This document shows, piece by piece, positions 1 through 64,000 of a stretch of 64,000 bases of DNA (within the stretch, counting starts at the first letter, position 1; each line of letters starts with the position of its first letter). This DNA comes from Octopus sinensis (lineage: Eukaryota): contig NC_043012.1 of NCBI RefSeq assembly GCF_006345805.1, positions 36,890,001 through 36,954,000 on the forward strand, given 5' to 3'. Below the pieces are notes generated by a model. It was not told where the DNA came from. It did not search any database and saw nothing but the letters and a program-made list of their open reading frames with translations. Both the position numbers and the translations under genes were made by a program.

Positions 1-15200: not shown

Positions 15201-16244
15201 GTTTTGCTGATATAAACATAACATTCTCCCCTCTCTCTCATCATCCAATCCAATTGGAGAGTCAGGAGGGCATCTATGTCTTCTCACGGTCATTCTCAGG
15301 GAATTACCGAAAGCACGGTACACGCGACCAAACCACGCTCGCTCGTGAGTGACGGCTGTTCATGTCACACTTGAAGCAGTTGATCTACAGCGTCTGTCAC
15401 AATCGCTCGACAGAATCTCTCCAGTTGACCAGTAATATACATCACAACTGATTGAACTGTCGCCTACGTCACAGTTTACCTTTAACGCCGGCCATAAGTT
15501 ATCGCCATTGCCCGCCACCGACATATTGCATCTGTTACGTTTGATAAGCCTTATATGATCGAAGAGGAGCATATAATAGCGAATGAATGATTTATTGAAT
15601 ACAAGAATGACTGAATTTAAGAATAAATCAATTCTTTGCAGAAATAATGGCATTCTCACTGCTGTGTTTATTGTGTTTCCCGCATAAAATTTACAATGAA
15701 ACTGTTCATGCACAAAAGAAGAGAGGTACTACACACACACACATACACATACATGCATACACACACACATACACACATATACACACATACACACATATGT
15801 ATATATGTATATATATATACATATATATGTGTGTGTATGTATATATATGTATATATAGTATGTATGCATGTATATATATAGAGATAGATACATAGATAGC
15901 TAGATAGATAGATAGGTATATATATAATACATGCATGCATACATATATATGCGTGTGTGTATGTATATATATATACATACACACACGCATATATATATAT
16001 ATATATATGCATATATATGCATACATAAATACATGCATATATATATATATATGCATACATTATAACATACATACATACATAATATATATATAAATATATA
16101 TAAATAAATACATATATTGGCACATATATATATATGTACGCACATATATATATATACACTCTTATACACATACATACATATATACATGTATATATGTGAA
16201 TGCGTGTATGTTTATGTACACAGACACAGACACACACACACACG

Positions 16245-16282
<38 letters not shown>

Positions 16283-16910
16283 CAAAGAGGGAGAGAGTGG
16301 GAGAGAAGAGTGAAGGAGAGGGAGAGCGGGGAAGAGCTGGGGAAGATATGAGGGAGAGAGAAAGAGAGTGACGTATTGTGGATTACATAACTCTTTGTGT
16401 TGTGATAGACAACAAAAAACTGAAAAAAAATCAATGCGTTTTTCAACCAAAATTTCGATAGGAATGGGAGACCCTGCCCGCCCCCGTCCTTGGTTTTATA
16501 ACCGACTAACAGCAAATGGTTAGGTAAGCATTAACACAATTAATGTAACGAAGTAGATAATTTTAATTAAACAAGAAACTAATTAAACTGATGAAAGCCA
16601 AACGATTGATTAACGTTGAAATTTACTTCAGACAAACAAGGGTGACAACTCTAAATCAAGAAATGTCGGAGTGAGTTGACAAAATCGATATTTCAGTGGA
16701 ATATTGTTGGAAATAGGCACACGGCAAGGGGCTGACACCCGTCCGCTATATTAACGCATTAGTCATTCTATTGAGAGCATAATACATCTCTGTAGGTCTT
16801 ATCTGTGTGCAGTCACAATCCCAAATACATACATACATACATACACAGACACATTTATGATGGTTGTGGATTGTCTACATATTAGACTAGTCATATAACA
16901 TACAACTCGA

Positions 16911-16947
<37 letters not shown>

Positions 16948-16974
16948 ACCGTATTCATCTGAATCTAATTTTAC

Positions 16975-17023
<49 letters not shown>

Positions 17024-17039
17024 AATATAATAATATATA

Positions 17040-17412
17040 GGCGTACTGTGTGGTAAGTAGCTAGGGTTTTAGTCCCACAGCGTGGCACTTCGGCAAGTTT
17101 TTTCTATTATAGCCTCGAGCCGGCCAAAGGCTTGTGAGTGGATATATATATATTATATGTGTGTGTGTGTGTTGTGTGTGTGTGTGTGCGTGTATAATAT
17201 TTGTGTGTCTGTGTTTGTCACCCCCCCATCGCTTGACAATCGATGTTGGTGTGTTCACGTCCCCGTAACTTAGCTGTTCGGCAAAAGAGACCAATAGAAT
17301 AAATACTAGGCTTACAAAAGATAAGTCTTGGGGTCGATTTGCTCGACTAAAGGCGGTGCTCCAGCATGGCCGCAGTCAAATGTCTGAAACAAGTAAAAGA
17401 ATAAAGAAAAAA
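17040..17412 (+). mobile_element. SINE family B, near full length (tRNA-like head, internal microsatellite, CR1-like 3' tail)
   Basis: Head ctgtgtggtaag...agtccca...gtggcac; body gtccccgtaacttagc; tail ggcggtgctccagcatggccgcagtcaaatgtctgaaacaagtaaaaga. Confidence 0.85.
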
Positions 17413-17591
17413 AGAATATACACACACATATACATACATACTCATACATAGCACAACACACACACGCATAAACACATACGCACACACATATACATACTTA
17501 CATACATACATACATACATCATACATATACATATACATATATATATATATATTATATATATATATATATATATACATACATACATACATAT

Positions 17592-17660
<69 letters not shown>

Positions 17661-17663
<3 letters not shown>

Positions 17664-18226
17664 CAATAAGGGTTTAGCAACGAATTGCCTTACCACAGAC
17701 CGAATTTAGAAATAGCTTCAAAGAATTATAGCTATTTCTTCTACTAAAAAGGGAGATCTCAGTAAAAACAAGCAATTGGAAGGCAGACACAAACAGGTAA
17801 GAGAGAATGAATTGACGGCAATCTATCATACAATTTTAAGTTATCTACGGACGCACGTTTCGAAATCAAGTTTTTAGGAAAGCATAAGAATTAAATATTA
17901 AATAATTCTACCTTACCCAAACTTCTTTTCTCTTCAGCGTAGAATACTATAATCATAATGATTATATATTGAATTTTAGATACTAGAAGGCACCAACTCA
18001 ACTCAGTATCAGAGCGAGCTAGAATCCGCAACTAGTATCACCAAATTCAAAGTGTGAATGAAAAGATTGTGTCACCAGCCCCTTCCCACCCGCGTGTAGC
18101 CAAAACAAGATGCTGTGGTCATCTACTGAGATAAAATATGGTTATCCGTAATAATGAAGGGTGAAATTAATTAATTTGGAATAATTATCAATTACACCAA
18201 GTAGTCTTCGGCATGTAAAAGCCTCA

Positions 18227-18230
<4 letters not shown>
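17661..18230 (-). mobile_element. Short non-coding hammerhead-bearing element between two (TA)n tracts
   Basis: About 570 bp of unique sequence bounded by (TA)n; contains the ribozyme at 17844-17943; motif ttatccgtaataa is shared with the 41027-41438 element. Confidence 0.55.
17844..17943 (-). ncRNA. Type I hammerhead ribozyme, apparently intact
   Basis: Minus strand reads UCUACG-CUGAAGA-[69-nt stem II with GAAA/UUUC, AAGUUU/AAACUU, AGAAUUA/UAAUUCU]-GAAAC-GUGC-GUC-CGUAGA. Stem I is a perfect 6 bp and the core is fully canonical. Confidence 0.88.
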
Positions 18231-18263
<33 letters not shown>

Positions 18264-18785
18264 TTATATATATTGTAAAATCTATAAAAAGAGTACGTTG
18301 AGGTTGCTGTGAGGAGTGAATAAATCCAACGTTTCGGATAGAGTTCTTCTTCAGAGAAAATTTGAAATAAGAGAAATACCTACGTACAAACGTACACAGA
18401 CATATACAAACATGCACATTTATGTATGTGTGAGTATGTATATTATATATAGGGGAAGAATTCACAAAAATAAATTGACGAAGACAGGTGGTGTAGACAA
18501 CAAACAGATGTATTAGTATAACGCTTGGGAAGGGAAAAAGTCTTTAACGTTTTGAGCCTATGCTCTTCCACAGAAAGAAACACAGAAAGAAACGAGGAGA
18601 GAAAATATAGAATGTGTAGTGGTTAGCGATCCATCATGGCGATACGTATATACGTTTATATGTATGTGTGTGTGTGCGTGTATAAGTGTGTGTGTTTTTG
18701 TGTGTATGTGTGTGTTTATGTGAGTATCTGTGCATATATGGAATTGATTTTTTACTTATGACAGTAAATTTTACCTCGAGAAAGG

Positions 18786-18853
18786 AACCCTGAGGAAAGA
18801 GGGCTGAATTTCGAATACTTCGTATAACCACTTTTCTGAAACGGCTGCAGGTT
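18786..18853 (+). ncRNA. Degenerate type I hammerhead motif
   Basis: aacc-CTGAGGA-[41 nt]-GAAAC-ggct-GCA-ggtt. Stem I aacc/ggtt is intact, but the cleavage triplet is GCA rather than GUH. Confidence 0.55.
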
Positions 18854-18933
18854 AGGAAAAAATTTTAATCGCCTCTTTCAATTTGGGTTTTTATTTTTCA
18901 TGTTTATATTCGTATTTCATTGTTATGTTTATA

Positions 18934-19288
18934 TTGGGTTGTCCGGAAAGTTCGTTCCGATTTTTAAAGGAAAGTAAAGGTCACTAAATACTTGCCTTTA
19001 CATTTTTAATGAACCAAATCTGAACCATTTCGTTGCACAATATGTCTCCATCTTTCCTTTACCTTGAAAATACCCTCTTCCCAGAATTGGGGGTGGTTTC
19101 AAGGCAAAGAATTCATCATGGTATCTTTTTACGTCATCTAAGGAATTGAAATTTTTACCATTAAGACTTTTCTGCAGAGACCTGAATAAGTGGAAATCCG
19201 AAGGAGCAATATCTGGGGAATAGGGAGGGTGGGGGTAACACATCCCAGCCGAGCTGCAGCAATTTTTGTCTGGTTCCCAAAGCATCAA
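18934..19288 (-). mobile_element. Mariner (DD34D) 3' fragment with one TIR
   Basis: TIR ttgggttgtccggaaagttcg; minus-strand HPPYSPDIAPSDFHLFRSLQ; same family as 60105-60670. Confidence 0.9.
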
Positions 19289-19445
19289 GTTCAAATTCTG
19301 CCGAGGTCGACTTTGCCTTTCATCCTTTCGGGGTCGATAAATTAAGTACCAGTTACGCACTGGGGTCGATGTAATCGACTTAATCCGTTTGTCTGTCCTT
19401 GTTTGTCCCCTCTATGTTTAGCCCCTTGTGGGTAGTAAAGAAATA
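19286..19445 (+). mobile_element. SINE family A, 5'-truncated
   Basis: agttcaaattctgccgaggtcgactttgcctttcatcctttcggggtcgataaattaagtaccag...gtagtaaagaaata. Confidence 0.9.
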
Positions 19446-19706
19446 TATATTAATTTAGCATTAGAATTCTTCAAGTTGTATAAAAATTGTTTGCATCATT
19501 CGAAAGAGAAATAAATTTTGCATAAGGTGTAAAAGATATAAATAATTTGTATGGTGTTAGTAACAAAATATTTTGTAAGAAATAGAACTTTTATCGTCGG
19601 TCTTAACTATATTTTCGCAGGTGTATATATCTCAGGTCATCCCATAAGTTCTGTCCGAATTTTGGATAAAGAATCCAAGTGATCAAATGTTATATTTAAT
19701 TGAAAG

Positions 19707-20706
19707 TTAATCATCAATGTACTTTCCCTGATTATATATGACTTACTTCCATCTACTTACAAGCTTTTTAATCCCATCAATGTAAAACTCTTTTGGTTTC
19801 AAAGCGAAGAACTCTGAAATGCCAGGTTCGACCTCCTCCCGGCTTGCGAAAGTTGTGTATCCCTAATAATTCTGTAAACGATGAAACAAATGGTATCCTG
19901 AAGGAGTAAGGTCGGGAGAATAAGTTGGATGAAGAAATTTTTCCAAACCGACCTCTTCGATCTTCTGTGATGTGATCTTTGCAGTGTGGGGTTGCGCATT
20001 GTCCTGATGAAACATCACTCGTTTTCGACTCACTAAAGCGGCTCTTTTTTCCTTCAAAGCTTGGTTCAAACGGTCTAATTGCTGACAGTAGACTTGTGCA
20101 TTGATTGTTGCATTAGGTGGTAACAATATAAAGTGAATTACGCCTTTGCAATCGCACCAGATAGAGAGAAGAACCTTTTTCCCATGAAGTTCCCTTCTCG
20201 GTTGTGGTTGAGCATTTTCCCTTTTACCAAGCCACTGTTTACGACGTTTAACATTTCGATAGAAAATCCATTTTTCGTCACAAGTCTATTGAAAAAGGGT
20301 GAAATGAGTTTGCGAGAATGGAGAGAAGTGCAGATGTCAACTCGGGATTTGCGGTTGCTTTCGGACAATACATGAGGCACCTATTTTCCAAGTTTAGGAA
20401 AGTTTCCACGTTGTTGAAGATGACGATGAACGGTTGTATGGTTTGAAGTAAGCTTTATTGCCAATTCTTCAACTGATAACGCAGGATTTTCCTCAAGTAA
20501 TGCCTCAAGGAGCTTATCATCAGACTCAACTGGACATCCTATTCGATCTTCATCTTCAATTTTGCAAACGATCTCCTGCAAGTTCTTTCATTCAAGCACT
20601 TTCCCATAAACTGAGTGTATGTTTCGAGTCACTTCGGCTGCAGAGTTACCTTTATTATATTCATAAAGAATTATATGTGCCTTAAATGCTCCTTGGATAC
20701 TTCCAT
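19707..20706 (-). pseudogene. Mariner transposase pseudogene
   Basis: ATG at 20706; HTH-region fragments; WVPH-like motif; HQDNAQPHTAK and HPTYSPDLTPSGYHLF; ends GKYIDD*; multiple frameshifts. Confidence 0.9.
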
Positions 20707-20735
20707 GTTGAAAGGGTTTTAATCAAAGCAATTTT

Positions 20736-22043
20736 AGGGTATCCACGAAGTCTGGGCACATGGAATAAAATCATAACATAAACAAATAAATATAAGAAAT
20801 AATAATTTTCATTTTTTACTTTTGTTTAAATTAAATAAAAAAAATACTTTACTTTTCTAAATTTATTTGTTATTTTTTCTACAGATGATCGAATGATGGA
20901 TCTGTCTAAAGAAGAAAGAATCCCAGATCGAATGATGAATCTGTCTAAAGAAAGAATCGAGATAATATTATTACGTGGACGAAAGGGATGGTCTTATCGC
21001 AAAATTAAGGAACAATTTAATCTTCGACACCCTTTTAGGCAACCTATTTATTTTACTGCCGTCAGGAAATTGATTAAGAAATTTAAATAAACAGTCAGTG
21101 TTTTGGATAAGGCTTCAGATGAAACGAAAGAGGCTGTCATGGCTAAAGTTTCTGCTAGCCCAAAGAAATCACTTCGTCGGACATCCACGGTGTTAGGTGT
21201 TCCAAAACCAACCATCCACAAAATGCTGGTTGAGGAAAAGTTTCATCGATACAACCTACAGATATTGCATCACTTAAATGAAGACGACCCTGATAGACGA
21301 ATGTAGACGTGAGAATGGTTTTCAGATAAATTGGATGAAAATATCAATTTTACGAAAAACTTTGTTGTTCAGTGACAAAGCTACGTTTTATGTAAATGGT
21401 GAGGTCAACAGACAGAATCTTTTATACTGGTCTCGAGGTAATCCACATTGGATGGATCTATCCAAACAGCAAGGCAGCAAAAAGGTGATGGTGTGGTGTG
21501 GTTTTTGGAAAGCTCATGTTCTAGAACCCTTCTTCATTGAACATGTAACGGATGAGACTTATGTAAACATATTGAGAGACAAATTAATATCTCAAATTGA
21601 GCGCCTAGGCGAGGACCTTCCGAATTGGATTCAGCAGGATGGGGCCCCTACCCATTTTGCCACAACTGTTAGAGATTGGTTTAATGACACTTTTCCTCAC
21701 TGGATTGGACGAAGGGCTCATGTGGAAAGGTCCCGTCGTTCACCAGACCTTTCTCCCTTTGATTTCTTTTTCTGGGGTATGTTGAAAGAGAAAGATTGCA
21801 ATAAAGATTACAGATTTAAAACACATGAGAGAACGCATTACCAGTCAGTGTGCTGAAATTGATGGCAATGTAGACTTGTTTAATCAAGTTCACCTGAATT
21901 TTGCAAGGCGCATCAAGTTATGCATTGAAAAATGATGGAAATCACTTTGAAAATATTATTTATTAACATTATAATTAAATGAAATTAGTTTGGTTTAAAA
22001 GTATGTGTTAATCCCCATGTACGCAGACTTTGTGGACATCCTC
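20736..22043 (+). mobile_element. Tc1/mariner superfamily element of the rosa (DD41D-like) type, nested in the mariner
   Basis: TIRs agggtatccacgaagtctgggcacatgg / ccatgtacgcagactttgtggacatcct; transposase LLFSDKATF...QQDGAPTH...WIGR...SPDLSPFDFFFWG, with 40 residues between the last two catalytic Asp; stops and frameshifts. Confidence 0.88.
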
Positions 22044-22476
22044 TATTATTTTGTAAAATAATATTGAATTAATTTAAACGTACACAAATGCATAAAAATT
22101 ATTTTTAATTGAATTAGACATTTGAAGATACTATCAATTTTCATTTAAATCTAAAAAAAAAAGGTAAAAGTGGACAGAACTGATTGAATGACTTGATATA
22201 TATATATATATATATATAATCTATGATATTCTAGTAGGTTTCAAGTTTATAACACCTTGATATCTCATTGTTATCTCATTTTATATGCCTAAGACGTTTA
22301 TTTTCTATTCTGGTTTTTATATATTTCTATACATTATATTTGTATCTATAATTTATTTTAAGCCGAAACATAATACGATCCTTGTACAAACGAAAGAACA
22401 AGAATGTCTTCTAGAACTTTTATCTTCCACCGGTGTTTGTAATCGATGGTGACATGTGCGATGATTTTGCGACTAT

Positions 22477-22880
22477 CTTATATTTTACAGAGAAATTGGA
22501 AGCCCCGAATGTAAGCCACCACTTTATGCATAATACGATATTTATAGTTCTCTATTTCTAACTCAAATTCTGTCCTCAATAATTATATATCTCTGTTTAT
22601 AAATGTAATTCTTTTTCTTCTCGTTCAGTTTATAACTATAACACGCATTCTTGTTTGTCGCTTGACAAAGCTTTTTTTCTTATATTTTACAGAGAAATTG
22701 GAAGCCCCGAATGTAAGCCACCACTTTATGCATAATACGATATTTATAGTTCTCTATTTCTAACTCAAATTCTGTCCTCAATAATTATATATCTCTGTTT
22801 ATAAATGTAATTCTTTTTCTTCTCGTTCAGTTTATAACTATAACACGCATTCTTGTTTGTCGCTTGACAAAGCTTTTTTT
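22477..22880. repeat. Apparently perfect 202-bp tandem duplication
   Basis: 22477-22678 is repeated at 22679-22880. Confidence 0.92.
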
Positions 22881-22884
22881 CTCC

Positions 22885-23095
22885 AGCGTTCACCACTTCA
22901 CCTCGTTAGGGTTAAACAGCCCTTACCGAATATTTCACTGTCCTGTTTTTGTTAGCAGCTTTGACGTTCCACGTATCTCAAATCTTATTTAATTTGCTTT
23001 GGGGGAGCAATTGCTTTGACGAAGACTCATCTTGTTGCACTGCTCGCAATGCGAAGTAGGTAAATCTGCCAACAATCGAGGAAGGGTTGTTTTTT
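22885..23095 (+). repeat. Dispersed repeat related to the elements at 61650-61950 and 62060-62410
   Basis: gggagcaa...gaagactcat.ttgt...gta...gcc.acaa.cga.gaaggg aligns with the reverse complement of 61741-61830. Confidence 0.6.
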
Positions 23096-23309
23096 TATGC
23101 TGCCTTCACGCTATAGTTTCCAATATATAATGGAAATTCTCCCAACCCGACCCGACCCGACCCGACCCAACCCAACCCAACCCAACCGCCAGTGTACAGT
23201 CGCCTCAATGTCGCCCAGAGCAAGCTCTGGTCGCCATAGCGTCGACTGTGGGCCTGTGGCTGTGGACAGTCGCCTCAATGTCGCCCAGAGCGAGCCCATC
23301 ACACTACAT

Positions 23310-23420
23310 GGACCCTAAGTAAGGCATCTGTAAAATTTGAATGAAATTGGTTGTGTAGTTCTCAAGTTTTAGGGAAACAGACAGACACACACACATTCTC
23401 AGTTTTATGTACATAGATAA
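23310..23420 (+). mobile_element. Helentron/Lep1-like non-autonomous fragment
   Basis: ggaccctaagtaaggcat.tgtaaaatttgaatgaaattggttgtgtagttctca...(acag)n...cattctcagttttat; near-identical to 25109-25216. Confidence 0.55.
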
Positions 23421-24086
23421 TTTACATTAATATGAAAGTATATTAATTATAGTTTACTTTAATTAAAGATTAATTAATAAAGTGTAATGAGATGCCTTCT
23501 TTTAAGCAAAGTTGATATTTTATTCTTAATAAGAAGTTGCGTTTTAAGAAGTGTTCAAAGTGATTTCGAAAATTGAATAGATATGTGAGAGCTTTAGGAA
23601 CTTGTATAAAGAAAAGAGAAAATTCTGAAATCCAGCCTCAATGAGTGTTAGCAATTTAATAGCATTGAAAATATTGCAATCTCAGGAATGGAAATAAACA
23701 GATGGATGTAAATTTCGAGCCCAAATAATTTACCTGACTCATTTTAGAGTAAATACTTGCATGGTGAGGGGGCTGCTGTGCTCTCTCTCATTGCTAGAGT
23801 TGAAGTCTCATGAGTTTCAAGAGTTATCATAACCAGAGCTACTCGGGGCGAACCACCAATGTAGATAATGAAATTCCCGTATAACTGCACTAGCTTTGTT
23901 GAGTTGGCAATTGGGTAAAAGAATCCAATAGAATAAGCTTTATTGAGTTAGATTTTGTGAACTCTGGGCCAGATGTTTCTACCATGTTAGAAGTTTTTAA
24001 TTTCAAGTTGGTTCAGATTTGGCTTTATCTAGATGGAGTAATTAAAAGTAATATCTAATATTCAAGAGTAATATTTCAATTTACTC

Positions 24087-24230
24087 ATGCGTGGCTATGT
24101 GGTAAGAAGGTTGCTTCCCAGCAGCATGGTGCAGCATGGTGCACGGCTCAACCTTGAGAGTGGATTTGGTGGACGAAAGCTGATAGAAGTTGTCAAGTGT
24201 GTGTGTGCGTGTATCTGTAAGATTCCCGTC

Positions 24231-24232
<2 letters not shown>
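24087..24232 (+). mobile_element. SINE family B, 5' fragment
   Basis: gcgtggctatgtggtaagaag.ttgcttccca...gagtggatttggt.gacg. Confidence 0.7.
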
Positions 24233-24274
<42 letters not shown>

Positions 24275-24761
24275 TCTCAGGAATGAATCATTGCAAGCAA
24301 GTACAGGTGGTGTCCAGGTTATATCTTGATATCGCTTGTGATAACAATACTCAAAATATATAACAGACTGGAATTGTAGGCCCCTCTCTTGCAATTTCGA
24401 TCAATTGGATCTTGTCCTCCCTCTTGTATAGAAGTGTACGACTGCAGCGAAATTCATTTTTAGACTTTCTTTTATCGAAGGCATTTTAACAAAAATGCTT
24501 TCGTAAAGACGGTGAAAATATTGTCAATTTCCCCAGACAGGGACACAATTCTATTTTTAAACAATAACCAAAGGGGGAGGGTTACGGATTACAATTATTT
24601 AACAAATGCAACACAACAACGTTTCCCTGACGAGGAACCAACAAACGTGATTACAATAGTCAAACAGTAATAATAACAACAAACCTTTTTAATTTATCCC
24701 CATTTATGTGAAACCACTTATTCAAGTTCAAGTCATTGATGCAATTTTATACGAATTGCTA

Positions 24762-24800
<39 letters not shown>

Positions 24801-24930
24801 ACATAATAAGGGTGAAAAATTGAATATTAATTTGATTAATATGAATTGAAAACCAGTGGTGTAGCATATAAGACCATAGCGGATCTTCTTGTAGCAAAAT
24901 GGATGACCATTGTTAATGGTTCATCCCTTT

Positions 24931-25216
24931 TATATAATACTTTCACTTTAATAGTTTCAGTATTAAAGTGAAAGTATCTGCATTACAAAAGAGAGATGTT
25001 TTTGTTTCACTTTTAACACGTAATACTGAAATAGTTGAGAAGATATGAAATTGCTGTGGGGTCGCCCTAGGGAAAAAGTTTAGATTTTTTGGGCCGATGA
25101 CACTCCCAGGACCCTAAGTAAGGCATGTGTAAAATTTGAATGAAATTGGTTGTGTAGTTCTCAGGTTTTAGGGAAACACACAGACAGACAGACAGACACA
25201 CATTCTCAGTTTTATT
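24931..25216 (+). mobile_element. Helentron/Lep1-like element with terminal hairpin
   Basis: 17-bp perfect stem atactttcactttaata/tattaaagtgaaagtat at 24937-24977; 3' part matches 23310-23420; (acag)n near the end. Confidence 0.5.
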
Positions 25217-25547
25217 AGGCGCGTGGCTCAGTGGTTAGAGCGTCGAGCTTACGATCGTGAGGTTGTGAGCTCAAATCCCGGACCGGGCTGCGTGTTGTGT
25301 TCTTGAGCAAGACACTTATTTCACGTTGCTCCAGTTCACTCGGCTGTAGAAATGAGTTGCGACGTCACAGGTGCCAAGCTGTATCGGCCCCTTTGCCTTT
25401 CCCTTGGACAACATCGGTGACGTGGAGAGGGGAGGCCGGTATGCATGGGCGACTGCTGGTCTTCCATGAAACAACCTTGCCCAGACTTGTGCCTCAGAGA
25501 GTAACTCTCTAGGTGCAAACCCATGGTCAGTGTCTGACCGAAGGGGG

Positions 25548-25550
<3 letters not shown>
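25217..25550 (+). mobile_element. SINE family C (tRNA-derived head plus CORE-like domain)
   Basis: A box tggctcagtgg; B-box-like gagctcaaatccc; CORE-like gtgttcttgagcaagacactt; ends in (TA)n. Confidence 0.88.
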
Positions 25551-25620
<70 letters not shown>

Positions 25621-26088
25621 TTATATGCATACGTATACTTATAAATATAAATATACAGCTATATTTATATACATACATATACTTATATATATAAAGCATA
25701 TATATATATATATGCATATGCATGTGTGTGGGTGTGTGTACATATATATATATATATATATGCGTATGCATGTGTATGGGTGTGTGTACATATATATATA
25801 TATATACATACATAAACATATATACATGTATATATATATCTTTTTTTGTGTAAATACGCATATTCATATGTTCATATATAGTTATATACATGCATACGTG
25901 TATGCATCCATGCATATATACATATACATACATACCTATTTTTACATATATATGTATGTGTATACATGTGCACACATAAATACAGACACACAAGTATGTT
26001 TATACAAGGGTGAGAAAGCGAGAGTGGAGGATGAAGATGAGAGAGGGAAAGAGAGAGAGAGTTAGTGTGCGAAAGAGAAAGAGAAAGA

Positions 26089-26128
<40 letters not shown>

Positions 26129-26277
26129 GAGACGGAAGAGAGTGAGAGAGACATCAAAATGAACAACCGATGATTAAATCGCTGAGTTTTAATTATAATA
26201 AGGAGAGCAAAAATAATTGAACGAGTGTTTTCTGAATAGAGAAGGGGAGATAGGTAGAAATAGGGATAGATAGATAG

Positions 26278-26320
<43 letters not shown>

Positions 26321-26619
26321 AGAGAGAGAAAAGGAGAAAGAGAGAGAGAGAAAAGGAGATAGAGAGACAGAGAGCGTGGCGGGAAGATTATTGTTGTGTA
26401 GAAAATGTATTAATAGCGCAGTAAATAGCAACGAAAGTATTGTTTGCTTTCAAGTAAACATAATTAGGTCGACATATTTACTAAACAGGACCAGATGTAA
26501 AGATATCTTCATTTTCTCTTCTCTTGTCGGCTCTCGGCTCTCAAACAGGCTTTTCGCTTAAACCATAACGAAAAAGGAAAGAAATAAGATAAAAGAAAAT
26601 CATCCAGGATGTTCATTTG

Positions 26620-27108
26620 TAATAATAATAATAATAATAATAATAATAGTAATAGTAATAGTAATAGTAATAATAATAATAATAATAGTAATAGTAATAA
26701 TGATAATAATAATAATAATAATAATAATAGTAATAGTAATAATGATAATAATAATAATAATAATAATAGTAATAGTAATAGTAATAGTAATAATAATAAT
26801 AATAATAGTAATAGTAATAATGATAATAATTATAATAATAATAATAATAATCCTTTCTACTATAGGCATAAGACCTGAAATTTTAGGGGAGGGTACTAGT
26901 CGATTACATTAACGCCCCACCCAGTATTTCACTGGTACTTAATTTATCGACCCCGAAAGGATGAAAGAGAAAGTCGACCACGGCGGAATTTCAACCCAGA
27001 GCATAAAGACAGACGAAATGCCGCTAAGCATTATGCCTGGTGTGCTAACGACTCTGCCAGCTCACCGCTATATTAATAATAATAATGATAATGATAATAA
27101 TAATAGTA

Positions 27109-27149
<41 letters not shown>

Positions 27150-27195
27150 AATGATAATGATAATAATAATAATGATAATAATAATAATGATGATA

Positions 27196-27227
<32 letters not shown>

Positions 27228-27295
27228 GATAATAATAATAATAATAATAATAAATAATAATAATAATAATAATAATGATAATAATGATAATGATA

Positions 27296-27332
<37 letters not shown>

Positions 27333-27363
27333 TAATGATAATAATGATAATGATAATGATAAT

Positions 27364-27450
<87 letters not shown>
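26620..27450. repeat. (TAA)/(TAG)/(TGA) compound microsatellite array with an embedded minus-strand SINE A (26860-27068)
   Basis: Trinucleotide tracts, including a 120-bp higher-order duplication (26641 vs 26761). Confidence 0.9.
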
Positions 27451-27452
<2 letters not shown>

Positions 27453-27514
27453 AGTAAAAACGATAACAATCAACAATGAAAAGAAATTTTCCTGAAACAA
27501 CAACAACAATAATA

Positions 27515-27712
27515 ACTTCAAAATTTTGGCACAAGGCCAGCAATTTTGGAGGAGGAGTACGTCGATTACATCAACGCCAGTGCTCAGCTGGTCCTTATTT
27601 TACCGACCCCAAAATAATGAAAGGCAAAAAATTGCTCACGGCAGAATGTTGAACTCAAAACGTAAAGACGGACGAAATGCCGCCAAGCATTTTATCCGGT
27701 GAGCTAACGAGT
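27515..27712 (-). mobile_element. SINE family A
   Basis: ttttggcacaaggccagc...gtcgattacatc...tgaactca...gacgaaatgccgc.aagcattt. Confidence 0.8.
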
Positions 27713-27735
27713 TATTGTTGTTGGCACCTATGACA

Positions 27736-27963
27736 ACAGGTATTGTTTTAGTCTTGAGGTTCCACATCATGCCAATTTCTATTTTAAGATCTTCATATTT
27801 GCTCAGATTTTGGTGGGTCTTGACAGATAATTTATATCGATTGGGACAGTTATATCAATGAGGAGGCATGATTTTTGTCTGATATCCTTCAATATAATGT
27901 CTGGCCTATTCGCATCTATCCTTCTGTCAGTTTGAACGGAGAAGTTCCAGAGGAGTGAGATGT
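27736..27963 (-). mobile_element. Local duplicate of the R4/Dong REL segment
   Basis: Near-identical to 28269-28496. Confidence 0.85.
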
Positions 27964-29797
27964 TTAACTTATGCTTTGTATTTGTACAAGTTGGCTCGAA
28001 GTTTCACCCAGAGTTAGAAGTTCAAGTTGGTGTTATGTCTAGGGTGTCATATATTTGGTTTTGCACAGTGTTCTAGAGAATGTTTATGAAAACAAGAAAA
28101 TTACAAGTTTGTTTTAAAATTTGGGATTCCATAGACAGTATTTTACGTAGGATATAGGGAGTTCTCATGAGCACTCTCTTTTGAATTTCTGCCGTTTTTG
28201 GATTTCCTGGTATTTGAGCTAGGTAGGAATCAGACCCTTTTACTATCATACCTAGTAATAGTTATCAAACAGGTATTGTTTTAGTCTTGAGGTTCCATAT
28301 CATGCCAATTTCTATTTTAAGATCTTCATATTTGCTCAGATTTTGGTAGGTCTTGACAGATAATTTATATCGATTGGGACAGTTATATCAATGAGGAGGC
28401 ATGATTTTTGTCTGATATCCTTCAATATAATGTCTGGCCTATTCGTATCTATCCTTCTGTCAGTTTGAACGGAGAAGTTCCAGAGGAGTGAGATGTGGTC
28501 ATTTTCAAGCACAGGAGATGGTTTGTGTTCCCACCAGTTTTTATCATGGGGCAGGTCCAGGTTTTTGCAAATTACCCAGTGAATATACTGTGCTGCCCTA
28601 TCATGCCTGTTGAGATACTCTGTAGATGCAAGAAGACTACATATGGGGGCAACATGATCAATGGTTTCATTTTGTTGTTTACATACACATGTGGGGCTAC
28701 TGCCGTTCTTTAATATGTTGGCCTGGTGGCTCCTAGTACGTAGGCATTGATCTTGAGCTGCTATGATAAACCCTTCTGTTTCTGATTTTAAGCCAGAAGA
28801 CACTAAACATTGATGGGTAAGAGCTTTGTCAACATCGGCATTATTACCTCTCATTGGGTATTTGCCATTGAGAGGTTTTTCTTGCCATTTGTCAGTAAGA
28901 CATTTCTAAGGCAGCAGTTTTAGCACGGGTTTTCATACGCTTAGCTTTTTCTGTGCTTGTTTCCAGTACGTCTAATTCTGGGATTTGCTGTATTTGGAAT
29001 TCACTGAGATATTCTTTTGCCTGTTTTGTTACTGAGTATGAAGCTTTCTTTATTTTTATGCTTTAAGACAAGTTTTAACATCCAATCATCAGAATTTTTC
29101 AGGTAGGTCTTAAGGCCAATTGTGGCAATCTTCATTGTTAATTCCTGTTGTAAAAGTCCACGGCTACCCTCTTTTCTTGGCAGGTAAAATCGTTCTATAT
29201 CTGCCTTAGAGTGGTGCATTCTATGCATTGTCAACAATTTTCGTATCTTTCTGTGTAGATTACATATTTCAGTAATTGACCAGTTAATAATATTGAAACT
29301 GAAGTATTGATCGCTTCGATCCTGTTTCTTGCGTTCAGCTCTGTCTTGATTATTTCCCTTACTCTACGACAACATTCTTTTCTGATCTTTCCCTCATCAT
29401 TGAATGTTTGATTCCATCACCTTCAAATATCTCTTGGTATTTGTAGCTCTCCGCTGGTTTCTAATTCCTTTATGACATTCTGCTGGTCAAGATTAACATT
29501 GGATGTTTCTGTCATTTTTCCTTTGATAAAAGTAGCTTTTGCATACATGTAAATGAGATGATTTATATTTTTATCAAACAGTTTATAGCTAGATTGATAA
29601 TCATTGAATAATTTCGAGAGAGGTTTTAAGGCTAGACAAAAGAGGAGTGGTGATAGAGTCACCTTGGAAAATGGCACATGGAATTCTTACATCTCCAGCA
29701 TTGAGTGATTCATTGTGACTGTTCAAAGTCAGTGTGGTTCTCTATGATCTCATACTTACAGACAAGAAGTTTCGCAGAGTAGGTGCTATTTTATAAA
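27964..29797 (-). mobile_element. R4/Dong-clade non-LTR retrotransposon, 5'-truncated (RT end, CCHC knuckle, REL endonuclease, 3' UTR)
   Basis: LSPLLFCLAL; INHLIYM; HSKADIERFYLPRKEGSRGL; ETEGFIIAAQDQ; C..C...ETIDH; RHD; LWNFSVQTDR..NRPDI; IDITVP; ends ILRKILS. Confidence 0.9.
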
Positions 29798-29799
29798 TT

Positions 29800-30826
29800 T
29801 ATTATTGAGTGAGAGAACAGTGCATTCCATCAAAGTGACACTGGGGTACAAATATACGAAGAGCAATATACCCATCATGACTACCCGTCTGATAAGGGTA
29901 CACTAAGCACATGTGCGTAACATGGTCATCTCATATCAAGATAAACAGCACATGACCTTGCAAGTGGGGCCCAGTTAGAATTTTCGTCTGGTCGAGTAAC
30001 CCATCCCGTTCAAAAGATCCCTGAATAAAGGGATGTTTAAGGATGTTGAACGAAACCTCTATGTTTCTAGAGGTGAATTATCCAAATCCCAAATAATCTC
30101 TCTCAACATATGGCTACGATGCTCCCCGTCTACTTCTGCTCGTGATCAGAGATGCACATATCATCAACCACCAAGAGACATGCTCAACTGGTTAAGGTGA
30201 AACAACTGACATGCAAATCTGTGGTATTGAGCAGAATATTTGTTGCAGCCCATCTTTTATACCAAGACAAAACAATGCACATGATAACACTTCCAATCAG
30301 TTAAGATCAGAAGCCACAAGAGCCACTTATTATTATTATTATTATTATTGAATGAGAGAGCAGTGCATGCCATCAAAGTGACACTGGGGTAAAATATACG
30401 AAGCCCAATATACCCATCATGACTACCCGTCTGATAAGGGTACACCAGGCACATGCATCACAACCATATGTGCGCGACATGGTGATCTCATATCAAGATA
30501 AACAGCACATGACCTTGCAGGTGGGGACCAGTTAGAATTTTCTTCAGGTTGAGTAGCCCATCCCGCTCAAAAGGTCCCTGAATAAGGGTTGTTTAAGGAT
30601 GTTGAAAGAACCACCCATGTTTCCAGAGGTGAATTATTCAAACCCCAAAGAATCCCTCTCAACACATGGCTATGATGCTTCCCCACTACTTCTGCTCGTG
30701 ATCAGAGATGCACATATCGTCAGCCACTAAGGGACATGCTCAACTGGTTAAGGTCAAACAACTGACAAGCAAATCTGTGGTATTGAGCAGAATATTTGTG
30801 TAGCCCATCTTTTAGTACCAAGACAT
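29800..30826 (-). mobile_element. Two tandem copies of a ~500-bp non-coding retro-like repeat with an (AAT)n tail
   Basis: 29803-30325 and 30347-30826 align over their length; the minus-strand 3' ends run into (AAT)n. Confidence 0.8.
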
Positions 30827-30830
30827 AACA

Positions 30831-30906
<76 letters not shown>

Positions 30907-30907
<1 letters not shown>

Positions 30908-32150
30908 CCTAACTTCTCCTAAGATATCTATGTCACGTCTCTTCAGTTCCTTTCCGCAGCTAAGAGACGCAACATTTTCCTCAACACATGCAGCGATGTT
31001 CCAAATATTGCTGCCAACTGAATACTTGCTATGAAGTTTGGTATTTGCAGCCTTTGATGTCAGAATATCACATTCTTTGCGATGCACCCAAGTACACCAA
31101 TGAGTATCACGCTCGATTTTGAGGCTGTGGGTTCGTTTCACTTCCAAATTTAAGTCCTCCTCCTCCTCCTCCTCCTTCTTCTTCTCCTTCTTCTTCTTCT
31201 TCTTCTTCTTCTTCTTCTTCTTCTTCTTCTTCTTCTTCTTCTTCTTCTTCTTCTTCTTCTTCTTCTTCTTCTTCTTCTTCTTCTTTATCATCATCATCAT
31301 CTTCTTCTTCTTCTTCTTCTTCTTCTTCTTCTTCTTCTCCTCCTCCTCCTCCTCCTCGTCGTCGTTGTTGTGTTGTTGTTGCTGTTGTTGTTTTTATTAC
31401 TCTTTGAACCTGAGAATCAAGATCATTTTCGTTTTGGGCGACATGTTTGACGTCATCCATATATACAACGGAATATCTTATTTCCGTCCTTGTTCTAAGC
31501 AAGTTCATAAGCAGGTTTGCATTTGCTCGGTTTCGTAAATCAAAGAAATCGATGCAATCAAGAAAAGCAACAGAGAAAGTAAGATTCCGCATTTTCCCAT
31601 TTTTTTTTCCCGATAATTCACTTCCTCGCTTTTAGTTCAATTTCCCGCTGTCTCATCGCGGACCCCAAAGGTTCTCAACCACTCCAAAAGCCAATAATGT
31701 AATGCATTATCAGATACCTTCTTGTAGTCTCTCCAATCCAACCAATACCTAATTTCTTCTTTCTTAGCTGCTCATCACTTCGTATCATTCTATCGATATA
31801 AAACAAATCAACGGCTCCCTTGATTTTCTTATGCAACCTTTTTGCTCTTCTGATAACCGTTTCTCCTGTAAAGAAAAAAGAAAGCTATATAATTCCTCTG
31901 CTATGATACCAGTGAGCAATATCTACGGCAATGCTAAGCTCGTAATAGGCCAATAATTACTGACTTTCTCTATTTTCGACCTTCTTTATTAACGCTTTCC
32001 TTCTTTTTGTCATCCATATTGGTGATCCATTTTCTACACAAGCGGTAAGAAGGATTTATGTATAACTGAAGAATTATTGGAATTGTGGAATTTTCGAGCC
32101 AGAAATCCTGGATATTGTCTGGTCTTGGTTCTTTCCAGTTTCATATCCTT
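30907..32150 (-). mobile_element. Decayed R4/Dong-type LINE pieces interrupted by (TTC)n
   Basis: RT catalytic motif YMDDVK near 31450; REL C-terminal remnant near 30910-31150 adjoining (TTA)n. Confidence 0.55.
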
Positions 32151-32178
32151 TTAAACATGTTCTACTGATGATGATAAC

Positions 32179-32258
<80 letters not shown>

Positions 32259-32267
32259 CAACAACAA

Positions 32268-32633
32268 ACTATGCTGGATCATAGACATAGCATGCGCAGC
32301 TGACAACAAGGTATGCGATAAGGAAGAAAGAAAGTTAGTGAGATATGATAGGTTAGCTCGGGAAGTTAAGCAGTTGTGGTCGATGAAAAAGGTTGTAGCA
32401 GTAGTACCAATAATTGTCGGAGCCCTGGGAACAGTGAGCAAAAATCTTGAAGTACGTGGAACAAATAGGGGCTGCAATAAGGGTGGGGTACTTGCAGAAA
32501 ACAGCGCTGCTTGGAGCCGCTCGAATACTCCGGAAGGTGTCCGAAAAATAAGAGGTGTTTCTTTAGTTCATTGGTAGTGAACAGCTGACACTGTAGTACA
32601 TCTCCAGTGTTAGAAGCTGTGCAAAGACAATAA

Positions 32634-32635
<2 letters not shown>
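32268..32635 (+). mobile_element. R4/Dong REL C-terminal fragment within (TAA)n
   Basis: CWIIDIACAADNKV...RYDRLAREVKQLWSMKKVVAVVPIIVGALGTV...LQKTALLGAARILRKV; (TAA)n on both sides. Confidence 0.85.
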
Positions 32636-32678
<43 letters not shown>

Positions 32679-32764
32679 TAATAATAATAATATAATAATA
32701 ATAATACTGAATAATAATAATAATAATAATAATACTGATAATAATAATAATAATAATAATAATA

Positions 32765-32804
<40 letters not shown>

Positions 32805-32814
32805 GAATAATATA

Positions 32815-32865
<51 letters not shown>

Positions 32866-32866
<1 letters not shown>

Positions 32867-33009
32867 CAGCACTATTTGGAACTGCACGCATATTGCGTAA
32901 ATTACTGTCTGTCTGAGTTCCTTGTGACTTGACAGACAATACACATCTCCGGTAGACACAATATCTTCAATCAACAACATGACAATAATGGATACTGTGC
33001 GACATCTTA

Positions 33010-33010
<1 letters not shown>
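32866..33010 (+). mobile_element. R4/Dong extreme 3' fragment within (TAA)n
   Basis: SALFGTARILRKLL plus a short UTR; (TAA)n on both sides. Confidence 0.75.
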
Positions 33011-33086
<76 letters not shown>

Positions 33087-33096
33087 TAATAATAAT

Positions 33097-33303
33097 GGTT
33101 TCAAATTTTGCCACAAGGGCAGCCATTTTTAGGGAGGGGATAAGTCGATTACATCAACCCCAGTGTTTCATTGGTACTTAATTTATCGACCCCGAAAGGA
33201 TGAAAGGCAAAGTCGACCTCGGTAGATTTTATACTCAGAACGTAGCTACGGACGAAATACCACTAAGCATTTCGTCCAGCATGCTAACGATTCTGCCAGC
33301 TCC
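33097..33303 (-). mobile_element. SINE family A within (TAA)n
   Basis: Reverse complement of family A with the second tail type (ccttgtggcaaaatttgaaacc). Confidence 0.85.
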
Positions 33304-33411
<108 letters not shown>

Positions 33412-33429
33412 ATAATAATAATAATGTTT

Positions 33430-35090
33430 TCAGTCACAAGACAAAGTGTTGTAGATCAGAAATATCATAAAATGAGAAAACAATACCAATTTTAGTTGAA
33501 ACTGGAAGAGAGTCATAGTAGTAAAAGATGAAAAACATGGTTAGTTACGAGAGGAAATTGAACAAGGAATGGCAGCAAGATCAATGAACCATCGGGAAGA
33601 AAGAAGGAATGAGTGTGAAAATAAATTTTACTTCATAGAGGAATAGCATATGAAAGAAGCAGAAAGGAGCTGGCGTCAACTTTTGAATGAGATAAGGAGA
33701 TTAGGAGAGCTGAGAAGCAATAACTAAAAGCAGTAAGGAAAGTGGAGAGTCTAGTAGAGAAAATCAAAGTGTAGAATGTAATGGAGATGGCTTCATATGA
33801 TGTGCTGCTGTGTGTGTTGCTGTGGAGTGTCTTGGAGTTAAAAGTCGAGCAGAAGAAAGGGTCAAAAGGATTGTAGTGGAAAAAGGAGATACGAGGAGCA
33901 AGTGAAGCAGCTCAATAAAAATCTTGAAGGATTCACGTTAGAAGTGAAAAAAATATCGGCGATAGAAAGACATAGGAAGAAGCTACAAAGAAAATATATG
34001 ATGTCAGGCACAGGGGGTTGATGGCTGCTAAAGAAGAGATTAGACAAGTACGGAATACCAACAAAGACTAAATCAGTAACAGTTGAACGGGCTCTTCCGA
34101 AAGAGTAAAAGAAAATTTTTTAAGGCTTGATGAAAATGAAATACCATCAGGAGGAATGATGTACCAATTGTAGAAGCAGTAAGGAACTTTTGGTTCGATA
34201 CCTGAAGCAAGGAGGTACAACAAGCAAAGAGCTTAAAAACAGAAGCTTAAAAATGGAAGCTTAAAAATAGAATGAGAAATAAGTTTAGATAGACATAATT
34301 ATTGCAGAAGAGAAAGTAGAACATGCTTAAAAGGATACAAAAGTGGAAAGAACGAAGACCAGGCGATATCCAGGCTTTCTGGCTTGGAAATATCACAAGT
34401 ATGCACTCAGTTATACATAACTCTTTCTTACTGTCGGAAAAATTTGATAACGGCCAATATCGATGAAATCAATCAGAGAGCAAACGCAGAAACTGTAGGA
34501 AAGGAGAAGAAAGACGAAAGTATTTAAAATCTATGGAGTGAATAGATTTGCTAGCACAAAATGAGTATAAGAGACGGCATGACTGTGTTGGTAAAAGAAT
34601 GCAATGGGGTGTTAACCGAGAGTATGAGTTCAAAGTAGCAGAAGAAGTGGTATGAAAAATGAGCCAGAGACAATGACAGACAATAATAATTAGGCGATTT
34701 TAGGGGATTTCTCCATAAAGACTGGCCAAACTTAAAGTAAGAAGACCAGATATGATTATAGAGGACAAAAATGATAGAAACAATACAAGATAATCGACTC
34801 CATGATGTCATTATGATATAGTGGATGGCAAAGATATTGTAAGAATTGGGAAATATCAGCCTGAGAAATCTAGCCAGAGAGATGAAGAAATTGGGGCTGT
34901 TTGAGACCACAATTATTCTTGCGGTAATTAGTGGACTTGACACAACACTAAAAACTATAAACTAAGCGGCTGAAGGGTATTGGAATCGAAACCGAAAAGT
35001 TGCATCTTGTATTCTGCATGGAAGATTCTATAGATTTTGGAAGACTAAACCTGAAGACATCCCAGCAATCAAATGTAGCATATAATAGAT
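33430..35090 (+). mobile_element. Highly decayed R4/Dong-type LINE
   Basis: PGDIQAFWLGNITSMH near 34360 (similar to PGPDGIQGFWLK); RRPDMIIEDK...LAREMKKL near 34740-34900; TAA tracts at both ends. Confidence 0.6.
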
Positions 35091-36386
35091 TTAATGATAA
35101 TAATAATAAAAAAAAAAAACCTTTTCTTTTACTATTGTTTCCTGGGTTCTTTCCTATAATAAAAACGTCAAATATAATGGTTACAAAGTGGGTGTGGATT
35201 GACAAAGAAACTCATTAAAATCGAGGAGGGTGATAAAAACATTATACAATATATATTTGATCGGCCCGAGGCTATAGTAGAAGACACTTGCCCAAGATGC
35301 CACGCAGTGGGACTGAACCCGGAAGCATGTGGTTGATAAACAAGCTACTTACCACAAAGCTAAATCCACCTTAAAACGTGTGAGTGAAAGTCCTGCAGGT
35401 AAGTTGGGTGCGAACATCCGACGAGTTTACTCGTCTGTTCGGTTCTGGGTTACGGGATAAGTAGGGGCTGGGGGCTCTAGCTAGATCTACCGGTAAATAG
35501 TTGTTATGGTTTTCATCAAAAGCTTTCGATCCAGATTCCTTTAAAAGATGTGGGTGGGTGGGGGGTAGGCGTATAGGGATCCTTTAGAAGAGGGAGAGAA
35601 AGGGGGAGGGGAGAAGTATATGGTGTTCAAAACTTGGGAGATAAAGAGGAATGGAGAGGACGCATAGAGGTTTCCTAAAAGAAGGATATAAAGATGGAGG
35701 AGATATGCAGCAAAAGTGGTTTGTGTGTGTGTGTGGGTGGGAAAAATTTTTAACATATCTTTCTCGTAAAATCTATCAGAATCTGGATTGAAAAGGAATA
35801 TCGATTTCTTCAAATCGCCGCTCGATTCTTTTTATGCGTTTCTAAACACACGTATACATGCACATTTTCATGCACACACACACACACACATACATTTTAT
35901 TGCTGTCCAACCTATCCAATGCTGACCACCTCTTTAATTTGTGGATCTTTTGATAATTATATTTTCTTGTCTTTAATATACAGTCAGATTTTATACATTT
36001 TAACACACACACACACACACACACGATTTTCAACAGATATGGTCATACACACATACTCAAACAGACACCATGTATATACACTCACGATGTATACATACAT
36101 GCAGACACACTGACACACTATATACGCATACAGATCACTATACACTAAACGCTATATACACATACGGACACACTGACACACACACACGTTTACTATACAC
36201 TTACACAGATACACTGATACACTTACACACACACACACACACACACACGTTCACACAATTACATACATAATAGCGCAAACATTCTTACTGGCTCAAATAA
36301 CTACATACACTAATATCCATACACACAACTACACACACACACACTTGCGCAATAACACAATCATAGCAACATGCATACGCTCACAG

Positions 36387-36439
<53 letters not shown>

Positions 36440-36716
36440 AATACATTGAAACATAGACACACAGACAGATGCCTTGCCTTGTCTTGGGTTCTTCAATTCT
36501 TGATTGCATCGTAAGGTCGCCGCCATGACATTTCTTGAGCTTTCTTAGACTTATCCCATCGCTCTCTCTATCAGACGACAGTAGAGAAAAAAAGAGGAAG
36601 AAAAACAGGATGAAGGTGAGACCACGGCACGATTTGAACTCACAACGCATAGAACTGGAACGAATGCCAGAAGCCAATCTACCAGACTCGCTAACGATTC
36701 TGCGAATTTACCAGTA

Positions 36717-36939
36717 CAGTAATCCCTCGCTGCATCGCGGTCCACCTATCGCGGTCCACCTATTTAAGCTTACGTCGATTCCTCCGTGGTGTTGTTTTGC
36801 ATTCATAATAAAATAAATATATACAAATTATAAAAATAATAAAAAATATATATAGTACAGTACTGTTTCTACTTCGCGGATTTTCACTTATCTTGGGGTG
36901 ATTCGGAACGTAACACCCGCGATAGTTGAGGAATTACTG
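36717..36939. mobile_element. Tigger/pogo-like MITE
   Basis: TIRs cagtaatccctcgct.atcgcgg / ccgcgatagttgaggaattactg. Confidence 0.8.
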
Positions 36940-38017
36940 TTTACTAAAACGCATACATACACGTATATATTTCTTTGTTTCTAAGATGGCGTCTTGTTTG
37001 CGTTTACAATTTCTGCTATTGTTTTTTTTTCTTTTCACCATTTTCGCACCTTCCTTTAACCCACAAACCCAACAACTTATTTAGATTTCTATAGAGGTGT
37101 ATCTTCTTTTATATTTTTTCTGTGAAAATAATAAAATAAACGTTATTAACGTTATATCCATCGAAGCATATGTCACACCTGTATTATTTGAGATACTTTA
37201 TGTAACCTTAAAAACTAATTTTCGTTGCTAGTGATTTCTCGGCTTTGATCTAATATATAAAGCTGAATACATTTCCATAGATCAAAGTGTTATGAATTTT
37301 TGTATTATACAATTTATAGCATTTAATTTACTAACAAATATTTATTTTTCTATTTCTTATATATTTACATCACTATCTTTAAATGTGTGAACTTTGGATT
37401 AAATACATACATACATACATACATACATGTATGTATGAAGCAATGTGTGTGTGTGTGTGTGTTTGTTTGTGTGTGTGTGTGTGTGTTTGTTTGTGTGTGT
37501 GTGCGTGCGTGCGTGCGTGCGTACGTACGTACGTACATACATGCATACATACATACATACATACATACATACATACATACATACGTACATACATGTATGT
37601 ATGTATGTATGTATGTAGTATGTATGTATGTATGTATGTTATGTATGTTATGTATGTATGTTATGTATGTATGTATGTATGTATGTATGTATGTATGTAT
37701 GTATGTATGTACGTACGTACGTACGCACACACACACACACATTGCTACACACTCAGATATACATTAACGAACAAATGTGAAACGAGTGCTGTAATATGTA
37801 AGCTTCAGTAAAGTTTGCGATTCCAGTTCGATTTCTGTTGGAACTATTTTACTTTACGTCCTTAACGAATCTTTAGAACAGCATGAAGGCCTCCACATAC
37901 TGTGATCCTTCTCCGCTTAATTCTATTCGGTCATGAAACTGTGCTAGCTCTGTACTATAGCATATCGTATCAGATATGTGTGTGTGTGTGTGTGTGTGTG
38001 TGAGTGTGTGTGTGTGT

Positions 38018-38057
<40 letters not shown>

Positions 38058-38259
38058 TGTTAATAGGGCTAACACAACACGTATGAAGGTGGTGGGGATG
38101 GTGTAGTCGATTAAGCTGGTTCCAGTACTTGGTTGGTCCTTTATTTTAATGGCCAGTGGAAGAATAAAAAAGTAAAGTCGTCAGCCCCGCTGCCCGCAAG
38201 TTTAGGACTTAGAATCGAAGACAGAACTAAATACCACAGGAGGGTTTATCCGGCAGAGA

Positions 38260-38520
38260 AGGGATGTTATAACGAGAACTAAAGGAATATAATGCTACGT
38301 ACCAGTATTTTAATGGTATAATGTAAGTTTTCTAAACTCCGAAAGGAATTTTAAAGGCGGGAACCCTGGCTGTGCCGTGGAAGATTACAGATGAAAGTTG
38401 AATCACAGAAACATAGTTAATTTGTAGAATCTTCCCAGGAATAAGAGATTTGAGTGTTTGGGATGGTGTTGTGATAGTGTGGTGTGTAAGACGGTGGGGT
38501 GTTGGATAGAGTGAGGAGGA
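38260..38520 (-). repeat. Unclassified dispersed repeat (also 50690-50985 on + and weakly ~9640-9770)
   Basis: Reverse complement of aaactta.attat.ccattaaaatac.ggtacgt.gcattatattcctt.agttc.c.tta.aacatcc. Confidence 0.65.
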
Positions 38521-38867
38521 GAACAAACCGGTGCAAGAGGGCGTGTGTGTTGTGTGGAGCAACAAGTGCTTGACTTATCTTGGATAATGTTGGCCTTTCC
38601 TCTCAGCTGATCTTTCCTCTCAACATACTACTCATTTTTTTTTTACCTTCACTGGCGGTGGCGAGGAGGAGAAATTATACTCCAATGCTTGCCAAATCGG
38701 CGGTAGCATTTCCTGGAATTGGAGCTGTTTTTATCTGGATACAAAGCAAAAGGATACGGCCAGGCTGGGAGAGGTAGATGCGCGTCTTTTAATTACTCTA
38801 ATTTTCTACAAATATTTTCAGTGTTTATTTCGCGTTCCGCCCATCCGGTAATATTTCTAGTGGAAAT

Positions 38868-39075
38868 AAGACGGCGGGCTGGAAGAACCGTTGGCACGCC
38901 GGGAAAATGCTTAGCGGCATTTCGTCCGTCTTTACGTTCTGAGTTCAAATCCCACCGAGGCCGACTTTACCTTTCATCCTCTCGGGGTTCGATGAAATAA
39001 GTCCGAGTTGAGCCCTGGGGTCGATGTAATCGACTTCCACCCTCAAAACTGCCAGCCTTGTGCCAAAATTTGGAA
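38868..39075 (+). mobile_element. SINE family A
   Basis: cgttggcacgccggg.aaatgcttagcggcatttcgtc...ttctgagttcaaatccc...ccttgtgccaaaatttg. Confidence 0.85.
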
Positions 39076-39944
39076 CTAGTATCAGTTCGGGATACGTAGT
39101 AGTTTGGACATTTCAAATTATGTTGACAAAATGACTTAAATACGAGCAGTCTTTTAATGATGGCCAACCAGTCGGCTGCCATATTTTTAGTGTGTTTAAA
39201 GTTGAATTGTAAAAAAGAGGCTTTTGTAAGAGATAAGGGGCGATAATTCGAAAAGTTTGAGAAACTCTTAAATAGTTCGTTATATCCATTCTTAAATGTC
39301 ATAAACTCTTTGAACTCGTACAACTGACTCTGTTATGTACAGTTATTTCTACGTGGACAACGTCGCTTCTCAAATCACGTACTATAATTGCAATCACAGC
39401 CTCATCAGCCATCCTGTACTTTATAAAAATTCATTTGCATGCCCTCTGAGGGTGTCATGCTCTTCCACAAATGTACATCGAGCAATTACTGCATCCTTGG
39501 ATGGCACTGAAAGCAATTATGCATATACTAAGTGCAAACACTTTCTAAGCACGTTTCTTTTAACATTTCCATTCCCTCAGGTCAAAGAAAAGGAAACATT
39601 GTACGTCTTTATTTCACTTCGTTTGAAAAGAGGCAGCCCAGGGACTTTTATGGCCTTCACTAACATGGAACATCGTCGCTGGGCTCGAAAGGATATTTTA
39701 ACGAACACAAAACTGTAGAACAAAGCAAAACAACATACATCTCTTAAATGGCTATCAGCAGTAATGTTCGCAGGTGGCGACCGAATGGGGATTTGTCTTA
39801 GAAAATTACCAAATCACTAAACGCCCGAATATCACAATTCTCAAACTTCGGCTAAAAAAAAATTGACATTAGTTACCACTAACCCTCGGAGGAAACAACC
39901 CTGAGTTGTCTCCAGCTGCAACACATTGCAATACTGTACTGGTC

Positions 39945-40552
39945 CTCCGTCGGTTACAACGATGAGTGTCCTAGTTTATCCGATCAATGGAACAGCCTGC
40001 ACGTGAAATTAAAGTGCAAGTGGCTGAGTGCTCCACAGACACGCGTACTCTTAATGTAGTTCTCAGGGAGATTGAGTGTGAGATAATGTGACATGGTTGA
40101 CCCCTTTTGAATTACAGGTACACCTCACCTTTGCCAGCTGAGTGGACTGGAGCAACGTGAAATAAAGCGTCTTGCTCAAAGACAAAACCATCGCTAGGAA
40201 TGGAACTCACGACCTTACGATCATGAACTGAATTCCCTAACCCCTGATCCGCACACTTTCACAAGAAGTAACCCGTCAGTTACGATGACCATGGTTCTAG
40301 CTGATCCGATCAACGGAGAAGCCTGCTTCGGAAATTAATTTGAAAGTGGCTGAACACTCCGCAGACACGCGTACGCTCAATGCAATTCTCAGGGAGATTC
40401 AGCGTGACACAATGTGACATGGCTGAATTACAGGCACAGCTCATTTTGCCAGCCTAGTGGACTGGTGCAGCATGAAATAAAGTGTCTTGCTCAAGGACAC
40501 GACGCGCTGCCAGAGATCCTGAGTCAAGTTCCCTAACCAGTAAGCCATGCAT
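39945..40552 (-). mobile_element. Two tandem SINEs with the family C head/CORE but a different 3' body (C2)
   Basis: Copies at 39945-40256 and 40270-40552; gagcaacgtgaaataaag.gtcttgctcaa is the reverse complement of the CORE at ~25300; tail ctccgtcggttac...gatccgatcaa. Fragments also at 48970-49090 and 52870-52996. Confidence 0.8.
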
Positions 40553-40990
40553 CTTTACATTTCTGTACAAGAGTTACCGTTGTGCAAGCCCGATCAAGTG
40601 ATCACCGTTAACACATAAGAACCGACGTTACAAGTGAACTTTCGTATATATTGCTTTCCCCGGTCATCGACATCTACAAAGCCGTCTGAAAGATTACAAC
40701 TACACTGCTCATGGCATGCGTTTGTGCCTGTGTGAAACTCCGACTAACAACGGAGTATACTCTTCCTTAGCTTCCAGTTAAAAGATATCACAGATTTCTT
40801 CAGTCTACTGTTCCTTGCTTGCTAAAACATGGCTTGGCTCTGTCAAAGATGTTTCTTGTTACTGGAGGCCAAGCTAATCCTTACTTCGGGACTTTCCAGA
40901 ACACTTGAAAAAAAGATGTGGAGTTCTCTCTCGCTTCACATATACAGAATACTTTTGCCTTCCATTTGTACATACCAAAAGGCATATATA

Positions 40991-41026
<36 letters not shown>

Positions 41027-41032
<6 letters not shown>

Positions 41033-41435
41033 TTATAATAAAGAATGGAGCTGAACGAAGATATTTAACAAAATTCCTTTATTTATTTTCGACATATGTT
41101 TCGAAGTCTGCAAAATCCCTAATTCCGAATGAATAAGGAGTCCATTATGCAGCTTTCTCTTCAGGAAAATCCAGGAACTTCTTTCGTCAACAAAATGCAC
41201 AAGTTTTTCGATGACTTTTTCGAAACATATGTCGAAAATAAAATAAAGGAATTTTGTTAAATCTTCGTTCAGCTCCATTCTTTATTATAAAAAATTAAAC
41301 TTCAAATTTCCACACTAAGGCACGGAGTTTATGCCCTATAGTCGTAACTTCAACCGTGCTCTTTCTGTTGTGAGTTTGCTACCCAGGTATCGGTTATCTT
41401 TCGAATTATCCGTAATAAAATAATTCATTTGTCTA

Positions 41436-41438
<3 letters not shown>
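41027..41438 (-). mobile_element. Hammerhead-bearing inverted-repeat element inserted in (TA)n
   Basis: About 78-bp inverted arms at 41027-41105 and 41219-41296; (TA)n on both sides; contains the ribozyme. Confidence 0.7.
41085..41170 (-). ncRNA. Type I hammerhead ribozyme, apparently intact
   Basis: Minus strand reads AUUUUC-CUGAAGA-[55-nt stem II with GAA..CUGCA/UGCAG..UUC and AUUC/GAAU]-GAAAC-AUAU-GUC-GAAAAU. Stem I is perfect and stem III ACAUAUGU is palindromic. Confidence 0.9.
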
Positions 41439-41470
<32 letters not shown>

Positions 41471-43791
41471 TGTGTGTGTGTGTGTGTGTGTTGTGTGTGT
41501 ATGTATATGTATATGTGTGTGTGCGTGTGCGTTTATAAGTACAAGTGAATGTGTATATATGTACTTATATTACGGCATGCCATTTCTGATAGATGGAAAG
41601 TACCTAATGAGAAAGAACACCGAATAATTATGTAACGCCTTAAAGTTACGTAATATGTGTCAGGTGCACCACTTGAAACACATGTAGTGAATAACTACCT
41701 CTGCCTTACCTTTCATTCATAGACTTAATTAACGCAAAGTAAGCAACTTTTGCATAGTAACAGTTATCGGAATTTCTGCCAAATTTCGATATGGGACGAA
41801 GTGTATTGGTTGCATTGATTGGTAAAATTTATTGATTGATTATCGTCTCGTATTGCGTTATTTATACAAGCCATGTCTATGCTAGAAGATAACCAACCGT
41901 TTTTACAACGATTTAGATCTCGCTACTTTTATCTATCTTTCTGTCTGTCTGTCTAAATACATACGTATAGATGTATATGCCTGTATATATATATATATAT
42001 ATATATATACAAACAGACATATACATATATAAGTACATCAGATACAAAGTGTGGAATAAACAACATATTAATGGTTGAGGCGAATGAGGTTGTAATTGTA
42101 GCGTGTAGAATGTGAAGCAAGAAAAGGGTGAGTTGCATATTGTAATAAGGGAATTTGGAGTGTTTCGTTATAAATAGTGTGTCGAAAATGTGTAACTGAG
42201 ATAGCGTAGATATGTGGCAGCGACACACCCTGGCAATATATATTATATACATTATATATATATATATATATATAATACATTATACACACACACACACATA
42301 CATACATTTACATATACCCACATATACGCACGTATATATGTTTATATATATAGAGATATATAAGAATTTATGTTATGTTTATGTGTTTTATACACGTGTA
42401 GTTGTGTGTCTGTTTGTCAAAGTGTGCGCGCGTGTGTGCATGTGTGTTTGTGCGAGAGAGAGAGAGAGAGAAAGAGTATGTGCGCGCGCGTGTGTGTGTG
42501 TGTGTGTGTGTGTGTCTTATGTAAACATTGTTAAGTTGTGTTCCACTGATAAAGCTAATCTGAAGTATTAATCAGAAGTGACCTCGTGACGCTTGAGATA
42601 AGAAGATTACTACGCGAGGGTCGCATTACAAAGGACTTTTTACACGGCCACCATTACAGAGCACAAAACCAAGTAGACAACAGATTCCACATTCTAAAGC
42701 TGTGATAAACGGGCGGGGAAAGACAGGGTATCACTCATAAAATATAAATATTATACAAAGATAATGACAGCCTTTCTTTCTATAGTGATGCTAGCTTTTT
42801 GACTCCAAACACTGAAAACGATAAATTTCCCATACAACATACAACTATATTATCCTAGTTTTTCCTTTTTTGACTATAAAGCCGTTCAGTGTTCAATCAC
42901 TAAAATCTTATCTTTATGCCATCTAAGGTCTGGCGGTAATTTTGATGTTATGAATCACTGATATGACCTAATAAGACCGGAACACGCATAGAGTTATCCC
43001 TATAGCTGTAAAGATCAGATTTCCCCTCTTTCACTGCAGCCTCTTATCATATGCGCCCTATTTTTTTTTTTTACCGAAGTCAAATTTAAAATTTTGGTTA
43101 TGTAGTATATCCGGACGAAATACTATCACACGTAAAATATGTTTAAGGAACGAGACGCTGTCCCTAGGATAGCCTATTTATTTAATTTAAAATAATATGA
43201 CCCAATGAGGACAATTAGGATTTCAAGATGCAAATTCACCCCTTATAGAACAACTTATTTTTTTCCATGATCACTCTATATTTATTCTAACTATCATCCT
43301 AACATTAGTTATATATATTACAATTTTATTAATAACAAATAAATTTTCTTCATTAATAATTACAGAAAGTCAAAACATTGAAACAATCTGAACAATCATG
43401 CCCAGAATCATGAAAATCAAATCCTTTTAATAAAAAAAACTGGTCAAAGCTGCAGACAGAATATTTATAACTTGATGATTATGATAATGATGATGAGGAT
43501 GATAATGTAGTAGTAATGGTGGTGGTAGTTGTAGTAGTTGTAGCAGGAGTAGTAGTAGGGCAAGCAACAAGACACGTTTCAGGCCTCGGTTGGTCAACTG
43601 ACAATTGGTCGGTATATGTCTGTGCTGGTCTGAGCATTGGCGACGACGTCGAAAAATGTGGCTACGTGTCCCATGGGCAGCCTTCACATTTTTCTATCAG
43701 AACTTTTAAAACAAACTGTCACGCGTCATTATTTATAGCTTTATCTGCTTCGAGGTTCACCGTTCCTAAAAATTACACACACACACACACA

Positions 43792-43879
<88 letters not shown>

Positions 43880-43892
43880 CACACACACACCA

Positions 43893-44226
43893 AAGGCGAA
43901 TGGCTCAGTGATTTGAGCGTTGGGCTCACAATCACGAGGTAGTGAGTTCAATCCTGGGACCGAGTTCGATTCCTGGTCTGGACTGTGTGTTGTGTTCTTG
44001 AGCAAAACACTTTATTTCACGTTACTACAGTTCACTCGGCTGTAGAAATGAGTTATGACGTCACTGGTGCCAAGCTGTATCGGCCTTTGCCTTTTCCTTG
44101 GATATCATCAGTAGAATCGAGAGGGGGTCTGGTAGGCATGGGCGACTGCTGGTCTTTGTCTGGACTTGTGCCTTGGAGGGGAACTTTCTAGGGGCAATTC
44201 CATGGCCATTCATGATCGAAGAGGGC
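43893..44226 (+). mobile_element. SINE family C
   Basis: Colinear with 25217-25550; the B-box region is duplicated (gagttcaatcctgg...gagttcgattcctgg). Confidence 0.85.
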
Positions 44227-44400
44227 CATGCTGGAGCACCGCTTTTAGTCGAACATATCGATCCCAGGACTTATTCTTTGTAATCCTAGTACTTATTCTA
44301 TCGGTCTCTATTGCTGAACAGCTAAGTTGCGGGTACGTAAACACATCAACATCGGTTGTCAAGTGACCGCAAGGGAGAAATACAGACACACACACATATT

Positions 44401-44433
<33 letters not shown>

Positions 44434-44585
44434 CGACAGGCTTCTTTCAGTTTCCGTCTTCCAAATCCATTCAGAAGACTTTGGTCGACCCGAGGCTATA
44501 GTAGAAGACTCTTGCCCAAGGAGCCACGCAATGGGACCGAACCCGGGGCCATGTGGTTAGGAAGCACGCTACTTACCACACAGCC
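44224..44585 (-). mobile_element. SINE family B, joined tail-to-tail with the family C copy
   Basis: ggccatgctggagcaccgc...cttgcccaag...cttaccacacagcc. Confidence 0.85.
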
Positions 44586-44589
44586 TGGA

Positions 44590-44767
44590 TTTACCTGTCA
44601 ATACTAATAATTAAAGGTATACCATAGACCCCTCATATTTCCCTTCCTCGCAGACCAGCCTTACCTGTCGAGTGTAATGATTAAAGGTACATATAGTCTG
44701 CATCCCTCATATTTTCCCACCCCCAGATCAATTTTACCTGTCTGTTGTTAATATAATTAAAGGTATA
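44590..44767. repeat. Degenerate ~70-bp tandem repeat x3
   Basis: ttacctgtc...taattaaaggta...ccctcatattt.ccc starting at 44591, 44661 and 44733. Confidence 0.7.
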
Positions 44768-45229
44768 TCTTAGAATATGTAAACAAATAACGAACAAGAC
44801 ATTAATTCCATCTCCGTTAATTAGTCTATTGATGTTTCTGATAAATATGTGTTGTTCAATTAACAGGTGTCAATAGATAAACAATTCTATCTGTTGATGA
44901 GGTTTATGCCAATGTGTGTGGGTGTGTGTGGGATTTGAAGTGCGGTACGATAAAAGATGTGTGTGGGTGTGTTTCTTTTTGACTATGATGAGAATGTCAA
45001 AGGTAAGAGAGATAATAACACGGAAGAAATTGAGTCACGTTGAGGGGTGGGGTGGGGTGGAGAAAAAGGGTGTGTGTGTGGGTGTAGTTTAGATAGAGTT
45101 ATGGGTAGATAAGTAGATAGGTAAGCTGATACATGAATAGGTAGATAGACAGATAGATATACGCATATAGATACATGCATGCATATACACATACATACAC
45201 ACTCACACACACAAATATATATATATTTC

Positions 45230-45297
<68 letters not shown>

Positions 45298-45440
45298 GGA
45301 TTATTACGAAGTGGTTTAGAGTTACATTTAATTCCTTTATATATATATATATGCTTGTTAATATATATATGCTTGTTAATATATATATGTATGTATTCAT
45401 GTATATGTATATGTATATATATGTATATTATATATATTTA

Positions 45441-45484
<44 letters not shown>

Positions 45485-45705
45485 TGTATATATAGTATAA
45501 TATATATATATATGTATATATATAATATATTATATATAAATTGTATATATATATATATTATATCTATATATATACATATTATAATATACAATATATATAT
45601 ATACATATTATATATATATATATATATATAGCTATATAATATATATCCATATATTATATATATATATATAATATATATATATATACATATATATATACAT
45701 ATACA

Positions 45706-46645
45706 AAGTCTCGCAGAAAATACAGAACCCCAGCAATGTTGCACACCTGCAGCAGGAGTTGGAGTCAATCTACAGATGGGCTGAGGATAATAATATGCAG
45801 TTTAATGCTGAAAAATTCCAGGCCCTGCACTACCAGCATCCAAAACTGAATATTAAACTTACAGGATACACCGGTCCACAAGGAATTTCAATCCCAGAGC
45901 CTAAGTCTGTGAGGGACCTGGGTATCAACATGAGTGATGATACCTCTTTCAAAGTGCACATTACCAGGATGGCGACAAAGTGCAGACGACTGGTTGGATG
46001 GATCCTAAGAACATTCAGAGCCAGAGATAAGGAAACCATGATGGTCCTCAGCCGCCTGGATTACTGCTCACAGCTATGGTCACCTATCAGTGTAAAATTA
46101 ACAGCGGACCTTGAAGCAATCCAGAGAAGATTCACAAAGATCGTCTCTTTGGAACAGCTCAGCTACTGGGAAAGGTTGAAACAGCTAAGACTCTACTCCT
46201 TAGAGAGAAGACGGGAGAGGTATGCAGTAATATATGTCTGGAATATCCTGGAAGGAATTGTGCCAAATTTTGGCATTGTAAGCTACACCAATGCTAGAAC
46301 GGGACGACACTGCATAGTGCCAAAGATCCCAGCAATGCGATCACGCTTCAGGACCAGCTTCTGCAACAGCCTGGTTTCAGGACCCACAGCTTTTAATATT
46401 CTCCCAAAGCGTTTGAGGAACTGCACAAAGTAGAGTAGATGTAGCAGAGTTTTTAAATCAAAGCTGGACATCTTCCTGTCGAGAGTTCCAGATGAACCTA
46501 CCTCACGGCAAGAGGTGCAAATGAGAGTAGCTATGTCAAACTCCATTCTTCACAAGTGCCACATATTAGAGGAGGTTCTTCATAGTAGCAGTGTAACACA
46601 AAACGGCGGTGCATCAGCATGGTCGCAGCTCTGAGCTGAAACAAG

Positions 46646-46648
<3 letters not shown>
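45706..46648 (+). mobile_element. CR1-like LINE, 5'-truncated (RT C-terminus and 3' UTR)
   Basis: WAEDNNMQFNAEKF...VRDLGI...RLDYCSQLWSP...LEAIQRRFTK...SYWERLK.LRLYSLERRRER; inserted in (TA)n. Confidence 0.9.
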
Positions 46649-46721
<73 letters not shown>

Positions 46722-46989
46722 AGTTCCATATTATGAAGTTTCTGATTATGTATTCGTCTGTATATTCTCTGAAGAAAGGATGACACTCCGAAACGTCATA
46801 TTTTTCAGTGTCCCTTACTGGTCAACTAACCACTGTATTTCATTTACGACAACTTTGTGTTTAATGAGCAGCATAAAACATTATAGACATTAACAAGGAA
46901 CCGATAGTATAGAAGGCCTGGGACAGGGCGCGAACTACGCATCTGTCGCATTCCGATCAATGACACTGCAAGGTTATTGAGTGCCTGAG

Positions 46990-47695
46990 GTTTCTTTCTC
47001 TGTCTCTCTGTGTGTCTTTCAGTGTGCCTCTCTCTATATGTCTCTCTCTATATGCCTCTCTCTGTATGTGCCTCTCTCTCTCTCTCTCTCTGTGCCTCTC
47101 TCTCTCTGTGCCCCTCTCTCTCTGTGCCTCTCTCTCTATGCCCCTCTCTTCTTGTGCTTCTCTCTATGCCTCTCTCTTTCTGTGCCTCTCTCTCTATCTC
47201 CCTCTCTCTCTCTGTCTCTCTGTGCCCCTCTCTCTGTGCCTCTTTCTCTCTCTGTGCTTCTCTCTCTGTGCCTTTCTCTCTCTCTCTCTGTGCCCCTCTC
47301 TCTCTCTGTGCCTCTCTCTCTGTGCCCCTCTCTCCCTGTGCCTCTGTCTTTCGGTGCCTCTCTCTCTCCCTTTCTCTCTCTGTCTCTCTGTGCCTCTTTC
47401 TCTCTCTGTGCTTCTCTCTCTGTGCCTTTCTCTCTCTGTGCCTTTCTCTCTCTCTCTCTGTGCCTTTCTCTCTCTCTCTGTGCCCCTCTCTCCCTGTGCC
47501 TCTCTCTCTGTGCCTCTCTCTTTCTGTGCCTCTCTCTCTCCCTCGCTCTCGCTCTGTCTCTCTGTGCCTCTTTCTCTGTGCTTCTCTCTGTCTGCCTTTC
47601 TCTCTCTCTGTGCCTCATTCTCTCTCTCTGTGCCTCATTCTCTCTCTCTGTGCCTCTCTCTCTCTCTGCCTCTCTTTCCCTCTCACACTTTCTCT
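46990..47695. repeat. (CT)n-GTGC compound satellite
   Basis: Repeated ctctctctgtgc units; source of the ORFs at 46981-47736. Confidence 0.92.
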
Positions 47696-47779
47696 CCGAT
47701 AAATTACTGCACAAAAGTATTATAGTGACAAAGTAACAATTCTACCTTCATAAATATTTCTTTTATTATCTCAAGCTAG

Positions 47780-47851
<72 letters not shown>

Positions 47852-47970
47852 CACATACATACACACACACACACACAATATATATATATATACATATACA
47901 TATAATATATATATATATATACACATACACACATATATACATATATAATATATAATATATATATACACAC

Positions 47971-48032
<62 letters not shown>

Positions 48033-48515
48033 GTATATGATACATACATACACACACACACACAAACATATATATACGTGTATGTGTGTGTTTAAATATA
48101 AATATATATTTGTATTTACACGTATTATGCGTGTATCTGTACAGACACACACACACATACACACACACACACACACACTCATACACACACTCAGACATAC
48201 ACACACACACACACTCAGACATACACACACACACACACACACACTCAGACATACACACACACACACACACACAAACAGAGGCTGGGAGTAAAGGAGATTT
48301 ATGTGTGCGGTTCGACACGGAGGGATGGACGTATAACTGTTGATCATTTGGTAAATTTAAGAAAGAGAGAAGTGGGGGCCATTTTAGGATGGCGGAGGAG
48401 GGAGCAGTGACGTGAAATGGGACGGAGGGGTGAAGTGGGTCGTGGTGGGGGAAGGGAGGGGGGGCAATAACTGTCAGGTCCTTTTCGGACCGAGAGTAAT
48501 CTTAGCAATATCATT

Positions 48516-48529
48516 GTTACCATAGCAAC
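48516..48529. promoter_or_regulatory. RFX X-box motif
   Basis: GTTACCATAGCAAC matches GTTNCCATRGNAAC; lies in GC-richer unique sequence. Confidence 0.4.
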
Positions 48530-49094
48530 GCTACGATAAAAATAGTTCGATGTGATAATAAATTATGGTAAGGAGTGAGAGAGGTTGTGTGGTGGTTGTG
48601 GTGGTTGTGGTGGTGGTGGTGGTGGTGGTTGTGGTTGTAGTGGGGCTGTTGAAAAATTTAACGAGACTTCGGTCAAGTGGAAAGATAGAAGAGATGATAA
48701 GAAACATTTTTTTAGGGATGTTCACGGATGGAAGTAATTAATGAGTTACATAAATACAAAACTGGAAAAACAAGAGAGATATATCTTCTGTTCAAATAGA
48801 AGATATATGATGGAGCGGAATAAATAATTGCTGAGAGATAAGAACGATAAATAGATTATAAGGAAGATGACGGGGCGAAATCTAGAAGGAAAATATTTCA
48901 TTTGGTTTTTGTCGGCGACCATGATATTTCAGTTGGTCGGTCGGAGAAACAACCAGATTAATTAATTTTGTGTGTAAGTAGCTGAATACTCCACAGATTC
49001 CAGTCTTGTGTACTCTTAAATGTAATTCTAAAGCCGAATCAGAATGTGACAGAATGTGTGAGAAGGTCGACGCTTTCGAATTACGATGGTGCCT

Positions 49095-49325
49095 ATTTCT
49101 TTATTACCCACAAGGGGCTAAACATAGAGAGGACAAACAAGGACAGACATAGGTATTAAGTCGATTACATCGACCCCAGTGCGGAACTGGTACTTAATTT
49201 ATCGACACCGAAAGGATGAAAGGCAAAGTCAACCTCGGCGGAATTTGAACTCACAACGTAACGGCAGACGAAATACCGCGAAGTATTTCATCCGGCGTGC
49301 TAACGTTTCTGCCAGCTCGCCGCCT
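49095..49325 (-). mobile_element. SINE family A, full length with TSD
   Basis: Flanked by a repeated tttcgaattacgatggt(g/a)cc at about 49074 and 49325. Confidence 0.92.
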
Positions 49326-49658
49326 TTCGAATTACGATGGTACCGCCGGGATGTGACTTGAAGCTGCATTCGCTGATGGAGTTCTGGTTGGGGAGCTCCA
49401 GAGTTTCGAGAAGCTGTGGTACCTTTTATTAGCCCCGCCCCACTCCGGGTCAACTCTGACTCGCAGTAGGATGAGTAACATCTGTTAGGGTCCCAACTAT
49501 GGATTAATTAGCATGTCACGGAATTCCCTCCGTAAGGAGGTTCACTCACGCACATCTCAGTGAGCCCAGGGTGAAAGAGGCCCTTCAGTTCTTCAGCCGT
49601 CCATCTAAGAAAAGTTAACTTCATGCAACCACTGGGCTCATGGTACTTGATGCATCAA

Positions 49659-49891
49659 AAGGCAGCGAGCTGGCTGAAGCATTAGCACGCCGGGCGAAAT
49701 GCTTAGCAGTATTTCCTCTGCCGCTACGTTCTGAGTTCAAATTCCGCCAAGGTCAACTTTGCCTTTCATCATTTCGGGGTCGATTAAATTAGTACCAGTT
49801 ACGCACTGGGGTCGATATAATCGACTTAATCCGTTTGTCTGTCCTTGTTTGTCCTCTCTGTGTTTAGCCCCTTGTGGGTAGTAAAGAAATA
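49659..49891 (+). mobile_element. SINE family A, full length with TSD
   Basis: Flanked by ggtacttgatgca at about 49642 and 49892. Confidence 0.92.
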
Positions 49892-50366
49892 GGTACTTGA
49901 TGCACCTAACCAATACAAGTTTGAAGGACGTGAGAGCCGGACTGTCAGCACTGGATTAACTATTGCCCACTCTAATAATATTTATCGTTCAGATTGATTA
50001 GCAAACCGAGACACCAACACGCAGCTGGGTCCTGCTGAACTGTCATTCGTCGAAGTGACGAGAAAGTTCACCATAAAAATGGGCTTCTGCACAATTTCCA
50101 TTTCCCACAAATCATTCACACAATATAGGTCAACACGAAGTTATGTTTTGCCCAAGATGTCACGCAACAGAATCGAAAGCAGAACATCATGGTTACACAG
50201 GAGACATCTTAAACATTTATTTATTTTGGTTTTGTGAAAAAATGTGCTTTAGCCACAAATTCGCCTGGATCGAGTAGATCAATGAAAACAGTCGTTCCAT
50301 CCGTGTCCATTTCGTCTTTTTATTCTCGATGTTGCAAAATATCGGGTAGCGAAGTATAGAAATCGC

Positions 50367-50403
<37 letters not shown>

Positions 50404-51846
50404 AGCTGGAATCTAGGGAGACCAGTTAGTTTCTGAAACGGTGAGAAACAGTGAATAAAATTGATAAAATAAGTTTATATTCTGTGAAGGAAAGGTAAGA
50501 TCTGATGGTTAGGAGAAAGTTCCTATCAATTACTTGTTAATTACGCGTTAATAACGTGTGTAGTGATGAGAAGAGATAGTTTAGAAGCTTCGAGAAAAGG
50601 TAAAAAATGGTGTGCAGAGAGGAACGGTCAACGCTATCCACGATAATAGTCAAAGACTCGTCTCCCTGCAAAACATTGCCCCCCACCCCACACTGCCCTA
50701 TCCTGAATACCCTATCCTATATCCCCTATTCTACATCCCACCCCCTGTGTCTTAGACACCACTCTAATCACATGGTCATCCCAAACACTCAAGTTCCTTA
50801 TTCCTTAGAAAATTCTACAAATTAACTATGCTTTTGTGATTCAACTTTCATCTGTAATCTCCCACAACAAAGCCGGGGTTTCCGCCTTTAAAATTCCTCT
50901 CAGCGTTTAGGAAACTTATATTATGCCATTAAAATACAGGTACGTGGCATTATATTCCTTCAGTTCCCATTACAACATCCTTTCTCTAATATTATACGGT
51001 GAACAAATATTGAAATGCGTTGTGTCTTACAGCAAACCATTCGCTCTTGCGCTCTCTCTTTAAGAACCAAAAATGGTTGCCGAAAGGCGAATTATTCTAA
51101 TCCATTAATCCTCCTTGTTAAACAATACAAAGCGATTTTAGCTCTCAAGCTCTAAGTTATTCAAATGTGGAATTATATTTTACCATTCCTTGTTAAATCC
51201 TTTATCCATTGTTTGCTGTATATATAAAAGCAAAAACGTTTCATGTATGAAGCTACGAAAACCAAGGAAATTTAGTATTACCAATACCAATGCATAGAAA
51301 TACCAATACATCTAGTAATGTGTCTTGCTATAATCCCCATTCGAAAGCTTAAAACATCTCCGAACATGGTCGTACATCTAAAACCATGGCATTTATAGCT
51401 CTAATCCATAGTACACGACTGTGAATTCTTGGTTATTCTTAAGACTTACATCTTCCAATTTTCGAGGTTATCCAAAACAATAAACCCAGCATTTGTATTC
51501 TTATTCTCCCAAAACATTTTAGAAATTAACAGAGATTTTTATTTGATTCTTAACTGTAATCTACCAGAATACATTCGAGGTTTCTTTCTTTCTGCCTAAT
51601 CTCAAATGACAGATTTAGATTTCTGTAACAACATGCAACAATCGCAGACATTCTGTGGATTCTTATGGATCTCACCATTATTGATGGCTGCCTATCGTTT
51701 GTACGACGTTAAAGATTATTATTTTTCAATGCTGTGACAGTCTTTAGTGTTTCGGACTTGTTTTACATACAAACCCTTCCGGAGTCAATGTTATCGTTGA
51801 TACAATTTAAAGTGTTATCTGTTCACCATGGACAGTAGGCGATTCA

Positions 51847-52155
51847 CAGGGGTCGGCGAACCTGGGTAAATTACCACAAGTAGGGTAAAAATGAAATTCT
51901 TGGGGGTAATGAGGACTCATTAGACATAAGTAAAATTACATAAAAAATGTGTTCCTTATTATGACAGAATTTTTTCTCCTGGCAACACTGTATCTGTCCA
52001 ATGTAATGGACGAAGAAATAGATTCGTATAAAAAGATTCAATAAATGTTTTGAATTCAAAGAATCGATAATTTTCTTCCTTTCAAAACAAGGGGGTAACG
52101 TGGCGTAAATAAATATATTTTGGGGTAATTGATTAAAAATGTTCCTCGTTCCCTG
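51847..52155. mobile_element. Possible hAT-type MITE
   Basis: Starts caggggtcggcgaacct and ends ...gttcctcgttccctg; internal ggggtaat repeats; no clear 8-bp TSD. Confidence 0.5.
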
Positions 52156-52238
52156 AACTAAACCCTTTCGTGAGGTAACGAGGGAGTCTCTACGTAGTTA
52201 ATAAGTGCGAGCCTGTATGTGTGTATGCCATTGCTCTG

Positions 52239-52471
52239 AAGGCGGCGAGCTGGCAAACTCGTTAGCGCGCCGGGCGAAATGCTTAGCGGTATTTCGTCTG
52301 TCGTTATGTTCTGAGTTCAAATTCCGCCGAGGTCGACTTTGCCTTTCATCCTTTCGGGGTCGATAAATAAAATACCAGTTTCGCACTGGGGTCGATGTAA
52401 TCGACTTAATCCTTTTGTCTGTCCTTGTTTGTCCCCTCTATGTTTAGCCCCTTGTGGGTAGTAAAGAAATA
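52239..52471 (+). mobile_element. SINE family A, full length
   Basis: aaggcggcgagctggca...gttctgagttcaaattccgccgaggtcgactttgcctttcatcctttcggggtcg...gtaaagaaata. Confidence 0.92.
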
Positions 52472-52996
52472 TATATATTGTGTGTGAGTATAATCTATAC
52501 ACACACATATATAGCTGTGTGTGTATTTTCCAAGAGAACGATGTTAAGGATCCTTGTGATGCTTCAGGATTCTTCATTGCGCACCAATTCGATGAGATTT
52601 AGCGGTTGGGAGTAAGCGGGCTTTGTTCTGCCATTCCCCAGCATCCTCAGGCTTTAGAAAACCAAAAAAAAAAAAACCCTCTTATTACATAGCCCTGCGT
52701 ATTCATGAAGGAAATAAACACAAATGCAAATTTATAGCCTAGACCTGTTAGAAATAGCAGTCACATCTTATCGCCCTCAAACGACATCCTTTCATTTTAA
52801 AATGTAATGGACATATTAGACAATGTAACCCTCCAAGGTAAGCTGTACTCGAAGATGAATTGACTAGCTGGTACTCCGTCGGTTACGACGACGAGCATTC
52901 CTAATGATCCGATCAATGGAAGACTCTACCCATGAAATTAATGTGCAAGCGACTGAGTACTCCACAGACATGCGTACCCCTTAAAGTAGTCCTCAG

Positions 52997-53096
52997 NNNN
53001 NNNNNNNNNNNNNNNNNNNNNNNNNNNNNNNNNNNNNNNNNNNNNNNNNNNNNNNNNNNNNNNNNNNNNNNNNNNNNNNNNNNNNNNNNNNNNNNN
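52997..53096. other. Assembly gap (100 N)
   Basis: Run of 100 Ns. Confidence 1.
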
Positions 53097-53372
53097 TAAA
53101 CTGAACTGTCGAAAGTACCCGACATGTTCCGAGCTTATCATACCTCTTCGGCAAAGCATGTTCGATTCAGGGCTTCTGTGACTGATTAGAGAAAGGGTGG
53201 TATTCACCCTTAAATTAAAGACCTGGCCTATATGTTTACAACTGGGTAAACGCCACTTATAGCACATAAGGCTTATGTAGTGGTTGTGAGGATAAGTGTT
53301 AGATGGCCTGAAGAGAGTGGAGAGAGCTGGAGGGGAGAGCGGGTAATCTCATGGAGATACTTAATATCTTGC

Positions 53373-53413
<41 letters not shown>

Positions 53414-53585
53414 TATATATATATATATATAATATATATGCGTGCGTATGTGTGTGTGTATGTATGCATGTATGTATTATTAAGAAAGAAAAAAATAAGT
53501 TCCAAAAGAAAATTCAAACTTTTTGAGATCCAAAGAGAAAATATATATACTCACATACATGGACATACGCAGATTCCGACAACAT

Positions 53586-53662
<77 letters not shown>

Positions 53663-53677
53663 ATATATATATTATAT

Positions 53678-53972
53678 TACAAATAAGAAATGGAGGAATA
53701 GATTCATTTCAATCATCGACTTACAGATATTACCAATTCATATGAATTGGGTAATATCTGTAAGTCGATGATTGAAATGAATTTGTCCTCCATTTTTATT
53801 TGTATTATGAATTTGAGGTAAACTATTTTACCTTCGCCATATAATACATAAATGAATTAATTGCATTGCAATTATAAGCATTTATGTATTTGGCATTGGG
53901 TGCTTCACCAGCATATATATGGATAACTGATATCCATAGTGGGTTACACTCATAACCCCTATCTCACTTTGT
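53678..53972. repeat. Multi-hairpin element in (TA)n with a ~127-bp near-perfect palindrome
   Basis: Palindrome at 53678-53804 centred on ttcat|atgaa, followed by four smaller stem-loops. Confidence 0.85.
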
Positions 53973-54162
53973 ATATATATATATATATATAAACTTTAAA
54001 GTGCTGATTGAATTAGTACTTTACAGAAAATAAAGGAATTCTCGAACGCTTAGAAGACGGTAAACGAAAAGTGGCAGCCAGCTGCTACAGAGAATCGAAC
54101 ACTGTACTTCTCCAGTTCGTGTCCCCTGACAACAGGTGTTGTCTTTTATGAAACTAAATAAT

Positions 54163-54577
54163 TATTTCTTTATTGTCAACAGGGGTTAAACATAGAGGGA
54201 TCAAACAAGAGCAGATACAGGGATTAAGTCGATTATATCGACTCCAGTGCGTAACTAGTACTCATTTAATCGACCCCGAAAGGATGAAAGGTAAAGTCGA
54301 CCTCGGCGGAATTTGAACTCAGAACGTAGTGGCAGACGAAATACCTATCTCTTTACTATCCACAAGGGGCTAAACACAGAGAGGACAAACAAGGACAGAC
54401 AAAGAGATTAAGTCGATTATATCAACCCCAGTGCGTAACTGGTGCTTATTTTATCGACCACGAAAGGATGAAAGGCGAAGTCGACCTCGGCGGAATTTGA
54501 ACTCAGAACGTAACGGCAGACGAAATATTGCTAAGCATTTCGCCCGGCGTGCTAACGTTTCTGCCAACTCATCGCCT
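54163..54577 (-). mobile_element. Tandem SINE family A pair
   Basis: A truncated copy (54163-54345) abuts a full copy (54345-54577). Confidence 0.88.
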
Positions 54578-55066
54578 TATTTATGAACTTAAATTATAGC
54601 TTTTGGAATGTTCGAACATTTTTTTATTAATAATCGGAATTCGTGAGGTACAGGGTTCGATTCTACGTAGCAGCTTGCCGGTCAAGTTTTTCCGTCTTCC
54701 AAAGGTATTTGCCCGATCTTCTAAGCTGGTTTCACAACTATTCGGCGTTCAAGAGTTTCCTAAGAGAGTGAAGAAAGCTAAAGGGGAGAGTGGGTAATCT
54801 CATGGGGATATATATATATATATATTATATATATATATATATACAGCCCTAGAATATTGCCTCTGATTTATAATCCTACCGGTTAATGACCCTCTACTAT
54901 TGGTGTTGTTATTGCTCTTATTTTGGACGTACCTACTTCGGTGTAAGAGAAGTGTGGATTCGTACATCCATGGTTGGGTTCTCTCTGTCTCCTGCTGCAC
55001 TGTGTGGCATGCGAACTTATTAACTGCTCGTATATACTTGGCCTTTCAACATCTGTCCCATTTATT

Positions 55067-55162
55067 GTGTATCACCGATGAGGTCAAGTGCAAGGTTTTA
55101 TAATGTTTCTACAACTGTTATGTAATCCTTACAGTATTTTACTGAAACGCGTGTATGTTCAC
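55067..55162 (+). ncRNA. Variant type I hammerhead motif
   Basis: gtgtatca-CCGATGA-[62-nt stem II including aagg/cctt]-GAAAC-gcgt-GTA-tgttcac. The core has a U4C variant and stem I is imperfect. Confidence 0.6.

Positions 55163-64000: not shown

Follow-up and report, generated by a model that had tools for sequence, protein, structure and literature searches.

Structure of the insert

Analysis of the window, the whole stretch of 64 kb of Octopus sinensis DNA under study, located an insert of about 410 bases (41026-41437) in AT-rich, microsatellite-dense surroundings. The insert is flanked on both sides by (TA)n tracts, read directly from the sequence: the left tract (40984-41027) is the putative insertion target and the right tract occupies 41438-41468. 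No second copy of the insert's family was found in the 64-kb window.

Two pieces of one repeat, each truncated at its 5' end, make up the insert in a head-to-head arrangement. The left piece (41026-41216, minus strand) is a 5'-truncated 3' end of the repeat: read in minus-strand sense, from about 41216 to 41026, it carries upstream sequence, a whole hammerhead motif and 59 more bases, and its short 3' end runs into the (TA)n tract. Contigs of the same family match this piece as far as 41202, and some as far as 41216. The right piece, read in plus-strand sense (41219-41437), begins inside the hammerhead at TTCGAA and continues through 79 bases shared with the left piece and then through 140 more.

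Alignment of the reverse complement of 41026-41105 (left arm, 80 nt, minus strand) with 41219-41297 (right arm, 79 nt, plus strand, cut within the hammerhead) gave 78 matches, 0 mismatches and 3 gap columns; the arms differ by two indels only, one of 1 bp and one of 2 bp. The near-perfect reverse-complement arms proposed in an earlier note on this DNA, at 41027-41105 and 41219-41296, were therefore confirmed and found to extend one base further on each side. The 78-bp inverted repeat exists because both pieces share that stretch, and is simply the overlap of the two. Between the arms lies a spacer of 113 bp (41106-41218), which holds the 5' part of the hammerhead and the sequence upstream from it and belongs to the left piece only. 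The right piece alone has the long-tail 3' extension of 140 bp (41298-41437, plus strand), and the continuity from arm to tail is spanned by divergent contigs. The head-to-head junction (41213-41224), with the palindrome TTCGAA at its end, contains a 5-nt microhomology, judged by eye, and a longer T run, which together are a possible point of joining.

The hammerhead motif

A type I hammerhead motif was identified by descriptor match on the minus strand at 41085-41170, 65 nt and 205 nt upstream from the two 3' ends of the insert. It comprises a stem I of 6 Watson-Crick base pairs (41170-41165 with 41090-41085), the core CUGAAGA (41164-41158), the pair G10.1-C11.1, a stem II domain of 55 nt (41157-41103), the GAAA element (41102-41099), a 2-bp stem III with an AUAU loop, together an 8-nt palindrome (41099-41092), and a GUC site with predicted cleavage 3' of C17 (41091). 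The type I descriptor matched twice in the window (41085-41170 and 17844-17943). In 100 dinucleotide-preserving shuffles of the window the mean was 0.03 matches, and none reached two.

The last 21 nt of the hammerhead fall inside the left arm, and the same 21 nt are found on the plus strand in the right arm (41219-41239). This agrees with the earlier proposal that the left arm overlaps the catalytic 3' half and that the right arm is its antisense copy.

Stem I may be extended beyond an internal loop by predicted pairing of 41181-41173 with 41070-41078 (41070-41181, minus strand), in which 9 of 9 positions pair; shifting the register by +1 or -1 left 7 or 6 of the 9 pairs. In the insert this internal loop is enlarged by 4-5 extra bases which, judging from contigs, are often absent from other copies. 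Seven variable places were listed for the stem II domain (41103-41157) among family contigs: five restore or strengthen pairs that are broken or weak in the insert, and the remaining two fall in the terminal loop. None of the variable places listed falls in the core or in stem I. The stem II variants are one-sided changes whose shares differ between runs, and one register was picked by hand; with these features they provide no more than moderate support for conservation of the long stem II across copies of the family. As judged from sequence, the core of the hammerhead is intact and its periphery is eroded relative to other family copies.

Rfam did not match the hammerhead at the gathering score, nor at E values up to 10 (none of 13 matches), for which the long stem II may be the reason. 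The description of the motif as an intact hammerhead holds for the core and not for the peripheral stems. As a tentative suggestion, hammerheads with so long a stem II may escape both Rfam and the published descriptors and be widely missed.

Predicted folding of transcripts

RNA folding of 41026-41300 on the minus strand gave -125.9 kcal/mol (z -18), a value equalled by none of 200 shuffles. With both arms present, the predicted ddG relative to the fold containing stems I and II was 26.7 kcal/mol, and it was 18.4 kcal/mol at the point where transcription has just cleared stem I. When the arm was left out, the share of stems I and II in the ensemble was put at 0.1-0.5%, with a ddG of 3-4 kcal/mol, in predictions that leave out tertiary contacts and dimers. 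The proposal that the upstream arm sequesters the 3' half of the hammerhead in minus-strand RNA is upheld as a prediction by the gap of 26.7 kcal/mol. The hairpin is predicted to hold the hammerhead off in any read-through RNA, as a lock and not as a switch, because a gap of about 27 kcal/mol leaves no second state within reach. The insert copy is predicted to have no regulatory role.

In plus-strand read-through RNA the half motif was predicted to pair with the left arm (probability of being unpaired, 0.00-0.01), and it would be free only when transcription begins within the 113-bp spacer. The plus-strand half-ribozyme described earlier is present as a 3' half at 41219-41239, but is buried in read-through RNA.

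Two functional readings of the arrangement were weighed. One makes it a built-in conformational switch, or else a brake on the hammerhead maintained by selection. In its favour, minus-strand transcription reaches the antisense arm before the hammerhead, and pairing of this arm with the catalytic 3' half is predicted. Against this, the two states lie about 27 kcal/mol apart with no competing fold nearby, stems I and II reach only a minute share of the ensemble even when the arm is removed, and none of the eight other joints listed below has both a whole hammerhead and an overlying arm. Moreover, stem II of the insert copy is eroded, and hammerheads with a short stem III are reported to be inactive as monomers in PMC4209133. 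We consider the switch extremely improbable. In the other reading the plus-strand half-ribozyme meets complete copies by way of the 8-nt palindrome and works in trans. For a free half this is possible chemically: all 14 intermolecular pairs are Watson-Crick, and the trans fold was predicted at -24.3 kcal/mol, as compared with -19.6 kcal/mol for the strands apart. The best predicted cofold is a different structure (-27.0 kcal/mol), however, the half is bound by the left arm in read-through RNA, and it would serve as the substrate strand, the same half being available from any other copy of the family. Action in trans is accordingly regarded as very unlikely. None of the papers listed in a literature search deals, by title or abstract, with a retrotransposon hammerhead under the control of an antisense switch.

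Copies of the family in public sequencing runs

Logan contigs of four runs (X1, X2, X3 and X5), chosen from 24 listed and representing at most four samples and three studies, were aligned to 41020-41444 at 80% likeness. The numbers of contigs aligned were 757, 1049, 513 and 1014, respectively, most of them 90-99% alike; for X1, 140 contigs were at least 99% alike, 176 were 95-99%, 276 were 90-95% and 165 were below 90%. Summed contig depth, which is not equal to copy number, was 1e4-7e5 on both halves of the insert. In all four runs a trough was found in the bin at the junction (41200-41214), where depth was 3,397 for X1, 1,254 for X2, 465 for X3 and 5,123 for X5. The depth on both halves together with this trough indicates that the halves come from a very common repeat and that the junction is not a shared feature of the family. 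The use of depth ratios as copy numbers was dropped, depth being unsuited to this purpose.

At least eight other antisense/sense head-to-head joints were listed in the contigs, each with a different breakpoint and with depths of 4-91: 41084>41217, 41103>41243, 41104>41348, 41106>41219, 41112>41240, 41153>41375, 41171>41331 and 41196>41297. Filler letters are listed for six of these eight, and one joint recurs, its 7 filler letters unchanged, in two runs from two studies. Four of the eight run straight into the tail. Two retain the whole hammerhead with no arm over it, and four have overlapping arms and no whole hammerhead. The junction of the window equals none of the eight, and it was bridged by none of the 32 contig pieces listed, besides which there are 3326 more. 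The question raised in the earlier note, whether other copies keep the same arrangement and breakpoint, is answered in the negative for these joints.

The sides of the joints are 20-30 letters long and their outer ends lie outside the contigs, so the joints cannot separate twin priming from fold-back. For the same reason, non-overlapping joints were dropped as proof of twin priming.

Many contigs, in all four runs, stop matching the reference at 41279-41283 and go on as AT/TA-rich loose ends, with 39, 19, 23 and 39 contigs doing so at 41283. Either a short 3' end that is common in the family or a variable TA tract inside the repeat would fit this pattern.

Of the 24 listed runs, 7 contained at least half of the words of 40540-41960, which is not proof of the junction; no RNA run was listed as containing the region, and six possible RNA runs had small shares of these words (0.06-0.10). 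A metagenome scan with a 24-nt motif gave no match. With a 17-nt motif, 117 loci were obtained; BLAST of these against the insert yielded 8 matches, of 38 nt at most, which were taken as chance.

Comparison with known elements

The insert shares with Penelope-like elements a type I hammerhead near the 3' end, variable 5' truncation with an inverted truncated copy, and a (TA)n target. On these non-coding features, membership of the Penelope-like class is likely. None of the 150 open frames scanned with Pfam (266 passed the filter) matched a domain of Penelope-like elements (RT or GIY-YIG), and the absence of such a frame at the locus is expected because the insert is a remnant of 410 bp.

The closest likeness is to the EN+ Penelope-like elements with a (TA)n preference (the Hydra clade, with Penelope-13_HM and Hydra-1_Obim, and the Neptune type). 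Like the insert, these have (TA)n targets and 5' truncation, and carry at the 5' end an inverted copy that is itself 5'-truncated. Hammerhead sequence occurs on both strands, and a type I hammerhead with the CUGAAGA core variant lies at a distance of roughly 90-210 nt from the 3' end. The extension at one end only may be comparable; it measures 140 bp in the insert and 30-40 bp in the published elements. PMC8557442 describes the inverted 5'-truncated copy at the 5' end, the tail of 30-40 bp at one end and the (TA)n targets, and its supplement describes Penelope-13_HM with an inverted 5'-truncated copy and hammerheads on both strands. The insert differs from these elements in having no ORF, in that its inverted partner is cut inside the hammerhead, and in its stem II domain, of 55 nt as against the short hairpins in the published table. 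The core search in PMC8557442 allowed a spacer of 7-17 nt, and would miss the motif of the insert. Motif searches of the available text of two published supplements found no consensus with the insert sequence, in files whose line breaks could hide a match.

Inverted pLTRs of Penelope from Adineta vaga and Drosophila virilis resemble the insert in the head-to-head repeat, in the palindrome at the junction and in the tail carried by one inverted unit; self-priming was proposed for them in PMC3846280. The insert differs from them in that only two ends remain and the target-site duplication is unreadable within (TA)n. Inverted pLTRs are listed as a known peculiarity in PMC8969392. The earlier statement that Penelope insertions often carry partial inverted copies is matched by all these descriptions (PMC8557442, PMC3846280 and PMC8969392).

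The metazoan type I hammerheads with minimal helix III described in PMC4209133 share with the insert the core, G10.1-C11.1, a 2-bp helix III, a palindromic loop suited to a dimeric fold, and opposite-strand pairs, which in that report lie 100-700 bp apart. The insert has a far longer helix II and a possible, predicted extension of helix I. For the one minimal motif tested, PMC4209133 reports no monomer activity. PMC11167929 describes cleavage and extension of both target strands and two internal RT start sites; a dimer was predicted there, and hammerhead cleavage was not needed in vitro. Penelope-like elements make up 6.83% of the Octopus vulgaris genome according to PMC13282606. Non-LTR retrozymes (bioRxiv 10.64898/2026.07.22.740005) are also short non-coding units with a type I hammerhead and kinship to Penelope-like pLTRs, but form head-to-tail tandem repeats, whereas the insert is head to head with one complete motif, an arrangement that does not fit a non-LTR retrozyme.

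Origin of the insert

The insert consists of two 5'-truncated 3'-end pieces of a high-copy hammerhead repeat, probably laid down in one Penelope-like retrotransposition event as an ordinary by-product. The suggestion in the earlier note that the arrangement is a by-product of Penelope insertion is favoured by the anatomy, by the eight other joints with their different breakpoints and by the published descriptions, all of which fit. The arms carry no substitution while family contigs are mostly 90-99% alike, which suggests that both arms derive from one template in one event.

In LINE-1 twin priming, two primers on opposite target strands give rise to a 5' piece that is inverted and joined at a microhomology. 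An analogous course may be proposed for the insert. Once the element endonuclease had cut the (TA)n tract on both strands, reverse transcription would be primed by one cut strand at the distal 3' start site (41437) and by the other 140 nt upstream, at a proximal site (41026/41297). Each cDNA would end early, at a different point, and the two would then be joined by short homology. LINE-1 5' inversions belong to a different class of retroelement; in the insert, moreover, the two pieces have about 80 bp in common, and each end lies within (TA)n. None of the papers listed in a literature search for twin priming with Penelope was on the mechanism of Penelope-like elements.

A Penelope-like origin could also be combined with another route to the inversion, namely fold-back self-priming, a template switch of a single cDNA, or an antisense template. 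The palindrome at the junction is compatible with fold-back, PMC3846280 explains such junctions by self-priming, and the window itself contains a pure fold-back palindrome (53674-53808). Yet the spacer lies on the short-ended piece and the tail on the other, an asymmetry for which fold-back of a single cDNA needs later deletion of the left tail or a second template, and twin priming is favoured for this reason. The internal TA-rich site at 41284-41297 would make a subsequent loss of the left tail possible, and we regard these routes as a real but lesser possibility. An assembly or library fold-back artefact could account for the fact that the junction was not bridged by any listed contig piece and for the low or zero depth on the outer left arm in two of the four runs. 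The low depth there is explained by the assignment of any contig matching both arms to only one of them. Two indels separate the arms, the 113 bp between them is family sequence, their ends are asymmetric, and comparable junctions occur in all four runs, all of which speaks against an artefact and renders it very unlikely. Finally, an inverted repeat with a TA flank at the left might suggest that a MITE or fold-back DNA transposon, bounded by 78-bp terminal inverted repeats, has inserted at TA. Since the right arm is internal, with 140 bp more of family sequence beyond it, since the depth trough at the junction indicates that the family does not have this unit in common, and in view of the hammerhead content, such an element is hardly credible. 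The reading as a by-product of Penelope-like retrotransposition, with twin priming as the favoured route, is retained.

A further suggestion, which we make tentatively and hold to be doubtful, is that the structure or cleavage of the ribozyme sets the sites of inversion, through two start sites 140 nt apart and stalling of cDNA at the 3' edge of the hammerhead. With the insert locus included, a stretch of about 30 nt at this edge contains 10 of 18 truncation points, a proportion biased by the choice of reference.

The single locus matters little, being one scar among many of a common retrotransposon, and these results correct the tempting reading of it as a ribozyme switch. If the tentative suggestion on the sites of inversion is true, the family would be a bulk record of Penelope twin priming. 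In a genome with many such junctions, twin priming and self-priming could be decided between by counting, as could the relation of breakpoints to the hammerhead. PMC8557442 names the formation of tandem and inverted structures by Penelope-like elements as an open question.

Other repeats in the window

A locus at 53674-53971, likewise bordered by (TA)n tracts, is laid out like the insert but lacks a hammerhead core; its extension, of about 160 bp, is on one side only. Its palindrome of about 135 bp is centred on CATATG (53738-53743), with 62 matches, 3 mismatches and 5 gap columns. The distances from CATATG to the shared CTCCAT motif and to the short end are +49 and +73, as compared with +47/48 and +71 in the insert.

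Solo hammerhead-type ends adjoining (TA)n were found at 4518-4628 and 17844-17943. The latter, on the minus strand, has a 6-bp stem I, a long stem II and a fold near the hammerhead shape; it is the second type I motif of the window and lies in a 568-bp insert of a different family between (TA)n tracts (17662-18229). At 4440-4628 there is a degraded hammerhead-type motif (4518-4599, plus strand) with a long stem II and the same loop palindrome, and the CTCCAT motif of this locus directly precedes a long (TA)n tract. More short repeats with hammerhead-like remnants, recognized by eye, lie beside TA-rich tracts at 18273-18380 and 18440-18620.

The window has two assembly gaps of 100 N (14133-14232 and 52997-53096). 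A bacterial promoter scan gave 2 sites, against 1.8 expected by chance, with a bacterial model unsuited to an animal genome. Mariner transposase was the sole type of curated-level Pfam match among the 150 frames scanned of 266, in a fragment at 19866-20285 (minus strand; PF01359, E 1.9e-26). Frames at 28336-29363 (minus strand) and 45672-46433 (plus strand) resemble remnants of non-LTR retrotransposons by eye and had no Pfam match. A 567-bp element between (TA)n tracts at 60090-60685, with terminal inverted repeats of about 30 bp, is a mariner-like MITE by appearance. Inverted SINE-like copies at 49089-49330 and 49655-49896, 324 bp apart, are 88% identical over 242 bp; they are likely two separate insertions, each apparently with its own short direct repeat.
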